Shown: piece after piece, positions 1 to 32,000 of the stretch | Position numbering within the stretch: position 1 is the first letter of the stretch | Layout: every line of letters begins with the position of its first letter | NCBI RefSeq assembly: GCF_003945235.1 | Contig: NZ_RSDW01000001.1 | Span: forward strand, 5,370,001-5,402,000 | Reading direction: 5' to 3' | Origin: Edaphobacter aggregans | GTDB lineage: Bacteria > Acidobacteriota > Terriglobia > Terriglobales > Acidobacteriaceae | Length of the DNA stretch: 32,000 bases | Made by a program: the position numbers and the translations under genes | Notes under the pieces: model-generated | What the model saw: only the letters and a program-made list of their open reading frames with translations | What the model was told of the DNA's origin: nothing | Databases searched by the model: none

Positions 1-479
1 GAGACGAAGTGATGCATCTGAGTCCCTGTCTTTCTCATCCCTGTCTTCTCTGAAAGTCGTATTGAGGCCATGTTCCCCGAAGCCTTCTTGGTACGAAGCG
101 TTGTGCGGCCGAGAGCGCCGAACCAAAAGTCTGTCACGGCAATCAGAGCTTCCGACATCAAACCCCGCCCTTGCCACGGCAGACCGAGCCAAAAGCCTCT
201 ATTGTCGTCAGCCTGTTCCGCTAGGAGAATCGTCCCAATGTGAAGACCAGGGGCACTCTTCAGCCGAAGTGTCCAGTGCCACTCAAATCCTCCTTCGACT
301 GCGGGTAGGGCAACATCGCGATAGAAACTCAAAGCTCCATCGGGCGGATAGGGCCATGGAACAGAGGCGTTTAGAAAGCGAACGATTTCCCACTGTGGAA
401 ACAGCCTTTGGGTCTGCTCAGCATCGGAGAGGGCAAGAGGCCGCAAGATCAGGCGGCTGGTTTCAAGATGCGGAGTCAT
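1..479 (-). CDS. GNAT family N-acetyltransferase (RimJ/RimL-like), 3' end cut by the window edge
   Basis: Absent from the ORF track because it has no stop inside the window. Manual minus-strand translation from ATG at 479..477 gives MTPHLETSRLILRPLALSDAEQTQRLFPQWEIVRFLNASVPWPYPPDGALSFYRDV...NRGFWLGLPWQGRGLMSEALIAVTDFWF. It has the TSRLxLRP N-terminus and the Q-G-R-G acetyl-CoA loop typical of GNAT. The + strand ORF 62..481 is its antisense shadow. Confidence 0.8.
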   Translation of the reverse strand, partial: MTPHLETSRLILRPLALSDAEQTQRLFPQWEIVRFLNASVPWPYPPDGALSFYRDVALPAVEGGFEWHWTLRLKSAPGLHIGTILLAEQADDNRGFWLGLPWQGRGLMSEALIAVTDFWFGALGRTTLRTKKASGNMASIRLSEKTGMRKTGTQMHHFV

Positions 480-602
480 AGCACCGATTATAGAGTTGGC
501 CCCGCAATTCGGATGACACGATGGTGTTGCTCGATAACTCAACCTCTACGCAAGCTCCAACCTTCTCACGTTCTGGTGTCACCAGTCTGCCTGTACCGTG
601 TT

Positions 603-1157
603 TTACATGTATCGCAGATGGTCGGCTGAGATTCGATACAGGACGTGAGGCCTGAGCGTCGGATTTTCTACATCGGGATGATCAAAGTCACCATGCGGGT
701 CCAGCCTCATACCAATCTTCTGCATCACTCGGATCGACTTAACATTGTTCCGGCTGGCAAAAGATACCACCTCTTCCAAAGGAAGACTCTGGAAAGCTGT
801 TTGGAGAACAGCTGCTGCCGCCGCAGTAGCATAGCCCTTTCCCCAGGAGGGGGGAGTCAACCGCCAAAGGATCTCCACGCAAGGCGTAAATGGAGCGTTG
901 AAAGATGGAATGGACAGACCGACGATTCCTCCAAAGATGCCCGAAACTTCGATGGCATAAATACCGAATCCACGCTCATCGAACGCCTGGTCAATACGCG
1001 CGAGTGCAGCCTTGCTTTCCTCAGGCGACCAAGGACGCGGAAAGAACTCCATAACATTTAAGTCTGCATTCATCGCGATAAAGGCGTCGGTATCGGTCTT
1101 CCTCAGTCGGCGCAAACGGAGGGCGTTCGTGACGATTTCACCGGGGCAGATGGGCAT
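603..1157 (-). CDS. GNAT family N-acetyltransferase
   Basis: 184-aa ORF. It contains LRLRRLRKTDTDAFIAM, FGIYAIEV and the WGKGYATAAAAAVL acetyl-CoA binding loop. It sits in tandem with the upstream GNAT paralogue. Confidence 0.85.
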   Translation of the reverse strand: MPICPGEIVTNALRLRRLRKTDTDAFIAMNADLNVMEFFPRPWSPEESKAALARIDQAFDERGFGIYAIEVSGIFGGIVGLSIPSFNAPFTPCVEILWRLTPPSWGKGYATAAAAAVLQTAFQSLPLEEVVSFASRNNVKSIRVMQKIGMRLDPHGDFDHPDVENPTLRPHVLYRISADHLRYM

Positions 1158-1561
1158 GCACCGATGATAGCTGCCGTCGGTGTCTCTAGGGTATACATAA
1201 CTCTGACAATCCAGGTTCGCGAATCAAAACCATCGACGAACAAAAGACTTCATCTGTGTCTGTCGCTTTGATGGCCGCGGCGGTTTGCCTATTGCCTCCG
1301 CTCTACAGTCAACGCAACCAACACGCATCAACATTCCGCCATGCTCTTGCCGTTCGCTCCATGCTTGATCACGAGGCTTTTTGTGTGCCTTGCAGATGAT
1401 CCCTGCCATCGGTCGATCCTCCGCCGATGCATACTCCGCGGTTCTCCAGTGGTATACCTCCGGTTCTGTCCGTAGCTCGTGGATTGACCGAGCAATGGTC
1501 GCGAAGTTTCCGAAAAAGCAGCCTTTCAGGCAACGTCGTTTCTAGCTACTTGGCCGATCTG

Positions 1562-2073
1562 TCAAAGCACGCGTTTGTTTGGAGGTCGTAACTGTTTTCT
1601 GGATGTCAGGAATAGACCAATTGCAAGGGTTCCCAAGACTGCAAACAAGAGTAGATCCAATACGAAATGCATTGCGTCAGGCGCGGGATGTCCCGGCGAT
1701 ACGGGAAATATCTTGAAGGTTCTTTCAAGTGCTTTTGCGTTACTGAGTGCCCGCTGATCAGCGCCGAAATCCAAGGCACCCACCAGCTCTGAATTTGAAG
1801 CAAAGCCCATACGCCGTATCCGGCTGCTCCTAACCACATAAGCCAGGTCCATCGCTTCCAAAATGCCAAGATGAAAAGCATCAGAGGAAGCACCATAAGA
1901 ATTGCGAAGCCAAATGCTAACGCTGCCTGTCCTTCTCGAGCCAGCTCACCCAACCTTTTTCCTGGTTGGTCGTTCCAAGCCCCTAGCCGAAACCAGAGAA
2001 TGAGCTGAAAATAGGCTGCGAGAACGAACTGAAGGACAAGCGAAACTCTCAGCCGACGCTTCATATATTTCAA
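1562..2073 (-). pseudogene. 4-TM membrane protein gene interrupted by a single-base frameshift (or a sequencing error)
   Basis: ORFs 1606..2073 and 1562..1861 overlap in different frames. The first 102 aa of the former look protein-like (three hydrophobic helices, ending LLQIQSWWVPWI). So do the last 68 aa of the latter (FGADQRALSNAKALERTFKIFPVSPGHPAPDAMHFVLDLLLFAVLGTLAIGLFL). The other tails do not. The frames meet at the A3 run 1767..1769; on the minus strand TGG ATT TCG GC would read W-I-F-G with one more T. Confidence 0.5.
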
Positions 2074-2140
2074 CCTTTAGACTCTAAATTCTGCCGCGAC
2101 AACAATCCTAACAATGGCGGTTTGCTCTTTCGTTTCGGAG

Positions 2141-2228
2141 TGCTCGCAAAACGGTGTTATCGGAAGGGTTCATCGTGAAGTTGCCGAAGACCCGACTTTT
2201 TCATGCGTAACGAAGATCACTTCCGATA
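2141..2228 (+). repeat. Intergenic repeat family, full-length copy
   Basis: TGCTCGCAAAACGGTGTTATCGGAAGGGTTCATCGTGAAGTTGCCGAAGACCCGACTTTTTCATGCGTAACGAAGATCACTTCCGATA aligns along its length with 6326..6405 and 9889..9972. Confidence 0.8.
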
Positions 2229-2282
2229 AGCTGACTTACCGGTACGGGTATCATGCAATAAACTTTTTGCTAGCTTTTGAGG

Positions 2283-4625
2283 ATGCAAATCGTGACTAGT
2301 TCCCAAATCCGCTCGGCCTGCCTCCTCGCAACAGCACTGTCGTTCTGCATCCCTCGAATAGCCGCGCAGGAGCCCGACCGTACCCTCCTGCCAATTTCCC
2401 CGGCGCCGTTTCGCGGAACCGTCGATTCAACCTATGCCACATCTACCCCATATGCACTTGCCCCTATCCATGCGCCGGCAGGCGCGCCCAACGTCCTGGT
2501 AGTGCTCATCGACGACGCAGGCTACGGCCAATCCGGCACCTTTGGTGGCCTCATTCCGACTCCAACCCTCGACCGTCTCGCACAAGGCGGTCTGCGTTAC
2601 ACACGATTTCACGTGACTGCGCTCTGCTCGCCCACGCGCGCCGAGTTAATGACCGGCCGCAACCACCACGCCGTCGGCATGGGCACCATTACCAATTGGA
2701 GCACTGATTACCCGGGATACAACGCGTCCATCCCCAAAAGCGCAGCCTTCCTCTCGGAGATCCTGCGCGACAATGGATATGCCACCGCCGCCTTCGGCAA
2801 ATGGCATCTCATTCCCGAGCGCGAGGCGACCCTCTCCGGCCCGTTCGACCACTGGCCAACCCATCAGGGCTTCGACTACTTCTATGGCTTCCTCAACGGC
2901 GAGACAAACCAGTGGAACCCCGAGCTCACGCTCGGTACCCAACCCGTCGAGATGGTCCCCCCGCCCGGTCGCAAAGACGACTACACCCTCAACGAAGACC
3001 TCGCCGACCACGCCATCGAATGGATCAAGTCCGAAAAATCCCTCGCTTCCGATCGTCCCTTCTTTATCTACCTCGCCCCCGGGGCCACACACGCTCCCCT
3101 CCAGGCACCCAAAGCATGGATAGATAAATTTAAGGGCCAATTCGACATGGGCTGGGACCGCTACCGGGAGGTAGTCTTCGAACGGCAAAAGAAACTAGGC
3201 GTAGTCCCTGAAGACGCCAAACTGACCCCACGACCATCTTCTATCCCCGCGTGGGATTCCCTCACTCCAGACGAGAAGAAACTCGCCTCCAGACTGATGG
3301 AAGTCTTCGCCGGATTCATGGCCCAAACCGACCACGAGATGGGCCGCATCATCGACGCCGTTGCAGCCACCGGCCAACTCGACAACACGCTCATTATCTA
3401 CATCGCCGGCGACAATGGTGCCAGCCTTGAAGGCGGCCTCAAGGGAACCGACAACTCAATGGCCCAGATTAATGGCTTGCCGCAGAACATCACCGACATG
3501 GTCTCCCGTCTGGACCAGCTCGGAGGCCCGCACACCACGCCCCACTACCCAGTCGGCTGGGCCTGGGCCGGCAATGCTCCCTTTCAATGGGGCAAACGCA
3601 TCGCCTCTCATCTCGGCGGAACCCGGGACCCCATGGTCGTCTTCTGGCCCAATCGCATCAAAGACGCAGGCGGCGTCCGCTATCAATACGAAAACGTAAC
3701 CGACATCCTTCCCACCGTCCTCGAGGCCACTGGCATCCCTCAACCCACCTCCGTGAACGGCATCAAGCAGCAGCCCATCGACGGCATCAGCATGCTCTCC
3801 ACCTTCGCTTCACCCTCCGCCCCGCCCAACCGCACCACGCAATACTTTGAGATGCTCGGCAACCGCGCCATCTACAAGGACGGCTGGATCGCCGCAACGC
3901 GCAGCGGCCTCTTGCCCTGGATCTACACCACAGCGCGCGAGAGCATGATGCAACAGCCCTGGGAACTCTACCATCTTGCCAACGATTACTCCGAAGCCGA
4001 CGACCTCGCCGAACAATATCCCGACAGGCTGAAGCACCTGCAGCAACTCTTCGACACCGAAGCCCAGAAGAACCATGTCTACCCGCTCGACCCGCGCGTC
4101 GCCGGAAGACAGGAACGTCCGACCGGCAAGCACTTCACCTACTACGCCCCCACGGGCCACCTCTACGTCTCGCTCACGCCGCAGTATGAAAACCACTCGC
4201 ACACGATCACCGCATACATCAACGTGCCCAAAGAAGGCGCCAGCGGAGTCCTCCTCGCCGACGGAGCAGAAAGCGGCGGCTTCTCCCTCTTCCTCAAAGA
4301 CGGCAAGCCTACCTACACCTACAATTACTTCGAGCGCAAAACCACCACGATCGCCTCGCCCGACCCACTGCCTCCCGGCCCGGCCACCATCCACCTCGAC
4401 TTTGCCTATGACGGCGGAGGCATCGGCAAAGGCGCACTTGCCACGTTGTACGTCAACAATCGATTCGTCGCAAAATCCCGAATCGAACAGACCGTTCCCA
4501 TGGCCTTCTCTTTCGAGGATACCTTCGACATAGGCGAAGACAGTGCCTCACCTGTAGGCGACTACCAAAGCCCCTTCCCCTTTACCGGCACCATCGACCA
4601 CATCAACTTCGACATCTCAAATTGA
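2283..4625 (+). CDS. Arylsulfatase (Cys-type, formylglycine-dependent), secreted
   Basis: ~780-aa ORF with a signal peptide (LLATALSFCIPRIAAQE). It has the sulfatase metal-binding start VLIDDAGYG and the C-x-P-x-R signature LCSPTRAELMTGRNHH, followed by GKWHL. The start is ambiguous (TTG 2277, ATG 2283, GTG 2292). Opposite-strand ORFs inside it are GC shadows. Confidence 0.93.
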   Translation: MQIVTSSQIRSACLLATALSFCIPRIAAQEPDRTLLPISPAPFRGTVDSTYATSTPYALAPIHAPAGAPNVLVVLIDDAGYGQSGTFGGLIPTPTLDRLAQGGLRYTRFHVTALCSPTRAELMTGRNHHAVGMGTITNWSTDYPGYNASIPKSAAFLSEILRDNGYATAAFGKWHLIPEREATLSGPFDHWPTHQGFDYFYGFLNGETNQWNPELTLGTQPVEMVPPPGRKDDYTLNEDLADHAIEWIKSEKSLASDRPFFIYLAPGATHAPLQAPKAWIDKFKGQFDMGWDRYREVVFERQKKLGVVPEDAKLTPRPSSIPAWDSLTPDEKKLASRLMEVFAGFMAQTDHEMGRIIDAVAATGQLDNTLIIYIAGDNGASLEGGLKGTDNSMAQINGLPQNITDMVSRLDQLGGPHTTPHYPVGWAWAGNAPFQWGKRIASHLGGTRDPMVVFWPNRIKDAGGVRYQYENVTDILPTVLEATGIPQPTSVNGIKQQPIDGISMLSTFASPSAPPNRTTQYFEMLGNRAIYKDGWIAATRSGLLPWIYTTARESMMQQPWELYHLANDYSEADDLAEQYPDRLKHLQQLFDTEAQKNHVYPLDPRVAGRQERPTGKHFTYYAPTGHLYVSLTPQYENHSHTITAYINVPKEGASGVLLADGAESGGFSLFLKDGKPTYTYNYFERKTTTIASPDPLPPGPATIHLDFAYDGGGIGKGALATLYVNNRFVAKSRIEQTVPMAFSFEDTFDIGEDSASPVGDYQSPFPFTGTIDHINFDISN

Positions 4626-4677
4626 CGCACCATCCATCCCCACATCGCCACCGCATCGGTCACGGTAGACTCTCGAT

Positions 4678-4896
4678 ATGGGAGAGAACGTCTGGCCGCT
4701 TTGGTTTGAACAAGAGCGCGAGGACGGTGAGGATACGGAGCTTCTCATAGGCGTATACCGAACCGAAGAGGCTGCAAGAGGGGCTATCGTGCGCCTGAAA
4801 GATCAGGCTGGGTTCAAAGATTACCTCGAGGGGTTCCACATCTATTCGCGGACCTTGGACAAAGATTCGTGGACTGAAGGATTTGCTAGGGTGTAG
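4678..4896 (+). CDS. Small acidic hypothetical protein (72 aa)
   Basis: The composition is protein-like (WFEQEREDGEDTELLIGVYRTEEAARGAIVRLKDQAGFKDYLEGFHIY). The overlapping minus ORF 4660..4989 looks non-coding. A hairpin AGCTCT-N6-AGAGCT (4895..4912) starts at the stop codon. Confidence 0.5.
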   Translation: MGENVWPLWFEQEREDGEDTELLIGVYRTEEAARGAIVRLKDQAGFKDYLEGFHIYSRTLDKDSWTEGFARV

Positions 4897-4921
4897 CTCT
4901 GACTTAAGAGCTCGTTGGAAA

Positions 4922-4964
4922 GCAAGTTGCCGCAAACCCGACTTTGCGGGAGGTTCATGATGGA
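4922..4964 (+). repeat. Intergenic repeat family, right-half copy
   Basis: GCAAGTTGCCGCAAACCCGACTTTGCGGGAGGTTCATGATGGA matches the AAGTTGCCG-AA-AC-CGACTT core of the other copies (19 of 22 against the 2178..2199 segment). Confidence 0.65.
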
Positions 4965-5142
4965 CTGCTTCTTGACAGCCACAAAGCAATCGGCGGTCAC
5001 TCTCTACAATTTGCCGTGGCGGAGGTCGGGCGAGAAAGCAAAAGCGAAGTGCGGAGATTCTTTCCCTTCGACAAGCTCAGGGTCAGAATGACGGCTTAAA
5101 TTAGGCAGCCCGGGTTGATTTGTGTCGTCTAGGGCCGAACTC

Positions 5143-6207
5143 TCATTCGGATCCAAGGGGAACGGTCCAGATTCGCGCATGCGGATTGAACAACCCTTCG
5201 CCTATCCGATCGAAGATGAGTGACGAATTTGTCAGCCAACGGAGGTCGTAGGTCTCATCTTTGGATGGGAGGGTGACTTGTCGTGGCGCTCCTCCCTCGG
5301 TTGAGATGACCCATATTGTGGATCCGCCCCAGAACTCTAGATCGGTCCTGTGCTGTGCCAAGCGAGGAGCAAAAGTGACGTATGCGATCGATTTTCCGTC
5401 CGGCGACGGAACTGGCAGGCCGGCATTTTTAGTTGGCCAGAGCTCGCGGCGATCCGTTCCGTCGGCTCGGATGGTGTAGAGAGAAGAACCAGAGAAGAGC
5501 GCGAGGTGAACGCTATCGGAGAACCATGGATTCCAATTTGGTTTGATGTAGTCCCAGTTCGGATCAGGATGGACCGAAAATGGTCCGAGATCTTTCCATG
5601 TGTTTTTTCCGATGTCGTAGGTCCAAAAGTTTTGACCTCTCAAGTCGCCTATTGCAAGATATCGTCCATCAGGAGAGGGGACGATCAAGGCTTCATTCTG
5701 AAACCATCTGTCGAAGGTCGCCACCGGCCCGTTGATTGTTTCCAGATACGTAGTTGGACCTGAATACTCAATCCAGACAAAACCATTGAAGGCGGGAATA
5801 TATTGCGCACGTTCTGCTCCAAATGGCGAGTTGGGCGTATGCGTTTGAGGCATTGCGCCATTTTTCTGCGAGCCTTCCGGAGTTACGAGGCTGAAGCGCC
5901 AATCGCGATAGCTGGAGATAGCGCTGCTATCTGGCAACCACTCTCCGAGAAAGCCTTCGACATTTGGATCGCGGAGATGGTTTCCTTCTCGGTCGGCGAA
6001 CGCGACGTTGGAGCGTAGATGGGAGCGTCCCATGCCTGCGGTTCCGTCCCTCTTCATCCCAGTAAGCACATAGGCGACGAGCTTGCCATCGGGGCTGGGA
6101 ACGGGTTGGTAGGCGTCTACGTCGAGGAACATTGTCTCGTGCTGGGAGACTGCGAACAGATTGACGCCCACGCAAAACAGGAGGACCGCAACTGTGCGTG
6201 ACCACAT
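5143..6207 (-). CDS. Secreted TolB-like WD40/PD40 beta-propeller repeat protein
   Basis: 354-aa ORF with a signal peptide (MWSRTVAVLLFCVGVNLFAVS). The PD40 signature SPDG recurs: PSPDGKLVAY, PSPDGRYLAI, PSPDGKSIAY. Confidence 0.85.
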   Translation of the reverse strand: MWSRTVAVLLFCVGVNLFAVSQHETMFLDVDAYQPVPSPDGKLVAYVLTGMKRDGTAGMGRSHLRSNVAFADREGNHLRDPNVEGFLGEWLPDSSAISSYRDWRFSLVTPEGSQKNGAMPQTHTPNSPFGAERAQYIPAFNGFVWIEYSGPTTYLETINGPVATFDRWFQNEALIVPSPDGRYLAIGDLRGQNFWTYDIGKNTWKDLGPFSVHPDPNWDYIKPNWNPWFSDSVHLALFSGSSLYTIRADGTDRRELWPTKNAGLPVPSPDGKSIAYVTFAPRLAQHRTDLEFWGGSTIWVISTEGGAPRQVTLPSKDETYDLRWLTNSSLIFDRIGEGLFNPHARIWTVPLGSE

Positions 6208-6325
6208 GCCCGCAAGTGTAGATCATTCCCTTGATGTGCAGATCAGTATTGCGTTTAGGCGCAGTTGAACGGATCGCGTCACACGTACGCAAGCCGGACT
6301 GGGAGAGGAGCAGTCGGTCGTGAAC

Positions 6326-6405
6326 TTCCGGGAAACGGAGTTTCGGAAATTACAAGCGAACTTGCCGAAAACGTGACTTTGCAGGCGGTGGATCACTTTG
6401 GATCA
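6326..6405 (+). repeat. Intergenic repeat family, full-length copy
   Basis: TTCCGGGAAACGGAGTTTCGGAAATTACAAGCGAACTTGCCGAAAACGTGACTTTGCAGGCGGTGGATCACTTTGGATCA. Confidence 0.85.
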
Positions 6406-6662
6406 GAGCGAATGAGGTAGTACCGCCGCATGGTTTCCGCTACGACACCGGCCAGTGCATAAGTTGCGGCATTTGTAATGAGGACGAAGTAGAAGCCTTG
6501 CGGGTGTCGTCCGGCCATTGCTATTGGGCAGGTCAGATACACGAGAGCCCGTCCAACGCCGTCCGTGCCAAGCGAATTCGAAAGAGTCGCGGAGATATAG
6601 ATTCTCCAGGCGACGACAACGAGCGCACCCAAAGTGGCCCAGATGGCGATTCGGCTTTTCAT
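6393..6662 (-). CDS. Small hydrophobic membrane protein (89 aa from the internal ATG)
   Basis: MKSRIAIWATLGALVVVAWRIYISA... has about three hydrophobic segments. GAGGGAG lies 7 nt upstream of the ATG at 6662. The 3' end overlaps repeat copy 6326..6405. Confidence 0.5.
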   Translation of the reverse strand: MKSRIAIWATLGALVVVAWRIYISATLSNSLGTDGVGRALVYLTCPIAMAGRHPQGFYFVLITNAATYALAGVVAETMRRYYLIRSDPK

Positions 6663-6759
6663 GCCGCCGCTCCCTCTACCCTGCGCCCTAATTATCCTCC
6701 TAGGGCCGCAATTTTGCAGCCGCCATGTGGAACCTTGATTTGCCACTGCTAACCCTAGG

Positions 6760-6812
6760 TTCGCAAAACGGGGTTATGGGAAACCGATAATCCAACTTTT
6801 CAGAAACAGCCG
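6760..6812 (+). repeat. Intergenic repeat family, degenerate copy (left half conserved)
   Basis: TTCGCAAAACGGGGTTATGGGAAACC matches CTCGCAAAACGGTGTTATCGGAAGGG at 2143..2168. The right half has diverged. Confidence 0.5.
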
Positions 6813-6829
6813 TTGAACCTTGCATTGAC

Positions 6830-7081
6830 GTGGAGCTGGGGCGATCATTGGGCACGAGGATGATCTGGTGTTGGCGGTGCAAGATGGAGGTGCCGATGCT
6901 TGACGAGGTGGAGTACGCCCAGGTGATCCATCTATATAGCGAGGTGATACGTGGGACCAAGGATCTTCGACGAGAGAAGTCACTCTCGCTGGGCGCAACT
7001 AGCCTCCATGAACTATTCAGGTTTGTGTGCGACCGCCATGAAGAGTCGGCAGGCGTAAAGAATTGTCATGAGAACGCTTAG
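6830..7081 (+). CDS. Small hypothetical protein
   Basis: 83-aa ORF (MIWCWRCKMEVPMLDEVEYAQVIHLYSEVIRGTKDL...). The start is uncertain (GTG 6830 or ATG 6860). It overlaps the next gene start by 14 nt. No recognisable domain. Confidence 0.35.
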   Translation: MELGRSLGTRMIWCWRCKMEVPMLDEVEYAQVIHLYSEVIRGTKDLRREKSLSLGATSLHELFRFVCDRHEESAGVKNCHENA

Positions 7082-7814
7082 CATGACAGTGCGGCGTACG
7101 GTCTGCGTCATTGCGGTGCTGTGCACTTTTGTCTGGGCTGTCCCAGTCGGTGCCCAGCAGCAACAACAGAAGCCCGAAGATCCCGAAGATGAGAAGCAGA
7201 TAGGGCTCTGGCTCGATCAGGGAGTATCCACCGGCCTTTCAGCGAATAAATCTCTGGATCTCGAATTCCATGAGCGGTTTGACGAGGGAGGGTCCAACCT
7301 CTATGAGTACTTCGTTCAAGGCGGCGTTGCCTTTCGTCTGCGGCCCTGGATCACGTTGATACCGATTTATCGTTACCAGCGCTTTCCAGGAAATCCCAAT
7401 ATTACTTACGAAAACAGATTGCAATTCAATGTCACGTTGAGCACATCCCACAGCCCCTGGCGGCCGACCCTGCGCACCCTCATCGAGGGACGGTTTGTCG
7501 ATAACCAATCTGCTTCAGCACGCCTTCGATTTCGCCCCGGCATCGACTACACCTTGCCGCTTCGCGTGGCGCGGCCTCCGGTACTCGTGGTGAGCAATGA
7601 GTTTTTCATCGTTCCGGGAAACAATCCCTTCGCCAACGGCGGCAGCAGCTACACTCAGAACCGCTTCCAGGTGGGAGTACGACTGCCCATCGCCGATTCA
7701 TTCTCTGTTCGGCCTTACTACTTATTACAGTCAGTTAACCTGCCCAGTGGCTGGGATACAAACGAAATCTTTGGTATCTCGCTAGCCCTCAGGATTCCGG
7801 GCAAAACCAAGTGA
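7068..7814 (+). CDS. DUF2490-like outer-membrane beta-barrel protein
   Basis: 248 aa with a signal peptide (VIAVLCTFVWAVPVGAQ). It shows an alternating beta-strand pattern with aromatic-rich strands (RLRPWITLIPIYRYQRF, RFRPGIDYTL, FSVRPYYLLQ). The family assignment is from memory of DUF2490 proteins. Confidence 0.7.
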   Translation: MRTLSMTVRRTVCVIAVLCTFVWAVPVGAQQQQQKPEDPEDEKQIGLWLDQGVSTGLSANKSLDLEFHERFDEGGSNLYEYFVQGGVAFRLRPWITLIPIYRYQRFPGNPNITYENRLQFNVTLSTSHSPWRPTLRTLIEGRFVDNQSASARLRFRPGIDYTLPLRVARPPVLVVSNEFFIVPGNNPFANGGSSYTQNRFQVGVRLPIADSFSVRPYYLLQSVNLPSGWDTNEIFGISLALRIPGKTK

Positions 7815-7860
7815 GGCGTTGCCGTAAACCGGCGATGGCACGAATGACCTCGCGTAAGCG

Positions 7861-7908
7861 CCGCAGGTCTGGTTTTCCGGACTTGGCGTTGTTGTTCACG
7901 AAAACCGG
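7861..7908 (-). repeat. Intergenic repeat family, inverted copy truncated by the IS30-family element
   Basis: The reverse complement CCGGTTTTCGTGAACAACAACGCCAAGTCCGGAAAACCAGACCTGCGG aligns with GTTTTCGGAAACAACAACCGAAGTTGCCGCAAACGTGACTTCCCAGG of copy 9889..9972. It ends exactly at the IS terminus. Confidence 0.6.
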
Positions 7909-7933
7909 GGCGGTCTCAACCGGTGGATGCAAC
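7909..7933. repeat. IS30-family terminal inverted repeat (left in window coordinates)
   Basis: Base-by-base comparison with the reverse complement of 9102..9126 gives 24 of 25 identical. It overlaps the transposase stop codon (7916..7918). Confidence 0.9.
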
Positions 7934-9076
7934 GATGGCTTGGAGTTTACTAGCCGGGGTTTCAAAGCCCAAAGTTTTCCGTGGGCGTTGATTGAGGCGC
8001 TGGGCCACTTTGTCCAGATCGGCTTGGGAATAACCGGATAGGTCACTCTTCCTAGGAAAGTACTGTCGCAGCAGACCGTTGGTGTTCTCGTTGGTGCCTC
8101 GCTGCCAAGGGCTTTGTGGATCACAGAAGTAGACGTTCACCTTTGTGGCCACGGTGAAGCTCTTGTGTTTGGCCATCTCCAGCCCCCGGTCCCAGGTCAA
8201 CGAGCGTCTCAGGGACGCGGGGAGTTTACGAACCTGCCGGGTCAACGCGTCGACAACGGTCGCTGTGTCCTTGCTGGGCACTTTGACCAGGATGGTAAAA
8301 CGCGAATGTCGTTCCACCAGGGTTGCGATGTGACTGTTGCCGGGGCCGCTGAGCAGATCTCCCTCCCAATGCCCAGGAATGGCGCGATCTTCAATCTCTG
8401 CGGGCCTTTCGCTGATGGAGATGGCATCGACGATCTGACCTCGAGACTGTCCGCCAGCGCGAGCATGCACTGAGCGGCGGATAAGCTGTTTGGATCGCAG
8501 GTGCTGCATCAGCTCCTTTTTCAGCACTCCTCGAGCCTGGATGAATAAGCTGCGGTAGATCGTCTCGTGGGACACGCGCATGCTCTCGTTGCGGGGATAT
8601 CGTCTCTCCAACCAACCGGAAATCTGCTCCGGCGACCAGTCCAGGATCAGTTTACGGGCCACGATCGTCCCCAGCTTTACATGGGTAGCGAGAAGGCACG
8701 TCTTAGGTCGCAGAGCGGACTTCCAGGCCTGATGATCGGCCTCACTGGCTCGATACACCGGGCGCCCACCGTGACGCGCCACCTCCCGGCTCACCGTCGA
8801 CGCTGCCCGTCGCAACCCTCTCGCTATCTCCCGGATCGATGAACCGGAAGCTATGCCTCGTGAGATGGCTTCCCGCTCGGCCAACGTCAGCGTTCGCTGC
8901 GAACGGCGACGAATGGCTGGAGCTATCCCACCGTGTCGAGATAACAGGAAATGAATCGAGCCATGGTCCTTGTCGAAGACACGACCAATCTCATGCAACG
9001 ACTCTCCAGACTTCCAACGGTGCCAAAGGTCCGCCTTCTGCTCCGCACAAAGACCGTACCGTCTTCCTCGTCTCAT
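7916..9076 (-). CDS. IS30 family transposase
   Basis: N-terminal HTH regions (SLHEIGRVF, SSIREIARGLRRAASTVSREV) precede a DDE core with the IS30 hallmarks PGHWEGDLL, TWDRGLEM and PWQRGTNENTNGLLRQYFPK-like (RQYFPRKSDLS). GGAGGTG lies upstream of ATG 9076; the track start at 9091 is GTG. Confidence 0.93.
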   Translation of the reverse strand: MRRGRRYGLCAEQKADLWHRWKSGESLHEIGRVFDKDHGSIHFLLSRHGGIAPAIRRRSQRTLTLAEREAISRGIASGSSIREIARGLRRAASTVSREVARHGGRPVYRASEADHQAWKSALRPKTCLLATHVKLGTIVARKLILDWSPEQISGWLERRYPRNESMRVSHETIYRSLFIQARGVLKKELMQHLRSKQLIRRSVHARAGGQSRGQIVDAISISERPAEIEDRAIPGHWEGDLLSGPGNSHIATLVERHSRFTILVKVPSKDTATVVDALTRQVRKLPASLRRSLTWDRGLEMAKHKSFTVATKVNVYFCDPQSPWQRGTNENTNGLLRQYFPRKSDLSGYSQADLDKVAQRLNQRPRKTLGFETPASKLQAIVASTG

Positions 9077-9101
9077 GAACATCACCTCCACATCAGATGA
9101 T

Positions 9102-9126
9102 GTTGCATCGACCGGTTGAGACCGCC
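9102..9126. repeat. IS30-family terminal inverted repeat (right in window coordinates)
   Basis: This is the reverse complement of 7909..7933 with one mismatch. Confidence 0.9.
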
Positions 9127-9188
9127 AGACTTTGCGGGAACTGCGCGAATCGGGAAGCTTCGGCTAGTGTTTGTAATCTGGGGAGCCG

Positions 9189-9725
9189 CTATTTCAATCT
9201 TCTGAGGTGGCGAATCCACACCATTTTGTGGGTGTTCAGATTGTGGAGATACAGGATCAGATCGCCCTCTCGAAAGTCGACACCGTCTCTTGAGAATGCC
9301 TTCGTGACGATTTGAGGTTCCCAATACTCCGCGTAGTGGGGAACATCGGTTCTGCTAACGATGATCAGTGCTTTCTGGTAAACCGGACTCAGGTCGTATT
9401 TCCAGGAGACGACGGAGGCCACGTGCGGGAGAACCTTGTCGAATTCTGCAGAGGACATAGCTTCACAAGGTGAGTTCGTCTTGTCGATGCTCTTAAGCGC
9501 GCCGGAGGATGAGTAGGAGTACCACTGGCAGGCAGCGGGCCATGGATTGTTTTTGAGGATCTTGGGTTCGACCGAATCTGGCAGCGGCAACAGTTGCCAC
9601 TTTCCAGTAATCTCCTCGGCTGTGGCGTTTCGTGCGGACGCTGCGACTTGTGCGAGGGACAGAACGCCGCCAGCGAAGACGAGTGCCAAAGAAATCCAGA
9701 ACAGATACACGATACGCATCTTCAC
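9189..9725 (-). CDS. Secreted hypothetical protein
   Basis: 178 aa with a clear signal peptide (MKMRIVYLFWISLALVFAGGVLSLAQVAASA) and a globular-looking remainder. No recognised domain. Confidence 0.75.
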   Translation of the reverse strand: MKMRIVYLFWISLALVFAGGVLSLAQVAASARNATAEEITGKWQLLPLPDSVEPKILKNNPWPAACQWYSYSSSGALKSIDKTNSPCEAMSSAEFDKVLPHVASVVSWKYDLSPVYQKALIIVSRTDVPHYAEYWEPQIVTKAFSRDGVDFREGDLILYLHNLNTHKMVWIRHLRRLK

Positions 9726-9888
9726 GAGGGGAGGGCTCCGCAGTTTGTTTGAGTTAAATTATATCCAGCGACTCGAGGCGGGCAATCAGTTCTTGCTCTC
9801 GAACAGCCTGCGTGATCGCTTCTTCGATCCGGCTTAGTCCCGAGAAGTCGGCTCAGCGAAAGTGATCGGCAACCGTGGTGGTGGCCAG

Positions 9889-9972
9889 TTCCCGGAAAAC
9901 GGTGTTTTCGGAAACAACAACCGAAGTTGCCGCAAACGTGACTTCCCAGGCATAGTGGATCACTTAAGATCA
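9889..9972 (+). repeat. Intergenic repeat family, full-length copy
   Basis: TTCCCGGAAAACGGTGTTTTCGGAAACAACAACCGAAGTTGCCGCAAACGTGACTTCCCAGGCATAGTGGATCACTTAAGATCA. It contains the hairpin GAAAAC-GGT-GTTTTC. Confidence 0.85.
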
Positions 9973-10097
9973 CCGCCGCTCCCGCACGGATTATGATGTC
10001 TGACATAGAAGAGGCAGAGAGCAATGACTGACCACCACCTCACTAGGAGCAGGCGTCTAGCGACTGCTGCGCTTAGCTGTAAGGAATAGGGACGGAT

Positions 10098-10922
10098 ATG
10101 CGTCATCGATATTTAGTTCTGGCATTGTCGATCGTTTGTGTTGCTGCTGTTTTGCTTTTCTGGCGGAGCAAGATCTATGGTGGAAGTTCAGCAGCAGTTG
10201 CGCCTTACACGGCACATCTGACCGTGACGGAAAATAGAGTTCTGACTGGTGGCTCCTCGTGGGATGCCGTTTCCGCGGAGGTGATTGCCCGCGATCGGCA
10301 GGGAAGAATCTCTGAGAGAACTGAGCACATATCTCAGAATGGCGGCCAGAGGACGCAACGGTTTTCGTTTTTTGTGCAGGACCCGGCCAAACGGCAGACG
10401 CTAACTTGGGACTCGATAAGTCAGACAGCGGTCCTGGCGCATTGGCCGTATTGGTCAGGGCGCAAAGGCTGCTGGGCAGACGAGCATGGGCAGCATCAAT
10501 CCAGGTTTCCGAATGATGATGACTGGGACAAGGTTCCCGCGTCGCCTGGGCAAGGAAAGTTGGAGACGATTGGGTCGATGGCCGATCTGTCAGGGAATAA
10601 GCGGACCAAGACGCGCTATGTTTCGGAGAATCTTGGTCAGAAGGAAATTCACGGCTTAACTGCATATGGCATGCGATGGACCATTACGCCACTCGAAGGT
10701 GTTGGGCCGTATGGCATACCGGAAACTACTACCGAACTCTGGAAATCGAAAGAATTCGATCTAGATCTGCTTAAGGTGACGAGTGGTCCCAGGTACGGAT
10801 TGAAGCGTGTGGAACTATCCGATCTGCAGCGGGGGGATCCCGATCCGGAGCTCTTCGAGGCGCCCCAGGGCTATAAGGTTGAGACCATCGAGTATCGTCA
10901 GGTGACGTGCGGACAGAAGTAG
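10098..10922 (+). CDS. Membrane-anchored or secreted hypothetical protein
   Basis: 274 aa with an N-terminal hydrophobic anchor (RYLVLALSIVCVAAVLLFW) and balanced composition. The overlapping minus ORF 10057..10665 is an S/P/R-rich shadow. Confidence 0.75.
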   Translation: MRHRYLVLALSIVCVAAVLLFWRSKIYGGSSAAVAPYTAHLTVTENRVLTGGSSWDAVSAEVIARDRQGRISERTEHISQNGGQRTQRFSFFVQDPAKRQTLTWDSISQTAVLAHWPYWSGRKGCWADEHGQHQSRFPNDDDWDKVPASPGQGKLETIGSMADLSGNKRTKTRYVSENLGQKEIHGLTAYGMRWTITPLEGVGPYGIPETTTELWKSKEFDLDLLKVTSGPRYGLKRVELSDLQRGDPDPELFEAPQGYKVETIEYRQVTCGQK

Positions 10923-11177
10923 AAGATTGCTGTTAGCGAAAACGCAGAGTTTGCAGAGTTGACGGAGGTTTGTCGCTGGCAAGTACATCCGGCACAAAAC
11001 TTCAAAATTAGTCTTAGTGGACAATGGTTGGGGGACAGAATCTCCGACAAGGTAGAACTCTGGTCTGAGTCGCTCATGGCAGCTTGGTCGGCGAAGGGAA
11101 TATAGCGCCTTAATAGCATTCTTGCGTTCTGGGGAATGCCAACTTCTGCGACCATCCCATCTGTTGGATCGCAGTGC

Positions 11178-11213
11178 AAGAAAAACGAGGTTTTCGGCAA
11201 CTTCAACTCGCGG
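11178..11213 (+). repeat. Intergenic repeat family, partial or degenerate copy (left module)
   Basis: AAGAAAAACGAGGTTTTCGGCAACTTCAACTCGCGG shares the GAAAAC-N3-GTTTTCGG hairpin module. It lies in the 330-nt gap between convergent genes. Confidence 0.4.
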
Positions 11214-11251
11214 CGGTCGCCACACCATTTCGTCCGCTTTGGCGAGACCAG

Positions 11252-11950
11252 CTACTTCGGTGTCACTGGGAGTTGGAAATCGACGCCTGCATCGTGATTT
11301 ACTTTCTGGGTCGCAGCGAGATCAAGTTGATCGAGCGCTATATCGCGGCTCTGTTGATCCCGGACATAAAGTGTGGTGCGCGTCAGGAGGTAGTTATGAA
11401 TCTGCTCTGGCGGCCGGCCGTCTTTGAAGAGAAGCGTGACAGCGTCCGCGTTCTCCGTGGTTAGAGACGGATACGACAGCACAAACCATGTTTGAAATGG
11501 ATTGTAGGGCGTGGGCAGACCCTCGTCGGGTGGCCGCGACCCGTCCGATCCGCCATAGTTCGGCAGGGTCGCCGAATTATCGTAGCCGGCGGTGTCAGGA
11601 TATCCAGGAAAACCAGGGCCAACCCATCCTGTCCAAATGGGAGCAGCGGAGCGCATCTTCGCGCGGTAAGGCGATAGAAAGGGTCTTCGATAAGGGCTGG
11701 CGGTGGAATAAACCGGATGAGCCATGTAATTGATGGGGCCATTTCTTCGCAAGCTCGGGCTCATACTGCGAGGCATACTTCGGATGTAGTGGGGAGCGCC
11801 CGTAAAACTCCGGGTGGGGAATGCGTTGAAACCTCCGCGAGCCGGAGGTGGAGAGTGGCCTGAAAGGCCTCCATGAGATACAGAGCGCTGTGGGTAGATG
11901 GGAAGAGTAAGGCTGGCGGCCAGCAACGAAAATGCGGGCAAGCGCTTCAT
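11252..11950 (-). CDS. Secreted hypothetical protein with a Pro/Gly/Tyr-rich linker
   Basis: 232 aa with a signal peptide (MKRLPAFSLLAASLTLPIYPQ) and a compact C-terminal domain (AVTLLFKDGRPPEQIHNYLLTRTTLYVRDQQ). Confidence 0.75.
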   Translation of the reverse strand: MKRLPAFSLLAASLTLPIYPQRSVSHGGLSGHSPPPARGGFNAFPTRSFTGAPHYIRSMPRSMSPSLRRNGPINYMAHPVYSTASPYRRPFLSPYRAKMRSAAPIWTGWVGPGFPGYPDTAGYDNSATLPNYGGSDGSRPPDEGLPTPYNPFQTWFVLSYPSLTTENADAVTLLFKDGRPPEQIHNYLLTRTTLYVRDQQSRDIALDQLDLAATQKVNHDAGVDFQLPVTPK

Positions 11951-12126
11951 ATTGAATTAGTCTACGCCTGCTTCTACGTCGTGGTTGCTGCCCTATGATT
12001 GTGGCCCTCCGTTCCTGAAGCGGGAGGTTCCGAGTTGCCGTTTAGGCAACCACTTTTCCTATCAATGACAAGAACCGCTCCCTCCTGCACTTACACTGTG
12101 ATCGAAGACAGGCATGCGAGGACGAG

Positions 12127-12465
12127 ATGAGTAAGAAGGCACGAATACAGCAAACAAGACTAGAAGGATTGGAGTCGGAGTTCCAGTCACTCCTGATTAT
12201 CTGTCTCATTGAATGCTCGAAGGGTCGCTATGGACTATTCGGTCAGAACTCACATCTAGACCTCGAGGATCGTTATTGGAAGTGGTCTGAGGCAAAGCAT
12301 CTGAGGACACTTGCTGCGGACATCCGTTTGGAGCGGTCAAAAGCTGGCGAGGCTAGCCCACTTTGCGACAAGTTCCTCAGTTTGTGCGAAGCGAGAGATT
12401 CGAACACACCGGGAGAACCAAGACTTGCCGCGACCTTCCTTGGCGAGATGCGAGAGCGAAGCTGA
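12127..12465 (+). CDS. Hypothetical protein (112 aa)
   Basis: The composition is protein-like (LESEFQSLLIICLIECSKGRYGLFGQNSHLDLEDRYWKWSEAKHLRTLAADIRLE). The 3' end overlaps the convergent gene by 89 nt, so one of the two termini may be over-extended. Confidence 0.45.
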   Translation: MSKKARIQQTRLEGLESEFQSLLIICLIECSKGRYGLFGQNSHLDLEDRYWKWSEAKHLRTLAADIRLERSKAGEASPLCDKFLSLCEARDSNTPGEPRLAATFLGEMRERS

Positions 12466-13108
12466 TCTCCCGCTTTGCGGGCACTACGGGATAGCTTCCG
12501 GATTGCCTGTAATCCGCTCTCTTGTAAGACAAGCTATAAACGACCGGATTCGAAAGTCTGGCACTCGATAGCGCGACCTTCAGTGTCAGCACCTGGCCAT
12601 CCTTCGACAGCGTAAATTCGTTTTCGCGCCTGCCGTCATCCGACACAAAAACCTGCGTAATCTGATCACCCTCAAACACCTGAGTGAGTGTGCTCCGCTT
12701 GCCGTTATAGACATAGTCAGCAGGCTCTCCCTTATCGCCCGAGATCATCTCAGGTCGCGACTGCGGCCGAACACAGATCTTCCCCGACTCGAACGAGAAC
12801 GAATACGATCCCAGAATCTGCGTCGTCGCCGAGACGCGGCTTCGTGCAGTCGATCGAGTAATAAAAGACAAACCTTCCACTGCATGATCAATCGCCTTGC
12901 TCCGCGCCTCTTCCTCCTGCGCGCTCCCCGCATAACGATACGTCCCGGTAAACCGCGCCCGCTGATCGGCTGACGCCGCAGTCGCCGAAGACTTCGCGGC
13001 GTCGTTCGCCGCTGTCTGTACCTCACCTTCAATACCGACCACGAGAACAGGGCAAAGAAACAGAACGATGACTATCAAATCCCGCCAAGGTTGCATGATC
13101 TTCTCCAT
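12377..13108 (-). CDS. Secreted hypothetical protein
   Basis: 243 aa with an N-terminal hydrophobic segment (WRDLIVIVLFLCPVLVVG) and a beta-rich body (YSFSFESGKICV, QVFVSDDGRRENEFTLSKDGQVLTLKV). The alternative ATG at 13096 is preceded by GGAGAAG. The last ~45 aa look low-quality. Confidence 0.7.
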   Translation of the reverse strand: MEKIMQPWRDLIVIVLFLCPVLVVGIEGEVQTAANDAAKSSATAASADQRARFTGTYRYAGSAQEEEARSKAIDHAVEGLSFITRSTARSRVSATTQILGSYSFSFESGKICVRPQSRPEMISGDKGEPADYVYNGKRSTLTQVFEGDQITQVFVSDDGRRENEFTLSKDGQVLTLKVALSSARLSNPVVYSLSYKRADYRQSGSYPVVPAKREISFALASRQGRSRQVLVLPVCSNLSLRTN

Positions 13109-13717
13109 CTGCTCAGGTTCAGGGCTTCGGCACCCAAGTTATCGCCAGAATACTCTCGCCACGATCAGGCTTTCTTCCGGGAGAAAGCCCGATCGAGCGA
13201 CTCGCGCCCAGCCGCTCCGCTGTCCTTTCGCCACCACATCAGATAACTTGGTCTCCTCAGTTTCCGAGAAGATCAAAGCCCCTACATGGACGCAAAGAGC
13301 AAATCGAGTGCGGAGGTTAAGTTGTCAATTTTCGCTCAATCGACTCCCGGATTCAATGCTTTTCAGGTCGCCTCGTTCTAATAAAATTGTCAAGACAAAA
13401 TTAGCTTGCAATCGGATCAATATAATACATGTATTCATATACTTACAATGGATAGTGCAAGTATGACATCTCCATTGACGGGAGCGCTATTACTATTTTC
13501 GGTTCCTTCATTTGTATGGAACGTTACAGTGGGGCAGGTATGGCGCGAAACATCGTTTCTACAACCAGGCACAAGCGGGACCTGAATGGAGAAACATGGC
13601 GTCGCAGGCTGCGCGAGTAGTGCTCGCACATAACCTCAACGACTCGCATCCTCAACGACCCTCGCTCTCCAATTCACGGTGCAGAGGCCGCCGCTAAGGT
13701 CGCTCGCCACCTTTGCG

Positions 13718-14539
13718 CTAGCGGACTTTACCGGCGGAGTTTTCAAGGACGACGTTGGAGAGGATCGCTGTATCGGACTTGTCGGGCTGGTGCGAGCAGA
13801 AGCCGATGCCGACGTAGAAGGGCTCGTCGAGGTGCAGTTGGATGGGCGGTCCGAACTGGTGCATGGGTTCGCCATCGAGGCTCATGAAGACGGCGAAGGA
13901 GTCGCCGCGCTTTTCAATGCCGATACGCTTGGGAACGATGACGACCAGGCTGTCGGGGCTGGCGCCGCCGGGACGGCCGCGGCTTCCCATGCGAAACTCC
14001 ATGTCCTTTACGCGGGTGGACTTCTCCGGGCGCTGCGCCAGGTGGACCATGCCGGCGCCGTGCAGGGCAACCATGGCCTCCTTTGAGTCGTCATCGAGGC
14101 TCTGGCGGATGATGACGAATGCCTTGCGGTCGCCATAACCATTGGGGTCAGGGAAGGAGATGTCGGCTGCGAGAGAGACGTCGCCGGACATCTTCTTCCA
14201 GAGATAACGGAACTCATCGCGGGTGTACCAGACGTTATAGCCGGCGGAGTTGATGGTGTACGTTTTCGTGGCAGCGTCGTAGCTGGCGCTGCCCGGCAGC
14301 AATGGGCCTCCGATGTCGGATTGACCCTCGAAGATTCCGACTGGGGTGTCGAAGGATTTTGTTGGACGATGGAAGTCAAGAGGTGGCGCTACCTGCGTGT
14401 GCGTGGGGGAGCCCGGCTGCGCCCATGCGGGTACGGCGGGCGGAGGAGTCGCCGGACCGGTGGGCGCTTGCGCGCGGAGCAGATGCAGTACGGCGCACAA
14501 GAGTAGTGCCACAAGCGACAGCCGGTAATCGAGTTTCAT
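13718..14539 (-). CDS. Secreted concanavalin-A-like lectin/glucanase-fold protein
   Basis: The internal ATG at 14539 gives a signal peptide (MKLDYRLSLVALLLCAVLHLLRAQA). The body (GIFEGQSDIGG, NVWYTRDEFRYLWKKMSGDVSLAADISF, FYVGIGFCSHQPD...AILSNVVLEN) resembles, from memory, the jelly-roll domain at the N-terminus of many acidobacterial TolB-like proteins. The 88 codons upstream in the track ORF look non-coding. Confidence 0.75.
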   Translation of the reverse strand: MKLDYRLSLVALLLCAVLHLLRAQAPTGPATPPPAVPAWAQPGSPTHTQVAPPLDFHRPTKSFDTPVGIFEGQSDIGGPLLPGSASYDAATKTYTINSAGYNVWYTRDEFRYLWKKMSGDVSLAADISFPDPNGYGDRKAFVIIRQSLDDDSKEAMVALHGAGMVHLAQRPEKSTRVKDMEFRMGSRGRPGGASPDSLVVIVPKRIGIEKRGDSFAVFMSLDGEPMHQFGPPIQLHLDEPFYVGIGFCSHQPDKSDTAILSNVVLENSAGKVR

Positions 14540-14843
14540 GGTGAGCGAATGATACAGATGCCCCAGACAAACAACCACAGCGCAGAACAGGAGAGCGGCA
14601 CCTTCGACGCGGCAATTGCCGGACGACCGAACGAGTACCACTAGGTTGGAGTCAGAGTAGACAGGCCGCCTCAATGTCAGACGCGCCATGGGTATAACGC
14701 TCAATTTGGTGGAGACGACTGGGAGCCACACCATTTCCTCCGCACGCTTACAAAAGGGAGGGGTCTTCGCGGATAGGGCATCACTTCCGTGTAGAACCGA
14801 CACCGCCCGATTCAGATATCGGGCGTTTTCTTTGGAGGGAGCG

Positions 14844-16382
14844 ATGTTTTTATGTCAGCCTTTACTTGATGTGCTTGCCGGGCGCGGCATTGAGGACATC
14901 GACGCTTTCATTAAGGTGCCGTCATGGAATGACCTTCCCGATCCATTCTCAATTCCGTCGATGGAAAAAGCCACTACCCGCGTCCTTTGCGCTATCCGGA
15001 GACGCGAACGCATCATCATCTTTGGTGACTACGATTGCGATGGAGTCCTGGGAGCCCACATCTTACGCAGCGCGCTAAGCGCTCTGGGAGCGCCGGCCAG
15101 AGTATCTCTGCCTCATCGGGATGAGGGCTACGGGCTGAGTTCTTCAGCAGTCCATCACTTCTCGCGCAGCGGAACGGACTTGCTTATCACTGTCGATAAC
15201 GGCATTAATGCGCGGGCGGCCGTGCGGTTGGCCCAACGCCTCGGGATCGGCGTCGTGGTGATCGATCACCACCGCATCCAGGAGCAGGCAGAGACCACCG
15301 CAGTCTGGTCCGATGGATTCTGCGGAGCGGGCCTGGCCGCGATGTTTGCCTGGGCTCTTGCATTGCGGGCAAAGTGGACCGATACGAAGATTGAGTACCT
15401 ACTATCCGGGTGCAGTCAATATGCAGCAATCGCTTCAATCGCCGATTGCGTACCACTGCTCGATGGCACACGAACTCTGGCCAGGCTGGGTCTCGCCGAA
15501 CTCGCCCGATCGCGCCACAAGGGGCTGCAAGAGTTACTCAAGACCTCTTGCACCGATCCATCCCAACCGGATTCGCGCGACGTGGCATTCGGTGTTGCTC
15601 CGCGGATCAATGCCGCGGGCAGAATGGCCCATCCGGCTGAGGCCCTTGCCGTGTTCGAGGCAGCGATGAACGAAGAGGCCGCACAACGGAGCGTCGAAAG
15701 GCTCAACCAGTTGAACCTGGAGCGCCGGCGTACCGTGAAAGTACATTTTGAAGAGCTTGTCGAGTCGCTCGGAACAAACATTCCAGCTGGCCTGGTAGCT
15801 TATCGCGAGGCCAGCCCGAAAGGGATCGCGGGCCTCCTCGCAAGCAAGTGCGTTGAGAGATACTCGGTTCCCAGCATCGTGCTCGTGCCATCGACCATTC
15901 CCGGTCAAGTCGTTGGATCAGGAAGAAGCGTTCCCGGCGTCGATCTCGTCGAAACTCTGCGGCCGCTTGGGAAACTGTTTCTTCGTTTTGGAGGACATAC
16001 TCAAGCTGTCGGTTTAACTATGGCTGTCGCCCGCATCGAGGAATTCCGGGAGAAGTTCGCTCGGTCAGTGGAACCTCTGGCGAGACGAGATAGTCAGAAA
16101 CCTGATGGCGAAGCTGAACTCAATCTGTCGTTCATGGGGCGCCATTTCGATGAGCAACTGCTTCTGCTCGAGCCGTTTGGAGAAGGGAATCGGCCTCCAA
16201 CATTCTCCATCTGCATGGCCGAAGTCCTGCGTGTCAGAAACAGATGGGTACGGATAAGGCAGGGTAGAAGCAGCCTCGAAGCACTCTGTTGGGATGTTCC
16301 GGTTCGAGAACAGATGAAGGGAGATTTCCTGGTTGAGTTTTACGGCAAAACCCGGATTTTGCGCGGTTTCACCCCTCGATAA
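14844..16382 (+). CDS. recJ: Single-stranded-DNA-specific exonuclease RecJ (DHH/DHHA1 family)
   Basis: The DHH motifs appear in order: IIFGDYDCDG, HRDEGYGL, LITVDNG, VVVIDHH, then the DHHA1 motif FGGHTQAVG and the C-terminal LLEPFGEGNRPP plus an OB-like tail. I chose the ATG at 14844 because GGAGGGA precedes it; the track ORF begins at 14688. Confidence 0.88.
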   Translation: MFLCQPLLDVLAGRGIEDIDAFIKVPSWNDLPDPFSIPSMEKATTRVLCAIRRRERIIIFGDYDCDGVLGAHILRSALSALGAPARVSLPHRDEGYGLSSSAVHHFSRSGTDLLITVDNGINARAAVRLAQRLGIGVVVIDHHRIQEQAETTAVWSDGFCGAGLAAMFAWALALRAKWTDTKIEYLLSGCSQYAAIASIADCVPLLDGTRTLARLGLAELARSRHKGLQELLKTSCTDPSQPDSRDVAFGVAPRINAAGRMAHPAEALAVFEAAMNEEAAQRSVERLNQLNLERRRTVKVHFEELVESLGTNIPAGLVAYREASPKGIAGLLASKCVERYSVPSIVLVPSTIPGQVVGSGRSVPGVDLVETLRPLGKLFLRFGGHTQAVGLTMAVARIEEFREKFARSVEPLARRDSQKPDGEAELNLSFMGRHFDEQLLLLEPFGEGNRPPTFSICMAEVLRVRNRWVRIRQGRSSLEALCWDVPVREQMKGDFLVEFYGKTRILRGFTPR

Positions 16383-16457
16383 GTGCGATTTCCGGGCTGG
16401 TTTGACAGCGCTTCTCTTTCATGGGAAAACAAGCCCACGAGGGGAGAGGAGGGCGAC

Positions 16458-17291
16458 ATGCAGACCCCGGCTACAGAGATCGATCAGATGATTGTTCAGT
16501 TGAACGAATTTATTCTCCCCAGTTCACTGATGGAGAGCTTTGACGTATACCGGGAAGAATCGGTCAAGAGTGCCGCTCGCAGTTTCAATGATGCCCAACT
16601 CTCGTGGTTTTTGGACATGCTGAATCGGTTTCGAGGGTCCGATGACCGCAAAGACTCCCTGGTCGATATCTTTGATCCGGGCATGTACACCTGCGACCAT
16701 CCGGCGTGGGAGGCTGCCCCGGGAACCCGGATCGAGATGCCGGCTTTAACCTCCGAGGTGGCAAGACTCGTAGATCGCAATTCGGAGTTTGCCGAGATCG
16801 CGAGGGAGGAGATCAGAGAGTTCCGCGATCACGCCGAAACCTATGCCGACGACGAGATCCTGGGATTGGCACAGATTGCGGCAGCGGCACTGGTTGACCA
16901 CGGAAGATCTTTCCATGGACGAGAGGAGGCCATTCGATATCTCGCACTCAATGCTAGCGCCGTGCTCGAGGATCTTTGGGCCACGGATGACACACTATGG
17001 AAGAACGCCCCGGCGCGGCAGATCCAGTTCGACGATATGCTCGCAAAGCGCAAGGCGGATCTGCTCAAGCTCGAATCGACTCATCCCAACTTCGAGAAAA
17101 GCGACTTTGCTTGTTATGCTGATAGCGAGATTCGGAGGTTCGCTTTCGACATCCGCAGCCTGTTCCTGACCGGCCACGCCAAGCACCTGGCAATTTGCAC
17201 GCGGTGCCAAGCGCGGTTGGAATCATGGACGAAGCTGGTCGAGAAGTTCGAGCAGAGCGCGTCCATACATAATGGGCGAACTGATGCGTGA
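16458..17291 (+). CDS. Acidic soluble hypothetical protein with a C-terminal zf-HC2 (anti-sigma ZAS-type HxxxCxxC) motif
   Basis: 277 aa from ATG 16458, with the RBS GGAGAGGAGGG upstream. It has no TM segment and is rich in D/E. The C-terminus FACYADSEIRRFAFDIRSLFLTGHAKHLAICTRCQARLESW matches the pattern of anti-sigma N-terminal domains (C...H-x3-C-x2-C) but sits at the opposite end of the protein. Confidence 0.75.
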   Translation: MQTPATEIDQMIVQLNEFILPSSLMESFDVYREESVKSAARSFNDAQLSWFLDMLNRFRGSDDRKDSLVDIFDPGMYTCDHPAWEAAPGTRIEMPALTSEVARLVDRNSEFAEIAREEIREFRDHAETYADDEILGLAQIAAAALVDHGRSFHGREEAIRYLALNASAVLEDLWATDDTLWKNAPARQIQFDDMLAKRKADLLKLESTHPNFEKSDFACYADSEIRRFAFDIRSLFLTGHAKHLAICTRCQARLESWTKLVEKFEQSASIHNGRTDA

Positions 17292-17469
17292 TTGATTTGC
17301 TGCACTGAGTTTGTTGCCCAGAACTGATGCGTGAGTAGCTGAATTGTTGGTAATTCGCTGAATCGGAGACTCGCTTGGGCCTTTTTCAATTGTGCTTCCC
17401 CCTGTTCGGGCGCCGAACGTTTGCCCTTCAAATTCCACTTCAAAGATTCCGCCTGGCTCCGGGTGAGCG

Positions 17470-20127
17470 ATGAGGGCCCGGATCGCAGTACCTCTCCTGA
17501 CTGCTGGTGCGATTCTGGCAATTTCGCTGAGCTACCATGCTTATCGCGAACGACCGCGACCCGATGATCCTGATTGGCTTTTACAGCGCGCCGATGAACA
17601 GGCGTGGCTAAACCAGTGGATTGACGCGGCTCCTGTCTATCACAGGGCGGAACTTCTCTTTCAGCAGCGGAATGAACCGGCCAGAGCGCTCTATGCGCAA
17701 GTCAGCCAGATGATGGCTACGAGCGAGACGTCCAGCTTTGCGCCGCAGATTGCGTCGCTGAGCGATGATCTCCAACTGCCCGCGGCCCGTGATCCGGAAA
17801 CCCGACTGAGAATTCTTATCATTCGGGGAATGCTCGAGACCAATTACGATGCAGGTCTGGCAACGAAGACCTGGACCGAGGTTGGCGAACTGGCGCGGAA
17901 ACAGAACCACTTCATGCTGGCGTCGAGGGCGATGGGAGAGGAAGGGATCGCAGCCTTTCTTCTTGGCGACGTTGACGGAGCCCAGGCGAAGGTCATGAAG
18001 GCATACCTCGTAGCCAAATACCTGGGCGATCCGGCTGCTAGAGTCAGGTACGCCAGCGTCTACGGCGCCGGGTTGGTCGCGCTCAAGAAATACGATCGCG
18101 CTCTCAAGCCACTTGATGAAGCCATCCGGGTCGCCAACACGACGCCAGGGGTAGCGTATCCAAGCATTGCCACCGCCTCGAAGATTGAGGCACTGGGCGG
18201 CTTGGGCCGTTATCAGGAAGCCCTCATGCTGGCAAATGATGCGATGGCACGGGTCACGGCCCGGCATCTGAACATGCATATCTCCGAGCTCCTCCGCATC
18301 CGTGCCGGCATCTATGAGCGGACCGAGCAGGCGAAGCTTGCTACCGACGACTACCAGGCAGCAATCGATATAGGTAAGAAGGTCTCCGATTGGCGTGGTC
18401 TTTTACAGACCGGCGGCTCGCTGGCCGCGCTCTATGAGAAGCAAGGCAGGCTCGAAGACGCTCTTCGTACCATCGACGATGCAATCGAGGCCAACAAGCA
18501 AATTCCCGATGAACTCTACTTTCTGCCGAGAAACCTCTCGATTAAAGCGCGAATCCTGGCGCGCATGGGAAAGACGGGGGAATCAAACACCCTGTACCAG
18601 AAGAGCGCGGATCTCATCGATTCTTTATTGGCGCACGCTCCCACTGCCAATGTGGAACGCGAGCTGATCACGTCTTTGCAGCAGGTCTATGCCGGCTACT
18701 TCGATTCACTTTGCACACAGAATAAGCTCGCCGAGGCGTTCCGCATCATCGAGAATGCTCGAGGTCGCTTCGAGGCTGAATCCCTTGAACACGTCGAGGC
18801 AGCACCCCCTCGTCCGGCAAGCGAGATCGACCAAAAATTAGTTCGTTTGAATCTCGCTCTCCTGAACACCGACGATCCTGCCAGGCGCGCCATCATTGTC
18901 GATCAAATCGGAGACACGGAAGGACGGTTGCCCTCTGAGTCTTTGGAGGGTAGGACGGCTGTCGATCCGGTGTCTCTGGCGCAGTTACAAGCGGACCTTG
19001 GCCCGAAGCAGATTCTCGTCGAATATGTTCTCGACGATCCTCGGTCCTACGCCCTGGCTATCACTCGTACAGCAGTCAATCGATACTTACTACCGCCGAA
19101 GCAGACGATCGAGCAAGAGGCCAGCGACTACCGATCGAGTGTCATGCAACGAAAGCCTGACGCGGCCACGGGGCAGAGACTGTTTCAACAGTTGCTTGGA
19201 AACATCCCCGAATACAAACGCAACGATGAGGTCATTCTGGTGCCGGATGGCGAGCTACATTTGTTGCCCTTCAGCGCACTAAATGATGGACCACACTATG
19301 CGATCGAATCACATACCCTGGCGGTCAGTCCTTCGGGAACGGTGTTTCACCTTCTGAAAGAGCGGGAACGCGCGCTCGATGCCAAATCTCGTCCGTACGT
19401 GGGTGTGGCGGCCTGGACGCAGGTGAAGCCATCAACCCTGGAACGTATCCTGCGCGGGGTGAATGGTCCAAAGGAGAGCGAATTCGTGCCGCTACCGGAG
19501 AGCAGGGAAGAGGTAGAAACTGCCGGAGCCGATCTGCCTAAGCCAAGCACCATCCTGCTCGGCGCTGATGCAACCGAGACACGGTTCAAGGACTTGCCAC
19601 TTGATCAATATCAAGTGCTGCATCTGGCACTTCACGGGTATGTCGATCCCACCTATCCGGATCGATCTGCATTGGTGTTCGCGCCCGAGAAGAATGGACA
19701 GAACGATGGTTTGCTGCAAGTGCGTGAGATCAGGCGAATGCGGCTCAATGCCAGCCTGGTTACGCTCTCGGCCTGCGATACCGGCGTTGGCCCCGCGGGT
19801 GCGGCAGGCATCAACAACCTCGTGACGGCATTTATCGACGGGGGCGCTCGCAGCGTCGTGTCAACCTTGTGGGAACTCGAAGATCATTCCACAACCCGGT
19901 TGATGACGAACTTCTATGCCAACCTGAAAACTGAGAGCAAAGCGCAGGCGCTCCGCGATGCGCAGCTCGAACTGCTCAGGGCAGGCTTCGGTCCATACTA
20001 CTGGGCCAGCTTCGAACTGGTCGGCGATCCCGACAACCTGGTCTTTGCGGGATCGAACCCTCCTTCCTCCTCACACGTTGCGCAGGGGCAAGTCATGCTT
20101 CAACAAACCGGTAGGCGGCCATTATGA
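17470..20127 (+). CDS. TPR-repeat CHAT-domain (caspase-like) protease with an N-terminal hydrophobic anchor or signal
   Basis: 885 aa. The N-terminus is MRARIAVPLLTAGAILAISLSYHA, followed by a long helical-repeat region and a C-terminal CHAT domain. The His is in VLHLALHGYV (codon 19633..19635) and the Cys in LVTLSACDTGVG (codon 19774..19776). The protein ends with YYWASFELVGDP, typical of CHAT. Confidence 0.9.
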   Translation: MRARIAVPLLTAGAILAISLSYHAYRERPRPDDPDWLLQRADEQAWLNQWIDAAPVYHRAELLFQQRNEPARALYAQVSQMMATSETSSFAPQIASLSDDLQLPAARDPETRLRILIIRGMLETNYDAGLATKTWTEVGELARKQNHFMLASRAMGEEGIAAFLLGDVDGAQAKVMKAYLVAKYLGDPAARVRYASVYGAGLVALKKYDRALKPLDEAIRVANTTPGVAYPSIATASKIEALGGLGRYQEALMLANDAMARVTARHLNMHISELLRIRAGIYERTEQAKLATDDYQAAIDIGKKVSDWRGLLQTGGSLAALYEKQGRLEDALRTIDDAIEANKQIPDELYFLPRNLSIKARILARMGKTGESNTLYQKSADLIDSLLAHAPTANVERELITSLQQVYAGYFDSLCTQNKLAEAFRIIENARGRFEAESLEHVEAAPPRPASEIDQKLVRLNLALLNTDDPARRAIIVDQIGDTEGRLPSESLEGRTAVDPVSLAQLQADLGPKQILVEYVLDDPRSYALAITRTAVNRYLLPPKQTIEQEASDYRSSVMQRKPDAATGQRLFQQLLGNIPEYKRNDEVILVPDGELHLLPFSALNDGPHYAIESHTLAVSPSGTVFHLLKERERALDAKSRPYVGVAAWTQVKPSTLERILRGVNGPKESEFVPLPESREEVETAGADLPKPSTILLGADATETRFKDLPLDQYQVLHLALHGYVDPTYPDRSALVFAPEKNGQNDGLLQVREIRRMRLNASLVTLSACDTGVGPAGAAGINNLVTAFIDGGARSVVSTLWELEDHSTTRLMTNFYANLKTESKAQALRDAQLELLRAGFGPYYWASFELVGDPDNLVFAGSNPPSSSHVAQGQVMLQQTGRRPL

Positions 20128-21392
20128 CGAACACGCTGGATCTCAAAGCTGAGCAGAGAGATGCAATTCTCAACCGCACACTGAAGGTCCTGGACCAACG
20201 GTTCTATCAACCGGAAAAGCTAGGCAATGGATGGAAGGACGCGATCGCGCGCAATCGACCGGCGATTATTGGCGCGTCAACAACGGCTGCTTTCGAAGAA
20301 GCCATCACGCGATTGCTCGAGGAATTAAAGACCTCACACGTCGGATTCTTTCACGGATCGGCAAGGCGAGCCTCAAGTAGAGCTGCTCTTAGCGCTACCT
20401 ACCTCGCGGACGACACTGATGAAGGTCGTCGCTGGATATTCCAGGATGTACACCCGGGAGGTGCAGCGTCGCTGGCTGCAATCGAGCCGGGCGACATTCT
20501 GTTACGTGTCGGAGCGGAGGAGATCATTCCTCCAACGCACCCCACTTTCCCAATGGGGGAAACGACAGAACTCACCGTCCTGACCGCCGACGGCAAAGAG
20601 CGTACCAGGAGCGTCACGGTCGCTCGGCCCAAAGGCAAGAAACTGCACTACGTCGAACCAAAGCTTGTTGTCGGCAATCGCCTGCAAGACGGCATTGGCT
20701 ACCTGAAGGTGGCCATGTTCCCAGGAATGGTGGGCGTAGAAGTTGCCAATGAGATATCGAGCCAGGTGGAGCAGTTGGGCAATGTCGAACGCCTGATTAT
20801 CGATCTTCGCGGGAACACAGGTGGAGGGATCGGAGCATTGCGCGTGATGAGTCTATTGACTCCCAGGCGGATACCAGTCGGCTTCGCGCTCGACAGAAAG
20901 TCTGCGCAACGAAACATTGCCGACGCAAAGAACAGCTTCCCGCGCTTTGACAGGATTCCAGCCTCGAAGAAGGGGCTTTGGCTCCTCGCGCTGCGCTATG
21001 CACCCATGCTGGTGAAGAAGTCTCCCATCGTCCTTGAGACCGAAGGGCTGGGAGCCAAGCCTTTCCATGGAAGAATCGTTCTCCTGGTGGACCGGCACAC
21101 GGCCAGCGCTGCTGAAATGATTGTTGCCTTCGCTCGGGAAAACTCGCTCGCCACGATCGTCGGGGAAAAGACGGCGGGTCGGCTTCTTTCCGCCACTTCC
21201 GCAAAGGTCGGGCATGGCTACCGCTTAGCCTTTCCTACGGGGGCGTACTACACCTGGAAAGGGTCAGTTCTCGAAGGCACTCCGATCGAGCCGGACCAAA
21301 GCGTTGCTTTCGATTGGCGTGAAGCACGACGTGGCAACGACCTGCAACTGAAACATTCCATTGAACTCCTCGAGAAGGTACTGACTCGATAA
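20124..21392 (+). CDS. PDZ-containing S41 family peptidase (C-terminal processing peptidase-like)
   Basis: 422 aa. The ATG overlaps the CHAT stop (ATGA at 20124..20127). It has a PDZ-like segment GGAASLAAIEPGDILLRVGAEEI and the S41 core motifs LIIDLRGNTGGG and LLVDRHTASAAEMIVAF (Ser codon 21105..21107). No signal peptide is evident. Confidence 0.88.
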   Translation: MTNTLDLKAEQRDAILNRTLKVLDQRFYQPEKLGNGWKDAIARNRPAIIGASTTAAFEEAITRLLEELKTSHVGFFHGSARRASSRAALSATYLADDTDEGRRWIFQDVHPGGAASLAAIEPGDILLRVGAEEIIPPTHPTFPMGETTELTVLTADGKERTRSVTVARPKGKKLHYVEPKLVVGNRLQDGIGYLKVAMFPGMVGVEVANEISSQVEQLGNVERLIIDLRGNTGGGIGALRVMSLLTPRRIPVGFALDRKSAQRNIADAKNSFPRFDRIPASKKGLWLLALRYAPMLVKKSPIVLETEGLGAKPFHGRIVLLVDRHTASAAEMIVAFARENSLATIVGEKTAGRLLSATSAKVGHGYRLAFPTGAYYTWKGSVLEGTPIEPDQSVAFDWREARRGNDLQLKHSIELLEKVLTR

Positions 21393-21492
21393 AGTCTCAG
21401 AGAGATATGACGGATTGACCGATGCAAGCTAGCCCACGGATGCCATATTTGCATAAATACTGTGCCAAAATGACATTGTTCCGGAGTACATT

Positions 21493-21975
21493 ATGAGTAT
21501 GGCTACGATCGCTCGCAAAACCGTTGCGCAGTTTGTTCCGTCCTCGAGCATCGCCAAGGCTGCGCGAATCCAGCCAGGAAGAAGCCTAGGACTCAAGCGC
21601 ATGGAGCTCCCCACCTTGCTCAAGGTGATTACCTCGGGTCTGCGCTGGTCTGCGGTGGAAAGCTTTCTGCAGGAATCGGGCTTTACGCAGCTGCAACTCG
21701 CACAGTACCTCGGTATTCCTGTTCGGACTCTGGCCAGGCGCAAAGAAGCAGGTGGACTGGACGAAAATGAGTCTGAACGCCTGCTCCGACTGTCAGAAAT
21801 TTACGATGCAGCCCTTGATCTTTTCGCTGGGGATAAAGCTGATGCGCGTGAATGGCTGCTTTCACCTGTGCGCGGTCTGAATAATTCCCGACCAATTGAC
21901 TATGCTCGTACTGACTACGGGGCACGAGAAGTTCGGAATCTGATTGGCCGGCTCGAGCACGGGGTTTTCTCTTGA
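21493..21975 (+). CDS. Xre-family / DUF2384 antitoxin (MbcA/ParS-like)
   Basis: 160 aa with an HTH (FTQLQLAQYLGIPVRTLARRKEAG) and a C-terminal DUF2384 pattern (SERLLRLSEIYDAALDLFAGDKADAREWLLSPVRGLNNSRPIDYARTDYGAREVRNLIGRLEHGVF). It overlaps the RES gene by 4 nt. Confidence 0.88.
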   Translation: MSMATIARKTVAQFVPSSSIAKAARIQPGRSLGLKRMELPTLLKVITSGLRWSAVESFLQESGFTQLQLAQYLGIPVRTLARRKEAGGLDENESERLLRLSEIYDAALDLFAGDKADAREWLLSPVRGLNNSRPIDYARTDYGAREVRNLIGRLEHGVFS

Positions 21976-22430
21976 TCGAAGCCTGGCGCATTGACCGAAA
22001 AATCTATCGGGCGACAGCGTTTACCGGCGAAGGTGCAAGAGTCTATGGAGGTCGATGGAATAGCCAGGGTGTTTCCGTGGTCTATACCGCTGAGCACCGA
22101 TCACTGGCAATGCTTGAGATCCTTGTCCATCTAAGAAGGCCCAGGGACTATGAACTCTATTCGGTCAAATTCGACGAATCTCTGGTCCAGGAACTTGCAG
22201 CCCGCAACCTTCCTCGAAACTGGGACGTCGAACCTCCTACAGGTGACACTCAGGAAATAGGAGACAACTGGGTGATGGGCGCATCGTCCGCTGTCTTATC
22301 CGTTCCAAGTGCCGTTGTGCCGGAGGAACGAAATTACATCCTTAACCCACGGCATCCTGATTTCAAGCACATCAAGATCGACGGGCCGTTTCCTTGTTAT
22401 TTCGATCCGCGCCTGCTTGGAGAAAAATAG
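21972..22430 (+). CDS. RES-domain toxin (NAD+-targeting MbcT/ParT-like)
   Basis: 152 aa with a TTG start that overlaps the antitoxin stop (cTTGA at 21971..21975). The R/E/S landmarks are GARVYGGRWNSQG, SLAMLEILVH and AVLSVPSAVVPEERNYILNPRHPDF. Confidence 0.88.
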   Translation: MIEAWRIDRKIYRATAFTGEGARVYGGRWNSQGVSVVYTAEHRSLAMLEILVHLRRPRDYELYSVKFDESLVQELAARNLPRNWDVEPPTGDTQEIGDNWVMGASSAVLSVPSAVVPEERNYILNPRHPDFKHIKIDGPFPCYFDPRLLGEK

Positions 22431-22475
22431 CAGCCTGATGCAAATCTAATCATATTCTTATCGCCGGAGAACCAC

Positions 22476-24197
22476 GTGAAGGTTTTGTCCCGTACTCAAA
22501 TGTTGATTGCCCTCCTCCTTGCAACAACGGCCGCACAGGCCGCCGGCAAGGCAAAACCTCCGGATTTCGGCCCGAACGTCGAGGTCTTCTCGCCTGCGAC
22601 CCCAGCAGCCGAGATTCAAGCTCAGATCGACAAGGTGTACGCCGTCCAGCAGCACAACCAGTTCGGCAGCGAGCGCAACGCCTTCCTTTTTCTCCCCGGC
22701 GAATATAAGGTTGACGTTCCCATCGGCTTCTACACCGAGGTCCTGGGCCTCGGAGCCACGCCCGATGCGACGCACATCACCGGCAACGTCCGCTCCGAGG
22801 CGGCTGGCCGCAACGACAACGCCACGACTACCTTCTGGAAGGCAATCGGGGGACTCTCCGTCACCCCGGCCGGCGGCGAGATGCTTTGGGCCGTCTCGCA
22901 GGCGGTCTCGTTCCGCCGTATGCATATCCGGGGCGACATCGTCCTCAACCAGAACAAGGGCTGGGCGAGCGGTGGCTGGATGTCTGACTCCGTCATCGAC
23001 GGCAGGGTCAACTCCGGAACCCAGCAGCAGTGGATCTCCCGCAACAGCGAGTGGGGAAGCTGGACCGGCCATAACTGGAACATGGTCTTCGTCGGTGTCC
23101 CGCAGGCTCCCGCGGGCGAGTGGCCCGACCCTCCTTTCACCGGGATCGAGAAGACTCCGGTCATCCGCGAAAAGCCCTTCATCACCATTGATGCGAAGGG
23201 CAACTATGGCGTCCGCGTTCCCGATCTTGCGAAGAAGAGCGCGGGTGCCACCTGGCACGCCGGCGCGACAGCCGGCAAGACCATCCCCCTCGCGAAGTTC
23301 TACATCGCGAAGCCCGGCGACTCCGCCGCTATCATCAATGCTCAGCTTGCGAAGGGAATGCACCTGCTGCTCACGCCCGGCATCTACGAGCTGTCCTCAC
23401 CCATCGAGGTCACCCGGCCCAATACGATCGTGATGGGTCTCGGCTTCGCGACCCTCAAGCCCGTCCACGGCACGGCCGCGATGAAGGTTGCCGATGTCGA
23501 CGGCGTCACCGTCGAAGGCCTTCTCTTCGACGCGGCCGAGACCGAATCTCCGGTGCTCCTCGAAGCCGGGCCTGAGGGGAGCAAGGCCCGTCACTCCGGC
23601 AACCCGACATTGCTCGCCGACGTCTTCTTCCGTGTCGGCGGCGCGGGAATCGGCAGAGCGAAGGTGAGCCTCGCCATCAACTCCAACGATGTCCTCGTCG
23701 ACCACACCTGGATCTGGCGTGCCGACCATGGCACAGGCGTCGGCTGGGAGAACAACACCGCGGCCAACGGCATGGTTGTTGCTGGCAATGACGTCACCGC
23801 GTACGGTCTCTTTGTGGAGCACTACCAGGAGTTTCAGGTTCTTTGGAAGGGCAACGGGGGGCGCACCTACTTCTACCAGTCCGAGATCCCTTACGATCCT
23901 CCCACGCAGGCCAAATTCACCAGCGCGCCGAATGTGAATGGATGGGCCTCCTACAAGGTCGCCAAAAACGTCACCAGCCACGAGGCCTTTGGGCTGGGCG
24001 TCTACAGCGTCTTTCGCCATCCGGACGTCAGGCTCACCCGGGCTATCGAGGTTCCCAGCACTCCGGGCGTGCGCTTCCACCACATGATCACGGTCGCGCT
24101 GGGAAATCTCGGCGCAATCGACAACGTCATTAACAACACCGGCGGAGCGACGCAGATGAAGCCGCGCGTTACACCGACGGTGACTAGCTATCCATAA
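22476..24197 (+). CDS. Secreted right-handed beta-helix (pectin-lyase-fold) protein, putative glycoside hydrolase
   Basis: 573 aa with a GTG start after GGAGA and a signal peptide (MLIALLLATTAAQAAG). It has repeated beta-helix-like turns and conserved-looking blocks (WAVSQAVSFRRMHI, DHTWIWRADHG, LFVEHYQEFQVLWKGNGGRTYFYQSEIPYD). The CDS is confident; the precise family is not. Confidence 0.8.
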   Translation: MKVLSRTQMLIALLLATTAAQAAGKAKPPDFGPNVEVFSPATPAAEIQAQIDKVYAVQQHNQFGSERNAFLFLPGEYKVDVPIGFYTEVLGLGATPDATHITGNVRSEAAGRNDNATTTFWKAIGGLSVTPAGGEMLWAVSQAVSFRRMHIRGDIVLNQNKGWASGGWMSDSVIDGRVNSGTQQQWISRNSEWGSWTGHNWNMVFVGVPQAPAGEWPDPPFTGIEKTPVIREKPFITIDAKGNYGVRVPDLAKKSAGATWHAGATAGKTIPLAKFYIAKPGDSAAIINAQLAKGMHLLLTPGIYELSSPIEVTRPNTIVMGLGFATLKPVHGTAAMKVADVDGVTVEGLLFDAAETESPVLLEAGPEGSKARHSGNPTLLADVFFRVGGAGIGRAKVSLAINSNDVLVDHTWIWRADHGTGVGWENNTAANGMVVAGNDVTAYGLFVEHYQEFQVLWKGNGGRTYFYQSEIPYDPPTQAKFTSAPNVNGWASYKVAKNVTSHEAFGLGVYSVFRHPDVRLTRAIEVPSTPGVRFHHMITVALGNLGAIDNVINNTGGATQMKPRVTPTVTSYP

Positions 24198-24217
24198 AAC
24201 AAGCACTCACACGCACC

Positions 24218-24910
24218 TTATTCGATTTGAAGAGGATAGGTGTAAGGAGCGTCTTCGCCCTGGAGTTGAGTCGACAAGGTGTAATTACCTGGTGCCGCAC
24301 TTCTCAGATCGAGAGACACCGTGACCACGGTTCGCGGATCGGCACCCACCGCCGACCCGGTTGCGCAGGCTACGCGATTAAGCCCGTTCTTGGCGGGCGC
24401 AACCATGATGGAGTAAACGCCGGGTTGGCTCAGACGAGGCAGGACAAGTTCCAGCCTTACGAGCGCGGCGGGAAGATGGAGTGGAGGATTGCTCTTTGGC
24501 TCGCCACCGCGGTAGGTTCCATACTGCGAAAGGTCCAGGGTACGATGAACTTCGGCCGACTGCACCTGGACTACTGCCGGATGTCTACGGTTCCAGGCAT
24601 TGGCAAGAACGAACCCTACCAACAAACAGGCCAACCCCGTCGCCGCCACAGTCGCGTAGCGAAACCTCGGAGATGTTCCTGCCGGACGAGTTGCGCGGAA
24701 CTGAAGCAGCCGCCCCAGGCAGTAGTTGCAGGATGTGACATGATCGACACGCGGATCGGAGAGCGAGACGTCCATGGGACGTGCTGCATAGGATTTCAGA
24801 AAGGCATCGTCCACACACTCCGGGGTCTTATCTCCACTCGGCTGCCTGCGGGCATAGGATTCAACCTGTCTGAGGAACCATTCTTCAGAGTTCAATTTTT
24901 TCTTGATCAC
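24218..24910 (-). CDS. Anti-sigma factor (zf-HC2/ZAS N-terminal domain, one TM helix, extracytoplasmic C-terminal domain)
   Basis: It has an HxxxCxxC motif (DHVTSCNYCLGRLL) and a single TM helix (YATVAATGLACLLVGFVLANAW), and lies directly downstream of the sigma gene. The start is uncertain: GTG 24910, TTG 24895 or the track ATG 24964. These overlap the sigma stop by 26, 11 or 80 nt respectively. Confidence 0.75.
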   Translation of the reverse strand: MIKKKLNSEEWFLRQVESYARRQPSGDKTPECVDDAFLKSYAARPMDVSLSDPRVDHVTSCNYCLGRLLQFRATRPAGTSPRFRYATVAATGLACLLVGFVLANAWNRRHPAVVQVQSAEVHRTLDLSQYGTYRGGEPKSNPPLHLPAALVRLELVLPRLSQPGVYSIMVAPAKNGLNRVACATGSAVGADPRTVVTVSLDLRSAAPGNYTLSTQLQGEDAPYTYPLQIE

Positions 24911-25484
24911 TATCCTCTCGCTCTTCAGAGCTAGACCTATCAGAAGAGGGGACCAAAAGTCCACGAAGCTCCTTGTGATAGGCCCGCCGAACTGTGGCGT
25001 GACTGGATTCCAAAGCGTCCGCGATCTGGCGCCAGCTATGCCCCGCGAGACGCCAATAAGTAATCTTCCTCGCGCGTTCGCTCATCCGGCCCAGCATCTG
25101 CTCGATGTACGCCGTCTGCTCTGATTCAGATTGTGAGGAAAATGCAGCAGCCAGTATCTCGAGATCGAAGATGGATCCACAATATATCTCGCGATTGTTC
25201 CGGACGCGTTGTTTGGAGAGCCTTTTCAGAACACTCACGATTCTGTAAAAGAGCTGGGTGGTGGTTCGCTCGCCCTGGAAGCGTTCGTAATATCGTTCCG
25301 TATTCGAAACTGCTGCGTCCATCAGGTCGTACGCCGCGTGAATATCGTGCAGATAGCGAGTGGCGCAATAAAGAGCGTACGGCCAGGTTAAAACGCATAG
25401 TCGACGAAACAACTCGTCCATGGCCGGATTCGGGGAGCCCAGATACCAGTACTTACTGGAGGGGAGAGGCAGCCTTGAGTCCAT
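24885..25484 (-). CDS. ECF-type RNA polymerase sigma-70 family factor
   Basis: The region-4 HTH is MSERARKITYWRLAGHSWRQIADALESSHATVRRAYHKELRGL, and the region-2-like part is YALYCATRYLHDIHAAYDLMDAAV. The start is at ATG 25484 or 25421. The first ~70 codons of the track ORF look non-coding. Confidence 0.78.
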   Translation of the reverse strand: MDSRLPLPSSKYWYLGSPNPAMDELFRRLCVLTWPYALYCATRYLHDIHAAYDLMDAAVSNTERYYERFQGERTTTQLFYRIVSVLKRLSKQRVRNNREIYCGSIFDLEILAAAFSSQSESEQTAYIEQMLGRMSERARKITYWRLAGHSWRQIADALESSHATVRRAYHKELRGLLVPSSDRSSSEEREDSDQEKIEL

Positions 25485-25774
25485 TGAGAGCCCTCTGCGA
25501 CGGAATAAACAGCTCAGCAGGTCACAGCAATATGTCACTGGATTGTAACGCTGACTGAGACTTATCGAATCGCCGAACAATGAAATTATTCTTGGCGCAA
25601 ATGATCCAAACGCTATCGAGAAATGCCTTATATCAGTAAGGGACGAACAGGCGACGCCAGCGTCCCTGCCTTCCCCTCGAGCTTTCACTGGCATCACAAG
25701 AAATACGTAGAAAAATCTCTATACCCCTCTTCTTTTCTGCCTCGTTGTGTGTATATGGAAGACTGAGGTGCGGT

Positions 25775-26461
25775 ATGGCTACAAAGAATATGCCTCCCGG
25801 GAAACCCAGAAGGTATCTCTGGCCCGCGGAGGCGGTGAACATCGCGCAGAAGAAACGACATCCGGTTCGGCTATGTGAAGAACTGATGGCACTGACCGGT
25901 TACGACAAAGCTGCTTGCTGGCGATTCTTGAAGAAACATGGTGTGGAGCGACCCGGGTCCGGGTCCAGGCGAACGTTCGATCCGACTACCGTCGAATCGA
26001 TCATGGAATATGTATCGGAGCATGGTGTACGGGCTGCGTCCCAACGTTTCCACTGTGAAGCCAAGACGCTATACAACTTGATCCATCGCCGCGGCTACGC
26101 GCACTACGGCAAAGATATATTCAGTTTGCGCCAGATCTGCGCACATTTCTGTGTCCGATACAGCAAGGTTATAAGTTGGATCGAGCAGGGGCTGCTCAAG
26201 GCAAAGCGCGAGCAAACGCGCACGGGACGACCTATCTATTCGATAGAGTTTGAGGCTCTGCAGAAGTTCTGCAAGGAACACCGGAACCTTTTGATTACAC
26301 GTCGCTGGCCACCCCAGCGGATCCGGTTCCTGGAGGAGTACGTGTTTGCTCCGAAGCATGCGGAATTGCTGCGGACCCGCGAAAGCAAGCGTGAGAATAG
26401 TGCGTTTGATCGTGGTGAATACTTAGACCCCGATGATGAAGACCTTCAGCGCAGGGCCTGA
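25775..26461 (+). CDS. Hypothetical DNA-binding protein with three HTH-like modules
   Basis: ATG 25775 follows GAGGTG. There are three helix-turn-helix-like segments: LCEELMALTGYDKAACWRFLKKHGV, GVRAASQRFHCEAKTLYNLIHRRG and FSLRQICAHFCVRYSKVISWIEQGLLKA (MerR/excisionase-like). The tail is acidic. Confidence 0.68.
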   Translation: MATKNMPPGKPRRYLWPAEAVNIAQKKRHPVRLCEELMALTGYDKAACWRFLKKHGVERPGSGSRRTFDPTTVESIMEYVSEHGVRAASQRFHCEAKTLYNLIHRRGYAHYGKDIFSLRQICAHFCVRYSKVISWIEQGLLKAKREQTRTGRPIYSIEFEALQKFCKEHRNLLITRRWPPQRIRFLEEYVFAPKHAELLRTRESKRENSAFDRGEYLDPDDEDLQRRA

Positions 26462-26976
26462 TCGCACTTCTCACGGACGCTGCATCCAGAGCAGCGGCCG
26501 CGTTGATTGTGATTTCGTTTCGCCTGCTTTGCCAGGCGGGCCGCTTGAACCGCCGCGATCATGTTTATAAGCCATTTGCGATTGGAGTCTGTGAACTCCA
26601 CTCGTCGAACCTGCTGACCGGCATAAATAACCAGGCCATAAGGAACCCGTTCCCCGAGCTGTTCTTCAACGAGTGCACAATAGGCCAGGTTCTGAATCAT
26701 GTGATTGGGATAGACCTCGTCTCGGGCTGGCGGCCGCTTGGAGTTCTTCAATTCGACCGGCACAATCCCTTCCGCGGTTCGGATCAGGCAGTCTGGCTTT
26801 CCGGAGATGCCCAGAGTCAGAGACCGCAGATCATGAGCTGCGAATGGCTGCCCGACAAGATCCTGATAGAACACCTCGCCAGCCGGTATTCCCGTCCTCC
26901 TGCGAGATCGGGCACTCAACCAAAAGAACAGGATAGCCAGGACCATCGCGGTAACAGCCATCAGCAGCACTGTCAT
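26446..26976 (-). CDS. Cas4/Dna2-like PD-(D/E)XK nuclease, core and C-terminal Cys cluster, with an N-terminal TM helix
   Basis: The N-terminus MTVLLMAVTAMVLAILFFWLSARSRRR forms the TM helix. The nuclease motifs are GISGKPDCLI (D) and VPVELKNSK (E-x-K), with QNLAYCALVEE. The C-terminal cysteines are RCSGCSVREKC. The ATG at 26976 overlaps the upstream stop as ATGA. Confidence 0.8.
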   Translation of the reverse strand: MTVLLMAVTAMVLAILFFWLSARSRRRTGIPAGEVFYQDLVGQPFAAHDLRSLTLGISGKPDCLIRTAEGIVPVELKNSKRPPARDEVYPNHMIQNLAYCALVEEQLGERVPYGLVIYAGQQVRRVEFTDSNRKWLINMIAAVQAARLAKQAKRNHNQRGRCSGCSVREKCDQALR

Positions 26977-27224
26977 TTCGCCCACCCCAGCCAGCAGAAG
27001 ACAATGAGAAAAATCGCCAACATGAGGGCGGCGAGACCTGCCCAGCGGTAGCCGTCACCACGAGCAAGTGATCTACCCTGCTCGACATGCCATGCGGTTG
27101 CCTCGGCTTGCAGTTTGCGAGCCATAGGCGACACCTCAGCACCATCGAGGTACTTCAAATGCCATGCTTTCGAGCAGTAGACGAACTCTGCCAATTCGGT
27201 GGCGCGAATGAATTTTTGCTTCAT
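26973..27224 (-). CDS. Small protein carrying the Cas4-like N-terminal Cys helix plus a C-terminal TM helix
   Basis: MKQKFIRATELAEFVYCSKAWHLKYLDG...ATAWHVEQG matches the Cas4/RecB-family N-terminal pattern (x-[ST]-[DE]-L-x2-[FY]-x2-C-x-[RK]-x2-[WYF]-L). It ends in the TM helix WAGLAALMLAIFLIVFCWLGW. GAGG lies 7 nt upstream of ATG 27224. Confidence 0.65.
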   Translation of the reverse strand: MKQKFIRATELAEFVYCSKAWHLKYLDGAEVSPMARKLQAEATAWHVEQGRSLARGDGYRWAGLAALMLAIFLIVFCWLGWAK

Positions 27225-27546
27225 CAAGGGCCTCGTGCTGGAGCAATGAAACCAGCTTTTCGTGGTTGGAGCAAACGAGCGAAATGTGATTGATGAAGAC
27301 GGATGTTTCGACGTGACACTGAGGAGAACTCACGCAACCGAAATGGGGCCGGCACAGCCAAGTTCGTCAAAAGAGAAAAAGCGTGTACCTCACTTTTGTA
27401 CTGAAGCTTGGTAGAGCTGAACGCTCGCAAAGACAGCTTCGGAGCTTTGTATGGGCGATTGGCTATGAGCCGAGAGCGACTTTCGTATCTTCAAGGCGAT
27501 CCTGGTCGCCTGAGCCATCCTTGTGTTTTGCGGTGTCTAAGTTCTT

Positions 27547-28764
27547 ATGCGCCACCGATGGCTCTTCCCGGCACTCTTGACTTCTTCTTTTTGTACCGCG
27601 CAGGTCACAGGCACCTTCTCACTTGAGAAGTCTACGTTTGCCCCAGGCGAGCCCGTATTTCTTTCCTTCACGCTTCACAATGGCGGCAGTGAACTCGAAG
27701 AAGTAAGCACTGCGGACCCTTACTCCTTCTGCTCTGGCTACAAACTGCACATTAGTCGCGATGGAGCTCCCGATCCAGCCTGCTTTCAGGGCTATGGCGG
27801 CAGTTGTCTGTCAGGGGTTCTCTCGCTTGCTCCCCATGCGTCGCACACGGAGCGCATCCTCCTAAATTATCGAAACAACTCCCGAGGCGATCTTAGTGCT
27901 CCGGTCAGCACCCCGGGGGACTACACGGTCGACGCTTCCCGCGAGATCGCATACGCACCGCCCGGCAGGGACTCCCGAGTCTATACCGCACCTGATCACA
28001 CCGAAGCTCACCAGGTTCTTCACGTTCGCGTCGACGATGCTCTCGAGCTCTCTCCGGCGGTCTATGCCCCCTACATTCAGCAGATCAATTCCAAAGACGA
28101 TCAGGTTCGTCGCGAAGCAGCACGCACACTCGCTACTCTCGCTCCGCCCGCACTAGAGCCTCTTCTGCTTACCTTTGCCATTTCGAAGGACTACGTACTC
28201 AAGCAGTTTGCTCCGCTCGCGCTCGCCAACCTCTCGACTAAAGCCAGCCTCAGTGCTCTGGCAGGGATGCTTCTTCATACCGATCCTGGCACTTACGAAT
28301 ACATGACGGCGGCCGAGAATCTGGGCAAAACTCATGACCCTTCCTGGTTTCCGGTGCTCCTCGAAGTCGCAGACCAGCATGGAGCCATGTACCTCTCCTA
28401 CGCCGCCGAAAGCGGCGCTGACGCGGCGATTCCCGCCTTTCTTACTCGTCTGCAAACACCGGACCCCAATATTCGCACAGCTGTGATCAACGCTCTCGGC
28501 CACACCGGAAGCAGAACGGCCGTTCCCCTCCTGATAGGGCTCCTGGGCTCTGAAGCAAACATGAAGGAGGAAGACGGCAGGAATGCTGCCATCAGCGCCA
28601 ACGCGGCCCTCATGCAGCTTACCCATGTTTACGCCGAGCAGGGCTCAAACGGTGATTTGATCCCAGGCTGGCATAGTCGGTGGCAGCAGTGGTGGTGGAC
28701 CTTCGGTTCGACTGCCACCATTTACAAGCCTGGTGAATGCGTGGCTATTACAGGGCTCCCCTAA
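27547..28764 (+). CDS. Secreted HEAT-repeat domain protein
   Basis: 405 aa with a signal peptide (MRHRWLFPALLTSSFCTAQ) and an N-terminal beta-rich domain. The C-terminal part has HEAT-like repeats (DDQVRREAARTLATLAPPALEPLL; DPNIRTAVINALGHTGSRTAVPLLIGLL). Confidence 0.82.
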   Translation: MRHRWLFPALLTSSFCTAQVTGTFSLEKSTFAPGEPVFLSFTLHNGGSELEEVSTADPYSFCSGYKLHISRDGAPDPACFQGYGGSCLSGVLSLAPHASHTERILLNYRNNSRGDLSAPVSTPGDYTVDASREIAYAPPGRDSRVYTAPDHTEAHQVLHVRVDDALELSPAVYAPYIQQINSKDDQVRREAARTLATLAPPALEPLLLTFAISKDYVLKQFAPLALANLSTKASLSALAGMLLHTDPGTYEYMTAAENLGKTHDPSWFPVLLEVADQHGAMYLSYAAESGADAAIPAFLTRLQTPDPNIRTAVINALGHTGSRTAVPLLIGLLGSEANMKEEDGRNAAISANAALMQLTHVYAEQGSNGDLIPGWHSRWQQWWWTFGSTATIYKPGECVAITGLP

Positions 28765-29156
28765 CGCCGGCACCACACAACCGAGATCTTCGCAGGTAGG
28801 CGGTTTGCCCGTAGCCGCAGCATCACTGATTTAAGTAGCTTTGCATAAGACATGTAGTCGTTAGTGGAGAAAAAGTGTGCACTTCGCTTTTGTCACGGAC
28901 ATGCCACGAGATTGATAACTTTCCTCCAGGCGTCAAAATCGATTCGATGTTCGAGCATAGCGGCCGCGGTGCTTATCGTGCCAACTGTTTTCAAATGCGC
29001 CATTTGTTACCCTTGTCGCTGAGCCAGAGTCCAGACAGTGTCTGGACAATTCGAGAGTCCCATCTGGTCCACCATGAACATCTGTCTGTCTCGGTGCCGA
29101 TTTCTCTGATAATGAAGTGTGAGATATTGACCAGAACATGAGAAGTGGATTCGATC

Positions 29157-30248
29157 ATGACGGATAGGCTGGAGACTCTCCAAAACTACAGCGCTGTTCG
29201 CACAGAGATTGTCGCATTGCTCAATGCGGCTCGAACCGCCTCGGTTCGAAGCGTCAATGCTCTGATGACCGCTACATATTGGGAGATAGGGCGTCGAATC
29301 GTCGAGTTTGAGCAGCAGGGTCAGGAAAGAGCTGAGTATGGAGAAGCCCTCATCAAACAGCTTGCGGACGATTTGACGCGCCAGTTTGGCCGAGGTTTTG
29401 GAGCCGTTAACCTGAGCCAGATGAGACGCTTTTACCTGGCATGGCCGCCTCGGCAGATTTTTCAGACACCGTCTGAAAAATCTTTGGCACTACCTGAACT
29501 GGCTGCCAAGTTCCCATTGCCGTGGTCCGCCTATGTCCGTCTGCTCTCTGTGAAGACTCCAGATGCCAGAGCTTTCTATGAAACTGAGGCTTTACGTTCC
29601 GGCTGGTCGATTCGGCAACTCGACCGTCAGATTAGCAGTCAGTTCTACGAGCGGATCGCACTCTCGAAGAATAAGGCCGCCATGCTGGAAGGCGCGCGGC
29701 GCGCCGAACCGGGCGATGCCATTACTGCAGAGGAAACCGTTAAAGATCCATTCGTATTGGAGTTCCTCGGTCTAAGAGACGAATACTCGGAGTCTGATCT
29801 CGAAGCGGCGCTCATTCACAATCTCACTGATTTTCTGCTGGAGTTGGGTGACGACTTCGCTTTTCTTGGCCGACAAAAGAGACTTCGTCTCGATGACACC
29901 TGGTTCCGTATCGATCTCCTCTTCTTTCATCGTCGCCTGCGGTGTTTGGTCGTCATCGACCTCAAGGTGGGCAAGTTCAGCTACGCCGATGCCGGGCAGA
30001 TGCACCTATATCTCAATTACGCCCGCGAACATTGGATGAAGGCGGGAGAGAATCCTCCGGTTGGACTCATCCTCTGCGCAGAAAAGGGAGCGGCGGAAGC
30101 CCACTATGCTCTCGATAACCTGCCGAACAAGGTGCTTGCTGCCGAGTATCAAACCGTGCTCCCGGACGAGAAGCTCATTGCGGATGAACTGGAAAGATCA
30201 CGCTCACACCTTGAAGAACGGCGTCTAAGGTTGAATCAGGAACATTGA
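29157..30248 (+). CDS. yhcG: YhcG-family PDDEXK nuclease (DUF1016)
   Basis: The N-terminal DUF1016 helical domain is VNALMTATYWEIGRRIVEFEQQGQERAEYGEALIKQLADDL. The C-terminal nuclease core is FAFLGRQKRLRLDDTWFRIDLLFFHRRLRCLVVIDLKVGKF...GQMHLYLNY. Confidence 0.9.
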   Translation: MTDRLETLQNYSAVRTEIVALLNAARTASVRSVNALMTATYWEIGRRIVEFEQQGQERAEYGEALIKQLADDLTRQFGRGFGAVNLSQMRRFYLAWPPRQIFQTPSEKSLALPELAAKFPLPWSAYVRLLSVKTPDARAFYETEALRSGWSIRQLDRQISSQFYERIALSKNKAAMLEGARRAEPGDAITAEETVKDPFVLEFLGLRDEYSESDLEAALIHNLTDFLLELGDDFAFLGRQKRLRLDDTWFRIDLLFFHRRLRCLVVIDLKVGKFSYADAGQMHLYLNYAREHWMKAGENPPVGLILCAEKGAAEAHYALDNLPNKVLAAEYQTVLPDEKLIADELERSRSHLEERRLRLNQEH

Positions 30249-30519
30249 CTTCCCGTTTTGTTGAATTTGGCCGCAAGCTGTCGCCAAATTGAGTCCTCTC
30301 GTTGAGAGCAGTAAGCCGCGGTCAGACCTACTCGACGCCAATGCGCTGTGCTCTCGACAAGTACGACAGAGAGGTACTTGGAAGCCTTTTCATGCCCTCG
30401 TCAAAAATATTTCTCCTTTTACACCAATTACTTAGCTGATGGCCTGCACTGCTCTCAGGGCAGTAGCAGTTGACGTCCACAGGTAGGCATAGGCGAATAT
30501 AAAGCGAATACTTACCTTT

Positions 30520-31554
30520 ATGCCCGCCACCTCCACAATCCGGACCCAGATCGAAGTAGCGCTTGCCCATAAGATTCCGTCCGCACTGACTCCGGCACCA
30601 AAGATGATCCGGCCGATGGCAGAAACTGGCATTAAATCCCTGGACAATCTCCTGCAAGGCGGCTTACCCATTGGGGCCGTAAGCGAGTTGGTCGGGCCAG
30701 AGTGTTCAGGTCGGACAGACATCGCTCTTTCGTTTGTGGCGCACCTGACTCAGGCATCCAAGGTCTGCGCCTGGATCGACGCTTCGAATAACTTTGACCC
30801 AGTGTCCGCCGCTGCGGCGGGAGTAGATCTTGCGCGGCTCTTATGGGTCCGCTGCGGTGCAGTGCGGGAGACAGTGAAACCACCGACACGCAACTTCGTT
30901 TTACCAGACAAGTACCTCGTTCCACGTCCCGCAAAGCAAGGATTGCACGGTGGAGGATTTGGTTCGCATCCTCGTGGCGAGGCAAAGGGGTTGTCCGGTG
31001 CCGTGAGTGGTCTGCTCAATCCACAATCCTTCGCGCCGCGCTGTGCGGAGCCGCAACTCAGGCTGAGAGAAGAAAATCCGAGCTTTATCGCAAGCGATGA
31101 ACCAGCAGTCGTCGCTTCTCGACGTTATTCTCCTACCTCTAAACCATGGGCACGCATTGAACAGGCATTGGGAACTGCAGACCTGCTTTTACAGGGCGGC
31201 GGCTTTAGTGCAGTCGTGCTGGATATGGCGAGTCTCGCCCCGGAGTTTGTCTCACGCATCCAGCTCTCGACCTGGTTTCGCTATCGAGCGGCAGCGGAGC
31301 GAACGCAATCCAGCGTTCTTCTCCTCACGCAGTATGCGTGTGCAAAGAGTAGCGCCGAATTACTTCTTCACCTCCAGCCTGCAGAAGCTATCGGCGATGA
31401 AATCACTGTATTTACAGGGATACAAGCTCATATTGAGGTAACGCGGCGACGTTTCGCGCCGAACACAAGCAATGTTGTTCCATTGCGTAAGCCACCGCAG
31501 AACGTCAGCGGAGCTACATGGCAGTGTCGAACCGCATGGTCAGGTGCGCGATGA
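30520..31554 (+). CDS. imuA: ImuA-like RecA-fold protein of the imuA-imuB-dnaE2 mutagenesis cassette
   Basis: TGIKSLDNLLQGGLPIGAVSELVGPECSGRTDIALSFVAHLTQASKVCAWIDASNNFDPVSAAAAGVDLARLLWVRC is the typical ImuA N-terminal core. The stop overlaps the imuB ATG (ATGA at 31551..31554). The protein is longer than typical ImuA because of a central low-complexity insert. Confidence 0.78.
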   Translation: MPATSTIRTQIEVALAHKIPSALTPAPKMIRPMAETGIKSLDNLLQGGLPIGAVSELVGPECSGRTDIALSFVAHLTQASKVCAWIDASNNFDPVSAAAAGVDLARLLWVRCGAVRETVKPPTRNFVLPDKYLVPRPAKQGLHGGGFGSHPRGEAKGLSGAVSGLLNPQSFAPRCAEPQLRLREENPSFIASDEPAVVASRRYSPTSKPWARIEQALGTADLLLQGGGFSAVVLDMASLAPEFVSRIQLSTWFRYRAAAERTQSSVLLLTQYACAKSSAELLLHLQPAEAIGDEITVFTGIQAHIEVTRRRFAPNTSNVVPLRKPPQNVSGATWQCRTAWSGAR

Positions 31555-32000
31555 CAAAGCCAACGGAACTCTATGCGTGTCTATATACGAAAGAATTTCC
31601 GGCGCAATCGCTATTACGGCTTCGCCCAGAGCTGCACAGTAAGCCTTGTGTGGTCATGGAGGGGGAAGCACCATCGCAATCTGTCTGCTCTCTGAATACA
31701 AAGGCGCGGCTCGCGGGCTTGGCTCGCGGCATGACCCGAGTGGAAGTCGAGACGTTCTCGGAGCCGGTAGTTCTGTCGCGTTCGGTTCAAGCGGAGACGG
31801 TCACAAGGTCGATACTCCTCGAATGCGCAGGTGCGTTTTCACCGAGGATAGAAGATCACAGGTCAGATACAGCTCTGCTCTGCGGTATCGACATCGCCGG
31901 CACAAAGAGTTTGTTCGGGCCCCCTGAACTGCTGGCGCAAAGCCTGCTCCAGCGCGTTAGGTCGCTCGGCATATCTGCGCGGGTCATTGTCAGCGACAAC
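31551..32000 (+). CDS. imuB: ImuB (Y-family DNA polymerase-like), 5' part only; continues past the window
   Basis: Absent from the ORF track because no stop lies inside the window. Manual translation gives MTKPTELYACLYTKEFPAQSLLRLRPELHSKPCVVMEGEAPSQSVCSLNTKARLAGLARGMTRVEVE...LLCGIDIAGTKSLFGPPELLAQSLLQRVRSLGISARVIVSDN, the typical ImuB N-terminus. Confidence 0.85.
   Translation, partial: MTKPTELYACLYTKEFPAQSLLRLRPELHSKPCVVMEGEAPSQSVCSLNTKARLAGLARGMTRVEVETFSEPVVLSRSVQAETVTRSILLECAGAFSPRIEDHRSDTALLCGIDIAGTKSLFGPPELLAQSLLQRVRSLGISARVIVSDN

Follow-up and report, generated by a model that had tools for sequence, protein, structure and literature searches.

A TPR-CHAT protease and a PDZ-S41 peptidase belong to a conserved mobile four-gene module with a sigma-like factor and a membrane-spanning anti-sigma factor

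What do two proteases act on when their genes overlap and their products face opposite sides of the membrane? The question is raised by a 32,000-nucleotide stretch of Edaphobacter aggregans DNA (the window; contig NZ_RSDW01000001.1, positions 5,370,001 to 5,402,000), in which a gene for a TPR-CHAT protease runs into one for a PDZ-S41 peptidase (Table 1). Comparison across loci revealed that these two genes are one half of a conserved, mobile four-gene module, the other half of which encodes a sigma-like factor and a membrane-spanning anti-sigma factor.

Table 1. Features of the CHAT–S41 locus in window coordinates
Feature	Position	Strand	Basis
Gene for the 885-aa TPR-CHAT protease (signal-anchor at the N-terminus, TPR-like helical repeats over about 450 aa, CHAT at the C-terminus)	17470..20127	+	ORF; Pfam; AF2
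Basic and hydrophobic N-terminal segment, residues 1-25, export signal or membrane anchor	17470..17544	+	In all homologues
CHAT (caspase-like) domain, residues 567-853	19168..20028	+	Full-length Pfam match
CHAT catalytic His722 (CAC)	19633..19635	+	
CHAT catalytic Cys769 (TGC)	19774..19776	+	
ATGA stop/start overlap of CHAT and S41 genes, translational coupling	20124..20127	+	4 nt; same -4 overlap in most type-A loci
Gene for the 422-aa PDZ-S41 peptidase (helical, C1-like domain at the N-terminus, PDZ at about residues 96-178, S41 core 191-393), predicted cytoplasmic	20124..21392	+	Pfam; profiles
S41 candidate partner residue His72	20337..20339	+	Conservation
S41 nucleophile Ser328 (HTASAAE)	21105..21107	+	Aligns with CtpA Ser
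Arg353 at the S41 Lys position	21180..21182	+	Alignment to CtpA
S41 candidate partner residue Glu384	21273..21275	+	Conservation
Cargo, not core, between CHAT-S41 and the sigma pair	21493..24197	+	Presence across loci
Xre/ParS-type antitoxin	21493..21975	+	Pfam Xre_MbcA_ParS_C
RES toxin	21972..22430	+	Pfam RES
573-aa Cys-free protein, family unassigned	22476..24197	+	
Anti-sigma-like gene, up to 248 aa, start uncertain (N-terminal zinc motif, a single TM helix, a conserved domain of about 120 aa at the C-terminus)	24218..24964	-	Homologues
TM helix of the anti-sigma-like protein, residues 103-124	24593..24658	-	
Divergent ECF-like sigma gene; probable start M72 = 25484, longest ORF to 25697; 3' end overlaps anti-sigma ORF	24885..25484	-	Profiles
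Degenerate copy TAAGGCA-N13-TTTGG of conserved element, putative promoter or operator	25601..25632	-	Upstream of sigma
Accessory 238-aa protein, HTH-like repeats, divergent from sigma	25745..26461	+	Homologues at same position

The CHAT domain matches nearly every position of its Pfam model (3-289 of 289, E=5.5e-58), a TPR_12 match lies at residues 275-343, and in the AF2 model residues 34-485 form helical repeats. The catalytic His and Cys are invariant among 17 homologues with identity down to 53%; both the anchored TPR-CHAT reading frame and the intact dyad proposed in a preliminary description of the pair are borne out. The best PDB fold matches of the model are to DdvA (8rw5, E=2.8e-11; 8rot), then Csx29 and separase; Csx29, the third-best fold match, also gives a weak NCBIfam match (E=2e-7). 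The N-terminus is basic and then hydrophobic, and its best 19-aa Kyte-Doolittle window averages 2.17 across 105 homologues. In the clade to which the window belongs, the K+R counts around this anchor argue for the reverse topology, whereas divergent homologues possess a cleavable signal peptide (L069) or a clear N-in/C-out anchor (the type-B proteins described below and L051). No hydrophobic N-terminal segment or export signal was found in the S41 proteins of any clade. Because divergent CHAT homologues carry clear export signals and the S41 proteins never do, the compartment mismatch suspected from the window alone is real, and it is conserved.

The S41 protein, whose homologues are labelled 'carboxyl-terminal processing protease CtpA/Prc' in their sources, matches Peptidase_S41 at residues 191-393 (E=8e-26). 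The PDZ domain assigned to it earlier falls below threshold in the window protein itself (E=0.04) and is significant in homologues, in which PDZ_6 and Tricorn_C1 exceed the cut-off, and in profile matches to the PDZ domains of RseP and DegP. Ser328 aligns with the residue that distinguishes CtpA chain 7rpq from the chain deposited as the S302A mutant (7rqh), and Arg353 occupies the position of the Lys in CtpA, D1P and an Acinetobacter S41 enzyme; the Ser motif and the missing Lys had thus been read correctly. Among 51 family members Ser328 is conserved in 48, Glu384 in 47 and His72 in 41, the last lying in a low-confidence part of the model and being a candidate general base only. We considered and rejected the reading of this protein as a defective CtpA/Prc enzyme, since position 353 varies family-wide (R, E, Q, N, T or K). 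Judged from sequence, its conserved residues and the domain order C1-PDZ-core indicate a Ser-His(-Glu) catalytic type like that of tricorn, CPAF and NSR.

With the tricorn core, CPAF and NSR the S41 protein shares the order of C1-like, PDZ and S41 core domains, a TASAAEM-type Ser motif and the absence of the Lys, and like tricorn it is predicted to be cytoplasmic. A profile match covering residues 952-1055 of tricorn takes in Ser965 and Glu1023, with offsets that fit Ser328 and Glu384, and His72 is the putative counterpart of tricorn His746. In contrast to tricorn, the S41 protein has no beta-propeller domains, and its best PDB sequence match is the non-enzymatic IRBP. Two S41 enzymes paired with TPR proteins, CtpA-LbcA and Prc-NlpI, rank among the top fold matches of its model, and CtpB is also among the fold and profile matches.

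Association was counted over the 39 loci in which S41 is intact and each flank extends for 4 kb or more. A CHAT gene is present in 36 of these, in 33 cases no more than 100 nt away, so the adjacency seen in the window is conserved. Homologues of the anti-sigma-like gene occur in 34 and of the sigma-like gene in 33, and the full four-gene set was found in 30; it is this pair, 2.8 kb downstream of CHAT-S41 on the opposite strand, that overturns the earlier statement that no substrate or effector is recognisable. In three loci sigma, anti-sigma and S41 are present and CHAT is absent within 10 kb, and in five CHAT-S41 loci the anti-sigma gene is absent within 10 kb. Over all 80 loci, anti-sigma-like homologues were found in 57. 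The data support the CHAT-S41 pair as a conserved functional unit and not as two housekeeping proteases.

The same gene set occurs in two arrangements. In type A (CHAT>S41> … <anti-σ<σ) most loci repeat the 4-nt overlap recorded in the window, and in type B (σ>anti-σ>S41> <CHAT) the S41 start lies about 0-45 nt after the anti-sigma stop codon, which makes S41 part of the sigma/anti-sigma operon and leaves CHAT as a separate, convergent gene. Pairwise identities of the four families co-vary (r = 0.80-0.96, 24 loci). Several genomes hold more than one copy, the copies being divergent; flanks differ between loci, one copy is plasmid-borne, and some lie on elements encoding a conjugation-type (VirB4/TrbE-like) ATPase. 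The module is best read as a self-contained, horizontally mobile signalling unit, apparently an undescribed version of a familiar type.

The sigma-like protein matches the NCBIfam sigma70-ECF model over positions 3-158 of 165 at E=1.3e-9, below the curated cut-off, and its profile is collinear with SigL, SigE and SigH. Sigma70_r4_2 (region 4) was detected in 14 of 18 members, and region 2 was not recognised by Pfam. The anti-sigma-like protein gave no Pfam or PDB sequence match, and its N-domain matches no zf-HC2 Pfam model. Near its N-terminus it carries the zinc motif C50-x24-H75-x3-C79-x2-C82, of which H75, C79 and C82 are present in 53/53 sequences and C50 in 47/53. The single TM helix has a basic RRR flank on its N side, a conserved A-x-A-A stretch and an Ala-rich inner half.

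Since the other half of the module is a sigma factor with its anti-sigma factor, the two proteases most likely release the former by cleaving the latter from both sides of the membrane, a reading that we hold with moderate confidence. We infer who cuts whom, the order of the cuts and the signal, and the substrate is assigned from gene co-occurrence and analogy. The core proteins would be a divergent ECF-like sigma factor, a single-pass anti-sigma factor whose zinc domain is cytoplasmic and whose small second domain is periplasmic, a TPR-CHAT cysteine protease anchored in the membrane and facing the periplasm, and a cytoplasmic PDZ-S41 serine peptidase; of these only the anti-sigma-like protein spans both membrane sides. 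First, CHAT would be activated by a periplasmic cue, which either the TPR array or the periplasmic domain of the anti-sigma factor would detect. Second, CHAT would make a site-1 cut on the periplasmic side of the anti-sigma factor, the invariant Arg152-Gly153, 28 residues past the membrane, being the candidate site. Third, a housekeeping RseP-type site-2 protease, which would be encoded elsewhere (the module contains no gene for one), would cut the TM helix inside its inner, Ala-rich half, which we take to resemble the site-2 region of RseA that yields a VAA C-terminus. Finally, the Lys-less S41 peptidase would use its PDZ domain to bind the nonpolar C-terminus created by that cut and would degrade the zinc domain, releasing the sigma factor.

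The closest parallel is DdvA of Myxococcus, an anti-sigma factor with a fused periplasmic TPR-CHAT region. In both systems a CHCC-type zinc motif lies on the cytoplasmic side ahead of a single TM helix, the periplasmic TPR-CHAT carries a His-Cys dyad, and an ECF-type sigma factor is found next to them. The CHAT domain of DdvA was proposed by its authors to act as the site-1 protease, followed by RseP, and the cytoplasmic fragment was found to be unstable (PMC11506125). The module resembles DdvA/DdvS with substrate and protease separated, each with its own TM segment, and with what would be a dedicated cytoplasmic finishing protease, the S41 peptidase, as an extra core component. Its anti-sigma factor moreover has a small periplasmic domain of its own, its CHAT covers the whole Pfam model whereas that of DdvA is reported to lack three helices (PMC11506125), no CBASS or CRISPR regulon is evident for it, and its hosts belong to Acidobacteriota and a small number of further phyla instead of Myxococcota. 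The Craspase module of type III-E CRISPR (Cas7-11, the TPR-CHAT protein Csx29, Csx30, Csx31 and CASP-sigma) likewise links a TPR-CHAT protease to an ECF-like sigma factor and its inhibitor; there, cleavage of Csx30 by Csx29 relieves the inhibition of CASP-sigma, and the fragment is suspected to be degraded further (PMC10028731). In contrast to Craspase, the module has no CRISPR effector or RNA trigger and has an S41 enzyme, its CHAT protein is exported whereas Csx29 is cytoplasmic, and its anti-sigma factor is a ZAS transmembrane protein, which Csx30 is not.

Known cases of regulated intramembrane proteolysis include DegS, RseP and ClpXP acting on RseA, and SpoIVB with the S41 enzyme CtpB in sigma-K activation. 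In such systems, as in the proposed scheme, either a single-pass anti-sigma factor or a protein that regulates the site-2 protease is cut in successive steps, and S41 PDZ-proteases take part. The S41 enzymes known from such systems are of the Ser/Lys type and are periplasmic or intermembrane, whereas that of the module is cytoplasmic and without the Lys; in addition, the site-1 enzyme proposed here is a caspase-like cysteine protease, and the proteases are encoded inside the sigma module. In Pseudomonas, Prc (S41) and RseP act on cell-surface-signalling anti-sigma factors, and Prc is required for their cleavage (PMC10392083). A further likeness is with the actinobacterial ECF54 group, for which carboxypeptidase, subtilase and CHAT-domain proteins are described in the gene neighbourhood and proteolytic control is proposed (PMC8999054; PMC7826278). 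ECF54 lacks an anti-sigma factor, whereas a ZAS-motif anti-sigma factor is core to the module, and S41 is not among the peptidase types given in the relevant portions of these sources.

Alternatively, the sigma pair could be the regulator only, with CHAT and S41 as stress-induced output proteases for other substrates (envelope, misfolded or invader proteins), which we consider unlikely. ECF sigma genes usually adjoin their targets, S41 enzymes of the cytoplasmic tricorn type degrade peptides in general, and the type-B S41 gene belongs to the operon of sigma, for which autoregulation would be expected. However, the element CTAAAGGCA-N14-TTGGGGCA conserved upstream of the sigma genes, nearly all matches to which in the loci lie just 5' of a sigma gene, is distinct from the conserved sigma70-like promoter (TTGAyC, 17 nt, CAnnAT) of the type-A CHAT-S41 operons, and no common motif was found between CHAT and sigma upstream regions, type B included. 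The membrane-spanning anti-sigma factor is, furthermore, the only obvious common substrate of proteases in opposite compartments, and DdvA, the nearest structural relative, is itself an anti-sigma factor.

It is quite improbable that CHAT and S41 instead form one complex in one compartment, the TPR array being an adaptor that activates S41 as in LbcA-CtpA and NlpI-Prc. Overlaps of 4 nt are typical for subunit genes of one complex, those very pairs are among the S41 fold matches, both proteins are Cys-poor, and the K+R counts noted above permit a cytoplasmic CHAT bulk; against this stand the unambiguous Sec-type signals of divergent CHAT homologues, the cognate S41 proteins without any, and the type-B loci, in which the S41 gene is coupled to that of the anti-sigma factor and not to CHAT. 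We give as little credence to a conflict or defence system in which the two proteases stand alone, in the manner of Craspase or the gasdermin systems, with the sigma pair incidental. CHAT proteases do act in type III-E CRISPR, and the module is multi-copy, mobile and in some loci adjoined by defence genes: Qat (L009), PDC-M04A (L072) and, in the window, RES-Xre. But no PADLOC defence model matches either protease, no gasdermin, CRISPR or nuclease partner is conserved across loci, the sole conserved partners being the sigma and anti-sigma genes, and the gaps between the module halves are locus-specific and often hold genes unconnected with defence (RND or MacB transporters and ArsR regulators, for example). 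The preliminary description had left defence and envelope signalling side by side, with a target not obviously encoded; envelope signalling fits better than stand-alone defence, and the lack of an obvious target is not borne out. That the two are ordinary envelope housekeeping proteases, adjacent by chance, is suggested by the source names of the S41 homologues and is very improbable given several divergent copies per genome with variable flanks, one on a plasmid, an S41 without signal peptide or catalytic Lys, and the tight linkage to the sigma pair.

The cargo between the halves occurs only in the window and in L004, and a close relative (L005) has the four genes contiguous. Homologues of the accessory protein, for which Pfam gave no match, are encoded in the same place, divergently from sigma, in 13 loci, the window counted.

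The CHAT and S41 protease genes form one half of a four-gene module, the remaining two genes being sigma-like and anti-sigma-like. A scan for the S41 peptidase with one genome per species returned 77 loci, most of them from Acidobacteriaceae (Edaphobacter, Acidipila, Terracidiphilus and Tunturibacter), with more than one copy in several genomes and a single copy on a Tunturiibacter plasmid; a few loci came from MAGs assigned to Phycisphaerae, Bryobacterales, Verrucomicrobiia and Proteobacteria, assignments that mis-binning could explain. Iterated profiles were used to count partners within 10 kb of S41, over 39 intact S41 genes flanked on each side by 4 kb or more of sequence. CHAT lies near S41 in 36 of these 39 loci (33 of them within 100 nt), an anti-sigma-like gene in 34 and a sigma-like gene in 33, and the complete set of four is present in 30. 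The adjacency of the two protease genes, on which the preliminary description had built, is therefore conserved. Two S41 homologues that have CHAT upstream with a 4-nt overlap lie in wholly different flanks, one with a mer operon and RND pump and one with a helicase and ECF sigma gene.

Coordinates of module genes, associated elements and neighbouring features (window positions unless a retrieved S41 locus, L number, is named)
Feature	Position	Strand	Remarks
Transposase, HTH_38 + rve integrase-core	7916..9091	-	IS30-like by reading; consistent with a mobile/island context
RecJ-like DHH/DHHA1 protein (564 aa), then 302-aa protein	14688..17291	+	No intergenic gap; just upstream of CHAT
TPR-CHAT ORF	17470..20127	+	885 aa
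CHAT catalytic codons	His722 19633..19635; Cys769 19774..19776	+	Codons verified
ATGA stop/start overlap, 4 nt	20124..20127	+	Joins CHAT and S41 ORFs
PDZ-S41 ORF	20124..21392	+	422 aa
Xre/MbcA/ParS-type antitoxin + RES-domain toxin	21493..22430	+	4-nt overlap; inserted after S41
573-aa Cys-free protein	22476..24197	+	Signal-peptide-like N-terminus; L004 copy 92% identical
Anti-sigma-like ORF	24218..24964	-	248 aa; homologues in 57/80 loci
Sigma-like ORF	24885..25697	-	Homologues in at least 28/80 loci; probable start M72 (25484)
Degenerate copy TAAGGCA-N13-TTTGG	about 25601..25632	-	Upstream of sigma
238-aa protein, three HTH-like repeats	25745..26461	+	Divergent from sigma; 13 loci including the window
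Qat system in S41/anti-sigma gap	L009 11578..16317	+	QatA E=1e-101; QatC, QatD on short partial ORFs
VirB4/TrbE-like type IV secretion ATPase	L016 4812..7184	-	1.5-3 kb upstream of sigma

Two gene orders account for most loci. Type A (23 of the 39, window included) reads CHAT>S41> … <anti-sigma<sigma, and type B (8 of the 39) reads sigma>anti-sigma>S41> <CHAT; the remaining eight comprise five CHAT-S41 pairs that lack an anti-sigma-like gene in range, and three loci where S41 and the anti-sigma-like gene occur with no CHAT within 10 kb. In type A, S41 shares a 4-nt overlap with CHAT; in type B it begins about 0-45 nt past the anti-sigma stop codon. S41 is thus linked now to one partner, now to the other. 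Across 24 loci the four families co-vary in pairwise identity (r = 0.80-0.96), and the co-variation of CHAT with the anti-sigma-like protein (0.954) is as tight as that of CHAT with S41 (0.958). No fusion joining the anti-sigma-like family to CHAT or S41 was found among 390 retrieved proteins, where the CHAT/S41 junction is bridged by a single short fragment (P0325, 176 aa). The PLSDB plasmid collection gave no match and the IMG/VR viral collection a single weak one (24% identity).

Sigma70_r4_2, the region 4 helix-turn-helix, was detected in 14 of 18 sigma-like members (best E=4e-7), and Pfam Sigma70_r2 (region 2) matched none of the 18. The sigma-like protein aligned with the NCBIfam sigma70-ECF model TIGR02937 over positions 3-158 of 165 (E=1.3e-9), its 37.9 bits falling under the cut-off of 42.9, and the family profile aligns collinearly with SigL, SigE and SigH (E about 1e-4). 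The adjoining anti-sigma-like gene, whose ORF overlaps that of the sigma-like gene, encodes a predicted CHCC-type zinc anti-sigma signature, C-x24-H-x3-C-x2-C, in which H75, C79 and C82 are present in 53 of 53 sequences and C50 in 47 of 53. A basic RRR flank and a single TM helix (residues 103-124) follow, the inner half of the helix bearing an A-x-A-A(A/S) stretch in 40 of the 53, and the C-terminus is a conserved domain of about 120 aa with weak matches to Pfam families that we take to be beta-sandwich domains. Because zf-HC2 matched none of 18 members at E up to 1 and the family had no PDB match by single sequence or profile, the putative anti-sigma assignment rests on motif, topology and gene position. 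That both proteins are divergent enough for curated models to miss was less expected, and the family is therefore probably absent from ECF censuses. ECF54 was considered as a known group for the module and rejected, being actinobacterial and without an anti-sigma factor.

Several conserved elements lie upstream of the module genes. The element CTAAAGGCA-N14-TTGGGGCA is kept upstream of sigma genes in distant loci (for example 12686..12712, minus strand, in L011), was not found elsewhere outside coding sequence, and could be a promoter or operator; the degenerate TAAGGCA-N13-TTTGG is its copy in the window. A conserved sigma70-like promoter (TTGAyC, 17 nt, CAnnAT) is located about 30 nt upstream of CHAT in type-A loci, L009, L032 and L038 among them, and was not found in that form in the window or in L005. 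In type-B loci L016, L019 and L045, where CHAT is convergent, a conserved palindrome, ACACAAAnnTGTGT, some 40 nt ahead of the CHAT start looks like an operator. A generic promoter/terminator scan gave results at chance level. These elements bear on the possibility that CHAT and S41 are outputs under sigma control, a reading that is weakened because the type-A CHAT-S41 pair has its own conserved sigma70-like promoter and because no ECF-type promoter or other motif common to the CHAT and sigma upstream regions was found; we think it rather unlikely. We favour instead proteases that act on the anti-sigma.

The CHAT protein is a predicted cysteine protease with its catalytic dyad in place. Pfam places the CHAT domain (PF12770, caspase-like clan CD) at residues 567-853 (E=5.5e-58, 197 bits against a cut-off of 24, model positions 3-289 of 289) and finds TPR repeats in the same protein, and the dyad, H722 (HLALHG) and C769 (LSACDTG), is invariant in 17 homologues down to 53% identity. 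The AlphaFold model (pLDDT 70) has helical repeats at residues 34-485. Its best PDB matches in Foldseek are DdvA, a Myxococcus anti-sigma factor with a fused periplasmic TPR-CHAT region (8rw5, E=2.8e-11, and 8rot), followed by Csx29 and separase, and the 8rw5 and 8rot alignments span 916-963 columns. PDB searches with the CHAT, anti-sigma and sigma single sequences returned TPR or noise matches only.

Peptidase_S41 covers residues 191-393 of the second protease (Pfam, E=8e-26). Ser328, at the place of the Ser nucleophile that CtpA/Prc enzymes have in a G-S-A-S-A-x-E context, aligns with the CtpA residue that differs between chains 7rpq and the deposited S302A mutant, and is kept in 48 of 51 family members. 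At the position of the catalytic Lys of CtpA (T-F-G-K-G) the window protein has Arg353, and the family has R in 29 members, E in 10, Q in 3, N in 3, T in 2 and K in 2. Other conserved residues are His72 (41 of 51), Glu384 (47 of 51), Asp227, Arg229 and Glu331. A PDZ_6 domain precedes the S41 core, scoring over the cut-off in homologue P0033 and under it in the window protein, and the family profile also matches the PDZ domains of RseP and DegP. Tricorn_C1 scored above cut-off alongside PDZ and S41 in homologues P0015 and P0033, and the profile match to tricorn covers its Ser965 and Glu1023 stretch with offsets consistent with Ser328 and Glu384 of the window protein; the beta-propeller domains of tricorn protease proper were not found in the 422 residues. 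Tricorn-type enzymes have their catalytic His in or after C1 and a Glu about 58 residues past the Ser, and the protein is best read as a Ser-His(-Glu) type enzyme in which His72, from a stretch (residues 70-111) that is poorly modelled, is a candidate for the His. All NCBIfam Ctp/Prc models scored far under their cut-offs, and membership of CtpA/Prc (S41A) was dropped because the protein has neither the Lys nor an export signal. The ORFs, the ATGA overlap, the His/Cys codons and the Arg-for-Lys replacement reported in the preliminary description all held up in ORF, codon, Pfam and CtpA alignment checks.

The same description had pointed to a compartment mismatch between the two proteases, and this is real and conserved. 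Only 2-10 residues lie ahead of the TM segment of the CHAT protein, and around this anchor in 105 close homologues the positive-inside rule gives contradictory answers, C-in by K+R counts and N-in by net charge. Divergent homologues settle the prediction: the L069 CHAT has a classic cleavable signal peptide, the L067 CHAT a signal peptide and then acidic residues, and in the type-B proteins and L051 a basic flank precedes the TM segment and an uncharged or acidic one follows it. From these export signals the TPR-CHAT bulk is predicted to be periplasmic, as in DdvA. The S41 proteins have no hydrophobic N-terminus in any clade (maximum 15-aa Kyte-Doolittle mean <=1.15), the partner of the L069 CHAT included. 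A complex of CHAT and S41 within one compartment would suit the CtpA-LbcA and Prc-NlpI fold matches of S41 but conflicts with export signals on the one protein and none on the other, and we regard it as very improbable. By predicted topology, the anti-sigma alone extends to both sides of the membrane.

We propose that the two proteases act from opposite sides on the anti-sigma, in a regulated-proteolysis relay of three cuts. Periplasmic CHAT would first cleave the anti-sigma outside the membrane, for which the invariant Arg152-Gly153, 28 residues beyond the TM helix, is a candidate site; a housekeeping RseP-type protease would then cut in the Ala-rich inner half of the helix; and cytoplasmic PDZ-S41 would bind the new nonpolar C-terminus and remove the zinc domain, freeing sigma. 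S41 tail-specific proteases prefer nonpolar C-termini, and RseA cut by RseP ends in VAA. A cytoplasmic Lys-less PDZ-S41 inside a sigma/anti-sigma module was less expected, and by analogy it may play the part that ClpXP has in the sigma-E pathway. A CHAT-then-RseP route has been proposed for DdvA, whose cytoplasmic fragment is unstable (PMC11506125), cleavage of Csx30 by Csx29 relieves inhibition of CASP-sigma (PMC10028731), and S41 proteases are involved in anti-sigma processing (PMC10392083).

The module is like DdvA in the periplasmic TPR-CHAT architecture of its CHAT protein, with homologues that carry export signals, and in the sigma-like gene nearby (33/39 loci), comparable to the adjacent cognate ECF sigma gene. 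It differs in that the zinc motif belongs to a protein of its own, whereas in DdvA the ZAS is fused N-terminally to TPR-CHAT. The DdvA authors report such fused proteins from Myxococcota and one Comamonas only (PMC11506125). In the open-access literature we found no paper on a CHAT domain together with an S41 or tail-specific protease. That a periplasmic CHAT domain can serve as the site-1 protease for an anti-sigma was proposed in the DdvA structure paper but could not be tested there, since one chain holds both protease and substrate and the signal is not known (PMC11506125). In the present module the putative protease and its putative substrate have separate genes, which makes trans-cleavage testable.

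In type A, S41 and the anti-sigma gene are up to 7.8 kb apart and at the other extreme overlap by 24 nt. No recurrent gene family was found in the gap and its contents differ per locus: a Qat system (L009), GajB-like fragments (L031, L036), a PADLOC candidate system (L072) and the RES-Xre pair (window), as well as HNH, a weak HEPN match, DUF5677, RND and MacB transporters and ArsR-type regulators. In the close relative L005 the four genes adjoin one another; an insertion made up of the Xre/ParS-RES pair and the 573-aa gene, whose product matches nothing in Pfam or NCBIfam, parts S41 from the anti-sigma gene in the window and L004 only. Several cargo genes follow the anti-sigma gene directly and in the same orientation. 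The module might thus be a mobile protease-gated sigma switch over cargo between or beside its halves, a speculative reading to which we attach little confidence. If true, it would be an envelope-triggered regulator of variable defence/accessory islands, comparable to DdvA and its sigma factor DdvS over CBASS and CRISPR, and conjugative elements would spread it through Acidobacteriota. That CHAT-S41 is a stand-alone defence system, one of the options first raised for the pair, is highly unlikely, since PADLOC-DB v2 models matched neither protease (nor the 302-aa neighbour, Xre or RES), no effector is conserved and the gap contents are locus-specific.

In one type-B subgroup a VirB4/TrbE-like ATPase gene accompanies the module, in L016 and also in L017-L019, L042, L044, L045, L053, L059 and L076, plasmid copy NZ_CP132928 included, which indicates that a conjugative element carries it. 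The module, abundant and multi-copy among soil Acidobacteriaceae, travels on plasmids and conjugative elements and for that reason may matter for envelope-threat sensing in these bacteria. The 238-aa HTH-like protein, which has no Pfam match, may be a fifth, accessory regulator of the module. The RecJ-like/302-aa pair is kept in L004 and L005, and in L051 and L058 at 41-43% identity.

Two further observations concern copy number and composition. On contig JBMGJV010000016.1 two module copies (L046 and L063) are about 17 kb apart. Both proteases are strongly depleted in Cys: the CHAT proteins average 0.22% Cys and the S41 proteins have 0-2 Cys; window proteins taken as cytoplasmic (RecJ-like, the 302-aa ORF and a HEAT-repeat protein) have 1.2-2% Cys.

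Follow-up and report, generated by a model that had tools for sequence, protein, structure and literature searches.

Two overlapping genes in a 32 kb window of Edaphobacter aggregans DNA (the whole stretch analysed here) raise the question of whether a short membrane protein and the truncated Cas4-like protein encoded next to it are halves of a single enzyme. The pair, henceforth referred to as the small ORF and the core ORF, is interpreted here as two subunits of one membrane-anchored, non-CRISPR Cas4-family (RecB-type PD-(D/E)XK, 4Fe-4S) nuclease, a reading to which we assign a probability of roughly 80%. Both Fe-S binding and nuclease activity are inferred, biochemical data being absent for the whole family.

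Organization of the locus

The two ORFs, their coordinates, the ATGA overlap and the GAGG ribosome-binding site were recovered on the minus strand as described in the first-pass annotation, and every peptide string cited there was found in the sequence. Positions of all features are listed in Table 1. The small ORF comprises a soluble helical module and, at its C-terminus, a predicted tail-anchor transmembrane (TM) helix. The core ORF opens with a predicted signal-anchor TM helix, after which comes the Cas4/PD-(D/E)XK core. At the junction the frames lie 1 nt apart, the core being read in the -1 frame relative to the small ORF. A promoter/terminator scan of the locus returned nothing exceeding shuffles, no Rfam match was obtained in the window, and no tandem repeats were detected in its 32 kb. 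In the public annotation, the core is named "CRISPR-associated exonuclease Cas4" and its partner "hypothetical protein".

Table 1 Features of the two-gene locus (positions are those of the window).
Feature	Position	Strand	Basis
Small ORF, N-terminal subunit gene, 83 aa from ATG	27224..26973	-	ORF list
Core ORF, C-terminal subunit gene, 176 aa	26976..26446	-	Cas_Cas4 and PDDEXK_1 (Pfam), PDB Cas4 profile matches
GAGG Shine-Dalgarno-like motif, 6 nt 5' of the small-ORF ATG	27231..27234	-	Sequence reading
ATGA, small-ORF stop/core start overlap	26973..26976	-	Sequence; 17/17 intact Acidobacteriaceae loci
Cys17 codon (EFVYCSKAW), predicted first 4Fe-4S ligand	27174..27176	-	Conservation, Cas4 alignment
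His46 codon (AWHVEQG), predicted catalytic metal-binding His	27087..27089	-	Conservation, Cas4 alignment
TM helix 1, small-ORF residues 62-82, predicted N-in/C-out	26979..27041	-	Hydropathy, K+R counts; within model helix 33-77
TM helix 2, core residues 2-22, predicted N-out/C-in	26911..26973	-	Hydropathy, positive-inside counts; within model helix 83-111
RSRRR directly after TM helix 2	26896..26910	-	Sequence
Nuclease motifs II and III: D62 (GKPD, 26791..26793) and E75-x-K77 (VELK, 26746..26754)	26746..26793	-	Conservation
Q95-x3-Y99 (QNLAY), followed by conserved Cys100	26680..26694	-	Conservation
C162-x2-C165-x5-C171, predicted three C-terminal Fe-S ligands	26464..26493	-	Conservation, Cas4 alignment

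The core ORF is Cas4-like without the N-terminal part of the family

The core ORF scored 38.2 bits against Pfam Cas_Cas4 (PF01930; cut-off 22.7) and 32.3 bits against PDDEXK_1 (PF12705; cut-off 22). The Cas_Cas4 match covered only profile positions 47-158 of 160, which indicates that the core is without the N-terminal part of the family. Matches to the PADLOC Cas4 models likewise began at about position 50-70, the match to the NCBIfam equivalog TIGR00372 (cas4) spanned positions 62-178 of 180 and, at 54.3 bits, remained under the cut-off of 65, and a profile search of the PDB matched Cas4 structure 7mi4 at residues 73-193.

A total of 214 core relatives, about 176 aa in length, were collected. 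Across 46 diverse family members D62, E75, K77 and Q95 never vary, and at least 90% of them retain Y99; C100 is conserved to the same degree. The three C-terminal cysteines (C162, C165 and C171) are invariant throughout all alignments built, and the triad aligns with that of Cas4 structures 8d3l, 4ic1 and 4r5q. The initial reading of this ORF as carrying the D / E-x-K nuclease core and the remaining cysteines was borne out by the presence and conservation of the motifs and by the Cas4 profile matches.

The small ORF probably supplies the missing N-terminal module

The small-ORF family contains 57 proteins, nearly all of about 83 aa; those that are longer reflect start codons called further upstream in the overlapping frame. 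Searched alone, the small ORF had no match in Pfam, NCBIfam or PADLOC, and a profile search of the PDB returned only a chance TPR match (E 1.1). Direct searches leave room for an alternative in which the small ORF encodes an unrelated membrane protein, for instance a regulator, a chaperone or an immunity factor, and the core is a truncated Cas4-like nuclease that acts alone with an incomplete Fe-S site. In support of this alternative, a solo-Cas4 mutant without an Fe-S cluster reportedly remains active, as cited in PMC13621843.

Against it stand natural fused homologues, for example P0244 (Methanofollis formosanus) and P0226, in which the same elements follow in the same order: an N-terminal helix with its Cys, two TM helices and the core. 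Profile-profile comparison of the small-ORF family with the N-termini of these fused proteins gave an hhalign probability of 97% (E 4.7e-11), residues 2-70 aligning to 8-77. Pfam PDDEXK_1 covers the fused proteins starting at profile position 2, and in the fused-family profile the N-terminal Cys and a G-x2-H motif align with residues 6-60 of Cas4 8d3l and also with 4r5q. Through that profile, C17 of the small ORF falls on the N-terminal Cys of both structures and H46 on the histidine of their G-x2-H motif. At least 90% of the small-ORF family have C17, which is invariant in the joint alignment with the fused forms, and H46 is invariant in the small-ORF family and nearly so once the fused forms are included.

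His62 of the solved Cas4 SSO0001 is an Mn ligand (PMC12501428), and H46 is inferred to be its equivalent and probably a ligand of the catalytic metal. The first-pass annotation had credited the upstream ORF with the Cas4 N-terminal helix and the first cluster cysteine. The alignments agree with this, and the description was incomplete, since the conserved histidine resides there as well. Similarity of the small ORF to Cas4 N-termini in profile searches was not obtained directly, only by way of the fused homologues, and as a sequence-based inference the link to Cas4 is transitive. When the TM hairpin was cut out of the sequence in silico, the Cas_Cas4 score rose only slightly, from 38.2 to 39.9 bits, and the match still failed to take in the Cys helix; a single-sequence PDB search with the hairpin-deleted construct produced only chance HipA matches.

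Considered together, the pair presents what neither ORF holds alone. The four-Cys Cas4 pattern is complete only with both (C17 plus C162, C165 and C171, cluster binding being inferred), and the RecB-type motif set (His, D, E-x-K and Q-x3-Y) is present across the two, with the His, of inferred identity, contributed by the small ORF.

Membrane topology and structure model

Both predicted TM helices are hydrophobic, with Kyte-Doolittle means of 2.51 for small-ORF residues 62-80 and 2.56 for core residues 2-20. Lys and Arg residues around the small-ORF helix average 3 before and about 1 after it, and those around the core helix about 0 before and 3.7-4 after it. This distribution places the soluble parts of both chains in the cytoplasm. 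The topology, which had been proposed from the outset, remains an inference and agrees with the positive-inside counts.

The small ORF and the core were joined as one chain and modelled with AlphaFold2 from an alignment of 19 natural fused homologues. The resulting model (pLDDT 90.7, pTM 0.86) displayed a confident, predicted single-domain Cas4-like fold that includes the N-terminal helical module. Its hairpin consists of a helix at 33-77, a turn at 78-82 and a helix at 83-111, and the break between the natural chains (83/84) falls in the hairpin turn. The best Foldseek matches were Cas4 7mi4 and 8d3l, the latter with a TM-score of 0.68 on the target over 271 columns, followed by Dna2 (E 4.5e-06 to 1.7e-05) and MGME1 (4e-04 and weaker). 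The single confident domain counts against the small ORF being an unrelated protein. Because the model was computed for a single chain from fused proteins, it is no proof that two separate chains assemble.

The split is conserved and widespread

All 17 intact Acidobacteriaceae loci examined carry two genes with the identical ATGA overlap and a retained core ATG. Protein identity across these loci is 55-90% for the small ORF and 64-88% for the core. Estimates of dN/dS ranged from about 0.08 to 0.20 for the small ORF and from 0.08 to 0.16 for the core, and both genes are under purifying selection. No true fusion was found among the best 120 of the 214 core relatives or among the 57 small-ORF relatives.

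These data refute a reading in which a single Cas4-like gene has been broken by one indel, as a pseudogene or as a sequencing or assembly artefact, which the first-pass annotation had offered as a frameshift split. That reading can point to the 1 nt offset between the frames, to the fused homologues known elsewhere, and to related loci that are truly decayed (L011, L019, L020 and L021). It is barely credible for a two-gene layout that persists in every intact locus through such divergence and under such constraint, and in distant clades the junctions differ (-7 to +123 nt) or genes have been inserted. The decayed copies, which also include P0091 and of which one lies on a Tunturiibacter plasmid, indicate that some genomes can do without the gene.

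Programmed -1 frameshifting by the ribosome within the overlap, yielding a single fused polypeptide, would be compatible with the position of the core in the -1 frame and with the tightness of the overlap. It was rejected as highly improbable. The slippery heptamer is absent, and the nucleotides preceding ATGA differ by locus (GCGAA, GCAAG, GCCCG, GCGCG and TCTCG). In other clades the halves stand +1 to +123 nt apart or have an entire gene between them, and the core start codon is kept in every Acidobacteriaceae locus compared.

Fission of a Cas4-like protein inside the loop of a TM hairpin, the other origin initially proposed, is supported by the fused homologues of the same layout, by the hhalign result and by the position of the chain break in the modelled turn. 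Fused versions carry 2, 4 or 8 TM helices, and those of named source are archaeal. As to whether homologues are fused or consistently encoded by two genes, both occur: two genes with the same overlap are the rule in Acidobacteriaceae, and fused forms, other junctions or inserted genes are found elsewhere.

The family comprises 623 representative clusters at E<=1e-10, and the split arrangement is its commonest form, present in hundreds of bacteria and archaea. Split pairs were identified in distant bacteria (L022, L028 and L029; Chloroflexota-like bacteria are among the carriers) and in one archaeon of the Methanotrichaceae. Of the metagenome loci, 68 extend far enough upstream; an N-piece gene is adjacent in 35 of these, and in a further 8 it lies 0.4-1 kb upstream with an unrelated gene inserted between the halves. 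This sample was drawn from the narrower alignment A8 and is biased towards a Chloroflexota-like clade. No N piece was found within the locus in about 10 metagenome loci and in L027, despite at least 1.7 kb of upstream DNA, and at such loci the core may work alone or with an unlinked copy. A membrane-tethered, two-chain Cas4-like enzyme without CRISPR context had been expected to be unusual; the absence of CRISPR context holds, but the arrangement is no local oddity.

The loci without a detectable N piece, together with the lack of direct library matches, speak for an unrelated small membrane protein. Co-occurrence of the two genes across phyla and domains of life, the profile-profile homology and the alignment of the conserved Cys and His with those of Cas4 argue against it, and we consider that explanation decidedly unlikely. 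A search of 2.9 million viral contigs gave one weak match; the family is essentially absent from them and is cellular rather than viral.

Gene neighbourhood and CRISPR context

Gene tables of the sampled loci listed no cas genes, cas1 and cas2 included, and none of the window ORFs scanned encodes a Cas protein; the tandem-repeat scan gave no sign of a CRISPR array in the window. Within this sample the pair has no CRISPR link. The source annotations and the Pfam and PADLOC Cas4 matches would fit a true CRISPR-associated Cas4 belonging to an adaptation module. This reading was rejected, and is close to untenable, given the lack of cas1/cas2 in the sampled loci and of an array in the window, and the TIGR00372 score below the cut-off; moreover, known adaptation Cas4 proteins are neither membrane-anchored nor split. 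As a Cas4-family gene outside CRISPR-cas loci and recognisable mobile elements, the core meets the definition of solo-Cas4 in the sense of Hudaiberdiev et al. 2017.

The neighbouring HEAT protein was confirmed. The convergent protein described as containing three HTH domains is supported in that respect only by sub-threshold Pfam matches. In Acidobacteriaceae the pair is accompanied by HTH238, a sigma-r4/CATASP-like gene and an anti-sigma-like gene, with TPR-CHAT and S41 genes nearby, and the window also contains an Xre/RES toxin-antitoxin pair and a YhcG (PADLOC PDC-S02) gene. Outside Acidobacteriaceae the neighbours are RNase H, SSB-DUF3467-Translin-like genes, MoaA, ribosomal proteins and tRNA methyltransferases; the operon linkage with SSB, DUF3467 and Translin-like genes was seen in Chloroflexota.

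The acidobacterial genes raise the possibility that the same two-chain architecture has a defence role, as a tethered nuclease effector against phage or plasmid DNA controlled by the sigma/anti-sigma-like pair and the TPR-CHAT/S41 genes. The genes that travel with the pair and the toxin-antitoxin and YhcG genes in the window are consistent with such a role, and a defence island under sigma/anti-sigma control is known (PMC11506125). We regard a defence role as unlikely. The neighbours outside Acidobacteriaceae are housekeeping-like, no PADLOC system model fits, the family is essentially missing from viral contigs, and the evolution of solo-Cas4 genes has reportedly been mostly by vertical descent (PMC5704561). 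The acidobacterial neighbourhood gives no clear functional clue. The two-subunit nuclease is inferred to be a solo-Cas4 with a housekeeping or repair-type function that processes ends of DNA or ssDNA at the membrane's inner face.

Discussion

In the mechanism proposed for the two-subunit nuclease, the N subunit (83 aa) would be tail-anchored and its cytoplasmic helices would provide C17 for the Fe-S cluster and H46 as a probable metal ligand. The C subunit (176 aa) would be signal-anchored and contribute D62, E75-x-K77, Q95-x3-Y99 and the other three cysteines. The two TM helices are predicted to pair as a hairpin with an external turn of 2-3 residues, and this pairing would join the cytoplasmic parts into one Cas4 fold with one Fe-S cluster and one active site, so that each chain alone would be expected to be inactive. 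The ATGA overlap may couple translation of the two subunits. Such a pair could have originated by natural gene fission, or may represent the unfused state, of a family with a TM hairpin between the N-terminal module and the core.

The closest known relatives are solo-Cas4 proteins (PF01930/COG1468), of which a monophyletic group in many Chloroflexi has been described (Hudaiberdiev et al. 2017, PMC5704561). The pair shares with them the D / E-x-K / Q-x3-Y motifs, one N-terminal and three C-terminal cysteines, the Cas4 fold (as modelled), the absence of CRISPR context and largely cellular inheritance. Characterised members, however, are described as single soluble polypeptides, such as the M. 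mazei Solo-Cas4, a soluble oligomer of about 318 kDa (PMC12501428), whereas here two genes each encode one predicted TM helix and a TM hairpin separates the N-terminal module from the core, most members being cut inside the hairpin. Neither TM segments nor splitting are mentioned in the papers checked, and no published description of a membrane-bound or split Cas4 was found in the literature searched.

CRISPR Cas4 proteins (8d3l, type I-C; 7mi4, G. sulfurreducens Cas4/Cas1; 4ic1, SSO0001; and 4r5q, Pcal_0546) gave the best profile and fold matches, and their Cys helix, G-x2-H, D, E-x-K and C-x2-C-x5-C motifs align with those of the pair. Unlike them, the pair is predicted to be membrane-anchored, is made of two chains, has no cas1, cas2 or array and falls below the TIGR00372 cut-off. 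The nuclease domains of Dna2, AddB and MGME1 are also related, by fold (Foldseek, for Dna2 and MGME1) and by the PDDEXK_1 match, but these are unsplit domains of large soluble helicase-nucleases or of a mitochondrial enzyme, without a TM hairpin. In the fission-split Doa10 (PMC3464245) the break likewise lies between TM helices, in a loop, and re-association of the fragments within the membrane is expected. Here, in contrast, the division runs through a catalytic domain that is itself soluble and separates its metal sites, with the TM hairpin as a putative clamp, and the comparison is an analogy only.

A broader proposal is that the family constitutes a large, ancient and undescribed class of nucleases in prokaryotes, in which a membrane-clamped Cas4 domain, mostly in two chains with a common active site and cluster, acts with ssDNA- or RNA-binding partners on nucleic acids at the membrane face. 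The partners would be the SSB, DUF3467 and Translin-like proteins of Chloroflexota, and the substrates could be, for example, incoming or membrane-associated DNA ends. This proposal is tentative, and the evidence does not quite tip the balance in its favour.

Recognition of the pair corrects the annotation of hundreds of proteins labelled "CRISPR-associated Cas4" that have no CRISPR context and are apparently only part of an enzyme. It also marks out a widespread solo-Cas4 clade with a distinct cell-biological property, predicted membrane tethering. Function hypotheses are suggested by the SSB/DUF3467/Translin-like linkage in Chloroflexota and by the sigma/anti-sigma and CHAT neighbourhood in Acidobacteriaceae. 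The pair would represent a natural split enzyme whose two polypeptides, held together by a TM hairpin, would jointly re-form a catalytic site and an Fe-S cluster, and both halves persist even where another gene has been inserted between them.

Results

The first-pass annotation had described a Cas4-like nuclease encoded by two overlapping genes, each product carrying one transmembrane (TM) helix. Both ORFs, the ATGA overlap and the GAGG motif were found on the minus strand (see table), as were all quoted peptide strings. Each product contains one strongly hydrophobic 19-residue stretch, at residues 62-80 of the small ORF (Kyte-Doolittle mean 2.51) and residues 2-20 of the core (2.56). Lysine plus arginine average 3 before the TM helix and ~1 after it in the small-ORF family, and ~0 before and 3.7-4 after in the core family. 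The positive-inside rule predicts N-in/C-out for the small protein and N-out/C-in for the core, which would place both soluble parts in the cytoplasm, as previously proposed.

Features of the split pair, its neighbors in the window, and related loci (L-handles)
Feature	Position	Strand	Remark
Small ORF, 83 aa	ATG at 27224, stop ends 26973	-	Read from sequence
Core ORF, 176 aa	ATG at 26976, stop ends 26446	-	Read from sequence
ATGA	26976..26973	-	Small-ORF stop overlaps core start; read from sequence
GAGG	27234..27231	-	6 nt 5' of small-ORF ATG; read from sequence
238-aa protein	25745-26461	+	Convergent; only sub-threshold HTH matches; 3' end overlaps core's by 16 nt
Sigma-region-4/CATASP-like gene	24885-25697	-	
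Anti-sigma-like membrane protein	24218-24964	-	
TPR-CHAT protease gene	17470-20127	+	4-nt overlap with S41 gene
S41 peptidase gene	20124-21392	+	
Xre-type antitoxin	21493-21975	+	With RES gene, between S41 gene and 573-aa gene
RES-domain toxin	21972-22430	+	
YhcG/DUF1016 PD-(D/E)XK nuclease	29145-30248	+	PADLOC candidate defence family PDC-S02, E 1e-136
344-aa protein	30520-31554	+	Partial RecA-domain match
RecJ-like DHH/DHHA1 protein	14688-16382	+	
SSB-DUF3467-Translin-like-N piece-core cluster	L028 3283-5510; L029 3368-5516; L042 1267-4528		32 metagenome loci in all
Aldehyde:ferredoxin oxidoreductase gene	L022 2-1846		Directly upstream of split pair
Aldehyde:ferredoxin oxidoreductase gene	L025 8392-10194		Within 2 kb of Methanofollis fused gene
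Decayed copies	L019 6001-6520; L020 6001-6528		L020, Tunturiibacter plasmid

The core, publicly annotated as 'CRISPR-associated protein Cas4', matched Pfam Cas_Cas4 (38.2 bits, cut-off 22.7), passed the PDDEXK_1 threshold and did not reach the NCBIfam cas4 equivalog cut-off (54.3 vs 65 bits). The Pfam match does not start before profile position 47 of 160, and PADLOC Cas4 models were matched from approximately position 50-70 onward, so the first 50-70 residues of the Cas4 domain are missing from the core. The core family profile matched the Cas4 part of PDB 7mi4 (residues 73-193). Across 46 diverse relatives, D62 (GKPD), E75-x-K77, Q95, C162, C165 and C171 never vary, and at least 90% keep Y99. 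Exhaustive HMMER searching for the core family returned 1,600 representative clusters, of which 623 had E<=1e-10. Most, like the core in the window, have 165-190 aa and an N-terminal TM helix.

The small ORF, publicly annotated as 'hypothetical protein', gave no match on its own in Pfam, NCBIfam, PADLOC or PDB. The 57 family members found are nearly all 83 aa long and share an almost invariant LIRATELAEFVYCSKAW-LKY motif, WH--QG motif and TM helix. A minority of the HMMER relatives are longer and represent natural fusions of a Cys-bearing N-terminal helix, 2, 4 or 8 TM helices and the core (for example P0226, P0244 from Methanofollis formosanus, P0270, P0274, P0321, P0333 (Thermoplasmatota), P0314, P0318, P0250 and P0304); P0226 and P0244 have the N-helix, TM, TM, core arrangement sought. 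Four TM helices separate N module and core in P0314, P0318 and P0330-P0337, and eight in P0250 and P0304. The single hydrophobic stretch of another relative, P0338 (~24 residues), is too short for a hairpin and may reflect a re-entrant segment or an artefact of assembly.

The small ORF was linked to the missing Cas4 N-terminus through these fused proteins. Profile-profile comparison of its family with six of them gave a probability of 97% (E 4.7e-11), aligning small-ORF residues 2-70 with fused-protein residues 8-77. On the fused proteins, the PDDEXK_1 match begins at profile position 2 and reaches the profile's end, with the TM hairpin treated as an insertion. The fused-family profile matched type I-C Cas4 (8d3l) in two stretches, the N-terminal one (8d3l residues 6-60) aligning the Y-x-Y-C-x3-W cysteine and G-x2-H histidine; the same alignment was obtained with Pcal_0546 (4r5q). 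In a joint alignment of the small ORF with the fused forms, C17 is invariant and H46 nearly so. The Mn ligands of the solved Cas4 SSO0001 are His62, Asp99 and Glu113, according to PMC12501428 and PMC13621843. H46 is inferred to be the equivalent of His62, without a direct alignment to SSO0001; if this is true, the small ORF would contribute a catalytic metal ligand as well as the first Fe-S cysteine, making the active site composite.

The window's two products were modelled end to end as a single chain (AlphaFold2) using an alignment of 19 natural fused homologues, giving a confident model with a mean pLDDT of 90.7 and pTM of 0.86. The model comprises helix 33-77, turn 78-82, helix 83-111 and an alpha/beta core, with the chain break (83/84) at the hairpin turn. 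Foldseek against PDB ranked Cas4 first (7mi4, 8d3l; target TM-score for 8d3l 0.68 over 271 columns), followed by the Dna2 and MGME1 nuclease domains. Single-chain modelling does not prove that separate chains assemble.

The first-pass annotation had left fission and frameshift as alternatives. Across 18 GTDB species (Edaphobacter, Terracidiphilus, Tunturiibacter, Sulfotelmatobacter and other Acidobacteriaceae/Terriglobales) and three additional loci, the small ORF is without exception 5' of the core. The ATGA overlap is present in 17/17 intact loci, the nucleotides just before it differing between loci. Relative to the window, the small ORF has a dN/dS of 0.08-0.20 and the core one of 0.08-0.16. 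The fixed order, conserved overlap and low dN/dS rule out a sequencing error or pseudogene and refute the frameshift option. The few 'longer' core database entries are upstream start-codon calls in an overlapping frame and not fusions. The fission option is supported and extended, its support including the fused homologues and the alignment of the small ORF with their N-termini.

Decayed copies were observed in the loci tabulated, in loci L021 and L011, and in Acidisarcina polymorpha (P0091), several genomes carrying a frameshifted or shortened core; P0091 no longer has the C-terminal cysteine triad, yet the small ORF is retained. Most GTDB loci of the pair (L004-L021) lie 0-15 kb from a contig end, suggesting that a repeat or a stretch difficult to assemble is close by in those genomes.

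The split was also found in other lineages. A 95-aa piece abuts a 179-aa core in L022, N pieces of 78 and 80 aa occur in L028 and L029 (Anaerolineales and another bacterium), and in a Methanotrichaceae archaeon an 89-aa piece overlaps a 187-aa core by 25 nt. This archaeal core is 51% identical to the fused archaeal P0226, versus 32% for the window's joined pair; judged from these identities, fission or fusion probably occurred more than once. A metagenome scan with one peptide pattern returned >545 relatives. An adjacent N-piece gene was present in 35/68 loci with enough upstream DNA, the junction varying between a 7-nt overlap and a 123-nt gap (most commonly a 4-nt gap). In another 8 loci the N piece lies 0.4-1 kb upstream, separated from the core by an unrelated gene (a YkuD L,D-transpeptidase or a 263-aa protein), and the same inserted gene adjoins the core in eleven further truncated-contig loci. 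Both halves persist despite the inserted gene, which argues that they function in trans. Programmed frameshifting, which would join the two ORFs, is unlikely because the junction sequence is variable and gaps and inserted genes occur elsewhere. No N piece was found within the locus in approximately ten metagenome loci and L027, and a search of 2.9 million viral contigs gave only one weak match.

The reported absence of CRISPR context held: no CRISPR array was found in the window, and no cas1/cas2 in gene tables of sampled loci or among scanned window ORFs. A Chloroflexota-like clade has a conserved cluster of SSB, DUF3467, Translin-like gene, N piece, optional insert and core. The Translin-like gene, directly upstream in 32 loci, barely reaches the Pfam cut-off (26.2 vs 25.9 bits). 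The Methanofollis fused gene has an overlapping RNase H gene upstream. These neighbors point to nucleic-acid metabolism and to no mobile element. The oxidoreductase genes near two of the loci may be a coincidence.

In the window, the gene previously called a three-HTH protein is indeed convergent, its HTH identity resting only on sub-threshold matches; it adjoins the pair in ~15/20 Acidobacterial loci (49-92% identity). The nuclease pair, RecA-like and RecJ-like genes make the region rich in DNA-metabolism genes. The Xre/RES pair is present in L019 and absent from more distant syntenic loci; the 573-aa gene beyond it has no Pfam match. L004-L006 and L020 likewise have a YhcG/DUF1016 homologue, located upstream of the pair.

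The TPR-CHAT, S41, sigma-like and anti-sigma-like genes accompany the pair in most Acidobacteriaceae loci, in differing order, and recall sigma/anti-sigma-controlled defence islands (PMC11506125). A defence role under such control is possible, but has no support outside Acidobacteriaceae.

Discussion

The split membrane family is a clade of 'solo-Cas4', Cas4-family genes outside CRISPR-cas loci. The 2017 survey (Hudaiberdiev et al., PMC5704561) notes that solo-Cas4 of many Chloroflexi form a monophyletic group; in its text 'transmembrane', 'truncated' and 'split' are absent, and 'membrane' is used once, in an unchecked context. The M. mazei Solo-Cas4 is a soluble oligomer (PMC12501428), whereas the window pair has predicted TM helices. 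The literature searched contained no account of a Cas4 that is membrane-anchored or split.

The two-chain, membrane-tethered Cas4-type architecture is well supported. Its biological role is an inference for which no experiment exists: in the preferred reading, the enzyme would have DNA ends or ssDNA as its substrates at the cytoplasmic membrane face. A specialist would be surprised that a Cas4-type enzyme of such wide distribution is embedded in the membrane and naturally split across its active site.
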